Below are positions 1 to 64,000 of a stretch of 64,000 bases of DNA, piece by piece (within the stretch, counting starts at the first letter, position 1; each line of letters opens with the position of its first letter). The translations under genes and the position numbers were made by a program. Source of the stretch: Lophium mytilinum (taxonomy: Eukaryota); the NCBI GenBank assembly GCA_010093605.1, contig MU004184.1, forward strand, positions 1,498,801 to 1,562,800. Direction: 5' to 3'. The notes beneath the pieces are model-generated. The model was not told the origin of the DNA. It searched no databases and saw only the letters and a list, made by a program, of their open reading frames with translations.

Positions 1-165
1 GCCTTTGAACCTGTCGACGTCACTCCGCTGTAGCTGAGCACCGGCGTATCGTTCAAAAGTACCCGTGTCGGTGACTCTGTTGGTGCAAGATTGGTCATGT
101 GGATGCGAATACGGATGCGGTGTCGTGAGTAGTATCGGGGTAGTGGCTGCCGTGGGGTTTTCCAT
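1..165 (-). CDS. 5' part of a gene running off the left edge; product unknown
   Basis: ATG at 165 opens a frame that stays open to base 1 (MENPTAATTPILLTTPHPYSHPHDQSCTNRV...). A pyrimidine-rich acceptor-like site (ttttgttag) lies just upstream at about 210. No recognisable domain. Confidence 0.35.
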   Translation of the reverse strand, partial: MENPTAATTPILLTTPHPYSHPHDQSCTNRVTDTGTFERYAGAQLQRSDVDRFKG

Positions 166-699
166 CTTGTGGGTTGAAGGGAAGGCCGAGTTATCCGTAG
201 TCCTATAAGTCTAACAAAAACAAAATTAACTTCAGGATCAATGCAATCGTTAGACGAGGCGCAAAGCTGCTCACAGAATGTGACACCGGATCGCTACGTT
301 TGGCAGGCCGGGATGAGGGGATCTGGATGAATAGACAGGTCTTGCCTGCAGCTTGTCACTATCCTGCAATCAGCGGTTCCCCTCGATGAGGTGTCTCGGA
401 TGAAATCAGTCGATATCAATCTCTCTCAGTAATCGAAGGCGGGTGCCGTGTTCGGATCTAGTACTCCGGTTCCAGACGACGACTCGTGGGGAAGATCATC
501 TCTCACCACCCGCTTGAAGACTGCCAAGCATCGTCGCCGTCCTTCTCACCGCTGTCAAGACGGCACGCAGGCAGGACTAGCAGCCCAGTGCAGCACAAGT
601 GCTCATTCCGCGATTTTCAGAAAGGCCGCTTCCGAATGATGGCGCAAGAGTAGTGCCCAGCGCCCCGAACTGTGGCTGGGCCCCATGCCATGGCCGCGG

Positions 700-1560
700 G
701 CTTGCCGATCGGCGGGCAGCGAGATCGATCGAGCCCTGCGATCTCTGGATCCCTCATCCATGCACCCTGTATCCTACGGCATCCATCCCCGCCAGCCGCA
801 CCCACGGCCTCACTCTCTGAGGCGCTTTGCGGTGTGTGAGCCTGGCGGTTTCGTCGCTGTCAGCGCCCTGCATCAGACGTGCAGCAGAGGGATTCAGCTC
901 CCCCAGTCATCAAGCAGGCAGGCTGACGGCTTCTCCAGTCCATCCGTCCCTCCTCGCGTTCTAATACCAGGATGCAGAGCCAAGAGAGCCGGCAATGCGG
1001 CCCGCCAGACGTCTCGATGCTAACCATGCCGAGTGGCCTGGTGGGCTTCTGCGGCCATGCCGATGCGGCAGAAGGACACTGAAGTCCGAGTTCGAGAGCT
1101 GTCAAGATGATGCATCGTCAAACCGTCCCCACAGCTCCAGTAACATGCAGTGCATAAGTGGTACGATCTCTGCCCAAGCCAGCTAGCCGAGAGGCAATCT
1201 TTGTGCACGAATCGGTGAATGGTGACACGAGTCGTCAGCTAGCGCACCATGCCGCCTAATAGCCCGTCTTTGCACTCGGCTGACCCCTGCTCGACACAAA
1301 CCCATGCATGGCCCCGCCATCGCGCGCCATCTGAGATTCCAATCTCAAACTGAATCTGATGGCTGGCGAGACCAACCCCTGCTGCCTTCGTGGGAGCGCT
1401 GTGGTTCGGCAACATTTTTGCGCCTGGGCCTACGATCCTGCATCCACACCTCGTACTCACGCGAGGTAGTCCATATCGGGTTCCTAGATCACATCGATCT
1501 GCGCTGCATCGATCCAGGCGCGTGGGCGTCTGCGTGTGAGATTTGGCTGGGATCGAGCTG
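700..1560. promoter_or_regulatory. Cluster of GATC/CGATC/GATCGA motifs upstream of cry-DASH; candidate light-response elements
   Basis: gatcgatcga at 723, cgatc at 706/739/1433, tcgatc at about 1494 and 1509, gatcga at 1551. GATN/CGAT repeats are the White Collar complex motif in Neurospora. The function here is inferred. Confidence 0.3.
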
Positions 1561-2160
1561 CTGAATCAAGGGGAGCGAAGTTATGGACAGCCGCTTTTGG
1601 CGCTGGGGGTGGGTTTCGACTGTGGGGATTGGGTGGAAGCCAGTTCACCATGGTGGACGTCCTAGCGTGCTTGGTACGGAACGAGCAGGAGACTGACGCA
1701 GTTGATTTCGGGGCCACAGTGGGAGTGGTGGAGTTGCGGCACTCTCCACCCTGCATTGGCGGATTCAAGACGAGGACCCTTCGCCAGCAACCATGGTTCT
1801 ATTAAGTCCGGCCGCTTTCCTCGTCACAACCTTCTTGATTTCTGTTCCTTCCAGATTCCCGAGACAGTCCCTAGCCTCGATGCCAGTTTAGCTTTCCTCG
1901 GGAGAGTCCCTGCAGTCGTGACATCGTTCCATCATCGAATCCTCGCCAGAACCTTGATACTTTCTTTGTTACGTACCGCGCGCACTTTCTCCAATCTTCA
2001 TTACGCACACTCTGTCAACATCGACTTCACATCTCCGGCTCGACACCGACGTTTAAACCATTCATTAACCCAGGGTGGTGAATTGACATCCTTCACACCC
2101 ATACGTCAATCAACATCGACATCCCGGTCGTCCCAGGGATCCCAAGACGATCCGGCCGAC

Positions 2161-4288
2161 ATGCCGCCCACGCCACCACCTACCCCTCGTATCTTGATAT
2201 ACCTCCTCCGGCACGACCTTCGACTGGCTGATAATCCCATATTTCATGATCTCTCCCGCATTTCAAGATCGTCAGCTTACAAGACTACTGCCTCATTGGA
2301 CCCCCCGTCACCTCCAATATGTCACTCACACTCCCCTCCAAAATCGCCCACCAGTGCGCGAATTCAAAAGACGTATGAGGCATCAGGGCCTGCGCTTGCA
2401 GAAAAGCTAGGGGTGACGCATTTGCTACCAATGTATGTGTTTCCGGCAAACCAGATTGAAATATCCGGCTTCCTTTCCGAGGATGGCTCCGGAACTTCAA
2501 AGTCAAAAAGCCCGTATCCGGAAGCGAGGAGCGAAGTTGGTGGATTTTGGCGCACGGGTCCCCACCGAGCGAAGTTCATAGCAGAATCTGTGTGGGACTT
2601 GAAAGGGAAGCTTGAGAGGCTGGACTGTGAGTCAAGTCTTGTGACGAGAGTTGGACTAATGGGAGATGTTGTTGACAACATCGTCTCATGGTACTCCCAA
2701 CAACGTCAAGGGGAGGTCACAGGCAAAGTGGTAGGGATATGGATGACTGGAGAAGAAGGAACCGAGGAGGCAACAGAAGAGAGGGATGTCCGACGTGTAG
2801 CTGAAGACGAGGGGATCGATTTTCGGATCTGGAAAGACGAGAAGTACTATGTGGATGAGTAAGTGTACCGCTTTACCATGCTTCATGCTCTTTGCAGCCA
2901 TTAGTGAACCCCACTGACCAGTAAACAGCCGCGACCAACCCTTCACCAAGATCTCAGACCTCCCCAACGTCTACACCACCTACCGGAAACCCTTAGAACC
3001 CCTATCATCACGCCCACGCCCAATCCTCCCGACACCACACCGCCTACCACCCCTCCCCGACTCTCTCCCACCCCAGCAATCCCCCTTCTCCATCCCCACC
3101 ACCCTCGCCACCCTCAAGTCCGCCCTCCTCGCCCCGCTAGACGCCGACCCAACCCTCGGCCTCCCCTCCCCACCGCAATGGGCCCCCAAGACCACCACCG
3201 CCCACCCCTTCCTCGGCGGCGAGCGCGCCGCCCACGAACGCCTCACCCATCTTGCCTCCAGCGGCGCCATGACAGCCTACAAGAGCACGCGCAACGGCAT
3301 GCTCGGGCTGGACTTCAGCACTAAACTCTCCGCCTACCTCGCGTACGGCTGCCTGACAGCGCGGCAGGTGCACTGGGCGATGGTGGACTTCGAGGCCGGC
3401 ACGGGCGGCGACGGCGTCGGCGTCGCGGGCTACGGCCGCGGCGAGAACGAGGGCACCGCCGCGATCCGCTTCGAGCTGCTCTGGCGCGACTACATGCGGC
3501 TGTGCGCGCGCAAGTTCGGGGCGAGTCTGTTCGACATCGACGGCTTCCGGGGCGCGGAGAACACCGCAGACGACGGCGAGCAGCCGCAGCCGCCGAAGCG
3601 GTGGAAGTATCTGGATCGCAGCGGCGGGCTGGGCGATGACCCGGCGAAGACGCGCGAGGCGTTGCTGAGGTTTTTGAGTGGCACGACGGGGATTGGGCTG
3701 ATTGATGCCGCGCAGCGCGAGTTGTTCCTCACGGGGTACACGTCGAATCGTGCGCGGCAGAATGTGGCGAGTTTTCTGGCGAGTCATTTGGGGATTGATT
3801 GGAGGGTGGGCGCTGAGTGGTATGAGAGTATGTTGATTGATTATGATATGGCGAATAATTGGGGGAATTGGCAGTATGTGGCTGGCGTGGGGAACGATCC
3901 GAGGCAAGGGAGGGTGTTCAATCCGGTGAAGCAGGCCTTGGATTATGATGCGCAGGGAGAGTATGTGAAGGCTTGGGTGGGAGAGCTGAGGGATGTTGAT
4001 TTGGGTGAAGATGAAAAGGGGCATGTGCAAGTTGAGAAGTTGATGGGTCTTTTCCAAGCATGGAGGCTAGATTCGGTGGAGAAGGAGAGGCTGGGGCTAA
4101 ATGGGGTAGAGAGCGTCGAACACCCATTGATTCGGATACCTTTCTCTGTTACCAAGTCAAGAGGCTCAGATGGAGGAAATTCTCGAGGTCGGGGACGAGG
4201 TGGTAGCTATCGAGGACGCGGCAAGGGTCAAGGGGCAAGAAGACTTGGTGAAATGGACAAGGTAGCACGGGCTGGAGGAGCGTACTAA
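2161..4288 (+). CDS. cry: Cryptochrome DASH (photolyase family); 2 exons, intron 2859-2928
   Basis: N-terminal LLRHDLRLADNP, RAKFIAESVWDLK, GGERAA, STKLSAYLAYGCLTARQV, FELLWRDY, TGYTSNRARQNVASFL, EWYESMLIDYD..NNWGNWQY, FNPVKQALDYD. The intron gtaagt..ctgac..cag joins ORF 1702-2862 to the frame of ORF 3269-4288. Confidence 0.93.
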
Positions 4289-4469
4289 TCAACTCCTCAC
4301 GTAGAGATACCAGGCTATTATTCGGGGTCATACTTAGCTCATACTAGCAAAAGAATGGAACACCTTACGTACTTACGAAAGTCGCACCTGCGCCTGGTGT
4401 TTATCTAAACCAAACTGTTCAAGTGTAAGCTAGCAGCATTGTCCACACGACAATCTTCGATCGAGTTGA

Positions 4470-5150
4470 TGTCAATGGACTCGAAAGGGGCCATTGAGGT
4501 ACTCCCTTCGACGTGTTGCGCGCAATCGTTGCAAAGTCTTACGAATCCAACTGCGCACGACATCTTTTGTTACGCGCGAAGCTACGCGAAGGTGTAACTA
4601 TTGCAACATACATCGTGTGGTTCCTTTTCGTGGTCTGTGAGAGAGTTCGAGAATCGGGTCAAAAATACTAAAGCTAGTAATAGTTTGAGTAGTCACCTCG
4701 GAAGGAAACGGTGTGTTTCTTGTTACTGAAAGATTAAGGAGTCAACTGCGTTAGACTTATTGGTTGGACGCGGAGATCTACACCGCGTGCACCTTTGGTA
4801 GTCACTTTCCACCGCCGAAGCAACGGTCTCGGAATTGGGTCGTCGTCCAAAGCGTTTCGAAATGTAGTTGGGGCATCTCCGCAAAGCCTTCGTCCTTTCC
4901 AGTTACCTAAAGTTACGAATCGAACTACTTGAGATGTTTTACCAGACGTAGAGGGCCACACAGCGCATACACAGCATAAGTAGTTTTCACTACCAAAGTG
5001 TTGATTGAGAATCGGGTCGTCGTCAAGAGGAATTCGGCTACCAGCCAGAGCACCTCCGCGCAGACTTCGTCCTCATTTGTTGCTTGAAGTCACGAATCGA
5101 ACCGCGTGAATCGAATTTTCATACACGCGGAGTCCACGCAGCGTGTCACT
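4470..5150. repeat. Degenerate tandem repeat, about 4 units of 177-195 bp
   Basis: Anchor ttacgaatcgaac-like at 4539, 4734, 4913 and 5090. Anchor gagaatcgggtc-like at 4649, 4830 and 5007. No intact ORF spans it. Confidence 0.6.
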
Positions 5151-5825
5151 CTTTATATGCTCCGTGTAGTCTCTTCCCCCACAAGAAGGAGCTAACCTAG
5201 AATGTCCTTCACCCGACAAGCTAGTTCTGGTGCAGGGAGTAAGTCAATGTTATAAAAGACGAAGGCACGCCAGTTTGATGTCTACACCACAAGTCAGCCA
5301 CATTCTACATGTCCCAACTTAGCGTCGTTTGCCTTGCGTATTCCTCCCGCACCTGGCTCCACCACAGTTTCAGGACGTGAAACTTTTCACACCGTAAATC
5401 AAGCTAGTGGAAAAGTCCGAGAGTGAGAACTATGAACAACAGCCATTCCATCATTCAAAATCTAAATGAAATGGTCCTATTGCCGACTTCATTTCAACGT
5501 CATCGAACATCGCACCTGTCAAGTTTTCAACCCCCGAATGGCTGTCAAGAGGATATTGGAAAAGTATATCATAAGAGCAAGAAACAAGTGGTATCCATTC
5601 CCCATAATCCTGGACCCTATTCATTCAGTACCCAGGAACGCCCAGATTTTCCTAAAAGTGCAAACGCCGCAATCATGCATACTACCGCACACTGTCGTTA
5701 TTGTTTCTCTTGACGGCGACGACCAGATGCATCGCTCTGGAATTCTCAATAGAGAACAGCACTTGCACAAAATACTAGAATCATTAAAAGACAAGTCGTG
5801 CAGTGATACCTAAACGAGGCTTCGA

Positions 5826-8800
5826 CTACATGACGACGCAGTTGTCGGCTTCGTGCTGCTTCTGATTGCTTCTGCTTAGCCTTTCTCGACTGCGCTGTAC
5901 CTTCGCTCCACCGCGCTTCAGCTCGTCAAGCCGCTCTTGGGCTTTAGGAAATTTGTATGCTATTATCATTGTTAGTGAAAGTAAACAAAGTGGGAGTGTG
6001 ATTGTGTGAAGGAATTGCAAATTCGGGCAACAGGAGAAGAAAGCACTCACCGGCCGCACGCCCATACCACCTCTTCGCCTCCTCCAAGCTCCTCGGACAC
6101 CCGATTCCAACCTCTGTGTAATAGCCCATCGCGAACAAAGCCTTTCCAAGTGGCGGTTCAGCGCATGCCGCCTTGCGAGCCCAAAGGTACGCCTCGGTAT
6201 CGCTCTGCTCAAGTATACTCGGGCTGCCGGTCAGATACCAACCAGAGAGCGCTAACTCGCTCTGGTGTTCCTCTTGCGCTGCTGCGCGCGAGTACCAGGC
6301 TATCGACATGCGATGATCAACCGGGCATCCCAACAAGCCGAATTCGTACGACTGTGCAATGCGGAACTGACTGAACTTGTACCCTAGCTCGGCAGATTGT
6401 CTGAAGAGACTCAGTGCGTAAGGTTCATCTCGAATGATGCGCTCGTTGCCAGTCTGAGCCTCATAGAGCAGACCGAGCTCGTGCAGCGCGTGCGGGTTGT
6501 CTTCGTCTGCGCGCTCTGCAGCACGCTTGAGCATGTTAATGGCCTCCCCGAGATTCTTCTGCTGCCCAAGCAAACCTTTAAGAAGGATCATGCCAACCTT
6601 GTACATAGCAGCCGTGTCGCCTAGCGCTGCTGCACGTTTGTACCACTGTACAGCCTTGAGCGGGTCTTTCCGCGTGCCGCCGCCGTCCTCATTGCCCATC
6701 TCGCAACACACAGCCGTCCGGTACGCACTTGCAGCATGCCCGGCTTTGGCAGCTGACTGATATAGCGTAAAAGCCTCCTTGGGGTCCACTTCGAGCCCCA
6801 GGGAGCCTTGCCCATAGCAATCAGCAAGATAGAACATCGCGTCTGGAGAGCCGGCGCTAACGAGCTTTTTGACGATCTTATGCGCTTCCATGATGAATTT
6901 TTCGCGGTTCTTGTTGCGAGTGCGGGTGTCCGCGCGGCCTCCTTCATCAGAAAGAACAGCAGCTGCCTCTACGAGCTTCTTAGCGAGGAGGAGTCCAGTC
7001 TTGTGGTCTTTCTCAGCGAGCTTGAACGTGTTGCGAAGCCTATTGAGCTCATCAAAGGTCACAGGGTGAGGAGCTGATGCCCGCTTCTGTAAAGGAGGCA
7101 TTGCCGAAGTCTGTGGGCCTCCATTCTGCGCTCCAGGAGAGGGATCGTTGTTGTATTGCCGGACTGGAGGAGGCTTAGCGGGTGGTTTCCCGGATTGAGG
7201 AGATGAGTTATGAGGTTGGTCCATCAGCCCAGGGCGTACGGGCATTGGGTGTGATGGTAATGCATCTGGGTTGCTACGACGACTCGGGGGCATGTTTTGC
7301 CTCTGGTTCATAGGGCCACCGGCCATTCCAACCGGTCCTCCACCATACTGGCCTCCCGGCGGGCCTCCCGGCGGACGCTGCATAGGCATACCGCCCATCT
7401 GTGGAAGACCTCCTCTCGCCATACCTCCAGGGCCTGGATCAGACCACTGACTCTGCGCCGAAAAATTGCGGTTCAGCGGCGGTTGTCCCTGCCGTTGATA
7501 TCTAGGGTCGTTCATCGCATACTGTTGTGGTGGTTGATTGGGCTGTCCCGGTCCATATATTGGCGCCGGCTGGCCTCTGCCGCCCATACTTCCAGGTGCT
7601 CCGCCCTGCATTTGTGGTGGGCCATAAGCGCGAGGGTTACCCGCATACCCGTTTTGACCAGCAGGCGTTGAGCCTGTCCGTTGAATCGGCGGAACAACTG
7701 GGATCGCAGGAATGTCTCCAGGCATTTCAAAAACGAACCCAGCGACCTCCGTTTCGTGTAAGTTAGGTTGAGACCGGCTCTGTTGAGCCTGCTGATAGAA
7801 CTCAGTAGTTTGTGGTGCTTGCTGACCCGAATATGGCTGAGATGGCGGAGGAGATTGAAGGTGATGGTCAATCGAGTCCCCTCGACGATGTCCGGCCCCA
7901 TTTGCGTATGGTATTGCGTCGAAATTTGGCATGTCACCCTCCATTGCTGAATCCTTTTTACTGCCTTGTCGACTATGAGATGGCTCATCGGCGCCATAGT
8001 AGTCATCGTATAGATCTTCGAGACTTTGGCGTCCAGCCTGCTGATGCTGCTGTTGCGGCAAAGGCGGAGGATTTGGTTGAATTAGCCGACTATCCAGTTG
8101 GTGAACGGGGTGGTTGGAACCGTTGCTGCCATGATGGCTGACTCCCGAGGCCGTGGCTGGCCGAGGGGGAGGGATGTAGCTCGGAGATTCAGGGCCATGG
8201 TATCCTGCTGTAGGACCGGGTTCAGCCCACTGAGGCTCTAGAGACCGCTGCGAGTTCTGGATATTCGGCCTTGGAAGTTCTTGAGGCAAAGTCATCGCGC
8301 GCTGCGTGTTGGGGCCAAATCCTTGTTGCATTGGCGAGATCGGAGGAGGATGTAGATCCTCATGACCACGCCTCTGAGGAGGCGGGCGAGCGCCTTCCAG
8401 ATGCATTGGCGATGGTGCTTGCTGCATGTGTTTCTGTTGCTGAGGAGGATGGCCTCTTCCATTCCCTTGGAACTGTCTCGTGTCTTCGCCATAACTGTCT
8501 GGCGGTCCTTGACCTCGCCCTCGCCCTGGCGGTGGATTTCGATATGCATGTTCCTGTGGATGGCTACGAGGCCCAGGCCCAGGCCCAGGACCCGGACCAC
8601 CTTGACCCCTTCCTCTTGTAGGCGGGCGGCCTTGTTGATTATCTGGGTGATCATGATCGTTGACGCTCATTAAAGACATAGCCTCGTCCATGGATCCAGC
8701 CGTGGGCTTCGCCTTCGGCTTGGTCGTGGGGAAAGAAGGAAAAGGGTTGTCCTGGCTCATGGTTATAGGAGATGTTGGAGACTGAAGTACTCTCTGCTTG

Positions 8801-9421
8801 GCTGTAAGATAAGTCAGTATTTTGCTACCCTGTGTATATTTCAGATATCTCAAAAGTCATACCAGGTCCTCTTGGGTGTTGATGGCCCGGATCCACCATG
8901 TGTCCCCGCCCATTACCCCTTCCCCCAGAATCACCTCTTTGCATACCGCTATTCATGGGTCCACTAGGCTCAGCTAATCGTCCTCTCTGATCGTATCCTC
9001 GGCCCTGCTCTTGATAATGAGGCTCACTGTAGGCTTGGCCTGGCCCGTAGGGATCTCGTGGAGGCGGCATCCTGCCTTGTGAATGCCCTTGAGGAGCTCC
9101 GTAAGCTTGATTCTGCGGAGGCGGTCGTCCCATCTGTCCATTCACATCGCCGTAGCCACCCTGGTATTGCTGGCGCTGCGGAGGAGGCCGCTGTGCTGCC
9201 ATGTTTCCATTTCCCCAGCCTTGCGCCTGTCGCGGGTCCGCGTAGCCCTGCTGATATCCATCATCCCAACCGGCGTCCTGTCCCTGATCGTAGCCATCGT
9301 ACTGGTCGTTCTGATTGCCGTAGCCCGCGGGCTGTCGTCCTTGCGGTGGTCCTTGCGGAGGTCCTTGATTATAATACTGTCGCGGGGGCGGCTGGTATTG
9401 TGAATGTTGATCGTACGCCAT
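5826..9421 (-). CDS. CHS4: Chitin synthase III activator (Chs4/Skt5 family, SEL1 repeats); introns 8802-8862 and 5960-6050
   Basis: Long P/Q/G-rich N-terminus, then SEL1 repeats (AMFYLADCYGQG, AAKAGHAASAYRTAVCCEMG, SELALSGWYLTG, FAMGYYTEVGIG). The spliced C-terminus ends in the CAAX box CVVM, as expected for the family. Confidence 0.9.
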
Positions 9422-10483
9422 GGCGCTGGCTACGTTTACTAGCGCGTCCGTCTGCGATTCTCAACGCGCTGCGAAGGTCGTGTTTGAGGAGAGCTCTGCG
9501 GCGGGCGGAGCCATACACGACGACGACGCACCAATGCGCACAGGCAGTTCGGGGCGGCCAGAAATAGCAGGGTGGAGACAATTGCAATAGGAGGCGTCCG
9601 GGGTAAGCAGCGAAGTTAGGAGCTCGAGAGCGGCACCACGGGTCGCAAGCAGCACTCCAAGCAGAGTTTGGAGTGGTGGTCGATGCTGAGCGCAATTGTG
9701 GGCCTTAAGAAGACAGATTATGAAAGAGAGATGGTGACCAGCACCGCGTCAAAGGGAATGCTCCAGGTTGCGGGCGCAGCGGGAGCTCTAGAAGGCCCCC
9801 AGCAGCTGATGACGGCCCAGGGAGGGTTCACGACGTCCAACGTCCTTGAAACCGAAACGCCACAGGGATCGGCGGTATGCCGCAGCCACTGGGAGGGCCA
9901 AGACAGGGGCCGCCGACGTTGGAGAGGGAGCGCTTTTCGGGAACAGCGTGGCCGATGGAGCCCAGATGCGCCCTGCCCGTTGGTCGACGTGCAGGAGATT
10001 CGCGTTGATGCGGATAGATTGGATGCCCTTCAGCCCCCGGAGTCAGTACTCGCTGGCTACATGTAATCGCGACACAGAGCAGCAGGGCGTGAGCGTTTCA
10101 GCTGGGCGCGTCACGATGCCAATCGAGCGGGATGGGCAATGCTGCATGTCACAGGCCGTTGAGCCGCGACGCCAGCGCCCAATACGAAGCAATGTGGTGC
10201 AAGGCCAATAGGAGTCGTGAATTTCGAAGACGTTACTTACTGTGGCGCAGGCATCACTCGCCACAGCTGCACCGCCACGATCCGATCCGCGTCCATCTCA
10301 TGGCGTCGTTCTTTTGCCTCCACTTACCGCACCAGCAATCATCACCTCGGCCCTTCAACTCCGCTGCAGCAATTGGCATTTCGATCTACACTGTCCCTAG
10401 AATAGATCATCGTGTCCCGGACTCAAGCTTTTCCCAGTTCCTCCAGCATCATTCCTTGCGTCGGAACCTGACCGTCCGCCAAC

Positions 10484-11023
10484 ATGGTGAACCCCATGAC
10501 CACGGTCAAGATGGTCGCGTCGTAAGTCCCTATACGCAAAATCCATCTAGTCCCTCTTAAATATACACAGCCTTCTTTACTGACGTGCTCAAGTGGCTTG
10601 ATCATGTGTATTGGCGGTCCAGCATTAGTGATGTGGGTAACGCCGACAGAAGAAGAGCTATTCCTGGTCAGCACATCTACTCCAGAAAAAAGATCCCTAG
10701 ACCGTCATATTGATATCTTCCCAGAGGTACAATCCGGAGCTCCAGAAACGCTCGTTGGAAAACCGGCGGGAGAAGCAGGAAGATTTCGACCAGTTCGTCA
10801 ACAATCTGAAAGAGTACTCGAAATCAGACAAACCAAGTATGCCCTCATCTCTCTCGGACTTTTGGAGACAGATTTTCTAATTCACGTTTCAGTCTGGGCA
10901 GTGCAGAAAGAGGTAGATGAACAGAACCGCCGGACTGCCGCTGCGAAGTTGAGGAACGACCAGAGCGAACTCGCTGCTGAAGCGGAGAGACGGCGCCAAG
11001 AGATCAGATCAAGCGCTGCATGA
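10484..11023 (+). CDS. CBP4: Cytochrome bc1 assembly factor Cbp4; introns 10522-10593, 10667-10724, 10837-10892
   Basis: Spliced product ...[38 protein letters not shown]...[11 protein letters not shown] matches the Cbp4 signature. Confidence 0.85.
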
Positions 11024-11432
11024 CCTGTGCTGAAACGACTATTTGTATAGTATGCTTTGTATCATAGACTTCGTCTTCCTTGCGCTGAGGCCATGGAATA
11101 ATATCACTGACTGACAGCAACCTCTCCGTGATAATTTGTGATAGCACAGTGCTGAACTTTAAGTATGGGCGCACGGATATAGCTGTGCTTGGGGTCGAGA
11201 TTGCTCACTCGACACCACTGTCAGGGGTGGCCCAACTGCGAGGTGGCTACTATCTAGAGAAGCTGCCCAGTTTACAAGACATCAAACGCCCCATTACTTC
11301 TATAAACTCCAAAGCGTACTAGGGCACCTCAAGTAGTGGTAGACACAGGTTCACAGTCTTATGGCAAGGCACTATATTGCATCGCTTGGTTCCGGATTAC
11401 CATTATCAACAACTACTTGCTTCATCTGTCGC

Positions 11433-12369
11433 CTACGCCAGGTACTTCTCAAACCACTTGATCCCCTGCTTCTCCGCCTGATCCATTGCTTGCTTGTCCT
11501 TCTCGTTCTGCCAATCTCCCCTCAATGCGAACCCATGCACCTGCCCCTCATACACCTCAACCTCACTCGCGCCCCCGTTCTTCTCCAGCACCTCCTTAAT
11601 CTGCCCCACCGTCTTCTCGTCCAGCAAGCTATCTTTGCTCCCACACGCCAAACTCAACGGCTGCTTCACGCCCTCGAAATCTCCCGGTACAGCCACCATA
11701 CTCGGATGGCACGCATACGCCGCATCAAGCTTCAGCGCCGGATCCGTCTCATGCGCAGCCAAAATCGCATACCGCCCGCCCCAGCAGAAGCCGATGGCAC
11801 CAACGTGGTCTGTACCGGGGATCTTGCGCACCTCGCGAATAAAGCCATCGATGATGGGTTTAGAGACAGCCTCGCGGTGTCTGAGGAGCCAAGGGCCGAG
11901 TGTTGCGCCGACCTTCGCGGTCGCCGCGGTCTTTTGGACGAGGGTGAGGTTCTCGCGCACTGGGAGCGGCGGCTCGACGTCTTGCAGGAACTCGATGGGC
12001 AGGGAGTCGCCGTTATGCACGTCGGGGATGTAGGCCGTGAAGCCGGCTTTGGCGTAGTTGTCGGCGAGGAGCCGGACGTTGGGGAATTCCCAGCCAAAGA
12101 CTGTGGCGGGGAATGTTTAGCGGGGCTTTGATTGCGGGAGGGGAATGGAAGTCTTACTGTCGACAATGAAGACGATGCTTTTGGCAGGTGAATTAGTGGA
12201 AGGTTCGGCGACGTAGGTCTGCAACCCGCCTATAGGAACATGTTAAGAAGATGTTTAGTTGAATTAGGGGAGGATTCTTTGTACCAATGGTTTGAACTCT
12301 GCCTGCAGGCTTGCCTTCTTGCACTTTACCGGAGAGGCAGCACGAGCTAACTCCTACGCCTGTCGACAT
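11433..12369 (-). CDS. Dienelactone hydrolase family alpha/beta hydrolase; 3 exons
   Basis: MSTGVGVSSCCLSG start, DxFGWEFPNVRLLADNYA, nucleophile motif GFCWGG, HPS, catalytic HGF, and two canonical introns. Confidence 0.88.
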
Positions 12370-12921
12370 CTTCAAATAGTAAGTAAGGTGGGTGTTGATT
12401 GAAGTTTTGTGGTAGTTTGTGAGGTGTAAGTAGGAAGATTTGATAGCATTTGAATTGCAGGTGTTGTTTAGATATAGGTTGCTAGTGGAGGGGCACGTTG
12501 ACGTATGTGTGCTGGTCAAGTGGAGGGAATATGCCCGCGGCCCACTGTTTGAGCTTCCAGGCTCTTCTTGGCTTTTGGAGCCGTAGCTTGACCATCAATG
12601 ACTAGACTGTTGCATAAACACCGGCACATCGGGTTGCCATGCGATCCCGCGAGACATCTACGCTCGAGCAATTTCATTGGTGTTTGGTGATAATGGGAAG
12701 TTCGTGAGACATGACGTAATGCATATTTTCGGAGAATTTCTATTGAAAGCCGAGGTTGTCCGATTGCGGAAAGGCCTATTACAATGGAGTGCGCTTTCTT
12801 TCCATATTTTGGAAACTAAACTGAGATTCTGACCGCGTGGTATCTATATAGCTCACCTCCAACTCCGTCGCTATGCCCTATGAAAACTGGAACACTACAC
12901 AAAAGCGTTCTTACGATCAGC

Positions 12922-14225
12922 TCAGGGCTTCCCTATGAGCGAGTTAGCACAATTGAACATCTGTCGAGGTGACGGTATGGTGGTACTCACATTTGACTTC
13001 CTCCCAATTAGCGTACTCATCGCGTAAACTAACTTGGACCCACTTCGTTGTGATGACAGCCCATATGCCTGCCCACACGAATGGGATGCACCAACCAAGC
13101 TACTGAAGTTAGTGGCGATATTCAGTATAGACCTGGTAATACTCACAACGTATGCAACGTCTTTATCAATAGTGAAAATAATGGCAGTGCAGACGGCCGA
13201 TATGATGATGGCACCAAGGGCCCAGAAGAGCGTCAGTCTATGCAGCATCTGCCGGAACATATGACTGGCTTGATATCGGAGGTTCAAGCGTTGGCGAAAC
13301 TCGGTTCCTCCAGAGCCATCTACAGCGCAAACGTCCTCGATGTATGCATATATTCCTGGTCGTAGAGGAGCACCCATGGGGAGGGATGAGATCCGGCACG
13401 GAGCCCTCATGCCGAAGAAACGTGCGATGTCAATGATCAGCAACTCGGTTCCGATAGCGAAGAACATAGTGGGTACGGGCATGGCGAGGAGTCTAATTGG
13501 AGGGTGTTCTGGGACAGTGCCACTAAGAGGCTGTCAGCGAAGTCCATCATCAGCGCAAGGTGACAACATACACAATCAACTCGATCATGACGAAAAACCA
13601 CGCGACCGAGAGATTCCAGTGAAACCAGTCCAGCTATTGAAATGTTAGCATATTCAGTGCAGCCGAGGGAGTGCCGTACGTAGAAGCGTTGAGCGCCAAT
13701 CACTCGGCAAGTGGACCCTTTCCTCCATAACCTATGGAAGCGCAGGAAATATTCGACGATCGAGACAGTGCCCAGTGCACCTGTGCTTATACTGAAGACT
13801 ATCAAGACGTTAGCCGTTGCAGCATCGTCCCAGTGCATCCCTTACGTACCCGCGTTTGGCGACAAGCTCGTCCCATACCACAGCCCGAAGTATAGCGCGA
13901 TTGGCATAGCAACGCAATCCAGAATAATGAGAGTCCAGAAGATGGCGATTGCCTTCTTCCGCGGACGCAGGGAATAGTTCAGGCCGGGTGGACGCGTGAA
14001 GTCGAGGTCTGTATAGACGATTTGGTTGTTAGGGAGGTGGTTCCGAACAGAAGGGGCCCGGCTTCCGGCGGGAGTATGTGAGGTAGAGGCATTGGCTGAA
14101 GGATTGACTGAGGTTGTTCCATCGTGAAGGGGGGCGGTATCGTCCTGTCCCGGTACCTGGAGGGTCGAGGCGTGAGGCACAGCGTCGGCGTGGTCGACCG
14201 TCTCTATTGTGGCCGGCGAAGTCAT
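12922..14225 (-). CDS. Conserved fungal multi-pass membrane protein of unknown function; about 6 exons
   Basis: ORFs 13842-14429, 13437-13838 and 12922-13482 are joined by canonical introns. Several hydrophobic segments (IAIFWTLIILDCVAMPIALYFGLWY, LDWFHWN, EDVCAVDGSGGTEFR, FWALGAIIISAVCTAIIF). The terminal micro-exon is uncertain. Confidence 0.75.
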
Positions 14226-14627
14226 TGCGGCAGCATCAATGAAGGATTTGCATGTACAAAGGGGGCGACTTTGAAGTATACAGCGAGCGTGAAGCGGTGT
14301 CGGATGGCGGCGGATATAATGCCTGCGGGTGAGGTCGAACGGCAGTGGTGAGAGCAGTGAGCGGAAAGATACTGCAAGCGCAACCTTCAGTAAGCGGACG
14401 CGCGAGATGATGAATGCATGCTGGCACACGCAGAGACGGGATTGGCACGTCCCAGGTGTGATCCCCTAGCGATGACGTCCGCTGGGCTTGGAGCCAAGCA
14501 GCCAAGCCGCCCCCATCTCTCACCACCGTCACCCTTCACGCCGCCTGCTGGGCCTACGGAACCACTATCAACCTACCCTGGACACCTTCACATGGACATG
14601 TAGCACACCATGCGAAGTGCAGCAGCC

Positions 14628-15837
14628 ATGCGCTCCACCATCCTCCTACTCTCCGCTGCCGCTGTCGCCCTGGCGGTGCCGGCGCAGCCTCAGACACCGC
14701 TTGCGCAGGCCGCAAGCAGCAACCACTCCTCCATTTCTGACCACCTCTTCGTCGAGCTGGAAGAGCTCGCGCGCGTTGTCGATATCGCCTACTGCGTGGG
14801 GACCGCCGGCTTAGGCATCCAGAAGCCGTTCGAGTGCGCCAGTAGATGTGGCGAGTTTAAGAACTTCGAGCTGGTTACCGTAGGCACCTCGCCAGCAGCA
14901 TCTGCAAAAGTACAAGTAGCTAACGTAGATCTAGACTTGGAACACGGGGCCTCTGCTATCCGACTCCTGCGGCTATATCGCGCTATCACATCCTCCCTCA
15001 GCTCCTCGCATTCTTCTCGCCTTCCGTGGAACCTACTCCATCGCCAATACTATTATCGACCTCTCTACGATCCCTCAGGAATACGTACCGTATCCTGGGG
15101 ACGATGACGACGACACGGAAGACTCCGACTTCGTCGACCCCAAGGTTAGACCTGACGAAGACACTCCTCCGCCGGCCGACCCTCCGAAGTGCACAAACTG
15201 CACAGTCCACACAGGATTTTATACTTCTTGGCTACATACGAGAAAAGAGGTTCTACCACACCTAACTGAGGCTATCAACAACTACCCTAACTACACCCTT
15301 ACCCTGGTTGGGCACTCCCTCGGAGGTGCGGTTGCTGCCTTAGCTGGTCTGGATTTTGAAGCTCGAGGCTGGGACCCGCATGTCACTACGTTTGGTGAAC
15401 CCCGCGTAGGGAATAAGGAATTCATGAAATACATTAATAATCGTTTCGATGTTGCGAACGTCACTCCCACTCAGAACGACACCACTAGTAAATACCGCCG
15501 GGTGACCCATCAAGGAGACCCGGTACCGCTATTACCCCTGGACGAATGGGGTTATAAAATGCACAGCGAGGAGCTATTTATCAAGAAGTGGGAGCTGCCG
15601 CCAACTACCGAAGACATCCAGCATTGCAACGGAGACGATGACCCCGCATGTATTGCGGGTGACGAGGCTGAGAATCCTTCCTGGGGTGTTCCTGCCAGAT
15701 TCAAGCTCTGGCAGCTGTTCTTCGCGCATCGAGATTACTTCTGGAGGCTGGGTCTCTGTGTTCCGGGGGGCGATCCCAAGGACTGGTATCGCAAATATCC
15801 GCATCTTGGCGGTGACGTCGAGACACCCGAGCTTTAA
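14628..15837 (+). CDS. Secreted class-3 lipase (triacylglycerol lipase / feruloyl-esterase-like); intron 14880-14934
   Basis: Signal peptide MRSTILLLSAAAVALA, LAFRGTYS, VHTGF, GHSLGGA nucleophile elbow, TFGEPRVGN, RVTHQGDPVP, AHRDYF. An alternative ATG lies at 14610. Confidence 0.9.
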
Positions 15838-16278
15838 GGCTTGAGCGCATTTGATCAACTTGTTTGGGTGCAAACGGCGTTTGGGACCAAAACTAATAAC
15901 GGCTTTCCGATTTCGGCGTCTCCTGCGTAGTAGGTATTTAGGCGTCACTACACACGACATCCTCTTTTTCTCTTTTTCCTATTCCTACTGTAGCACATGA
16001 TTGTAAATATGGAACGCCGAGTATATATATCAAAAGCCGCAACCGCCACGAAGCAGGATTATCAGTTTTTGACTTCTCAGCTCCCTTCACTATATGTTCA
16101 GTGAAGAGACCTGGTTACGATGCCACTCAGGGCAACATTACAATGCCACGTCCTTTGCCGACGTAGCCAGCGTATATTATTACCCAGCAACATGTTCCTC
16201 AAGCTTTGCCTCTTTTTCATCAATCGCTTCCTTCAAGTCATCGAAACAGCTCCAAACACAACCTAAAAAGATCCAAGC

Positions 16279-17280
16279 ATGACAAAGTACGAAGACTTCC
16301 TATCCACCGACATAGTCGACTTAGACATCGAAACCCTCCCAGACGACGACCAATTCTGCGGCATCTGCCGCTTCCCCTACGAACCAAACGCTTCCAACAC
16401 CGTCCCCGAAGACATCGATACCGACAACCTAGCATGCCTTCGCGAGCTGCCTTGGACATCAACGTATGCGCACGGAGACGCCGTACTGCTACCATGCAAC
16501 CACCATTTCGACGCCGAGTGCCTCCTTCGCGCCACCGAAATCGGGAACACAAACCTATGCCCACTATGCCGATGCGTGCTGTTCCTCCCACCGTTTGGAA
16601 TGCGCCTCGACAGTGCCGAAAACCCGATGGCACTCTACGGCGATCTATTGGCCCTCAACGCGTTGCCCACAAGGGTTTTCCTCATGGAGAGGCCATCGGC
16701 GGAGCCAGATCGTAGCGAAATGATGAAGGTGTACGCGCACAGTATGACAGGCCGTTTGCTCGAGATGATGGCCGAGGTCGCGGAGCGTTTCGATCGAACA
16801 GGAAGTCCGAAAGCGTCGTGGACACAAGCTGAGAAGGACGTTGCGCGCGTTCTTCTACGGCGCGCGTTCGTGGTGCCGCATGACTTAGGAGTAGAGAGCC
16901 GCCGGGCGTTGAGAGCGACACCATGGCTGCCGCCCTTTCTCCGGTTTCTGGCGGACGCCCGCGTTTACAGGCAGTTTAATCGCTGGAGCAGCGTGCTGAG
17001 GCGGTTGAATGAGAGCTGCAAGACGCCACGGGAGTTGCTTGAAGCGCTCAATGAGGTTATATTGCAGCCGCTGCATGATGGGCTATTTAATACGCCACGG
17101 TTTCATAGGTGGGCGGCTTTGACGACTCGGTTTTTTGTTAGTTGGCACGTCGAGCAGCAGTCGTTTACGAATGAGGAGGTTTTGAGGTTGGCGAATCTTA
17201 TAGCACAGACAAGGGGGTCGGGGCCTTGGGGGGATATTGGGGAGTATGAGCAGTTGTTGAGGTGGTATGCGTGTATATAG
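16279..17280 (+). CDS. RING-finger-like domain protein with an otherwise unrecognised C-terminus
   Basis: Intronless 333-aa ORF with CGIC...LPCNHHFDAECL...CPLCR. Confidence 0.7.
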   Translation: MTKYEDFLSTDIVDLDIETLPDDDQFCGICRFPYEPNASNTVPEDIDTDNLACLRELPWTSTYAHGDAVLLPCNHHFDAECLLRATEIGNTNLCPLCRCVLFLPPFGMRLDSAENPMALYGDLLALNALPTRVFLMERPSAEPDRSEMMKVYAHSMTGRLLEMMAEVAERFDRTGSPKASWTQAEKDVARVLLRRAFVVPHDLGVESRRALRATPWLPPFLRFLADARVYRQFNRWSSVLRRLNESCKTPRELLEALNEVILQPLHDGLFNTPRFHRWAALTTRFFVSWHVEQQSFTNEEVLRLANLIAQTRGSGPWGDIGEYEQLLRWYACI

Positions 17281-17656
17281 ATTCTGTAAAGCTTCTGTTA
17301 TGACTACCAAACCATTAGCATATGTACGCTTTCCCGCCACTGTCGAAGGTACCTCGACGTCATTTGGGAAGCGGAACGACAGCAGTATGTTCAACGCAAG
17401 ATGGCGAACCTATCTCACGCAGAAACAAAAGCGCATACGCACAGGTGTACACGAGCTCTTGTCGTAGTACTGTATTAATCGACTATATAAATATATGTGA
17501 AAGAAGACCCCGAAATGTAGATTCATGAAACCAGGCCCGGTGCCAAAGACGTTTCCAGTCCAATTAGGCTCCACACGCCATGCGTCGGTGGTATTTAAAC
17601 CCCAAAGATACGAAAGACAGAAGAAGAAGTTTCACAGGAGTTCGAGATCCCAAAGC

Positions 17657-18140
17657 TCACTTCTTGCTCAAACCCAAAATATCCTTGCCCTTCTCCAATA
17701 AGCTCTTGCGCTCTTCACTACCACCCCTCACTTTTGCGTTGTTCTCCCTCGCAACACGCGCCTCTTCCTCGCTCACAACAGCGACATTCGCAGCACCGCC
17801 GCGGCCATAGTGGTGGGGGCCTTCGGGCTCGCGCTTGAGTGGGGCTTCTACGTCTTGGGCGAGTCTAGCTACCTCGGGGTGATTGGGGTCGTTTTTGGCA
17901 ATGTTTCCGGAGCCGCCGCGGCCCGTGGTGTAGTGTTCCGATTTCAAGGTAGGGGTGGCGAGATCGGTGGGGCTTGTGAAGCTTTCGCGGCGCTCTTTGC
18001 CAATGTTTCCTGGGAGGGTTGTGAGCGGTTTGGTCGCCGCGGTTGGGTCAATGGAATCAAAACATACCAGCACCGCCTCGCCCGTGGGAGAAAGCACGTT
18101 CGGTAGACCCCTGGCCGTCACTTGATGTTCGAAGAGCCAT
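17657..18140 (-). CDS. DUF3602 / Par32-like protein with GRGGxGN repeats; 1 intron
   Basis: MALRTSSDGQGSTERAFSHGRGGA|GNI, TTGRGGSGNI and YGRGGAANV motifs, with a gtatgt..cag intron at about 18010-18067. Confidence 0.8.
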
Positions 18141-19247
18141 ATTTTGCTGTGGTGGAAGATGAAGTAAGAGAATGATGTGGTTTATTGAGGCAAAGTAGAG
18201 AATTTGAAGATGTAGAAACTACTGTCGCTGTGAAGAAGATCTAGTAGAAGGCTGTTACTTATAACAGAAGAGGGGATGACAACAGATGGACAAAGAGCGG
18301 TACAGGATGACGCGAAAAGCCCAGCATATGTACTTTCCCAGTCCGAAGGTTCACTGCAAGCTTTTACCGCGACTACACACGCAAAAATTCGCAACGTGCC
18401 ACGAGGACCGCTTCTACCCTCGACGTGACCACCTCGAGCGCGTCTGCCCAGACGTGCCGTCGGTGAAGGCTCTGCTCCCCGCCTGAGGAATCATGTAGCG
18501 TTGTTTGATCATGCTGGGCATCGTTGGCAAACCAGCGCTGCTTTCGGAATTCTAATAACGTAAAAGTGCACTGGCTCCGTCTTGGAATGCGTCGCCGCCG
18601 GCGCCCCGAGCATATGGGAATTAGGCAATGCATTCGAGCACGACATCCGGACTGGTCAGCGTGAGGGATGTTGTCATCTTGGGCTTCGGTGAGCTCGCAG
18701 GATGCATGCAAGAGAGAGTGCGGTCGAGTGGTGGTTATACAGACGATCTGGCGGAAGTATCGGAGAAGGTCGAAAAAAATGCAGGCACTGTCACACGAGT
18801 CAGTGGCACAGATGTTTGAAAACACTATTCATGCTGGGATGGTTCCTCCAAGAAGTATACACAGACATAGCCTGGCAGGAGAGAGATTGTTATTCTCGCT
18901 TGCAATAATCTGGGGTTGATGCATGATTTACGTAAGGGCACTTGGCTGCAGGAGACCTCTCTTTCCATCTTCCAATCCAAGCACTTCCGTTTCTTCGATT
19001 CGAGCATGTACAAGTCTATCTACTCCCTATAGCGGACCTACAGCATGAACTCCGAGACGAGACTTCGGACTGTGGTGAGCTCCATCATCACGGCAGTCTG
19101 CTTCCCGTGTGTTGCTTTACTGTAGGTTCGGTATCCAGGAGCGGCTGTTCTAGATTGTAAACGCTCTATAAGATTCTACCAAAACTTCCATGCATGTCGC
19201 ACAAAGGTCACCAAAGGTAGACCTGCTATTTTTGATACGGATTTGAG

Positions 19248-19408
19248 GTCACGTGCACTGTCACGTGCGACTACTGAATACTTACTAATCGGCTCGCTTG
19301 GCATGCCAATCTCTTATCGCTCCCAACACTTCATCATCATCTCAGACTCTTAAGTGAGTTGGGACATTTGCAAAGACGAGTTTCGATAGACTTGATTAAA
19401 TTCACGTG
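19248..19408. promoter_or_regulatory. Three TCACGTG E-boxes (candidate bHLH sites)
   Basis: gtcacgtgc direct repeat at 19248 and 19260, and tcacgtg at 19402. Confidence 0.3.
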
Positions 19409-22400
19409 GTGTTGCCAAGATCCCCGCATTGCCGATTCCTTATTTTACAAAATCTAAACTTAAGAATTTCAAACGCCATTCTATCAGCAATCCTCCGACC
19501 GCAGCGAAAGATCATCCTAAGGCTTTCTGTCTGATCCATCCATCTATTCCTAAACACCTAGAAATACAGTTGTGCAAAAAGATGCGCAAGAGATAACAGA
19601 AAACCTAGCCCAATCCAATAGTCCTACAGTCGACCCAAATCCCTTTCTACAAAAGTACCAGCCAGAATGCATCGCGGAACGCTTCGAGTAAGGACAAAAG
19701 GCACAAGAAATCCAAGGCCAAACACCGGAGATGTCGAAGAAAGAGCTGCGTAAAAGAAAGTCGTAGTGGTGGTAGCGACAGGTGTTGGATCCAGATCAGC
19801 AACCGCGTCTATGGACCACGATGCTCCCAGATCGTATGACGTATAAAGCACTTGGGGTAGTCGGAGTGCTTTAGTGGACCGTCATCTTGTTCGATGCGTT
19901 CAGTTGTTGTTGGCTATGACTGGACGATCATCGACTCCCAGACTGTAGAGACAAGCTCTGGAAGAATAACTGAAGGATGTTAGAACTGGCTCAAACTCGG
20001 ATGCCTTTACGTGGAAGTCTTACAGTAGAAGGAGGGCTCTCTAACCTCCATCCCTAGGGTTGGGACCGCGGTGTGGGTTTGTTGTAGGAGTGGAGAAGCG
20101 CATATGAAGATGCAAGCCAGAGGCGGTCTTGTTGGGCGCCCCTCCGTCCTTGGGCTGGGGGTCCCCCGGGGCCCGTTGGGAGGCGTTGGATAGCAATCGA
20201 GTCGACATGTTGCTTGAGTCGGAAGCGGGAGAGGCGTTTGCTAGTTTGGTATAAAGCAACGAAGATGCGGGTGAGGCGTAAGTCTTTATGCAGGTGGCTT
20301 CAAGGTAGCAGAAGGCAGTGGTAAGATGTTTTGATGGGCTGTGTGAGTAGATGGAGCTCAGGTTGGAAGTCAGGCCTCTCTATATACCTCCAGAAGACAT
20401 TATCGTGGCCATGCTGCCATACAGAAGGCAAAGGAAGGCGGCCTCAAACAAGGCTACTTTTGACCTAAAAGGGCGCGCGCCACCGCTCAATGTTACAAAA
20501 TTGAGCCTTACATTCTCCAGACAGTTGCCTTCTCGTTTTCAGGTTGGCCTGAAGCGGCGACTGGAAAGTCGTTTCGCCGGCGAACATTCACTCGCAGGCG
20601 CCTGATGCGGTATAGTGAGCCCCAGCCACCCGCCCCATTCTCCAGCGGCAGGCCGACGGTCAGTCACTGGGGGCCTTTGCGGCAAAATCCCCAGAGAACA
20701 ACCTGCGACACCCTTCTAGAACCCTGGCGCATTGGGACAGCTGAAACTCGATTCACACCGCGGCCGCCGAACAGGTCACCGCGGAAGGGTGGTGCTGAGC
20801 TTGTGCTCGCGGTCAAGTGGGCTTAGTTGACAACTGGCGCTGGGCAGAGAGCCTTGGAGCCTCAGATGGAGGCTCTCCACCAGGCAGCGAACTGCTTGTG
20901 ACCATTCAATGCCCCCATTAAAGTGTGGACTGCGGCAGTGCAAAAGCGGAGCACGAGAGGCTGTTGGCGAGGCGGCTTCTGCGCTCGAGGCGCCAGCGAC
21001 GCAGGTACGGCACCCATCAACCAAACATATTATCATTGATTATAAAGCCCCCTGCGCACCTCGGCCAGGGAAGACTTGACGGGGCTTGCGGTTTGGAGTG
21101 TGCGCGTGTGATAATAACAACCCCGTCCCAGCTCATCTTCGACCAAGATGAGTTCGATGACTCTTTCACCGGCCCGCCTTCAACGTCAACACCGCCAGCG
21201 TCCGGCCAGATGGTTGCGCTGGCCCGCTGCGCCCCCCACACGAAACTTGCGAACGGCCTCACAGTTGCGCCCTCTCCCGAACTGTGGAGGAAGGCAAAGG
21301 AGTGGGAGCGTATCGGTGTGCGCCCTACCTCGATTCCAGCTCCTGCCTTTCACCCTTCGCACGGCTATGTTCATCCCACCGACTAGGCAGCGCTGACGAA
21401 TCCTGCCTCTCCGTTATCCAAACCTAGCCTCTGCGCGATTTGATGTTCGTTCGAAGTTCGCAGCAGAAAGATAGGGCTGCAGTAAATCACGCACGACACC
21501 GGCGATCTGAGCAGCGGGGGTCAACAAGGCGCCTTCAAGTTCAGGCGCTTCGCACAGGAGATCATTAGAAGGTCCCATTGCCTTGCTCGTCTTCCCTTCC
21601 ATGATCCCAGAGGGCGTTGGGGCGCGGCTCGAAAGTGACACCCTCGTGGGGGAGACGCGCCGTGGAGGGCGGATGTGAGGCGTGTTGAAGCTGACCTTCA
21701 AGTGCCTGCACTGGGCCTTCTTACCGGCTCGTTGGCCTGCCTCTGCGCGGCGTGGCCTTCAGATGGTCTGCTCGTGCCAGCAGTAACGTGCTGGAGTTGT
21801 GGTGTCGCAAGCTCGGGAGTCGCAGTGAGGCTCCGCTACCTCTGGCGGTGCATCTTGTGCTTTGTACCTACTCTGTACCCTCGGCACTCACCCAGATATA
21901 GAAAAATTGGCTCACCAAACTATATTTAATATGGAGAGTACTAATTAGTTGTGAAGATCAAGAACGCCTTGCAGCTTGACTAGGTAGAAGATATTTAGAT
22001 GCTGAGTAGTTGAACGATGCGAAGGTGTGTACTGTACTTTGGGAAGCATCCGTATTGGTCGAAACCTTGCAGCATCCGATTCCTCCTGGTAGCCAGTCAC
22101 ATCAATGTTTGCTACAATTGATGTTGCTCTTCATGATTATGAGCGATTACAACGTTTTAGTGGCCTGTCGTACAAAAAAAAGGCTTCTTCCAGTTCAATC
22201 AGTCAGGGTTCGTTGAACAAAAGTGGCAGTCCACAAATCTATCTTTGTACGATAAAGTCTGGAACTTCCGGTACTTTCAATATCCACACCTGCTCTAGTG
22301 TTATTTACACTCACCTAACATGGTCTGAGGGCCCCTGGTAGGCTATTGTGAATCGGAAGAAGGTGATATTGACACGCCTGATGGCTCCTCGGGCCACCTC

Positions 22401-22849
22401 AGACGGAGTCAGATTAGACTGCCACTTTTTGTTTAACGAACCCTGATACGCCACTGCCGATGCAGGAACCGCCTGTCAGGGATGCTCGGCAGAATGTGGG
22501 GAGTGTCTAGTCGTGGAGAAACCTTACACTTGTTACTAGACTCTTCATACGGCGCCTAGAATCCTCAAATCATTGCTCTTAGAATTCCCATAGTCGGGTG
22601 CGAGAAAGCGGACGGCAAGCGCCTATCGCGAAATGCACTGATTCCTGCTAGCGGAATCTGGAATGGCAAGAACGGCCAGCGGTCTGGATTGAAAACATGT
22701 CGAGCCGAAGAGGACTGCGAATCACCTTACACTAACCTGTACTTCTACTTAAACCCAGGTTGACCCCCCCTTCTGCAGAACTCTCCTGTTCCTACAGCAT
22801 CTTCGCGTCTTATACCCGTACGCCTAAATTCCTCACTGTCCTGTTCAAG

Positions 22850-23525
22850 ATGCGTTTCTCTGTTGTCGCAATCGTTGCTGCACTGAGCTCTTTGAGCGCC
22901 GCGCAAAGTCTTCTGGATCAGTTGCCCCAGTGCGCTGTAAGTAGACATTCTAGCTGCCAGAGTCGCAGCGTTCCAGCGCTTCTACTCGTATGGTCTAACA
23001 CTTGTAACAGCGAACATGCGTGGGCCAGAACTTCGGCAATTGCAAGACGCTCGATATCGCCTGCATATGCGGTAACACGGACCTGATCGCCAACCTGTCT
23101 TGCTGTGTTTCCAAAAGCTGCAATGCCGACGATACTCAGAGTCAGTTTTTCCTGCGCCTGCTGCGTCAACTAATTCTGACCATCGTTCCTCTCTAGCAAC
23201 CATCCAATTCGCAGCACAGCTCTGCAAGACGTACAACATCATCGTCCCTTCAGTTGCCTCTTGCGCATCCTCAGCTGCCTCCACTGGTACACTCTCCAGC
23301 ACTGCTTCAGCAGCTAGTGCAAGCTCAGCAGCCAGTGCGTCCAGCGCATCCAGCGCGGCCAGTGAATCCGCATCCGTCGCGGCTAAGATCTCCTCCGCGG
23401 CCTCCCTAGCGACAGCTTCTGTTGCGTCTGCCACACCTACGAGCACAGGCATCGCTGCTGTCAACAACGTTGGAATGGGAGTTGGTATGGGCGCTGCGGT
23501 TGCAGGTCTCTTAGCCATGCTATAG
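22850..23525 (+). CDS. Secreted, probably GPI-anchored CFEM-domain protein; introns 22937-23010 and 23141-23196
   Basis: Signal peptide, 8-Cys CFEM pattern (LPQCARTC..NCKTLDIACIC..LSCCVSKSC..QLC), Ser/Ala-rich stalk and hydrophobic C-terminal tail. Confidence 0.9.
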
Positions 23526-23933
23526 CCTCGGTCCAAGATGCTGGAGCATTCCTCCACGGGACGGTTGCGATTGGGCGCGGTGTGCACAAGCCTGTGGTTG
23601 TTGATGGGAGGTCTTTACGCATTTTAGCATTGTAGTGCAATTGAACAGTTGAGAGCCTTCATCAACCCCAAGTTTCCCGAAACTTGTGGAAATATATCAA
23701 ACCAAGCTCTCGATAGCAGTATATCAAAATCGCCAAATGCGTATGCACCCTTGAAGTGAAACTAAAACAAGGGTACTTCGTTCACCGTCTCCACTCTCGC
23801 TAAAACGAGGTACTGCAACCGCCAACCACGGATTTCACCCCCGCTGACTACTATCTACTCCAATCTCAACCTCCCAGCAATGGGAAAGTTGCACTGATCT
23901 AAGCCGCTCGACGTGTTCCTCATCACCGCCGGC

Positions 23934-26827
23934 ATGTCCAACCAATCCCCCACCATGTCGTCGTTCAAGAGAGCTCCCGTTTCCGGCGAGCACCCACGAC
24001 AGCATGTGCTGGCCTCACTGCGAGCCACGCAAATTGTGGAGTCGAAGCCCGTACTGCCCGCAGGTAGAGTGTGAAGTGTTTCAATGTTACAGCGTCTTCT
24101 AACGCCCCCAGAACTTATCGCCACAATCCTCGACTACCTCCCGATTTCCGACCTGTTCAGATTCGCCCGGACCTCGCGCCGCATGCAGGAGATGGTATAC
24201 GATGACACACGATGGATACAACGGCTGAAGAGCATGAACTGTTGGAATGAAACCGAGGCAAGGCAACGTTTTGAGGAAGCCATGCGGAGGAAGATGGAGG
24301 CTCAACGTGCGAAAGAGGCGGAGGAGGCGCGGAGGACGGGGGTAGGGTTGAACGGCAGCGTGAATGGTATTGCCGGCGGTGGAGTAGAGGAGCCGAAGAA
24401 AAGCATCACATTATTCGACGCCGGCTGGGAGGAAGAGAAGCAACGGATGTCGCTCGACCGCTCGAGTGCGAGACCGCGCGCGAGTACTCTGGACCGTGGC
24501 TTTGATGCCATGACCCTCTCCCCATCTGGAACATCTGCTCCTGGCCAGTCCTTCTCCCTGGATCCGAACTTAGCCCTCAAAGTTCTTACAAAAGTCCGTT
24601 CAATACGTGGTCACGCACGGCAGGAGTATGGCAAAATCTACGGGGCGCTGGCGCCCTACTACTTTGACCTTGCCAGGTCCAGAAGCCATACAGATCCAGT
24701 ATTATTTCGAACGTATCGGGACCCGGAGCAGCAAGCGCAGATGCTGTCCCAGCTTAAAACATTCGCCAAGAGCGACTTCGCGCAAGGGTGGTCTCGTCGG
24801 GAAGAGAAGCTAGAGTCCATGATAGGCATTTTCGAAAATGCCGTACTCAGGGAATTTGAACAGGGGTACGAATCTAACGACGTGGATGGACGTATGAAGC
24901 GCTATGCCCACGTTCTTGTCACGTTGAATGGCGGCACAGCGGGAATCGATAGCTTTATCCACAACCACCCTCTAATGATTGATAAGGAGAAGCTGGGGAA
25001 CCCCACCGACTGCTTGAAGGACACAGCACCTGGCCATATATCTTTGCAGCCTTCACATGACTTTTTCAGAGAACTCGCCACGTCTCTGAACGAGCAGGCT
25101 GAGATCATTGATCGCGTATTTCCGCCTACTGTGGATGCTCTACTTCCCTTCCTAGACCGCGTTGGCGAGGACATCGTGTCCGAATACGTTACGACGCTGT
25201 TTGATGAAGCTCATGATACGTCTATTGAGGTATATCTAAAGGCTGTCGCAGGCGTTTTCAGCCAAGGTCTACAGTTTGCGCACTCGTTGAAGGGCACCAA
25301 AGGATCAAAAGCAAACTTTCAGCAAGAAGTCCTGCGGATTGTTTCTCGCACCTTCGAGCCCCACGTTGATCTCTATCTATCGGAAGAGCTCGACTTTTTC
25401 AAACGGAAATCGGAATTGGAAGTCGAAGTATGGGAGAAGAGGCTGTCTGATGAGGAGCAGTCTACCGAGTCTGCCTTCATGGCAAATGTCAACCGGCAAG
25501 CCGTGAAGCGAGACTTCCTCAGCTCCTTCAGAAAGGTGGTCATGATGCCAGTCAACGTTGTCTCTACAATTCCGACACCCTTTGGAGCTAGCAAGCCGGT
25601 GACAGCCCCGGCAATACCCAATGGCGATAGCCTGGAACCTCCCGCCTCGAGGTCAGGGACTCCGGCCCCTGGGGAACGCTCAACGTCACCCAGACTAGAA
25701 GCTCCAAATACGGAATTAGCGGCGAAGGCTGCGATTATGAATTCACGTCTTGAAGGCATCCGCTCACTTTTTAGTATAGAAGTGGCCCTAAATCTCATTC
25801 ACATGGCCAAGTCAAGTCTGGAACGAGCGGCTCTATTTGTCAAACTCGGCGGCCAGTCCGGCGAAGAGTCTCGAGAGCAATGTGAGAACATATTCATCAG
25901 CCTGTTGCAGATTCTAGGGCAGCGTCACATCAGAACGGGCTTTGACAAGGCTGTCAACCATCTCTCAGCATACAACCCACGTGAAGTTGCGGACCATGCT
26001 CAGCAAGGAGTGGAGCCATTGGTCACGTTTCTTGAGTTGGTAAACGTGGGCGACCTCATCCAGCAGATGGTCGATGTATTCTACCTCCAGGAGCTGGTGG
26101 CACCAAGGCTTACGGACCGGGACGACTTTCTCAGTGTGGCCGTCAAGGAAAAGAAGCGGTTCGAGCAGATGCTAGACGAACGCGTAGCTGCAGGCCTTAA
26201 CAAGGGTATCGATGTGCTCATGGACGAGGTGGAGTACATCTGCGCGACCACGCAACTACCCACCGATTTCAACCCCAGTCCAGGGCCCGATGGGGTGGTG
26301 CAGATGCAGGACATTGGAGCCAGTCATACGGCGACCAAGATCGTGGACCTGGTGTCGTCGCACACGAGCATGCTAGTGGGTAGCACGGACAAGAACATGC
26401 TAGATGTTTTCAATCAGGAAGTCGGCTTACGTCTGTTCGCGGCGCTGTGCAAGCACCTGAAACGCCAGCGTATCAGCGTTGACGGTGCAATCAAGCTGAT
26501 CAGGTATTTATAGCTCTAGCAGTTTCCAAAGAGGTCAGATTACTGACAGGTTGCAGCGACATGAATGCCTACCACGCATATATCGCAACACTGCGGAACA
26601 AGTCGCTTACGCAGTACTTTAGCGCGCTGCGAGAGCTCTCACAGATTTACTTAATATCACCCGAGCACGCGAAGGAGATCGCCACCATCATCGCCGACTC
26701 GGATCGCTACTATGGCATCTTCAGGGCTGAGGAGGTCTACGAATTTGCCGAGCGCCGGGCAGATTGGTTCGCGGTTAAGCGTGCTGTTGAGAGGGCCATG
26801 TACGGCTTCGGATGCATTGTTATGTGA
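23934..26827 (+). CDS. RCY1: F-box/Sec10-domain recycling protein Rcy1; introns 24064-24111 and about 26503-26557
   Basis: N-terminal F-box (LPAELIATILDYLPISDLFRFARTSR), long Sec10-like helical body (FLELVNVGDLIQQM, KKRFEQMLDERVAAGLNKGIDVL) and C-terminal CAAX CIVM. Confidence 0.9.
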
Positions 26828-27764
26828 GCGATGGGGTTTGGGCGCATAGGCAGGTGAGTGGGCTTCCATACCATTGTTTGTGGGGCTCCCACGTACTATT
26901 AGAATCCGGGGGTAGCAGATACACTTTCAATCTGCGTACACCATATTGGCACTGTCTGGAGTAGCCTCACGAGTTTACTAGCAGTGCAAAACGCCGTACT
27001 TCTCTCCAGTTCGGACCGCTGAAACTATTACGAGGCTCTTCAAGCAGCGGTAAACGAGCGTACGGATTTCTGTGACAAGGCATCGTACCTCTAGGCATAG
27101 CTCAGCTACTCTGCTATATACTTGGAGGGGGGAGGGGGCCTGTAGAGTGTCCCACAAGGATTCCAAGTTGGAGTATCGTCGCGGGAAGGCGGCAGGGCGG
27201 GCCACCCCGCATAGCTCTCGTGTTATATAGCCAATCACATAGACATAATATACCAAATGCAAGAAGCCTATACCAAAGCAAAACCAGAAGCAGCTCGTGA
27301 AAGTTTGCTCTCCATATCCGTTCATCAAGAGTTCCTGCGTCTCTTTGACAGCGGCTTCCCAGCCTCCTCCGCGTTTTTAGTGGAGGTCGCGCTAGCTTCC
27401 CGCGGCACCTCAAGCCGAACATCTTCACTTCACCACCTGCACCTCACCATTGCGCTTAAGGCTCGCGCCCCAATACTATTCGTGATCCCGCCCTCTAGAT
27501 ACCTCCGTCGGCACCATCTGCTCTGCCCAACATTCGCTTTTCAGCCCGCTTCGCTTGCGCTCTGGCATCTGATTCCCGCTCCAGTCCATTTAGCCAAGCC
27601 TCTCACCACCGTCACTTGCGCCTGACTTGGCCCTCAGATCGCCCAGTCTGGCTTGTAGTCTTTACGCTTCCCGAAGTGCTTCAAGCTCTAGGCTGTAGTG
27701 CCGCCCGTCTGTTCCGATAGCCTCAGCTCGAACTACACAAAGTTCACCCGACACCGTTTCCAAC

Positions 27765-28948
27765 ATGGCTTGTGAGCTTCCTCTCTGTGCCCTTAGCTAT
27801 GTCAGACGTCATCACTGACAACCCGGACTTATAGCCTTACCGCCAGAAGTCGAGGCTTCATATTCCGCCATCATTGATAGCATCCTTGCCAACAGCGATC
27901 TCAACACCATCTCTGCCAAGCGTATTCGCAAAGGACTCCAGGCGCAAGTCGACTATGATATCACCCATCAGAAGGTACATAAAGAGACTAAATCACATTG
28001 ACAAGCATTTCTGACCCGGAATATAGGACCAAGTTACTCAGTTAATCATGTCCCGATTCGATAAATTCAACCACGAGCAAACCCTCAAGACTCAACAGGA
28101 AGTTGCAGACCCCCCAAAGCCAGCCCCCACTGCAAAAACACCTCCAACTACCAATGGCATCAAGGATGAAGAGTCTCGCGACTCTTCAGACGTTGTCACA
28201 CCTTCGGACCAGTCCTCTCCCCAAAAGCGCGCGAAGTCGGAGGAGGAGTCGGAACTGTCTGAGGTAGAGCCCTCGCCGCCAAAGAAGAAACACAAGAAGA
28301 GCAACAAGGTTGCTGAAGAGGATGACGCGACACTTGCGGCGCGGTTGCAGGCCGAGGAGAATAGGCACGCGAGATCGACCCGCGGTGGGAATACCAAGAA
28401 GAGGGCCGCTGTGGTGAAGAAGAAGGACAAAGCTGCGAAGAAAAAGCAGAAGAGCGCGAGGAAGATCAATTCGGACGATGATAGTGAGGTTGAGTCTGGT
28501 GACGGGGCCAAAAAGAAGGAAGTGAACCGGAACAGCGGCTTTCACGTAAGTCTTTTGCGACGTCGCACGGTAGTTCAGCTCACTAATACACGCAATAGAA
28601 GCCTATGAACCTCTCACCAGCACTTTCGGAGCTGTTAGGCGAGACTAGCGTAAGTCACCGACTCGTCAATATGCTTTCCTCCTTCATCCAGATTGCGCCT
28701 CTTCCTCGGAAGCAAGCATCAGTGAAATTAGCTCTTATACAGCATGCCCTAACCACTTCCAGCTTTCACGCCCTCAAACCGTCAAGAAGATCTGGGAATA
28801 TGTCAAGGAGCGCGACCTGCAAGACCCCAGTGACAAGCGCCAAATACGTTGCGATAATGCAATGCGTGCCGTCTTCAAGCAGGACCGCGTGCACATGTTC
28901 ACCATGAACAAGATCCTTAACCAGAATCTTTACGCCCAGGACGAGTGA
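27765..28948 (+). CDS. DEK-C + SWIB/MDM2-domain chromatin protein (Uaf30/Tri1/Spp27-like); 5 exons
   Basis: IIDSILANSDLNTISAKRIRKGL (DEK-C), a Lys-rich linker, and GFHKPMNLSPALSELLG..LSRPQTVKKIWEYVKERDLQDPSDKRQIRCD..VHMFTMNKIL (SWIB). Confidence 0.88.
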
Positions 28949-29917
28949 GCCTGTTATGAGGCGACAGACACTCACTTTCGAATTGGTGCGCCCGGGCGAA
29001 CAGTGTATTAAGTGCTGATCCCTTCCATGGCAATCCTCTTTACCGGAGGAAAGCCTCACACTTCTGGAATCCCGCGCGCCTCGTTGCTTGCCCCTCCGGT
29101 GGAGTAAATGTCCTACCTGGGCGAATCTTATCATTTGCCTTTTTTGCCTTCTTCTCTTTTGTCCGACTTTCAGCATGGCGATCTCAGGAGTATGCATGGC
29201 GTCTTTCTGCTCATTATTCTATCTACATGTCACTTTTATGTGAGTCTGGGCAAATGGTGCGAGTGCTTCCCGACGCTTTTGCTGAAGGATTATTCGCGCA
29301 CTTCGCTAAGACTACTATATCTTTGCCTCGTCTAAGATATGATATTTGATGGGAACTTTCTCTCTCCCTTTCTGCTATTCTGCCGGCCTTGTCTTTCATG
29401 GGGTTCTGCGTCCGGTATAATGTCCTCTAGCGCGATTGACACGACGGTTACTGCATATGTCGCGGTGGCACAGAGGTTAAGAAACGGAATTCGGAAGAAT
29501 AATGATGGTAAGCTGACTGGATTTGGAGCAACTGGCAAGTAGATGGGATTAAGCGAATGCAGATATATAAAATGTGGATGTGGTTCGTTGGTAGGTAGTA
29601 AACTAAGGTATCCAGCACTTAGGTGCCGTCTATCTAGTCATTTTTGCGGTCTCTCCTTCCTACTCATGGTGCTACTATTCAAGAAAGGAACCATTGAAGA
29701 GCTAGGAGACATAGCCTACGCTCGGTCAATAGTATGACTCTTTCAAACCCTGGGTGCGGTGCGTGGACATGAGAATTACCACGACCTTAAGACACCCTTC
29801 TTCTCAGTTGGCGTACAGCGGGGGCATGCTCACTATCTCAATCTAATTCGACAATGTTGGGACTTCAGGAAACAGAAAAAGCAGTCTATTGCATTAGAAT
29901 AGTACCTTTCTATTGGC

Positions 29918-32063
29918 TCAGGCGACTTTCTCTAACCCCAGCTCCATGATTTTCACCCTGAGGTCATCCGGTAATTTCAAATCCAAAAGCCCCGCATACT
30001 GCTGGCTAGCATGGACATCGGTCTCCATATACGCTCCCGAACTAACAAACACACCTCCCCGTTTTCTTGGAATCGTGGCCTTGAACGCCATCGCCTGGTC
30101 AAAAAAGCCACTCCAGATGATCTCGGACTCGTCGAGGTGGTAGAGCCGCGCAATGGTTGCGGTCGTCAGAAGTGTAGAGGCCTTTGTGAGCGCGTAGATC
30201 TCGGGTGAAGAAAAGACAACATCGAGCGTGATATCGTATGGGCCCGAGTTCTTGGAGCGGATTACCGGCGCTATTTCAGCGAGGGTGGAGGTTTCCGTCA
30301 GCAGGAGAGGGGCGGCTGCAAGAGAAATGGAGGCTGTCGGATTTATGGCTTTGTTAGGTAAGCTGTTGTGTGTCTTGCTGTGCTCTACATGGCTCCGACT
30401 TTCGGAGGCGATGCGACGAGCTCCCCTTCCGATTAGCTTTGCGCGCCAAGAGAACAGAGGACGACGGCTCTCTGCACCGGCTTCTATGCCGTCTTTTTCT
30501 GTCTCGCTTTTGATTTGGTAAGCCCCTTCGGACCCTGCAAGAAGGTCCATCAAGTGGTACAGACAGAACTCAGCACAAGGGCCCATTTCAATCTCAAGTT
30601 TGCCGCCGATGCCCATGGCTAAGTTACCCCCAGTGCCTCGCTGCCCAGGATAGGAGCCGTGCATCACTGCAACGCGTGCAGAGGATGTGACAGCGTTTGC
30701 CAATCTCTGCGTCGTGGCCAATGCTTCTCCAACAAGAAAGATCTCCCTGGGTTTATACGCTGCATCACTTGGCTCAAGGTCATTCATGATACCATTGGAA
30801 CCATATACGTGGAAGTTGATATCCCAGTCACCTTCTGCCTTTGCGTTGGAGGCTTGGACCAGTGTTTTGACTTTGGAAAGATAGCTATCGATCTGACCGA
30901 TGAGGATGGGATCGCGGATACCACCCATGAAGATCGTCCGGAAGCCTTTTAGTTTTGCGGCTTCAAGCTTGACGGTATATGGCAAATTGCTGTCCTTCAA
31001 CCACGCAAATGTCGCACCGTAGACTCGTACCGATATGCCGTCGTCGAGCTGCTTGTAAGTTGCATTTCGGAGGTCGAGACTTCCGCCCGGCCCAGCCAAA
31101 ACGTCCGGCCTGCTCTTCTCGTAGAGAGTGTGTGCGGCAACTGAAAGTGGCGTACAGCAGGCGCCAGAGTCTAGCGGCTTGACGTCAAACGATCCGTCAA
31201 GATAGATGGTCGCCATCGATGTCAAGCTTTTTGGCTTCGCACAGAGGGCACCACATTCCATGATTTTCCCCATGTGAGTAAACCCTCCAATTTGCGCATC
31301 CGTCAAATCCTCAGCGGTGAGATGTTTTGCATGGAAGATCGAGAATGCTGTGTAAGGACTGGGGTCATAGGCACGCCCGCCTATGACAATATCGAAGTCT
31401 GGTTCCGCGTTCATGGCATCGAGGAAAGGTTCCGGTCCCATCTGAGCAACGACGGTGACCGCCTTCTCAATGTCGTCTTCCGTCAGCTTGGGAACGGAGA
31501 GCCCGCACCCTGTGATTTCGCTCGCGTGTAGGGATTTGAGGATTGTTGCTTTCGAGACGTTGCTGTAGATTGCAAGTGTTTTGAAGCGATACGACCTGCA
31601 AAGATGTTATTCGTTGCAGCAGAAAGAGGAAGGTCAGAATCTCATACTCATTGCCTGGTTCGTCCGTAATTTCTTGTATGATATCGAGGAACTCGTCCAC
31701 GTGTGCATCGGTGCCATCACCGCCAGCAGACCCAATCAGGATAGGTGCCCCAAACTCAAAGGATAAGCTCATCAGAGATCTCAAGTCGCGTTCATATGCG
31801 GATCTTGGGCATGTCATAGCACCGAGAGCCAATTTTGCTGGCCCGGAATCTGTGGAGCCGGAGTCAAGAATCAATGCCGTTGGGATTTTGGGTGACTCCT
31901 TTGACAGCTGCAACAGGGCATTGTATGTTAAGCTCTCATCGAAGCTGTAACCCAGCATACCAACTGGTGTAATAATATGGCACAGTAGTTGCTGAGAAGA
32001 CGTGGGAAGGGCCTGGTGGCTTTTCGTTGCCTCGTTGCTGGTCAATAATGCAGACGGAGTCAT
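29918..32063 (-). CDS. Acyclic-terpene-utilisation AtuA-like (DUF1446) protein fused to a DUF4387 domain; intron 31596-31647
   Basis: TPVGMLGY, DSGSTDSGP..L, IGSAGGDG, VAQMGPEPF, GRAYDPS, HMGKIMECGALC, VAAHTLYEKSRP, GGIRDP. C-terminal VIRSKNSGPYDITLDV...DVHASQQY. Confidence 0.82.
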
Positions 32064-32633
32064 TATTGGATTCCAAATGCGAAATACAGAAATTATGGGA
32101 AGTAGAGAAACTTGGAGCTGCAGACGAAAGAACGGAAGACCAAGAGAGAGAATTTGGCTTGCTGAAGGATCGAAATGAGGCGGATCTTGATATGTATATA
32201 TATATGACAACTATCTACCTGTCCCTGCTCCTATGGGTGAAGGGTGGGTCAAAGTGCACGAGTCGCAGCCCAATATGCGAGAAAGGAAGAGAGATCCTCA
32301 TCAAAAGGACTATCCGAGGTGGCCGTCTGCGGACCGAGTTGCGCACTGCGGCGACCTTTATACAGGGCCAGTCGCGTCTCAACGGCCCTCGCTGCGAAAT
32401 CGTCAGCGTGGCGAGCAGAACACGGTCATTGCAAGCTTCTAACCCGGCCTTTTTTCAGCCCGCAGTCCTTATAAGACTTCTCCTTCATATGTTAAAGCCA
32501 GGAGTTATAGGTACACTTCCTCAAATGACGAGCAGCACCAGATTCTGCAACAATAACTCAAAACTGACAATATTGTATTGCTTGTTGCTCTACTGAGGGA
32601 GCGAAAAGTGCATTTCATAACAGTGCCAGCGCC

Positions 32634-34759
32634 TCACAAGAAAAAAATCCCGTCCGCTTCGGCGTCCATCTGAAACCCATAGTGTCGCCCAAGATCCCAA
32701 TCCAAGAGCAATTCCTGCACCCATTGGTCGAGCGGGAACTCAGAGTCGTACGAATCCAGTTGCGGTCCCAGCCCAGGCTCTCCTTCCATATGGACTTGCA
32801 TGTCCCCCGCGGTATCTCTGTCTGAGACGCCAGACTCCTTCATCCGAGCTAAAGATGAGGTGCCCGCGCTTTCCCTCAGCTCCTTCGCCGTCATTATCAC
32901 ATCGCTTATCACCGCGATCCCCGTCCTAGAATCCTTACAAGACTCCGTCAACTTCAAGCCCCCCTGCCGCTCCGCACGTGAAAGCACTCCAATAAGGCGC
33001 GCGGCGCGATCGGGCTCGTCGTGCTCTCGGGCAGACCAGGCGCTGAGGATGGTGTAAGAATGGCGGAGTTGGTTCTGCGCCATGGCTGAGGCGTGCGCTG
33101 TTGCGGACGGAGATTTGGTTCGGGCTTTGACGATCACGGCTGAGGCGACCAGGAGCATATTGAAGTAGTGCTTAGGCAGGTAGCGCTGCGGTGTCGCCGA
33201 ATTGGGGTCGGTGACGGTTATGGAGTGGAAGGCGTCGATGAGTCGAACGGCGAGGCCGAAGGCGACGTTGACGAGGATGTCGTTTGTGCTTTCCTGCTCG
33301 TAGCGTGAAGCCTTATCAAAACGAGAGGTATTGTGGGGTAGTGCGTGCTCGAGCTGGTGTGTATAGATGCTTAATTGTACGCCGAGGAGAATGATTTCTG
33401 TGTCGGGGCTCCAAATTTCTTGTTGTTCGTCTCGCATATTGTCAAGCTCTTTGCATAACATTTGGACTATGTTGTAGTCTGAGTTTCGTCCCATACTTTC
33501 CAAAATGGACCTAGACCTAGCATATTGTTTCATCACGCTGACCTTTTTCACGAACTCTTCTTCTGCGAGGGTTCGAGGACCGACCAACACACGAAGACCG
33601 CTCCACATCTCCGTTGGTACTGGAATGCCAGTATGCCAGCCATGACTTTTCGGTCGTTCAGAAGCTAGAGCGGATGTAGGTGGAGTCGAAATCTTACCTG
33701 CAATTAATGAAAAAACATGCCAGCCAAGTCTTCAATTGGCTCCGGCTATCATTCTCTATAAGCGTCTGTGGCAGTCTGATCACCCCCTTGTGAAGCCCGA
33801 TCTTGATAGCAGCATTCGTAATCAGCCCGCAATAGTTCCAGCTTGGGTCGTAACTTTGCTTTTCGACAGCCAAAGGCCAATAGCATAGTAGGACTCCGGC
33901 CTGTACAGGTTCCAGTGCTAGTATTCGACCCATCAAAGTTTTTTCTACCAAGCTCTGATACGAGGATATGATCTTGGGATATATGTCGGAGAGTTCAGGG
34001 TGCCAGCGACTCGATATAGTCACGATGGTCCAGAATAAGAAGGGATATAGGTCATAGAGCGTGCGAACAGACATGTCGCAACTAAGAATAGGACAGTGTC
34101 GATAATAGAATCTGCCAAAGCTAGCTTTTATCAGCTCCTGGCAGAAGACGGGTGGGATGTTCCGCTCACTGCTCAAACAATGCAGCGACTTGATCATTAT
34201 TCAATGTTATATCTCCGAGAGAAGCATCCGGGTTTGGGAGATCGCCTGCCGATGAAGCCCGATAGAATTTGTCCTCGACGACGAGCTCTCCAAAGTGGAC
34301 CTCTTGAGCTTCTATCAGTACCGTGTCTTCAGAAACCGAGCTCGTATCTGGTGCGCTTTGCGGATTCGAGTTCGGCGACTGCAGGTCGAGGGTTTTTTGT
34401 AGCGCAGCTAGTTGAGCAGTAACGTCATCTAATCGCCTGATCATATCATCATTAACGTGTCCTTGCACTTAGAGCATCACCGGATAATTACCGTCTAGTG
34501 CTGGTACGCTTGAAGTGAGGATCCGTTCTGCATCGGAAACCTTTCGCTCTGCATCTTGTACAAGCTGCTGGAAAGGCCTCTACGTTGTCACATCGGAGCT
34601 ATCCAGTAGTGAGAAACGCATCCTGAATTCTAAATAGATTCATAGCCAAGTACTCGAAATACTAACCTTCGCCTGACGACAGGCAGTGCACGCCCTGTGA
34701 CTCCTAGAGCCTTGATGTCCTAGGAGGGGCTGTAGATGGGAATGCTGTTGTGTAGACAT
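32634..34759 (-). CDS. Zn(II)2Cys6 fungal transcription factor with middle homology region; multi-exon
   Basis: Spliced N-terminus RACTACRQAK|LRCDNVEAFPAACTRCRAKGFRC, coiled coil RRLDDVTAQLAALQ, then FLFWTIV..VQAGVLLCYWP..SWNYCGL..AIKIGLH..TWLACF. Confidence 0.85.
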
Positions 34760-35456
34760 CGCGGATACCGTCAGTACTAAGAAGTGTCAGGAAAGCCATG
34801 AAAAAAGCACGAGTTGAAGTTCAACTCGGAGATGTATGCAGATTGAGAATGATTCATGCTCACCGCGGTCGTTAAGAAGGGTCTAGCATCCCCAGGCCTA
34901 AGTATGTGAACCTACCACTGCCCAATCAGCAGAAGTGCCGCAATTCGCTTTGAAGGCGCGTTTCGCAGCGACCTTGCCTCATTTGTTATAGCACTGAGAT
35001 GATCTGCTAGGTATGCACGGCTGATAATCTTCCGAGGCTAGCATGGTGGGGCGCCAAGTTAATAACGATGTGACTGACCAGTTCATCCACATTCTACTCC
35101 AGACACGACCATAATCATCGATCATTGACAATAGCATTGCAAGATGAGGAAAGTCACATTGATGAGCTACCAACCCAGGAGCTACATCAGACCCAGCGCA
35201 CTGAATAGAAGGATCCGTCCTGCCCACAACCGTATAGTCGAGTCGCAAGACGCCGTGATTTTTTCGGACGCTCCGTCCCAGCTTCGAAGACCCTGCTCCG
35301 CAGCTCCTTTCCTTGCTTCGCCCACAGTAACTCTCAGAACAAAGGACCTTTGGGAACCCGTGGCAGTTGGCCACAATCATACCACGCGCATTCAATTATC
35401 ATCCTCCAACCCAAAAGAAGCATTGCTGAAACATGATGGTGAGTGCCTGAGCGAGC

Positions 35457-37374
35457 TTAGGTTCCCATGTAGGTGGAAGGGTCGACACCGGCCTCTGGAA
35501 ATTCTCTGATGATTTTGTCAGCGTGATCCTTGGTGTCCTAGGGGTCTACTTACTCGAGAGAAACAGCGAAGCGCTTCTCGATGGACTTCAGAACCTCCTC
35601 ATCTTCGGCGGTGGCGACGAAGGAGATACTGAGACCCTTGGTGCCAAAGCGGCCAGCACGTCCAACACGATGTAGATACGAGTCGGAGTCGTTCGGGAGA
35701 TCGTAGTTGATAGCGAGGTTGATGCGCTCGATGTCGATTCCACGGCCGAACACGTCGGTGGCGACGCAGATACGCTTGTTAAACTCTTTGAATTCCTTGT
35801 AGCGCTTGATACTTCTCAACAATTAGCTGACTGTACACCGATATGAGAAGGAATAGACGTACCGCTCTTCTTGACTAACACCAGAATGAACGGCGATGCT
35901 GGGGAAGTTGCACTCGCGGAGCAATTTGTCGAGTTCAGTGGCGCGCATGGTGCTCTTTACGAAGATGATGACCTGGTTGAACTCCAAGGTGTCAAGGAGG
36001 TCGTTTAGCTTGCGATTCTTCTCGCCTTCGCCCAGCTTGATGTAGTATTGCTGGAGGCCGTGGAGAGTGAGCTTCTCCTGATTGTCGATGTAAATCTCAA
36101 GAGGATTCTGCATGAACTTCTTGCAGACGGGACGGATGTCCTCAGAGAGAGTTGCGCTGAACATCATTACCTGCTTCTGCTGAGGAGTCGCGCGGAAGAT
36201 CTCTTGCACATCACGGCGCATGTCTTTCGAGTGATGTTAGCATAGTCCATCGAAGAATTTGGAAGGGATAGGGTGAGCGCACCAATTTGATCGAGCATCT
36301 TGTCGCATTCATCGAGAACGAAACGCTGGATATTACCCAGGCGCAACTTCTTCTCGCGGACGAGGGCGTTCAGGCGGCCAGGAGTGGCAACGATGATGTG
36401 CGGGTGTTGGTCCTTGTTCGCAAGCATATCGATGTCCTTCTGCATGGGAGTACCACCGTAGAATACGGCGGTCTTCACTTCCGGCATGTATTTGCTGAAG
36501 CGAGCGTACTCGTTCTTGATTTGGTAGGCCAACTCGCGGGTATGGCACATAACAAGAACGGAGGTTTCTCCGGCCACAGGTTCAATCTGCTGCAGCGTCG
36601 CGAGGACGAAGACTGCGGTCTTGCCTAGACCGGATTTGGCCTGGCAAACGACATCTGTTCCGAGGATGGCCTGGGGGATGCAGGCTTGCTGGACTGTACA
36701 GAGAACCGAGAAGTTAGACAAGATTCCAAAAGTTGATAACAAGAAGCAATTAGGTGTCGCGTCCGTCCATCAAGAGTCTTCAAAGGTGTGCCGGTCCAGA
36801 GAAAGCCTTGCAACTCAAATCCTCCTCAACATCTCAATATAACCACTATATCCTCCCTCCACAACCTGCACCATAGTACAAGGCTGTGCCCACAGCCCCG
36901 GAAGTCCTCCTCGTCACACTCTCAAGCTCGGGTTTACACGAGAATGAGGGATATCGACTCGATGTTCGAAGAGCGAAAACGCTCTGGGCCAGCGCTGCAG
37001 TCGAAATACAGCGTGGCGCACCATTCCATGGCGCTCTTGTGACTTCTCCGGGGCCTTTGTCGGGACTTTTTTATATATATGGACCGGAGACTCGTTGCGT
37101 AGATGGACGGACGCGTCGGGGGGGATATTGGGGAATGGTAAGACTAACCCTCCGAAGGATGTTCGAATCCGCAATCGGTGATCGCGCGTAGGAGCTCCGG
37201 CTTTAGAAGGAAATCGCGAAAGCCGGTCGTGTGGATTCCGACATAGCTGCCCTTGGCGTCGGCAGCAGTGTCGGCGACCTTCTTGTCGCCAGTGGCAGCC
37301 GCACCGTTGGTGGGCAGATCGGTCTGTTGCAGTTCGTCGTCCGAATAGTCGATGAGATCTTCTTCGTGAGACAT
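35457..37374 (-). CDS. SUB2: DEAD/DECD-box RNA helicase Sub2/UAP56; 5 exons
   Basis: [73 protein letters not shown]. The last exon ends [15 protein letters not shown]. Confidence 0.97.
36694..37148 (-). other. 455-nt highly self-complementary first intron of SUB2 (candidate structured cis-regulatory or intronic RNA)
   Basis: gttagt donor at 37148, ctaac branch and tacag acceptor at 36694. Nested complementary blocks: 37102-37115/36758-36771 (14 bp perfect), 37088-37093/36774-36779, 37080-37087/36791-36798, 37041-37054/36895-36906. Confidence 0.7.
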
Positions 37375-37815
37375 CTTGGCGGTTCGATCGAGTTCGATAC
37401 TACAAGATTCAACGGTGGCCGGAAGGCGAACGAGCGGGACGCTGTGGTTGGCGTCGAACGACCGAGGGTGAGGGGCTCAGTGAGCAGGCTGGCGGACGAT
37501 GCACACAAGGCGGGGTCGACCGAGAGATACGGTCTGATAGCTGAGGTGAAAGAGTTAGTAACTTGACGCAAGTGTGCTGCGCAGTTGCTGGTGGCGAGGT
37601 TGACGGCGACGGTGTACGAGGCGTGGAGGAGGAAAGTAGGACGCGAGCAGAGATGAAGTTGAAGAAGGCGGCCGCGATTGACGGTGCCAAGCCGCGCTAG
37701 TGCTAGTGCCCACACGTGATGCGGCTGAGTCAACGCCCGCTATTATTCTAATACTTTCTACCCACGCCATTAGCAAACGGTCCACGAGGAATTCATTGAC
37801 CAGGCACAGATTCAG

Positions 37816-38400
37816 ATGGCTAAGACAAAGGAGCCAAAAGGCCGGAAGAACATTCCAAACAAGCATCTTCACGCCCGCGTCTCATATCTCTACCAAGCAG
37901 CCTCATACCTCTCGCTTCAGACTCCAGACAGCCAGCACAAAGAGATCAAAGAAAGGAGTCGGCCCCAAGAAGGGGATGCACTCAATACCACCGCGTCATC
38001 AACCAAACTTTCTGAAGAGAGCGAGACAGGGCACGAAGAACACACTCAACATACGACTAAAAAATCCCCACAATCTGGACTGGCGCTCTTCCTAGGATCC
38101 CAACTCCGATCTGTCTCGCAGAAAGGCCAAGTCCGACTCTCTCGGGACCTCAAACGATCCATCTGCAAATCCTGCAATGCTTTTCTTGTTCCTGGTCGCA
38201 ATTCCACAACATCTATGGAGAACACCAGCCGAAATGGAAAAAAGCCATGGGCGGACGTCCTCGTGATCGAGTGTCAAACTTGCGGGTCTAAGAAGCGATT
38301 CCCCGTAGGTAGCAAATGCCAGGCCAGAAAGTCAGAGCGGGTGAGCATCAAATCAAGCACAAGGGACGCGGATGAGCCAATGATTGTGGATGGATCTTGA
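37816..38400 (+). CDS. RPR2: RNase P subunit Rpr2/Rpp21 family
   Basis: NKHLHARVSYLYQAASYL, LRSVSQKGQVRLSRDLKRSICKSC..LVPG, and VLVIECQTCGSKKRFP zinc ribbon. Confidence 0.9.
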   Translation: MAKTKEPKGRKNIPNKHLHARVSYLYQAASYLSLQTPDSQHKEIKERSRPQEGDALNTTASSTKLSEESETGHEEHTQHTTKKSPQSGLALFLGSQLRSVSQKGQVRLSRDLKRSICKSCNAFLVPGRNSTTSMENTSRNGKKPWADVLVIECQTCGSKKRFPVGSKCQARKSERVSIKSSTRDADEPMIVDGS

Positions 38401-39071
38401 AACATCTCTAAAGATCCCACACGGTCCGTCACTCAGCATACTAGTGTTTTTCGTCAAAATATCCATAAGAGGCACTTCCTTATAAGAGGCAATCTCCGAT
38501 ACAGCCCCCTGAATGCAAGGTCGGACTCTTATGGAACCTGAGGCTTATCACAAATCTCAATTGCGGTCAACACGCCCCGAATTGCCACGTATTATCAAGG
38601 TTCACGAGCCCTCCAGACTTCGCTGTTTCGCCTCATGTCACGATCCAGCCAATATACCTAATCCGAGTGACGCTGCTGAAGCCTAGAGTCTGCAAGGTTC
38701 GGAGCGATTCCGTTACCATCACGTCAAAGAGGCATGGGAAACTTCTCGCAGACACTATGTTCCCCGTTTGCTACGCGGTGCTATCGTACAGTCATTACCC
38801 TAATCCGTTCCATCAATTTGGAGAAAACTCATCAGCGGTCGTGTCACCGTTCCCAATACTTCCAATCCCTAAGTCGTATACAAGAAAAGAGGGCTCAATG
38901 CTAGTGCTTCCAGCAAGGAATGAAAGAAAACCGACCCAGTCATAGCCCATTACGCTCCATCATGATCTTGTTCATCGTGACTCGTGATGCAAGAACTCAA
39001 TCCCAAGAAAAATCAAACCAGCAAAGAAGGAAAGAAGAAAATTACTACTCCAAGCCGCATTCAACCATCAC

Positions 39072-41121
39072 CTAGAAACTGTCCGAAGACCGATCACGAT
39101 CACGCCTCCCTCCCTTGCTTTTGCGTCGCCTCTCACTCCTCCTGTGATCCGCGGTCTCGGAATCGCTCGGATAGCTGTCATAAGAACCGTCTTCGAGGTC
39201 ACGATCCTTGTCCCTCCTGCTTCCATGCCGCTTCCTACTGCTACCGCGGCTGCTGTGATCTCGGCGGTCTTTTGAACGTCCGCTCGACCTGTCGTCCGCG
39301 CCGCTGATATCCCGGGATCCCTTTTTTCTACACACCGGACAAAAGAAATCAGTATACCGCCCCCGAAAAGAAAATACAAACCAAGCAAGGTCTACCGTAA
39401 TATAAAACTCCTACTTACTTCTCGTGGCGCTTCTCCAACGTCGCGCCGCCGTAGCCGCCGATGGCCATGCCTACAAGCGTGCTTAGCGTCCCGTGATGCA
39501 CCTGATTGCCTGCAAAGCCTCCAGCCAACGCACCTACAGCCCCTGCCGCTAACTTCTTGTCCTCCGAGTCAAGGTTGAGTTTGTCCAACCTATCACGGAC
39601 TTGGTCAGTCATGCGGCTACGGCTGCGTCCACTACCCACAGACCTCGTTCTGTGAGAGTGGCCTCCAGAGCGTTTCTTGTGCCGATGCGACGATCGGCCA
39701 CTGTCGTGGCGGCTGGGGACACCTGCGATGGCGAGTTGGTCGTCGTGGTGGTCGAGGGATGGCTGAGAGAACGACGGTTGGCGGTAGAATGGAGGTGGGG
39801 AAGGGTAGTGGTTGGCTGGCGCAACATAGGCTGGCTGTTGAGTAGCATATTCGGCCGGATTATAGGGGGCATAGCCGGTAGGGCTGGGTGCATATGTGGC
39901 AGATTGCGGAGGCGTGTAAGCTGCAGGCGTGTACCGTGCTGCAGATTGCGATATGGATCCAGGGCGCAATGCCGGGGAAGACGCATATGCAGGCGAGTAT
40001 GAAGGCTGCGGGGTGTTAGAGCTGGACTGCTGCTGCAACCATGTTGCGAAAAGCGGTTCGAAAGAAGGATAGAGAGAAATATCAAGAGGAGACTTCGGAG
40101 GCGAAAAAGGATTCAGAGGTGATGGACTTGATGGAATTGTGTTTAGGGGTGACCTCGTCCGCGAAATGGACGCCATCCTCGGCGCCTTTTCTCTTGAGTG
40201 CAATATAGATGGTGTGCGAGTCAAAGGGGCAGAATAAGAAGAAGCAACCCCAACAGGGTTGCTGATAGTTGAGCTGCGAGAAATAGGGGTAGAAGAAAAG
40301 AGAGGATTCAGAGGGGGAGGGAGGTTGCTGAAAGAAGAACTGCGAGAAGTGGGACGCGTCCCGGAAGAGGCGGGAACACTCAGATTACCCAAATGAAATG
40401 GAGTCGAGCTCTGCGAACCAGAGCGCGGCCCAGGAGAACCACGAGAAACATTATGCGTTCCAGGAGAAACAGATACAGGAAAGCTGCTGAAAAAACTCGA
40501 ACTCGGAAGGCGAAATAAAGGCGTATTTACCTGCTGGGGTGGAGGATAGTGCTCATTTCCTCCTGGCGGCGGTGGATAGTACTCGTTCCCTACCGCCGCG
40601 CCAGCAGCCGCAGCAACTGGAATGACTGGAGCGACCGGGGGAGAAGGGTAGTCGGCCGGATTGTACGGGCGAGCTGCATACTCTCCAGTCGGAGGCGGCG
40701 AAAAGTGCGGTTCTCGACGATCGGGTCGTCCCATCGTTTCCTCCTCTTCTCTGGCTATCTGCTCCTGTCGAGCTTGGCGCTTGTCCCTACTCCGACTGAG
40801 ACTGCGACTGATGCTCCTGCTCCAGCTTCTACGCGCTCTTCGGCGTCCGTGTCTGCTCTCCTCGCGCTCGCTGCCTGTATCGCTGTGGTCGATCGAGTCG
40901 CGACGAGAGTGACGATCTGGCGGGTTGGACTGCGTCCTGCTCGACCGTCGTCGTCCGTCCTTGCTCCGATGCGCGTCTTCCCGCTTCTTGCGGCCTTTCT
41001 TGATATCCTTCTTCTCCTGTGGTGTGAAGTAGTGGCCGACTCCGGGAATCTTCTCAAAGGCCTTGTCGGGGATCCTCTCGGCGCCGTAGGCGATTGCCTT
41101 GAAAGCCAGATTGGCCGCCAT
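39072..41121 (-). CDS. Low-complexity protein with a glycine-zipper (2TM-like) motif near the C-terminus; last intron about 39328-39418, possible retained intron 40033-40530
   Basis: ORF 39415-41121 contains LAAGAVGALAGGFAGNQVHHGTLSTLVGMAIGGYGGATLEKRHEK. A gtaagt..tag intron links it to the R/S/D-rich terminal exon in ORF 39072-39335. Confidence 0.75.
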
Positions 41122-42850
41122 GGTGGATTAGGGCTGATAAACCGGTTCAGGCGTTGACGTAAGGCGCGGAGAAGGACAGGGCGTTGTAGACGGTGATTGG
41201 AGAGGAGGGACTCGGCTAGCAAGGTTTCAGTGTTCGGTGATTGGAGCAGCTCTGGATAGAATAGAGAGATGCTAGAGATCGCTGTATAAGAGTTTTCGCT
41301 AGGTGGAGGCCTCGAGAGCAGTGAAGTTTGCCTCTGTAAATAGGGCCGTGCGGATTGTGGTCTTAAGAAAGGACCCCCATCGCCGTCGATGGCGCTTGAG
41401 GTGGGCTCGTGAGCCGACTGACAACAAACCACCGGGGTCAGTGGCGGCCCGGGCCTGGAGGTGATGTCATTGCAAGCGCGGTCACCTCACCGCCTCACTG
41501 CAAGCCAACAGCAAGAGCCGCATGCGCAGACTTCTTACGATCGCCCGAATCGGCAGGGGAACCTCTGCAAAAACGCCGCGTCGGCAGTGCTTTCACTCGT
41601 CCACACCCCGCGCCGGGTGGGATGACTTGTCAACCAGAAAAAGCATTCCAACTTCGGGCCTTAGAAGATGCCCGACGGCGTCCGCGTGCTCACGATCCCG
41701 TCTGGACTTTGTTGCGACGATTCCTGTGCACAATGAGACACTCATCTTCCGAATGCCCGGTGAGGGCTTGCCCTCGCATCTTGAATCTTGCAGTGTGCAG
41801 CATGCTGGACCCTGGGCCTCCAGAGTCTGGCCCATCCATGCATATCTGTCATTCGGACTGTACCGACCCCGGACTGACTACTCCGCAAACGCCTTGGTTC
41901 TAGGACGTGCAGGAAAGGGGCACCGTGTCATAGGACAGGATTCTAAAAGGCGGCAGTACCATATGTTCGATGACGCCAGCACAGGCACCGTGTATATTGT
42001 GACACCTGTCACAGAAGATCGTGGAATTATCCCGCCCACCGCTCTTGTCTTACTGACAGGAGCCCTGGGATTAGTGGTCTAGTTCTACAACAACCAAGCG
42101 TCATGTCATCGTCAGATTTGGGGAAGTGTAGAAGCTGTGGTTGTAGTGGTAGCTAAGTCATGCATGTTCCAGTCAGACTCGGGTTCTGTCTCATACTGCA
42201 AATAGCCTCACCATATGTGCCGTTCTATGTGCGTATTTATGTCTTCATAGATTGACAGTGGAATACCTTCCACTGTTTTCACACCATCTGTCTACCTTAA
42301 GCAACCGGTCGACATGTAGAAACTCCATGGGAAGCCCCTTCCAGGAAGTAGCCCTTCAACATCATCGCCAATCCCGTCGGTCTGGGCTCAATAGATATAA
42401 GTATGAAATTAGCAGACCTTAAGCCTAGATCGCACTCATCAATGCCTAGGGTCCTTATGTTCATGGCCATTTCAGAGGCTCAGACACATTCTCGGCCAAA
42501 AATCCTAGGCTTCACTTTCACCAGAATACATCATCGTCGAAAAACGTCTCGCCAGTCTCTTAAGCTATCACAAATACGGCCACTCCATCTACTGGAAATC
42601 ACATTTTCAAATCACTACTGTCGACCCAGCGGTAATGACAGTCCACAATGCAGTCGCTCTGACTGAATTCACGTATGCTGCCAGCACATTGTGAACGCTG
42701 TATGTATTAGGTTTCACATAAAAGACCAGTAAGAATCTCGTATAAAGTTGAGCTGGAAACTCGCATTGTATTATCCTCCCTTCAACCTTAACAGTCTATT
42801 TCGTTCAGCATCGCATCGCATCGCAACGTTCACATCTACGATCACACGCC

Positions 42851-43357
42851 ATGCACCCCACGAGCTTCTCTGTCTCTACCCCTTCGGGCACCAAGCATTT
42901 CGGGCCTGTGACCGCCGGATTCGCTCTCAGCTCTTGCAAGCAGGACGATTTCTATCCACTCTCAGTGAAGGGGTTCGATGAGTACAATGATGATGGTAGT
43001 CTCGATGTATATGCTTGCATACATCTTACCATCCCGAGCAATGCTGTCATCGTCTCTGACCCAGTTGCGGAAGACATGTGCGGAGAGATGTACTCCTTGC
43101 GAATCTTACCCGCCTATGAAGACAGAGAGGCTGTCGCTACAATCACGTGGGGCCGCGTTGAGGTTCGCGTAACAGCTATAGGCTTTATCGATATTGATGT
43201 AGTCCCAAGCTCCCAGATCACAGAGTGTACAGCACAATCTCGCCCCAAAGTAACCTCTAACGACGTGGATCGTCTTGGAGACCAGATTGGGGGGATGGAC
43301 CTCGATGGAGTCAACAGCGATGTCAATGATCTCTTCGGCAGCATGAGCATGAAGTGA
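42851..43357 (+). CDS. Hypothetical 168-aa orphan protein
   Basis: Clean ATG-TGA ORF with C-ending codon bias, a good start context (cgccATG) and a TATA-like cgtataaag at about 42740. No recognised domain. Confidence 0.55.
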   Translation: MHPTSFSVSTPSGTKHFGPVTAGFALSSCKQDDFYPLSVKGFDEYNDDGSLDVYACIHLTIPSNAVIVSDPVAEDMCGEMYSLRILPAYEDREAVATITWGRVEVRVTAIGFIDIDVVPSSQITECTAQSRPKVTSNDVDRLGDQIGGMDLDGVNSDVNDLFGSMSMK

Positions 43358-43688
43358 TGCTTTCCCGATGAGCGCAGCTATAGACAGCCCTTGCCCTCGA
43401 GGTTCCCCTCTCACCCATGTATCCACCGTGTAGTCTAGTACGTGAGCGACTTACTCCTTACCTTTCTAGATGGTACCAAGCTAGATCCATAACAAAATGA
43501 CGTTCGAATCCCGGTCCCCCATTCTCCATCTTGATGCTTATGTATTCGGTGACGTGCCAGATGAGAACATTCTTCGGACAGCATGTATTACTTTCCCATC
43601 ATCATTCCCTGAAGTCTTTCCTATCAATGTGATACTAGCCTAGCCTTGGTCCTCGAACACTTCGCGAAAGTTATGACCGACACAGTCG

Positions 43689-43728
<40 letters not shown>
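43689..43728. repeat. (CTA)13 / (TAC)n microsatellite
   Basis: Perfect trinucleotide run read directly. Confidence 0.97.
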
Positions 43729-43729
43729 A

Positions 43730-44280
43730 CGGAAGCATGGACACTTGTATATGGCTTACTACTGCGTAGGAGAGACCTTCTCTCCTCACTCATTCCACAA
43801 TATAATCACTTTCTATTCAATTGAGTTACTCCCGACTTGCAGTCCTTCGGTGCACTACAAGTCTCTGGGATTTGCTCCTTCGAAGACTATTCTGCCGTCA
43901 CTTTGATAATTAAGATCCATCTACGACCAACCGTCCCAAGCGCGCTTTCCCTTTAATAGTAGTCTAATCTCAATAGCCATCGGCACCTTGTCGAAACCTA
44001 AACACCTCCTCGCCCCGGAGCCTATTGCAACGCCAGTCTAGCGATTTCAACCCAGCCACAGTACTCTCTCCATGTTGTGGAAGCATGACTCGCCTCAAGT
44101 TCCATGTGTCTCCTAACATCTTCACGGCTTCTTCTACAACTTCAAGAACTTGTAGTGCACCGAAGGACTGCAAGTCGGGAGTAACTCAATTAAATAGAAA
44201 GTGATTATATTGTGGAATGAGTGAGGAGAGAAGGTCTCTCCTACGCAGTAGTAAGCCATATACAAGTGTCCATGCTTCCG
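43730..44280. repeat. 133-bp near-perfect inverted repeat (arms 43730-43862 and 44148-44280) with a 285-bp spacer; fold-back or MITE-like
   Basis: The arms are reverse complements with a single mismatch (left ttCaattg versus right caattAaa). No target-site duplication is visible. Confidence 0.92.
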
Positions 44281-46648
44281 CTTTTCCTTCCAATCATAGA
44301 TCCTGAGATGTAGTGGATATGTAGGTCACGTGAAGCGCTAGTCTCATACATGACTAGCACGATGTCAGCGCGGCCCGAGACGTCCTTCCTACCTGAGTCT
44401 CGTCACCAACGACCAGACAGAAGCCGGAGCACATGCGGCCAGTGTGCAGGGCGGGCCGCACATCTGCGAATGGTGCTAGATCGGCAAGGACACTCTGTGA
44501 AGACTTGATGTAAGCATCATCACTCCTTTAATCGTTTGCCTCTGTATTACGAAAAGGGGTCACAACGTCGAAAGGTATTTGACACATTTGAGGAAGAGAG
44601 CGGATCGGGTTGTGAGAATGCCATGCGGATTGACTGAGTATAGATAAGACTTTGCTGACACGTCGAGGGGTCGCTAACCTCTCCACACTGCTCCACTATG
44701 CTCGGGATTTTGGAGGTATTGTTCCGATCGTACCCATGCCTCTACGTGGACTGATCAGATTCATGTACTGGTTGACGGAAGACTCGGAGTAAGAAACGAA
44801 AAGGCATCCTCTGTCTCAGTGGCATGTCGCTTTCCCCCTTCGAGGATAGATATGCATGCCATCAATACAGGCTAAGGGAGGTCTCAGCGTAGGTGACGTC
44901 ACACATCTCAAACCTCGGATAGCTCACAGGCAATATCTTCATCTCTATCATTTATTATTACCTAACATTCCAACCCCCTCTCCATTTCAGCTTCATCCGG
45001 GATCTTTTCCGGATCGTCTTGTCGTCCTATCAGCTCGCTGCCTTTGAGTCCAATCACGCACGCCCGGGGGAACCCTTCCACCCGCTTTATCCATATCCCG
45101 TACCGTGTGCAGGCTAATGCAGGTAGCACACCATCAGAAGCTTATGAACTATGCGCTTACCACAGTAGCTGCTACAGTCGAGGCTCTTTTCGCTGCATCT
45201 GCAGGTGCGTTACTGCGTATGTCGCAGTAGCGTGCCAAACCGGCTGTACTCGGAGGATTCTTAGCTGTTGCTTTCTGTTGAGCAACACCCCACTGGTTGC
45301 CAATGAGAGGCGATTTGTAAACGCATTGGGTATTAATAGCACCATCGCTGCGCCGTGGGGTTCTGGATGGATCTGGCAGATAACGGCTCCCACAAAGGCA
45401 CGGTCAGTCCCGAGGCTTGGGACAAGTGGTCGACGAACTACTTGTCCATGGGAAATGGCGCTGAAGATGCGGAGCTTTCAGGTGGCGGGTAGTGCGAAGA
45501 ACTTTGGAGCGATGGCTGGTCCACTAAATGCACCCAGTGGCAAAGCTCCGGCGGTAAATCGGACCCTCACAATGGTGCCTGGACGGACTGATGTGGATAC
45601 AGACAGTCGCGTGCAGAGCCTTCAGATCGTACCACCGAACGTCTACCAGTAAACAGCGTCACAACATTTCAGCAGGCCCCAGGTGTGCGAAATAGCGATC
45701 TGGTGGACGACCATCGTTTCAGGCCTTTCGAAATAGCGAGATTCAAGACCCCGGTGATGCCAGGGAGGCTGAATTGAGATCACCTCAAAATCCAGGGCAT
45801 CTTGAAGTGGTCCCAGATGCTAATTGTGACCACGGCTCCGGCGAAGTTGTCCCATGATGGTGGAGTACGAGCACCAGCTTCCCAAATGGATGCTAGATGC
45901 GCAAGGCTCCAGTATTATCCTGAGACGACCGGGGTTTCTGTGCAACCGTGCACAGCGTTGCCCAGGCCGCGCTTAGGATATGCTCCCGCCCACTAAAGAG
46001 CGAGCCTGCATGTGTTGATGATGGAGTACATTCCGGATGAGGGGGCTGGTAGACGCACAAGCCGCCGTAATCCTCCAGTGCAGCGTCCGCACAGCTACGA
46101 ACCTCTCTCCCTGCGCTATTTTGTGCCTCAATATTGACACTGGTGGCAGGCGGCGGCGGGGAGAGGCTAGAAGTGAGGGGAACCACTGGCGCCGATCTGG
46201 GAACCGGGGTTGTTGTTGAGGGTGGGGAGAGCTCGGCTGGTGGTAGCACTCTAACCACCACTCTTTCCGACCAATCGCCCGCCGTGTTTAGGCCAATTCG
46301 ACCGCATTCGCATCATCGATGGCTGTAAAGAGCGGTTCACTAGCTGCTAACATGGAGGCGACGCGTACATCATCGCCGGCGTCTGCGACATGCCCAGCCT
46401 GCAAGACGATCGTTGGTGGCTAGCACCACCAGCCCGCCCACGGTTCAGGGTGGCCGTCAGGTGCTACATAACTCCCCCCTCGCCGCATTCTCATTTTCTT
46501 CTTCTCTAGCATCTCTGTCAATCCAAAAGTCACCAGCCTGCCACTGTTATCTTTTGCTTTAGTTGACTGATACCTCGTTCATCAGTCTTCTGTCCTTCGC
46601 TGAGCTCCTCTGTGAACCTACTCCAAAGGTTGAGCCATATTTATCATA

Positions 46649-47932
46649 ATGCGGTCTACATTCGCTCTCCTCGCCCTCGCGGCTGGTGCCTTCGCGAGGC
46701 CACAAGGCATCACTGCTGAGATTGCCCCCACAGCAACTGCTCCAGCAGGCTGCTCGCCCACCTATCCTGGCACTTTCGAAATCACCGTCGTTAACGTCAC
46801 CACGTCCAAGAAGCGGGATCTTGTACAAGTATGTCTTAGGTTATACCATACATCTCATTCCCAGCGCTAATAGTATCGCAGAGACAAAAATCTGGCGTCT
46901 TAACGCTGTCTCTCGCTGGGGGTGTCCTACATGACCAGGCAGGTCGAACTGGGTACATTGCCGCCAACTATCAGTAAGAACATCCTTGTCTTGCGTTATT
47001 GAGAGCATGTTCTGACATCTCCGAACAGATTCCAGTTCGACGAACCCCCACAGACAGGTGCTATCTATACGAGTGGCTTCTCGGTCTGCGGAAACGGATC
47101 GCTTGCCCTCGGTGGATCCGCCATCTTTTACCAGTGCGACAGCGGCAATTTCTTCAACCTCTACGACCGGTCCTGGGCTGCTCAGTGCACTCCCATCTAC
47201 ATCGTTGCCGAGGGTGGTGCTCCTGCTGCATCTCAGAAATCTGATGGCCAGCCTGGTGCGACCACCGTTGTCTCGCAGCTCACTGATGGCCAGCCGCAAG
47301 GCACGACCATTCTTGCACCTGTCACTCAGATCACCGATGGTCAGCCCCAAGGTCCCACGGGCCTCCCAGTCACGCAGATCTCGGACGGACAGCCGCAAGG
47401 CCCTACCGGAGCTCCTGTGTCTCAAATATCAGACGGACAGCCGCAAGCCCCAACTGGCGCTCCCGTCTCTCAACTGTCTGACGGCCAGCCGCAGGCTCTC
47501 ACTGCTGCTCCTGTCTCTCAGATTTCTGATGGCCAGCCTCAGGCTCCCACTGCTGTTCCCGTCTCTCAACTCTCTGACGGCCAGCCGCAGGCTCTCACTG
47601 CTGCTCCTGTATCTCAGATTTCTGATGGCCAGCCTCAGGCTGCTACCGGCGCCCCCGTCTCTCAAATATCTGACGGCCAGCCCCAAGCCGCGACAGGTGC
47701 CCCCGTCTCTCAGATCTCTGATGGCCAACCTCAGGCTGCTACCCCCACACCCACACCCACCGCCACCGGCGCACCTGTCTCTCAGATCTCTGATGGACAG
47801 CCTCAGGCCCCTACCAATGGCACTGTCTCCCTCACTGCCTCACCATCTCAATTTACTGGCGCCGCTGCGTCGCCAGTCTATAACCTTGGTGCAATGGCGG
47901 CCGGTCTCCTTGGTGTTGCTGCAATGCTATAG
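46649..47932 (+). CDS. PIR-family covalently linked cell-wall protein with 12 internal repeats and a GPI-like tail; 3 exons
   Basis: Signal peptide, Kex2-like KKR, GVLHDQAGRTGYIAANYQFQFD..GAIYTSGFSVC..FYQC..NLYD..AQC (PIR Cys domain), and repeats of SQISDGQPQA. Confidence 0.92.
47231..47810 (+). repeat. Coding minisatellite, mostly 48-bp units (16-aa PIR repeat)
   Basis: 12 copies of Q-x-S/T-DGQPQ/G. Units 6-7 and 8-9 form a near-identical 96-bp higher-order duplication. Confidence 0.9.
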
Positions 47933-50900
47933 ATCCGTGTAACTCACCGCACGAACCTCATCACCTTAGCTACATCTCGGTTAACACCACACGATCCTTA
48001 CGACTGTCAATGTTACGACACTATGATTACGACAAGCGTCAAAAGCAAGCATATGGTGGTTTGCATTTGTAGGCGGAGCAACATGTCATGCTAGTAGTCA
48101 TCAATCTTACTAAAGCGCGATATTCTTGTGAATAGTAGTTGATCTTCACCATCTTCTTAATGGATGGGTTGATAAGGTTGTAGTTACTGGTATGAAGAGG
48201 ATCGGTGCCTGCCTTCGGCAGGCGTAATATTTAATCACTTCAATTGAATCAAATACTTGTATCTTATTCATAGTACGTTGCTTGCCCTTTACTTTTGCCC
48301 ACTTGATACCATTGTGAGGAGTTGCTCAATTGATCCATTTCAGTCGGTCCAAATACTGCCTAAAATGCAAGGTGTAGACTTTGACATGATGCTCGAAATT
48401 CTAAAATCCGACGGAGGTACGCCAAACAGCCGCAAACAGTTGTGAGAAAATGTTGGGAAAGATAGGATCGTTGCCGGCAGGTAAGATTTGTCGATAGCAT
48501 TGTCTTTCCTTCGATCTCTCTCGGCACTTCAGAGGATGGTCACTATATTCACTTGCCTTTAAATCCACCGGGCCGAATTTCAATGTCGAAATCATGACAT
48601 CCAACCTTTCAAACGTCAGATACACCAAGGGGACTTTGCAGGTTTACAGCCATGTGCAAAATTGTGGTACTAATGCTCCAATTCGAACTATTAACCATGC
48701 ACATTCCTCTTATGACCTAGCGAAGGCTTTGGCTGCAAAATGCAGTCTCCAGTATTCAACATCGCATTTGCATGCGTAACATCACGCCAGGGCACCTCAG
48801 ACGCTGGCGGAGGCGTGTGAAAATTAAGCTTTTGAAGCTTGTCTAATCCGCGACCTTCAGTGTTTCACAGCTGGTTCAGATAAATGAGAACGTACTGGAG
48901 GACTTCAGACAGTAGCAGCTGTGTGTATGCCCTTCCCTATGATCAGTATGACAAGCCACGCCAGTATTTTGTCAGATCTCTGAAGCGCAACCTTGGTGAC
49001 CCTTTCTTGTCACCCTATTCCACCATCCTAAATCATAAGGCTATGCTTGAAACATTGTTGAGTGTGATATTCTGATAGGGCTAGGGGTGTCTCAGAGCTT
49101 TATATGGATGCGCAGTTCTCTTCTCATATGCCCTCAATCCAGGACGTGCCTTCGAGTCGCATCATGTTTTAGAACCTTATTCCAAGATCCTAATTCATGG
49201 AGGAGCGCTATCAGCATCGTCTTGTGTGTCCTTCTAGTAGACCGTAGGGTGTCTCAAGAGCGTAATGTCATGTGCCATTTCAGTGTTCGCTTTCTCTTGA
49301 TTTGCACTATCGGTAATATTGGAGCCTATGGATTAAGTCCACAGATTTGGGGTCATGTGGTCCTACCGAAGACCCCCTCACGTTACTACGCAAAATCCGT
49401 TAAAAATGACATGAACGCGACAGAATGAATCGTGCGACTAGAAACATATTCTTTTAGTCAACGCGAAGCTCTCCTGTCACATATAATTATAACTTGACGC
49501 GAATGTACCAAAAGGGAGTCTACAGATTGAGGGTGCCGATTCCGGGTTCCAGTAGATGCTATGAAGCACTCCTGGGGTATCTACTTGTAGTGTCATAGAC
49601 ATAAACCAATTTACAGGCTGTTGAATGGGATGTGATGCCTCGAGTCAATGAGGCCAATGCAAAACTCTTTTCGTGTGTTAGCTGATAGTTGTGTGAGGAT
49701 GTCATGAACTTAAGACTGTAGTTCGAGCGTACGTATACCTCCGACCAGCTTATCTCCTCCCACTTCTATGTTGATTCAGCGCCGTATCTATTATTCATAA
49801 GCAAAATCACTCCCGGCCCAACCCCAACTTCGGCTCAGTCACTGTTCTGTCTGCATTGCCACTACTCCGGGCGGACACTCTCAACTCACCATTCTATCCG
49901 AACTCCGTTAGCCAGCCCGATTATAGGAAATCTTGTTCTGGCTCTTCTGTCAACTCTACGCCAAAGGCTGAACTGGCAAAACCCAGAAATGGACCACATT
50001 GTGAAATTTGCAGCAGTGGCCCATTTTTGAGCCAATCCAGATGATGTCCTAGAACTGGACCAGTTATGTACTATAATCACCGAAGCTAGCTCTAGATAAC
50101 GCTGTCCTGCCGCCAGTGTATCAAATGAATAGGGCTTTTTCTGCACCTATGTGTCCAATATTGTTTAGGCTAGGTCAACCACAACTGTGCTACAAGAGGA
50201 GCGGTAGAGCAAATTCGTCGCTGGCCATCGCCCTCCTAGATTTTCGAAAGACCAGAGGCTCATTATTTATATCCATAAAATCAAGTTTGAAAAGACATAT
50301 ATTTCTCCTGACGTAGACATCAACAGCAAGGACTCGAGTCGTATAGACGGCTCAAAACCGCTATATAGAGTCAGTTACTTAAGCCTCATTCGACGCGGAG
50401 TTCTACGCCGCTGTTCGCGCGGAGCTCTGGTCCGCAGCCAGGAGGAAGCCCCTCCACCCCTATTTACACGTACATAGAGCTTCACGCTACTACTTCAATC
50501 AAGCAGAGTCAACCACCTAAATCTGAGTCAGGAATCAGGATCTCTGGTGCGCTCGCCCTAGAAATCGACCTCTTTCTCAACATGAGAGGCTTTTGGGAAG
50601 TATAGTTTAGAAGGTCAAAAGGCATCAATTAGCGTAGAACTCAATGATATAGGAATTAGTAGCTTTAGCTGTTGAAAATCGGTTGGTTGGGCTCAGCGCT
50701 AGCCAGGCCCCTTACCAGCCCCCTCCCAGCCTTCTCCTTTTGTTCATATACATAGCCTACGTACATCGTACAATACAAAAAAATCAATTCATTCAAGCTT
50801 CCTCAATTTCTATCTTAACATTAGCAATGGTAATACTGACAGCCTGCCTAGGTATGATCATGATCATAATAGTGGATACTGGGAAGAAGAGATAGGGATG

Positions 50901-51496
50901 TAGGTCACGTAATCCAGTATTATCTATGCAAGTGGACATTTTTGCAACATACGCATCATTGCATCGCGTCAAGTAGATGTAGTAGAATGGAATGGAGATA
51001 AAAAGCGAGACGCACGACGAAACAGGTGAGGGGCAGGAAAGTTGTCGAGCGAGGCTGTGCATGCCGCAGCTTGATTGACTGCAGATGCCGGAAACACGGT
51101 AGATCTTCAGCTTGGGAGAATAAAGGTTACTGACAGGTTATGGGCAGCCATGGAGGCTCTGCGGTTTGCAGCTCCTAGATTTGGAAAGAGTGTGCTCAGT
51201 AAATAGAGACAGCAGTGAGTAAACTTTTATTTTATTCTTCTAGGCTTCCTTCACTCGATGCTTTGGTGATAGGCAGTTCCTCACCGGTCGAGCACGGCAG
51301 CCATGAGGCCTGCGGGGTATCCCTTCACAATTCATTGGCTACGCCCGCATGACCAGCCTGTTTCCTTTGGAGATAAGGAGGCCAGCGGATTGCGTCTATT
51401 TATAGTCTAAGGCATCACGAAGAGAAAAGGCCTGATGCTCGCCCATCCAGCCTGTTGTTCAGACCAACTGCCTACTTTGCAAACTACCAATCCATT

Positions 51497-54059
51497 ATGG
51501 CCGAGAATGGGAACGTTAAGGCAACGGGCCACTTTTTTAGCAGCCGATTGAAAAAGTTTGAGCCTCTTGTCAAGAAGCGTTTGGAAGAAGGCGTGCTCAT
51601 TCGGAAACCCAAAGAGCTCTTCGCAGTAAGTACTCTTTCCGCAGACCTTAAAAACGCTATGCCATAGCAGGGTCAGGCTGATGCAATGACAGCGTCTCCG
51701 ATTAGACGAGTATGTATATGGGCCATTACCCTCGCCAACTTGCATCCGGCTTTTTCGAATTCAGCCCGGGCTGGGATCGGAGACCATTCGGTGTTCCCTC
51801 AGCATCGTGGACCTGAACGACAATCCCAGTTATATAGCCCTTTCATATTCATGGAAAAGAGACAGAACAGTGGGTTCCCTATTATCCAAAACAATGAGTT
51901 TCGTGGTTGAAGCCGGTCGATGGGAGGCGTCAACCTTTCTGAGGAAGGCCTTTCGGTTGAGAGAGCGAAATGAGGACGAATCGGACGCGCATTTTATGGA
52001 TGTCCTCGAGAAGCTGAAAAATTCGTCAGATAGCCGGGATAGCACGACGAGACATACCATCATATGTGACGGCAGATCGATGACGGTCCAGCCGAACCTT
52101 TACGATGCCTTGCTTCGGCTGCGGCAAATGGCGCCCGCGGATTATTGGATCGACGCCGTGTGCATCAATCAGCAGAACGATCAGGAACGAAGCGCTCAGG
52201 TTCATATGATGGCGAGTATCTATCGCTCCGCCGATCAGGTGTTGGTGTGGCTAGGAGTACTACCCACGCTGCTATCCCCTGGTATCGAGAAGTTCTGTCA
52301 TGCGTTTGGACCACAGTCCGAGGCAGGCCCAGCGATACCCAAGAAGGAAGACGGAAAATTCTCGTATTTTGGAGAGTTTATACTGGCAACGGTCTACATT
52401 CTGACTCGCCGATGGTTCCGTCGCCTATGGATCGTTCAAGAGACATGTCTGGCGGACGATATAATTTTCATTCTGGGTGATCAACAGATCAATGCCAACA
52501 CGATTGTTGCGGCTGTGGTGTGGATGACCGATTTCGCCCAAAGCGAACTCGCACCCATTTTTGGTTTTGCGAATGAGTTCATATCACTGTGGGAGACTAT
52601 CAAAACCTATCCCACAATGCTGGCTTCCCGCAGGTTCTTCGGTGAAGGCGGTAAATGGACTTTAGACGAGTGGTTGAGAGTATGCAAAGGAAGGAAAGCG
52701 TCAGATTCAAAAGATTTGGTGAATGCCGGATTATCACTAATAGACCCGGAGACGTTAGTGATCGACCGGACCCTGCAGCTCGAAGAGCCCGGCGAAGTAC
52801 CAAGCTCTGCTCTATGGGAGATCTTACACGCCGATTACACCGTTGAAACGTCCGAGGTCCTTCTCAACGTCGCTGCATGTCTGCTTTCAAGGCGGCAAGG
52901 GGTGAATCAGCTACTGGCATGGACGCTTCGCTTCCGTAATCCTCCCAAGATCGGCGACAAACTACCAGAGCTACCCCTATCCTCAATCCCTTCATGGGTA
53001 CCTGACCCCTCGCCTTGGACCTCCCATGTCCTAGAACCGTATTTTATGCTCAATTGCCCCAACATTCCCCTTCCTCTACCCAGTCAAAGCAAAAGCAAAA
53101 TCAAGGATCCTGGCCCGCGAATTTCTGCAGATGGCACAACACTTTTCCTGACTGCGGCCTACCTTGACAAGATCTCCACCGAATGTCCCACGATTGGCTT
53201 TCTGGCTGGCGACCACACTACACTACCGAGATTCCTCGAGTGGCTTGGGAATGCAGTCCCACGTGTATACCGGCCCACCGGACAGCTCGGAGTGGAGGCT
53301 CTTGTGAAAATCTTAACAACAGGCTACCGCTTGCAAGATGAGGCGAATTACGTGCATCAGGGAGAGGTGATGGAGCATTTTTGTGACCTGCTCGGAACTA
53401 GTATTTCTGATGCAATAGAAGAAACGCACAAGAAAGGCATGACGAACGCCAATCGCCAAAAAGTTGACAAACTCATACAGTTCTACGAGAGAGTACGAGA
53501 AGTTCATCCAGATATACCATGGTCCGAGAAACCTACACAAATTTTGGACAAGCTTGGTAATCCAGAGGCAGTACAGGAAGATACTGGAAAAGACGAAGAG
53601 AGAGAGAAAAGTGGCACAGATGAACAGCGGTATCAAAACAGGACTTTAGGGGAACTCTTAGGTATACTAGGAGCATTCTGGTCCGTTCCAGGAATAGTAA
53701 ACCTGAGCATATTTACAACGCTGCTAGGAGGGTATATGGGAATAGGACCCGCATGGGTCCGAGAAGGGGACGATGTTATTCTTCTCGCTGACGGCTGGGC
53801 TCCGTTCATATTCGCACACGTCGAGGAGATTGCGATGAGGAAAGTGCGGCGAATCAACAAGGAACTCGAGACTTTGGCGAATACTAGGACTGCGAGGTTG
53901 CGGAGGCGCGAGCTGGAGGAGGAACTTAGAAAAGTTGAGGATTCGGTAGGAGGTAAAGATGATTGGGCTTTGGTCGGAGAAGCCTATGTGGAGGGAGTTA
54001 TGGACGGTGAAGTCGCTGCTACTCTGGAAAGTAGGATGCATCGCATTAGCGTTATTTAA
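51497..54059 (+). CDS. Heterokaryon-incompatibility HET-domain protein (HET-6-like); intron 51626-51692
   Basis: YGPLPSPTCIRL, YIALSYSW, VQPNLYDALLRLR, WIDAVCINQ..ERSAQVHMMASIYRSADQVLVWLG, WFRRLWIVQE, PSWVPD, GIGP..REGDDVILL, LVGEAYVEGVMDGE. Confidence 0.92.
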
Positions 54060-54660
54060 GTGGCGTGTATTTCGATATATAGGGTGGCTTGATGGACGGT
54101 CTGACGAGGACAGCTAAACTTAGGAGGGCCATTGGTATGCCTACTTAGGACGCTCTGACTTCTGGGTTCGTTAGGCGCCTTGAATCTGGCACTACTCGGG
54201 TGCAAGCGAGGAAAGGATTAGCAATGAGGGCTGGTTATTTCAATCTCATTCTTCAAATCGTCAACGCTACCAATTGATCTTCGACTTGTTCTTCCCAACG
54301 ACCCATGTCTCATACGCTGTGCATACCAAGTACCTCAGCCATTGTCAACATATACCATTCTGATTACGGAGCTATGGCAATAGCATCTTGAGAGATAAGC
54401 AAGTATTCCTTTCGGGGTCATTTATGTCGTCGTTATGTTATCTTCTTGCAAAATCATGAAGGGAAATAATGGTCCCCGTACCAATGCTTTGATTGGTTCG
54501 ATAGGAAGAGTCATTCTTACAAGGGGTCGTGCTTCCGCCAAGGCCGCATAGCTCCGCCTGCAGCAACGTCATTGGGAGCTCCAACGTCGAACCTTGAAGA
54601 AGCAGCTTTGCTTCTGTCTTCAACGACCAAGCCATCAATTCATCATCCAACCCCGACAAA

Positions 54661-55247
54661 ATGTTCAAGAATCTCTTCCGCGAGGTACATAACACTCTCC
54701 AATGGCGGAAAATCTGCTAATGCCTTGCTCAGACCGGCGCAAAAGACGTCGTAACACTCTTCCACAAGCCCTCTGTGCCAGCATCAGCTCGCGTCCTCAC
54801 GATTCTCAAACAAGCCAACGCTCACTCCGTAGCTCACGCAACCGAAGACCAGGCAAGCAACCACCAGACTCAGAGCAAAGCCGAGCGCCATGAATTTGAG
54901 CTCGACGTGACCGAGGCTCCCCCAACCAGCGACCAGCTGAGGAACATACTGGAGTATCTTGGCGCTGGCGCCCCTGGTAGAGTCATAAGGGGAGCGAAGG
55001 ATGAAGCAGATGCGATGAGGAAGCTGAAAGAGGATGGAGAGAGCTTCCAACGGCCATTGGTAAGTGTTGCATGTCCGGTCGACTCCCGGGGTCTTAACTA
55101 ACACGACAACAGGTGGTGGACTGGAACAAGGGCAAAGCAGGTAATAAAGCATTCGATCTATGTGTGCCACAGTTTGACTAATTATGGGTAGTCTTCGGTG
55201 AGAACCAGTCAGAGATTCTGGCTTTATTGAAGTCGATACCGAAGTAG
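54661..55247 (+). CDS. Mitochondrial thioredoxin-like DUF1687 protein (Fmp46-like); 4 exons
   Basis: Spliced MFKNLFRE|TGAKDVVTLFHKPSVPASARVLTILKQ..FELDVTEAPPTSDQLRNILEY..FQRPL|VVDWNKGKA|VFGENQSEILALL. Confidence 0.85.
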
Positions 55248-55932
55248 ATGGTGTCTCCTGTGCTCATGCTGATCAAAGCGGCACCTGTAAAAGTGATACT
55301 GAGTTGCAATTAAGCGCATGGATACTCTCCAAAGACTGCGTGCAAACGATTGTAAATATTATGTGTTTGGAAGAGTAACGGCCCCCCGCGTGCAACAAAC
55401 AAGGCACATCAATCGTCCTAGTAGGTGCAACTAATCAACAACGTAGCTGTAGCCAGCCATAAAGGCGTAAGCAAAGGTTTGTGTACATGAGTGACCAAAG
55501 CGTAGAATAAATCAGAAAAATCCAATGAACACAACTGGCACTGGTGCCTCTGATCATACTTGAGTGCCGCTGTGGACTAGTCTCGGCGAGGAAATCTCTC
55601 ATAACTGCTTCCAACCCATCTCTCAGCACTTTCTTTCGTAGATCTGCAGCGGTGATTCTTTCCATCTGTTAAGGTTTAGCAGTTCGCAGGCGACGGGCGC
55701 GCAGCTGCTCGGCCAGCTTCGCCTGACGTCTTCTGGATTCACCCGCCAAACCAAAACACCGACCTCGCTCGCTGCTTCCTCACCACCTCCTTTCTTCATC
55801 CACCACCTTCCACCCTCTTTCTCCTGCGTACGCTCTCCATTTCGTCCGCCAGCTATCTCGCACCGTCCGCTCGCTGGACGCACCCCTATCCACGCTTGTC
55901 TCCGGCGCCGCTCGCTACTCCAATCGCCCAAC

Positions 55933-58900
55933 ATGGAGTACAGCACGAGGCCGCTGGCATTACCCCCCGCAAACCACCCTTGTCTCATCTCCACCGACCT
56001 GGGCAAGCGTGCGCCCCGATCGATCGGCTTGCCGCCATACCCGCCCGTCATCGTCCGTAGCGACAGAGCTGCTGCTGTCAAGGACTTTGCGTCGCGCTGC
56101 AAGCAAAAGTACCCCGACACCTGTCGCTATGTCTACCCGGGATGTCAGACCAAAGATCTCTTCGACGACTACGACATCCACGTCGAAGAAGGCAAGTTCC
56201 TTGACGAGGTGATTCGATACCTGGCCGCCGAGAACATAGAGCAAGTCCACATCTTCTGTTACAAATGGAGCGAGGCCAACCGTGACCGTGTCCTGGAAGT
56301 CGCGCAAATATGGCACGATAACCCCGCAAACCCTCTCGAGATCGTGGACGCGTGCGGGCTGTTCCAACATGAGGATATCCACATCTATGGCCGCGAGTTC
56401 CTCTGGCATGCGCTGAACGAGATGAAGGCCTCTCTTATAAAGGTCGCTGAATCTCAGGCAGCAGCTAGACTCAAGCAAGAGCAAGAAGCGGACAGAACCC
56501 CCAATCAGGTGCCTGCAGCTGCAGCTCCAGCATCGAGCTACCCTCCACAGCAAGACCCTCAACTACGGGGCGGCCATCTGTCAGATAGCGCGCCGCTCGC
56601 ACATGCTGATCATGTCCCTTCCCGTAAGTTCCTGCCCTTCAAAGCTCTCACACAGGCCTTCCAGCGGCGGTCGTTCACTAACTTCGAGCTTACAGAACTT
56701 GCCTATCAAAAGCGTGGTAAGGGCGGGGAACTTCCTCGAGCCCCGATGCGTCAACAACCCGCGAATCCCGATGTGAGGCGCATACTCTCGGCCGAACAGC
56801 CTATGCCTAGCGATACAACAGCATCGATGCGATCGGAGATAAACGTGCAGCGACCTATAACTACACCTCAACAGCCCGGCGCAATGAGCTTGCCACATAC
56901 CCCGACTTTCCGGACAGCATTTCTCAATGCCCCGCCAGGAGCCGCTACGCAACTGTCTCACCCTCCGAATGCGCATACGCGTCAACATTCTGGCGGAAAT
57001 GCTGAGAACATGGGTCCACGTGGTCCCGTTTCCCATCATCGAGTCCGTCAGACATCTAGTGGTGTCCCTAATGCGGCCCAGTCGCCCCGATATCCCCACC
57101 CTGTAGAGGCTGTCAAGATGCAAGGGCAGTCGCTCAGACCAACACCATCACAGAACCATCCGAGCATGGCGATCTCGCCATCGTACGCAACGCACGGGCT
57201 CTACGGCGCAGCGCAATTCTACCAAGCAGCACCTATGGGATTACAGGTCCATCCATCTTCGCAGATGATGATGAATCCAAATATGATGCCTGGAATCCCC
57301 TATGACGCGATGCCGGTTGGCCCCCATGGGCAAATTGTGTACCAGATCGCGGACGCCACCAACGTCCAGCCCCCCAATAGCTCTCTCGTTCCCATAAACA
57401 CGAATCAAGCCTATTACCAACAGGGCGCCACAGTAGTCCAAGCAGTCCATACGAAGCAGCCTCAGCTGTTTGACCCTTATGGCGACGCCAATCCCGGCTT
57501 CGCCCAGATGCCTCGGGGCAAAGGGAAGGGCAAAAATAGCTTTTCAGGAAATCCTAACAAGGGTCGAAAGTTCTCGTCCGGCTCGTACAGCCGTGGAGGT
57601 CAGGGTCAATACACAGGAGATGGTGGGTACCAGCAGAACGCCAACTACCCGGGTACAGTCCCTTACGGCGCAAACCAACCTGGAGGTAACCTTCAAAACC
57701 AAACTCAGCAAGTCTTTCGAGGGCCGCGCAATCAGGAGTCACAAGGTCATTCAGGCCAATGGTCAGCGAACCACGGAAGTAGGCATCCATCTGGATCGGG
57801 ACCCCAAGCCATGGAGCCGTTCCCTGCCTTCGAAAACCAGCAACAGCAATTCCAGGCTCCAACTTTCTCTGGGCAACGCATGCCTCCAAGTCAGCCGTCA
57901 AAATCCCGTCACTCTGACTCGCGACCCTCATTCGGCAGCAATCCAGCTGATGGGGTCTCAAGCCAGGGATACGGAGGCCGGATGGGCCCTAATTGTGGGG
58001 AAGACTGGATTGGTCCTGATGCAATGCACATCAGACAGGTTTGGGTTCACGGATTTCAAGTCCACGACAATGCTGCAGCAGGGTTGGCAAAATGGTTTGA
58101 GGAGAAGGTTGGAAGTTCTGTAGTTCGGGTGGATATGAGGACAGACAAGAACAGCACGAATTACGCATACGTTCAGTAAGTTCCCCGCTAGAGCGAGATA
58201 ACTCTACTAGAGTGCTAACTCGTTTCTACAGTTTTAACACCAGAAACGACGCCGAAAAAGCCCTGAGCTTGAATGCCAAAATCTACGAGAACCGGCCCCT
58301 ATACATCAAGGTGCCACTAAAGTTCTACGAACCTGACACGCGTCCTTTCCAACAGGAAGCCGGCTCAGGACACAACAAATCTCGACGTACAAGCAACGCT
58401 TATAGCACCAGCGGCTTTAACCCAGCCTTTCAAGGACGTCCGTATGGCTTTAGCTCTCCGAAGATCGAACGGCCACAGCGTCAATCATCTCAAGATCCGA
58501 CTCCGAACAAGAAACCTGGCAAGCATGGCGGTCAACCATCTGTCACTCCTACCTATTCTCCCCAGGACGCCAGGAGCGACTTGAATCGGCAGCCGAGCCA
58601 AGAGAACTTTGCCGGTAGGGGCAGCCCCGAGATGAAGAAAGGGAAGAAGTCAGCCAGGACTTCGCCGAAAAAGCTGAAGCAAGAAGAGGTTGGAGACATG
58701 TTAGGTCGCGCCAGTCAGACCCAGTCGTCGAGCCCTGTCGAAGATGGAAAGGTGAAGTCCGAAGTTACTGCTCGGGAGCCCAGCGTTGCTCCAAGCCAGG
58801 CGACCTCCTTACTGGACTCTGATAGTCCTCCACAAACATCTGCTACTGCTCCTGATAACATCGCGGACACGGAGCTCAAAGTTGAGACAGCTAGCGCGGA

Positions 58901-61169
58901 CGCTCAATCTAGCGCAGCTTTCGACGACACCAAAGCGGCTACCGAGAGCACGGACGGGAGTGATGCATCAACAGTCGTAGCAGTTGCTAAGTACAAGGAC
59001 AGTGGGGCGAATGACACGAACGAAGAAGCAACATATTCGCAAATATCTCCAGATGTCGTCGAAGAAGCGGCGGAGCAAGTACCCGAGAGCACAACCCAGA
59101 CGCCAGCAAGCCTGCCTGTGGCTCCTCCCAGTGTCAGTATATCTCAAGAGCAAGGGTCAGAACCTTGCACTGTTGTATCCAGCGACGTTGATCAGTTTGT
59201 CGAGACCCCGAGCATCGGGGAAGAAACCACGGAGCCAACTTCTGAGGAGAGCGCAAATGATCAGAGAAAAGAGGTTGGGCCTTCTGACATAAATGTTGGG
59301 ACTGCAAACCAGAGCAGGCTTCTTATTCCCGATGACAATACCGGACCGCAAACTCCAAATGACTTCAGGACTGCACCCCAGACCCCAATGGAAGCATTCC
59401 ACCGTCCTGCAAGCCCCGAAACTGCAGTCCCCTCGAAGGAGGATTTAGTTTCCGATGACGAAGAGCAGAAGCACGACAGTAGCTTTGTTTCTGCTAAAGA
59501 GTCTCAGTCTGATGGCGAGCCTGAGGCCCAACGCGGCCAGGTGCAGACGGACGACCAAGCCTCAACGCTGGATAACGTTGAAGCAAGAACCTCGCATGAG
59601 CTCGAAGGGGAGGCGACTGCTTCTAAATTGGAAGAGCAACCGACGTGCCGAAACCGCTCTGTGGAGGCTCATCCGGCGACCGAAGAATCAGCTGCGTCTT
59701 CCAAGCCACCAGCTCGGACTGAGTCTCTACATCCCTTCGCGAAGGTGAACAAACGCAAGGAGAACTCGAAGAAGAAGACTACCAAAAAGAAAGGTAAAGG
59801 CAAAGAAGCTCAGCAGCCTAAGGCCAAGGGCGTGGAAACCTCGAGGCTTAGCGATACTGCAAACTCAGAGCCCACGCTTGAGAAGACTGAGGCTGTGCCC
59901 GAGGACAACACGAAACCCTCCACGACCACCAAAGCAAAAGAACACAATCGGTCAGATTCTCAGAATCAGAGTACGACCGAGGGCTCCTCTAGTGCGGATG
60001 CAGTGGAGGACATAGATGACCAAACTCAGGAGGCAGTCATAACCAAGACTCCAGCCCCGGAGTCACCCTCTAAAGTTGGTATTGAGCCTGCCCCTTCCCC
60101 GACAAATCTTTCGATCCCACCAGCGAGTAGCTCACCCTTCCAGCAAAAGGCAACGAAGGCAAGCGGCGCTGTACTGTCCTATGAGCCCGTGCTTCCCGCA
60201 GCGACCGCAATCCTACAAGGTCTGGACCGGGAGATGACGGAAGCAGAAAAAGTCAAAGAGAAGAAGCGTCGAGCTATTGCAGCAAAAGTTGCTATTCCCA
60301 ATCTGAATCTGGTTTTAGTTGCCCGGAGGCCACAATCTACGGGAAAGAGCGTTACCCCGGAGCCTCATTCGCCGGTGCGCCAGAATGCTAGGCGTGACTC
60401 GGTGTTGCCTCGTGTGGAGGAGGTTAAGCACGTAGCAGCAACCAAGGAAACGAGTACCTCCGAGAATGTGCTTGAAGGAGCTGTGTCGGAAATGTTAACG
60501 GATATTAAGGAGAGCAAGACCCTGGACGAGTCGGCCACCTCAGCGAAGCCATCTGCCCTCAATATCGTGGCTCCCGAATCCTCCGAAGTAGAGTCTTCCA
60601 AAAAGCAAACACAGGCGGGTTTGACAACGGAAGTTCCGACTGAAGACACTGCAGCTGTAAGCAAAAACCAACCGCCAAAGGGGAAGAAGTCTAAGAAAAA
60701 GAAGAAAAAGACGGAGAAGAACCTCAGCCTGTCGACTGTCACTTCGCAGAACGACACAGCGCCCACAACCGACCCTCCAGTCGAAACAGGCGGGGAGTTC
60801 AGTGAACAGTTCAAGGAAATCGCAGAGGTCTTAGCCAGTCGTAAGTCACTCCCCTCATACTATAGCAGGGAGCATATCGATCATTCAACGGGAAGGCGTA
60901 TCTCAATATCCTCAGCAGCGCAACCGGCTGGAATAGGCGAGACTTCCCCGTTCCGCGCCGACCAGCAGCTTTACCCGTCTCAAGTCAGTTTGACCGCAGA
61001 ACAACTCGAGGAAATCCAGAGATCTGGCGACGTCGACCATCCGCCGTCGTCGGTAATTGGGGAGCTGTACAATTTGCACAGCAACAAAACGGAGAATGAA
61101 GGTGCCTCTGCATCTCGTGATCCGCAAGACGGAAGCAAAGCGTCGGGGAAGAAACCCAAGGGCGGATGA
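55933..61169 (+). CDS. Very large (~1700 aa) largely disordered protein with one RRM; introns 56624-56695 (in-frame) and 58176-58231
   Basis: ORFs 55933-58179 and 58212-61169 join via gtaagt..ctaac..cag to give RNP2-like QVWVHGF and RNP1-like NYAYVHF..DAEKALSLNAKIYENRPLYIK. Poly-Lys NLS-like tracts are present. Confidence 0.8.
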
Positions 61170-63478
61170 GATTGAGCGGGAGACCACTTGACATTCAAAA
61201 GGTACGCAGCTCTCTACCGCTTCTTCACTCATTCGACGTTCATGGAAACTAACCCAATATCAGTTTTGCGATCATGAAGCACCTCGAGCCTTCGACCTGA
61301 TGTTCTCACGTACTACCGACGCCCGTACAATCGCTCGTACCCGCAATCTGTTACTCAACGCGACTGATGAACGAACTGGCTTTGCTAGACCACCGCCATA
61401 GCGCTAACAGAATCCTGACTGACTGATGTGTACGGATTGATGGAACGCGAGAGGAGATCCGGTACAACTGGGTACGGCTAGCGAGAGTGACACCTACGTG
61501 GCGGCGGACGTGTCCTTGGTTTGTTGATTTTGATTTTGCTTTCTGCCTTTATGGCGGTGTGGCGGCTTTCTTTCTTGGTTTTAATGCATGAGCGGTAGTC
61601 CTGAGTTTGCATCTGGGGGTCTAGTCGACGTGGGAGGGCTAGAGTAATGGAATTTGTTGAGTTGATAAGCTTGTGGTTTGCATTTCGTGATGGTGATGTG
61701 AGATGCTGTCTCCCGAGTGGAGGATATACCTAGTACTTGCTGATCCTGACGCCGCTTGGAGTGCTTTGAGCTCTTGAAATGTATACTTGCCTGATAGGTC
61801 ACTGTAAACCTTGAGCGCTAGTATATGGGTGTACAAAGACTAGGTGAGAGACCCTTTGCTCCACGTTTGCATCAATATATCGAATCACTACAAGCAGCGG
61901 AATACTGGGCAATGGGATCAGTTGGAACAGCAGCCGGTTGATATGCTGGAGATGTTATGCCGGGCACGAAGAGGCATATGCTTCGTCTTAGAGAGGAAGC
62001 AGGGAAGAGGTGGAATTAGCGAAAGGAGGCATTTGGGTAGAGCGTCAGCAGAGCCACTTTTGAGTTGAAAACACTTTTGGCAATGACAAGACATGAACCA
62101 TCCTCTTGCATTACTAACAAGGGCTTGCTCGTCTGAAAGCGGGATGTAAAAGTGGAGTTCCGCATTTATTTCAATGTGCACAAAGTCCTCTCGTCGAGTT
62201 TGGAAGCGGTATCAGCAAGACGGTAACTGCATGTTTTAATGGAGGATTGATTGGGCCAATTTAATATAGGTGAGATTGAATCAAGGGTGCATGGACCGGG
62301 AATCAAACATTGTTTGCCTAGATGATTCACTGTTTGAGATGAAACAAGAAAGATGATATTAAGCGTTGAGAGAAACCTTATATTATACTATGAATATCCC
62401 AGGAGAATGGGGGGTCGAAGATGCTCTTCCATGCCTACCTAGTGCATAGCTATTGGATACAGAACGAGCGTTCTCGAAGCTAGATGGAGACAACAGAAAT
62501 GACCTTCAAAATATCCACTTGTTCCTCGCTGCTGACTTGAAGATGTCTCTTCCAGATAGCATGCAGGTAGGAACTGCTCGGATGTGCATCCTCCACTTCA
62601 ACCACATGGCCTGCGTGGTTTTGCTCGAGCTAAATACGGTTAAACTTACTATCTCTTCGGAGTAATTCTATATACTAGCTCGTCCGCTAAGTGGATAGGT
62701 TTTAACGTTCTCGATATCGCTGCGGCCGCTACGAAGACCCCTTTCACCGATAAATCCCCGTGTGTTGACTCGATTTAACGCTCGTATCTAACTCGCTAAA
62801 TCGTGATCGAGTCATGATGATTAAACGGTAAGGCAGAAGATCACAGCACCACACAACCCTCCTGATCCGCTGGTGAATCACTCTAATGGCTACGCAATGA
62901 AGGAGATCAGCAGAGCGCGCAGGAAACCTCTCCAACAGCGCCATGACATGACCTCAGGGGATGTATTGCAACGAAATTCCAATTCCAGCCCACTGGCGCG
63001 CGCGCGCCAACGAGGAAAAGCGTAGCGAATCGAGTGCAGTGTGGCTCACCGGTCTTGGTCGTGAAAAAAGGCTCCTACGGCCGGAAATTATTAAGTCAGC
63101 CTGATCGACGGGAAGGGTCGGGACAGTCTGGCAACCCAGGCTTCTCCTGAGATAGCCTGATACACGGTCCTCCCCAGAACCGGAAGAGCTGTGCTACACC
63201 CACTCAGCGAGAGGGAGGGCGCATCCAAGGCTGCTTGGCAGGCCTCCACACTTTCCGCACTGCGCTTCCAGCAGTGGCGGATTTAGCAACACCACACGCT
63301 AGGATGACGCCTGATCTGCAGGATCTCGACCAGCCCTAGCGGGCGGCTTATCGGGCGCTCAGCCAAGCGGGCGCGAAGGCAGTGACAGGATGCCGCGTTG
63401 GGGAGGGATGGACACAGCTCCGGGGAGTGATTGGCACGATCCGCCGCGATCGTCACAAGAGAGTTTGAGATGCTGGCT

Positions 63479-63582
63479 GCATCTCTCCCACGGCGAAGCC
63501 TTGCGCAGTTGTTGCACCGGCCGCCGATGACCGTCACGATGCGGACGCAGGTACCGCTCAAGGAGTCGCAGCTGTGGCAGCA
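63479..63582 (-). pseudogene. Frameshifted Zn2Cys6-like cysteine cluster in a decayed GC-rich region
   Basis: CHSC-DSLSGT-C-VRIVTVIGGR-CNNC-ARLRRG in frame. The sixth Cys (ERCS) lies in the adjacent frame, and there is a stop a few codons upstream. Confidence 0.4.
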
Positions 63583-64000
63583 CGCCAAAGAGAGAGGCGC
63601 CAGAGCTACGCCAAGTAGCCTCTACCCGCGCCTACACCTGCAGCAGCCCACTGAGCCAAATGTATCAGCTGCCTGGCCGCCTTTCTGTGCGGTCTGCCGA
63701 AAAGGAGCAGTTCGTCGAGTCTAGAAATGAAACCCGGCGAAGCAGCGCGGGCCTGGTAAGTCCCGCGGCTGAGGTGGAACAGAGTGGGAGCGTCTTCAAG
63801 CTCTGCACCCAAGCGCGGAAACGGGCAGCGCCTCTCTTGCGCCAGCTGAGGCACACAGCACTCAGGCCCCTGGCGGCGGAAAGATGTGCCGGGCTGGACG
63901 AGCCAGTAACGCCTCGACGGCAGCCAAAAAAGCCCAAACGTGCTTGCTGCACGATGGCCTCCCCCAGCACAGCAGGGTTTGGCGAGGGGGGAACCCCTTG

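Follow-up and report, generated by a model that had tools for sequence, protein, structure and literature searches.

An old long-range RNA clamp in the first intron of fungal SUB2, probably controlling splicing of its own message

Known intron clamps and helicase-sensing stems, and how SUB2 intron 1 compares

Zipper stems have been described in long S. cerevisiae introns, such as that of RPS17B and others, with limits of at least 6 bp, at least 10 nt, at least 20 nt and a linker of 42–85 nt; the linker limit comes from modelling of the S. cerevisiae A complex (Rangan et al. 2025, PMC12350175). In RPL7B intron 1, a zipper stem acts as a structural splicing enhancer that offsets a weak branch point, and this stem is shut off when the ribosomal protein binds an alternative structure incompatible with it (Granas et al., bioRxiv 10.1101/2025.03.14.643126, PMC12311795). 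A conserved stem that senses its own helicase is reported for the plant DRH1/RH46 pre-mRNA, where this DEAD element, proposed to be opened by the product of its own gene, leads splicing to non-coding forms; according to the Discussion of that report, DEAD-box enzymes efficiently unwind 10–15 bp (Burgardt et al., bioRxiv 10.64898/2026.01.23.701338). For the YRA1 intron of S. cerevisiae, the unspliced RNA decays via Edc3 and Mex67 in the cytoplasm (PMC2864733).

The gene studied here is SUB2/UAP56, carried by the minus strand of a 64-kb stretch of Lophium mytilinum DNA (hereafter the window). Sub2/UAP56 links splicing with mRNA export and, to our knowledge, little is understood of the way its level is set in the cell. 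Introns of filamentous fungi are normally about 50–100 nt long. We propose that SUB2 intron 1 is an ancient structured intron, held by a long-range stem (P1) with an 11-nt core GUCCGUCCAUC/GAUGGACGGAC that is extended to 14 bp in L. mytilinum. Literature searches returned no description of this clamp, and the fungal RNA-structure screens of PMC5640933 (main text and three supplements) and PMC8216456 (main text only) do not mention helicase, SUB2 or UAP56 in those parts.

Like the yeast zipper stems, P1 of L. mytilinum lies within all the limits given above (14 bp, 33 nt from the donor, 43 nt from the branch A and a 76-nt linker, in the same order). In contrast to them, most SUB2 orthologues have linkers of 89–136 nt, beyond the 85-nt limit; P1 also occurs in filamentous fungi, where at least six classes keep the sequence of both arms, has other conserved helices inside it and accompanies a conserved weak donor. 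With RPL7B, SUB2 intron 1 shares the pairing of a weak splicing signal with a zipper-type stem, a design that may make splicing tunable. The weak signal is however the donor in SUB2 and the branch point in RPL7B, and no alternative structure or binding partner was found for SUB2 intron 1, pairing of its 3′ arm with the 5′ splice site being only slightly above background.

What SUB2 intron 1 has in common with the DEAD element is a conserved stem within the unspliced transcript of a DEAD-box helicase gene, although no similarity in sequence is expected. SUB2 belongs to the UAP56/Sub2 family and is fungal, whereas DRH1/RH46 is DDX5-like and from plants, and the DEAD element is described as a local hairpin of about 20 bp hiding an alternative 3′ splice site, unlike the long-range clamp of SUB2. 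Feedback was demonstrated for the DEAD element, whereas feedback by Sub2 itself is only plausible for SUB2. Finally, like YRA1, SUB2 is a TREX/mRNA-export gene with an unusually long intron, and the YRA1 intron carries regulatory elements; gene and elements are nevertheless different, and no conserved clamp is seen for YRA1 in the available part of that work.

SUB2 gene model and the fold of intron 1 in Lophium mytilinum

Exon 2 of SUB2 encodes the DEAD-box domain (PF00270, E 4e-31) and is 100% identical to the Sub2 of two named Dothideomycetes. The gene model is fixed, since RNA-derived contigs join across its introns. In run X3, a contig joint at 36693/37149 leaves out precisely 455 nt, with minus-strand GT..AG ends, and one X3 contig spans the joints of all four SUB2 introns, each of them GT..AG. 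The same 36693/37149 joint was also present in contigs of runs X4 and X11 (X3 and X4 were taken as RNA solely on the basis of intron-spanning contig joints). The remaining three introns measure 59, 51 and 48 nt by their contig joints. The 455 nt that the initial annotation had given for an intron 1 far longer than its neighbours is exact. The features of the gene and of its first intron are as follows.

37149..37374, minus strand: SUB2 exon 1, with the ATG at 37374 (sequence and RNA contigs)
36694..37148, minus strand: SUB2 intron 1, 455 nt, phase 1, between ..HPSE-G and V-QQ.. (contig joints in X3, X4 and X11)
36283..36693, minus strand: SUB2 exon 2, DEAD domain (RNA contigs; PF00270)
37143..37148, minus strand: 5′ splice site, reading GUUAGU, whose +3 base is a pyrimidine (sequence)
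37144..37146, minus strand: in-frame TAG read upon intron retention (sequence GAG GGT TAG)
36714..36718, minus strand: branch point CUAAC, whose branch A lies at 36714, 20 nt upstream of the 3′ splice site (sequence)

As had been pointed out beforehand, a retained intron 1 reads GAG GGT TAG and thus meets a stop immediately. Intron-containing RNA, the presence of which the initial annotation had left to be looked for, was found in two runs: X3 holds an intron contig that runs into exon 2, and X4 a contig across the 5′ splice site. Their depths against those of the spliced contigs (182.9 vs 3135.7 in X3, and 15.3 vs 100.1 in X4) are per-contig figures and no measure of retention. The X3 intron contig ends at 37124, at a run of seven C, leaving 37125–37148 uncovered. 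No intron-bearing X3 contig was found for introns 2–4, in an assembly type in which contigs drop rare variants, and the RNA contigs contained no alternative joints of L. mytilinum at SUB2. The open reading frames inside intron 1 are only mechanical ones with alternative start codons, none of them credible. At 442 bp upstream of the SUB2 start codon lies a divergently transcribed gene for a protein with an Rpr2 domain (RPR2).

The initial annotation had also seen an outer stem placed near the donor and the branch region, with nested and local stems inside the intron. From the sequence, the outer stem is a perfect 14-nt inverted repeat (36758–36771 / 37102–37115), separated from the donor by 33 nt and from the branch A of CTAAC by 43 nt in the transcript, and it is also present in the minimum free energy (MFE) fold; every nested and local stem listed earlier was likewise found in the MFE fold of the transcript strand. 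Two 8-nt pairs, 36791–36798 / 37080–37087 and 36895–36902 / 37047–37054, lie further inward. The arms of P1 and its inward extension are:

37102..37115, minus strand: P1 5′ arm CGCGUCCGUCCAUC, intron nt 34–47, with the conserved core GUCCGUCCAUC (inverted-repeat search and alignment)
36758..36771, minus strand: P1 3′ arm GAUGGACGGACGCG, intron nt 378–391, with the conserved core GAUGGACGGAC (inverted-repeat search and alignment)
37080..37093, minus strand: inward extension of P1, 5′ side, GAGUCU and CCGGUCCA (fold and inverted repeats)
36774..36798, minus strand: inward extension of P1, 3′ side, UGGACCGG ... AGACUC (fold and inverted repeats)

The sequence of the inward extensions (gagtct/agactc and ccggtcca/tggaccgg) is unconserved in other lineages. 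The transcript strand folds with an MFE of −157.8 kcal/mol (z −2.59), a stability reached by none of 100 shuffles; the opposite strand of intron 1 gave a z of −1.29. A contiguous helix of at least 14 bp, with G-U allowed, appeared in 6 of 100 shuffles, meaning that the 14-bp P1 alone is only marginally unusual, and a windowed duplex of −35.5 kcal/mol, the value for P1, was reached in 0 of 25. In both of these shuffles, letters were swapped under a neighbour constraint, which is conservative. The evidential weight for P1 is in its conservation and not in the single-sequence helix test.

Conservation and covariation across SUB2 orthologues

Using exon 2 as the query against metagenome contigs, we kept 80 loci with exon-2 identities of 77–92%. 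Exon 1 was not on the contig in 12 of them, and 68 had both exons. In 64 of these two-exon loci, an intron of 373–703 nt interrupts the coding sequence at an identical codon position and phase, and the other four (L041, L055, L062 and L074) were intronless and cDNA-like. Clustering of the introns at 90% identity resulted in 43 lineages, the window included. Three of the stems listed in the initial annotation, the outer stem and the two called P2 and P3 below, have counterparts in these orthologous introns that covary.

The nearest named Sub2 proteins, assigned over 136 residues and therefore approximate, come from Dothideomycetes (Aureobasidium, Myriangium, Venturia and Vermiconidia), Lecanoromycetes (Stereocaulon), Leotiomycetes (Lachnellula and Bisporella), Sordariomycetes (Staphylotrichum and Bombardia), Eurotiomycetes (Penicillium) and Pezizomycetes (Pyronema and Tuber). 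The intron-1 donor is GTYAGT in 65 of 65 cases (34 GTCAGT and 31 GTTAGT), whereas at the +3 position of the intron-2 donor the same genes have A 33 times, G 6 times, T twice and never C. A pyrimidine at +3 is thus a conserved property of intron 1. TCTRAC at the branch point is conserved among the orthologous introns as well.

A simple MAFFT alignment of all 43 introns shows both P1 arms to be near invariant and the interior to be poorly conserved. The left 11-nt core GUCCGUCCAUC is exact in 27 of the 43 lineages and the right core GAUGGACGGAC in 18, and 34 lineages have both cores with no more than two mismatches. Within these 34 lineages, 369 of 374 core cells are paired, and departures from the commonest core pair comprise 13 G-U, 4 compensatory, 3 C-A and 2 G-G cells; since G-U outnumbers C-A by 13 to 3, the sense RNA is favoured as the form in which the arms pair. 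The mean pairwise identity of the 22 core letters, ascertained on the 34 anchored lineages, is 0.931, compared with 0.375 at the four-fold sites of exon 2, which are saturated.

Covariation was scored on an alignment of the 43 sequences that was not fitted to structure (A1), counting the 14 P1 pairs of the window. Pairing was found in 86.4% of 582 cells, against at most 59.7% when the partner was slid, and the covariation score of 0.192 (0.140 when shuffled) was reached by none of 500 shuffles; in 8 of the 14 pairs, both partners change.

At the place of P1, a long-range stem is also retained by another seven lineages. Four of them vary the core, two by swapping two adjacent P1 pairs through compensatory changes (L049 and L069), one by a 1-nt insertion (L073) and one by keeping only the outer half, shifted outward (L047). 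The other three, the Pezizomycetes-like L022, L024 and L039, use different sequences for strong helices of −33 to −36.5 kcal/mol, which for L022 and L039 no shuffle out of 25 could reach. Two lineages, the Orbilia-like L045 and L079 (nearest named relative Lipomyces, 85%), have a long intron with no clamp beyond chance (reached in 5 and 2 of 25 shuffles, respectively). Together with the 34 core-conserved lineages, the seven bring the number that have the clamp to 41 of 43.

The position of P1 is also kept. The median spacing is 52 nt from donor to core, 49.5 nt from core to branch A and 72 nt from core to the 3′ splice site, and the interior between the arms measures 199–526 nt, never less than 199. 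Contiguous P1 helices were measured at 12–19 bp, with a core of 11 bp. Among the 29 representatives in which the longest helix is P1, only two have a total linker of 85 nt or less, the others having 89–136 nt. The exact core 11-mer was found in 45 of the 80 loci, solely at the two arm positions. Whole-intron folding energy proved to be a weak statistic for this intron family: across the 43 lineages the sense mean z is −1.70 (19 of 43 below −2) and the antisense −1.21, which are not significantly different (Wilcoxon p 0.079).

P1 encloses two further helices with counterparts in other lineages:

37041..37054, minus strand: P2 5′ arm GCCCCGGA(GA)AGUC, intron nt 95–108 (fold and inverted repeats)
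36895..36906, minus strand: P2 3′ arm GACUUCCGGGGC, intron nt 243–254 (fold; its GAGACUUC block is conserved)
36984..37022, minus strand: P3 hairpin with the conserved loop UUUCGAC (covariance model R1, 36.8 bits, E 3.3e-06)

P2 (gccccgga(ga)agtc/gacttccggggc in the window) is a helix of about 20–25 bp with duplex energies of −29 to −43 kcal/mol in 17 of the 43 representatives; its proximal part GAAGUCUC/GAGACUUC is conserved, and its distal part is class-specific yet complementary. For P3 (cgctgta/tgcagcg), 7 of 11 pairs change on both sides among 14 sequences, and its covariation score of 0.443 on these sequences compares with 0.275 when shuffled (reached in 0 of 500) and at most 0.163 when slid. 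The P3 model matches 28 of 81 sources, always inside intron 1 and on the sense strand, with no other match in 387 kb at E ≤ 1; P3 is confined to some lineages. RNAalifold on eight sequences recovered P1, P2 and P3 together. In contrast to P2 and P3, which covary freely, the P1 arm sequences are invariant; simple pairing leaves this unexplained, and it suggests a putative sequence-specific reader or second partner of the arms.

Proposed role of P1 and competing explanations

We regard the intron-1 clamp as an old element that probably controls splicing of SUB2's own message. The reading we favour, with fair though by no means full confidence, is that P1 is a zipper-type clamp that makes a long weak-donor intron spliceable, and that it is a likely control point of SUB2. 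Once P1 had formed, an intron 5–10 times the length of its neighbours would show its ends at ordinary short-intron spacing, and the spliceosome could then pair the weak donor GUYAGU with the branch site; P1 would thereby act as a structural splicing enhancer in the manner of a yeast zipper stem. Without P1, the intron would be retained and the transcript, meeting an immediate stop, would be unproductive. Because retention gives this stop, formation of P1 is the likely step at which SUB2 expression could be controlled, and a weak donor combined with a structural enhancer, as in the RPL7B design, would render splicing tunable. It seems reasonably probable to us both that splicing is promoted by P1 and that formation of the clamp is under regulation. 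Near-letter conservation despite saturated synonymous sites, together with the weak donor and the fixed spacing, points to a specific, testable control element. It would extend the zipper-stem idea from budding yeast to short-intron fungi, and the intron is a candidate structured RNA family that is absent from Rfam 15.

A more specific and more tentative version is that P1 serves as a sensor of the cell's TREX helicase activity, making it a putative SUB2 homeostat. The 5′ arm GUCCGUCCAUC is transcribed about 340 nt (200–530 nt in relatives) ahead of its partner arm, and free Sub2/TREX or a sequence-specific partner might meanwhile decide whether the clamp of 11–17 bp forms, and hence the fate of the weak-donor intron, either removal by splicing or retention together with its stop codon. 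In the form of this idea in which Sub2 itself, or co-transcriptional TREX loading, opens or prevents the clamp, excess helicase would reduce splicing of its own intron, and retention and decay would close a negative feedback loop; this special case of the clamp reading is possible but rather doubtful. The P1 helices of 12–19 bp, with their 11-bp core, fall mostly within the 10–15 bp that DEAD-box enzymes are said to unwind in the Discussion of the plant DRH1 report, which also supplies the precedent (bioRxiv 10.64898/2026.01.23.701338), and the conserved weak donor, the immediate stop upon retention and the intron-containing RNA contigs are all consistent with it. DEAD-box unwinding is however not sequence specific, and helicase sensing therefore fails to explain the invariant arms. 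A conserved alternative in which the 3′ arm pairs with the 5′ splice site is weak as well (mean −9.0 vs a background of −7.1 kcal/mol, mean rank 0.29). If the sensor were real, it would be a homeostat for a central mRNA-export helicase that predates the separation of the Pezizomycotina classes, and a fungal counterpart of the plant DEAD element in which a long-range clamp replaces the local hairpin.

The clamp reading has to be weighed against explanations that place the function elsewhere. One locates the function in the interior domain, made up of P2, P3 and helices specific to single lineages, as a hosted ncRNA, a protein-binding platform or a decay-promoting element, with P1 as its mere closure. 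The extent of P2, whose distal part covaries by class, the covariation and conserved loop of P3, with a model specific to intron 1, and an interior that never falls below 199 nt would all fit this; but P3 exists in only some lineages, the interior sequence is unconserved across classes, and the features best conserved between classes are P1, the donor and the distances that separate the clamp from the splice sites, leaving it improbable. The initial annotation had offered a snoRNA-like RNA excised from the inner domain, and this part was not supported. Rfam gave no match at E ≤ 1 in 36400–37500 of the window, six orthologous loci gave no hit that reached the gathering score, and no C/D or H/ACA boxes are conserved in A1 as judged by eye; the interior is poorly conserved across classes as well.

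A second group of explanations denies that the arms act as RNA. An intronic enhancer, or inverted protein-binding sites, near a promoter region shared by SUB2 and RPR2 would account for arm sequences that are conserved and do not drift by compensation, and the divergent Rpr2-domain gene nearby also speaks for it. Against such a DNA-level element, compensatory changes preserve arm complementarity in diverged lineages, G-U is tolerated over C-A by 13 to 3 on the sense strand, and the spacing is fixed to the splice sites and not to the promoter, so that we hold it to be very unlikely. The view that the inverted repeat arose by chance, or is what remains of a miniature inverted-repeat transposon that had entered the intron, could draw on the 6 of 100 shuffles containing a 14-bp helix and on arms whose indels between sub-helices resemble decayed terminal repeats. 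It is nonetheless contradicted by the clamp that 41 of 43 lineages have at the orthologous place, and is scarcely credible: there is no other copy of intron 1 within the 64-kb window, the core 11-mer occurs nowhere in the 80 loci beyond the arm positions, the two matches with one mismatch elsewhere in the window are at chance level (1.21 expected), and no target-site duplication was seen at the P1 arm ends. The miniature transposon was rejected on the absence of copies (in the window and the 80 loci) and on the orthologous placement.

Some other pairings around the splice sites were also looked at. Pairing of the 5′ arm with the branch/3′ splice site region was not above background, and a match between the donor +3 base (C or T) and the branch sequence (CTGAC or CTAAC) was inconsistent by eye. 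By eye again, a C-rich tract past the donor and a YUUGGRGAA block before the branch point form a candidate second zipper.

Inner helices and a candidate second zipper

In the two Penicillium-like SUB2 loci from metagenome contigs (L078 and L080), the long-range intron-1 stem P1 encloses a helix of their own, 18 bp in length, formed by TCTGCAGRCGAYATGAGG and CCTCATGTCGTCTGYAGA and kept between the two loci at the following position:

Intron nt about 109-135 and 322-418: 18-bp inner helix of L078 and L080

Since these lineages possess their own inner helix, a long inner helix seems to be general, even without the sequence motif of P2, the helix nested inside P1.

Inspection of the orthologous loci by eye also revealed a C-rich tract (YUCCCCAAG-like) after the donor, at intron nt 10-30 (about 37119-37139 in the window), and a conserved G-rich block (YUUGGRGAA-like) approximately 15-25 nt before the branch point (about 36720-36735 in the window). 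By eye, these two elements could form a second short zipper, closer to the splice sites than P1. The window counterpart of this candidate zipper is AUUCC/GGAAU, which is paired in the minimum-free-energy fold of the transcript strand.

Long introns in lineages without the clamp

At the position of intron 1, two diverged lineages retain an intron that is also long, namely the Orbilia-like L045 (646 nt, GTCAGT donor) and L079, for which Lipomyces, at 85%, is the nearest named relative (373 nt, GTTAGT donor). No clamp (P1) exceeding chance was found in either intron, and the clamp may be younger than both the long intron and the weak donor.

RNA contigs at intron 1

The intron-containing contig of sequencing run X3 ends at 37124, so that the 24 nt up to the 5′ splice site (37125-37148) lie outside it. 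It stops where the transcript strand has seven consecutive C (window 37119-37125), and its end may be an assembly break at this homopolymer. In run X4, a contig joins 36176 to 37149, skipping 972 nt. This contig shares just about 80% identity with the window, with 61 other letters in 314; the joint most likely represents the SUB2 cDNA of another organism and not exon skipping in L. mytilinum.

Arm-motif copies and the divergent neighbour gene

A search of the window for the 11-nt arm motif, the conserved core of P1, returned two copies elsewhere:

54091-54101, minus strand: arm-motif copy with one mismatch
57247-57257, plus strand: arm-motif copy with one mismatch

Both are at chance level, within the chance expectation of 1.21 arm-motif matches in the window (at least four matches occurred in 2 of 100 shuffles).

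Divergent to SUB2, 442 bp upstream of its start codon, lies a further gene:

37816-38397, plus strand: RNase P Rpr2/Rpp21 subunit gene (PF04032, E 3.1e-25)

The two genes, both of RNA processing, have this upstream region in common.
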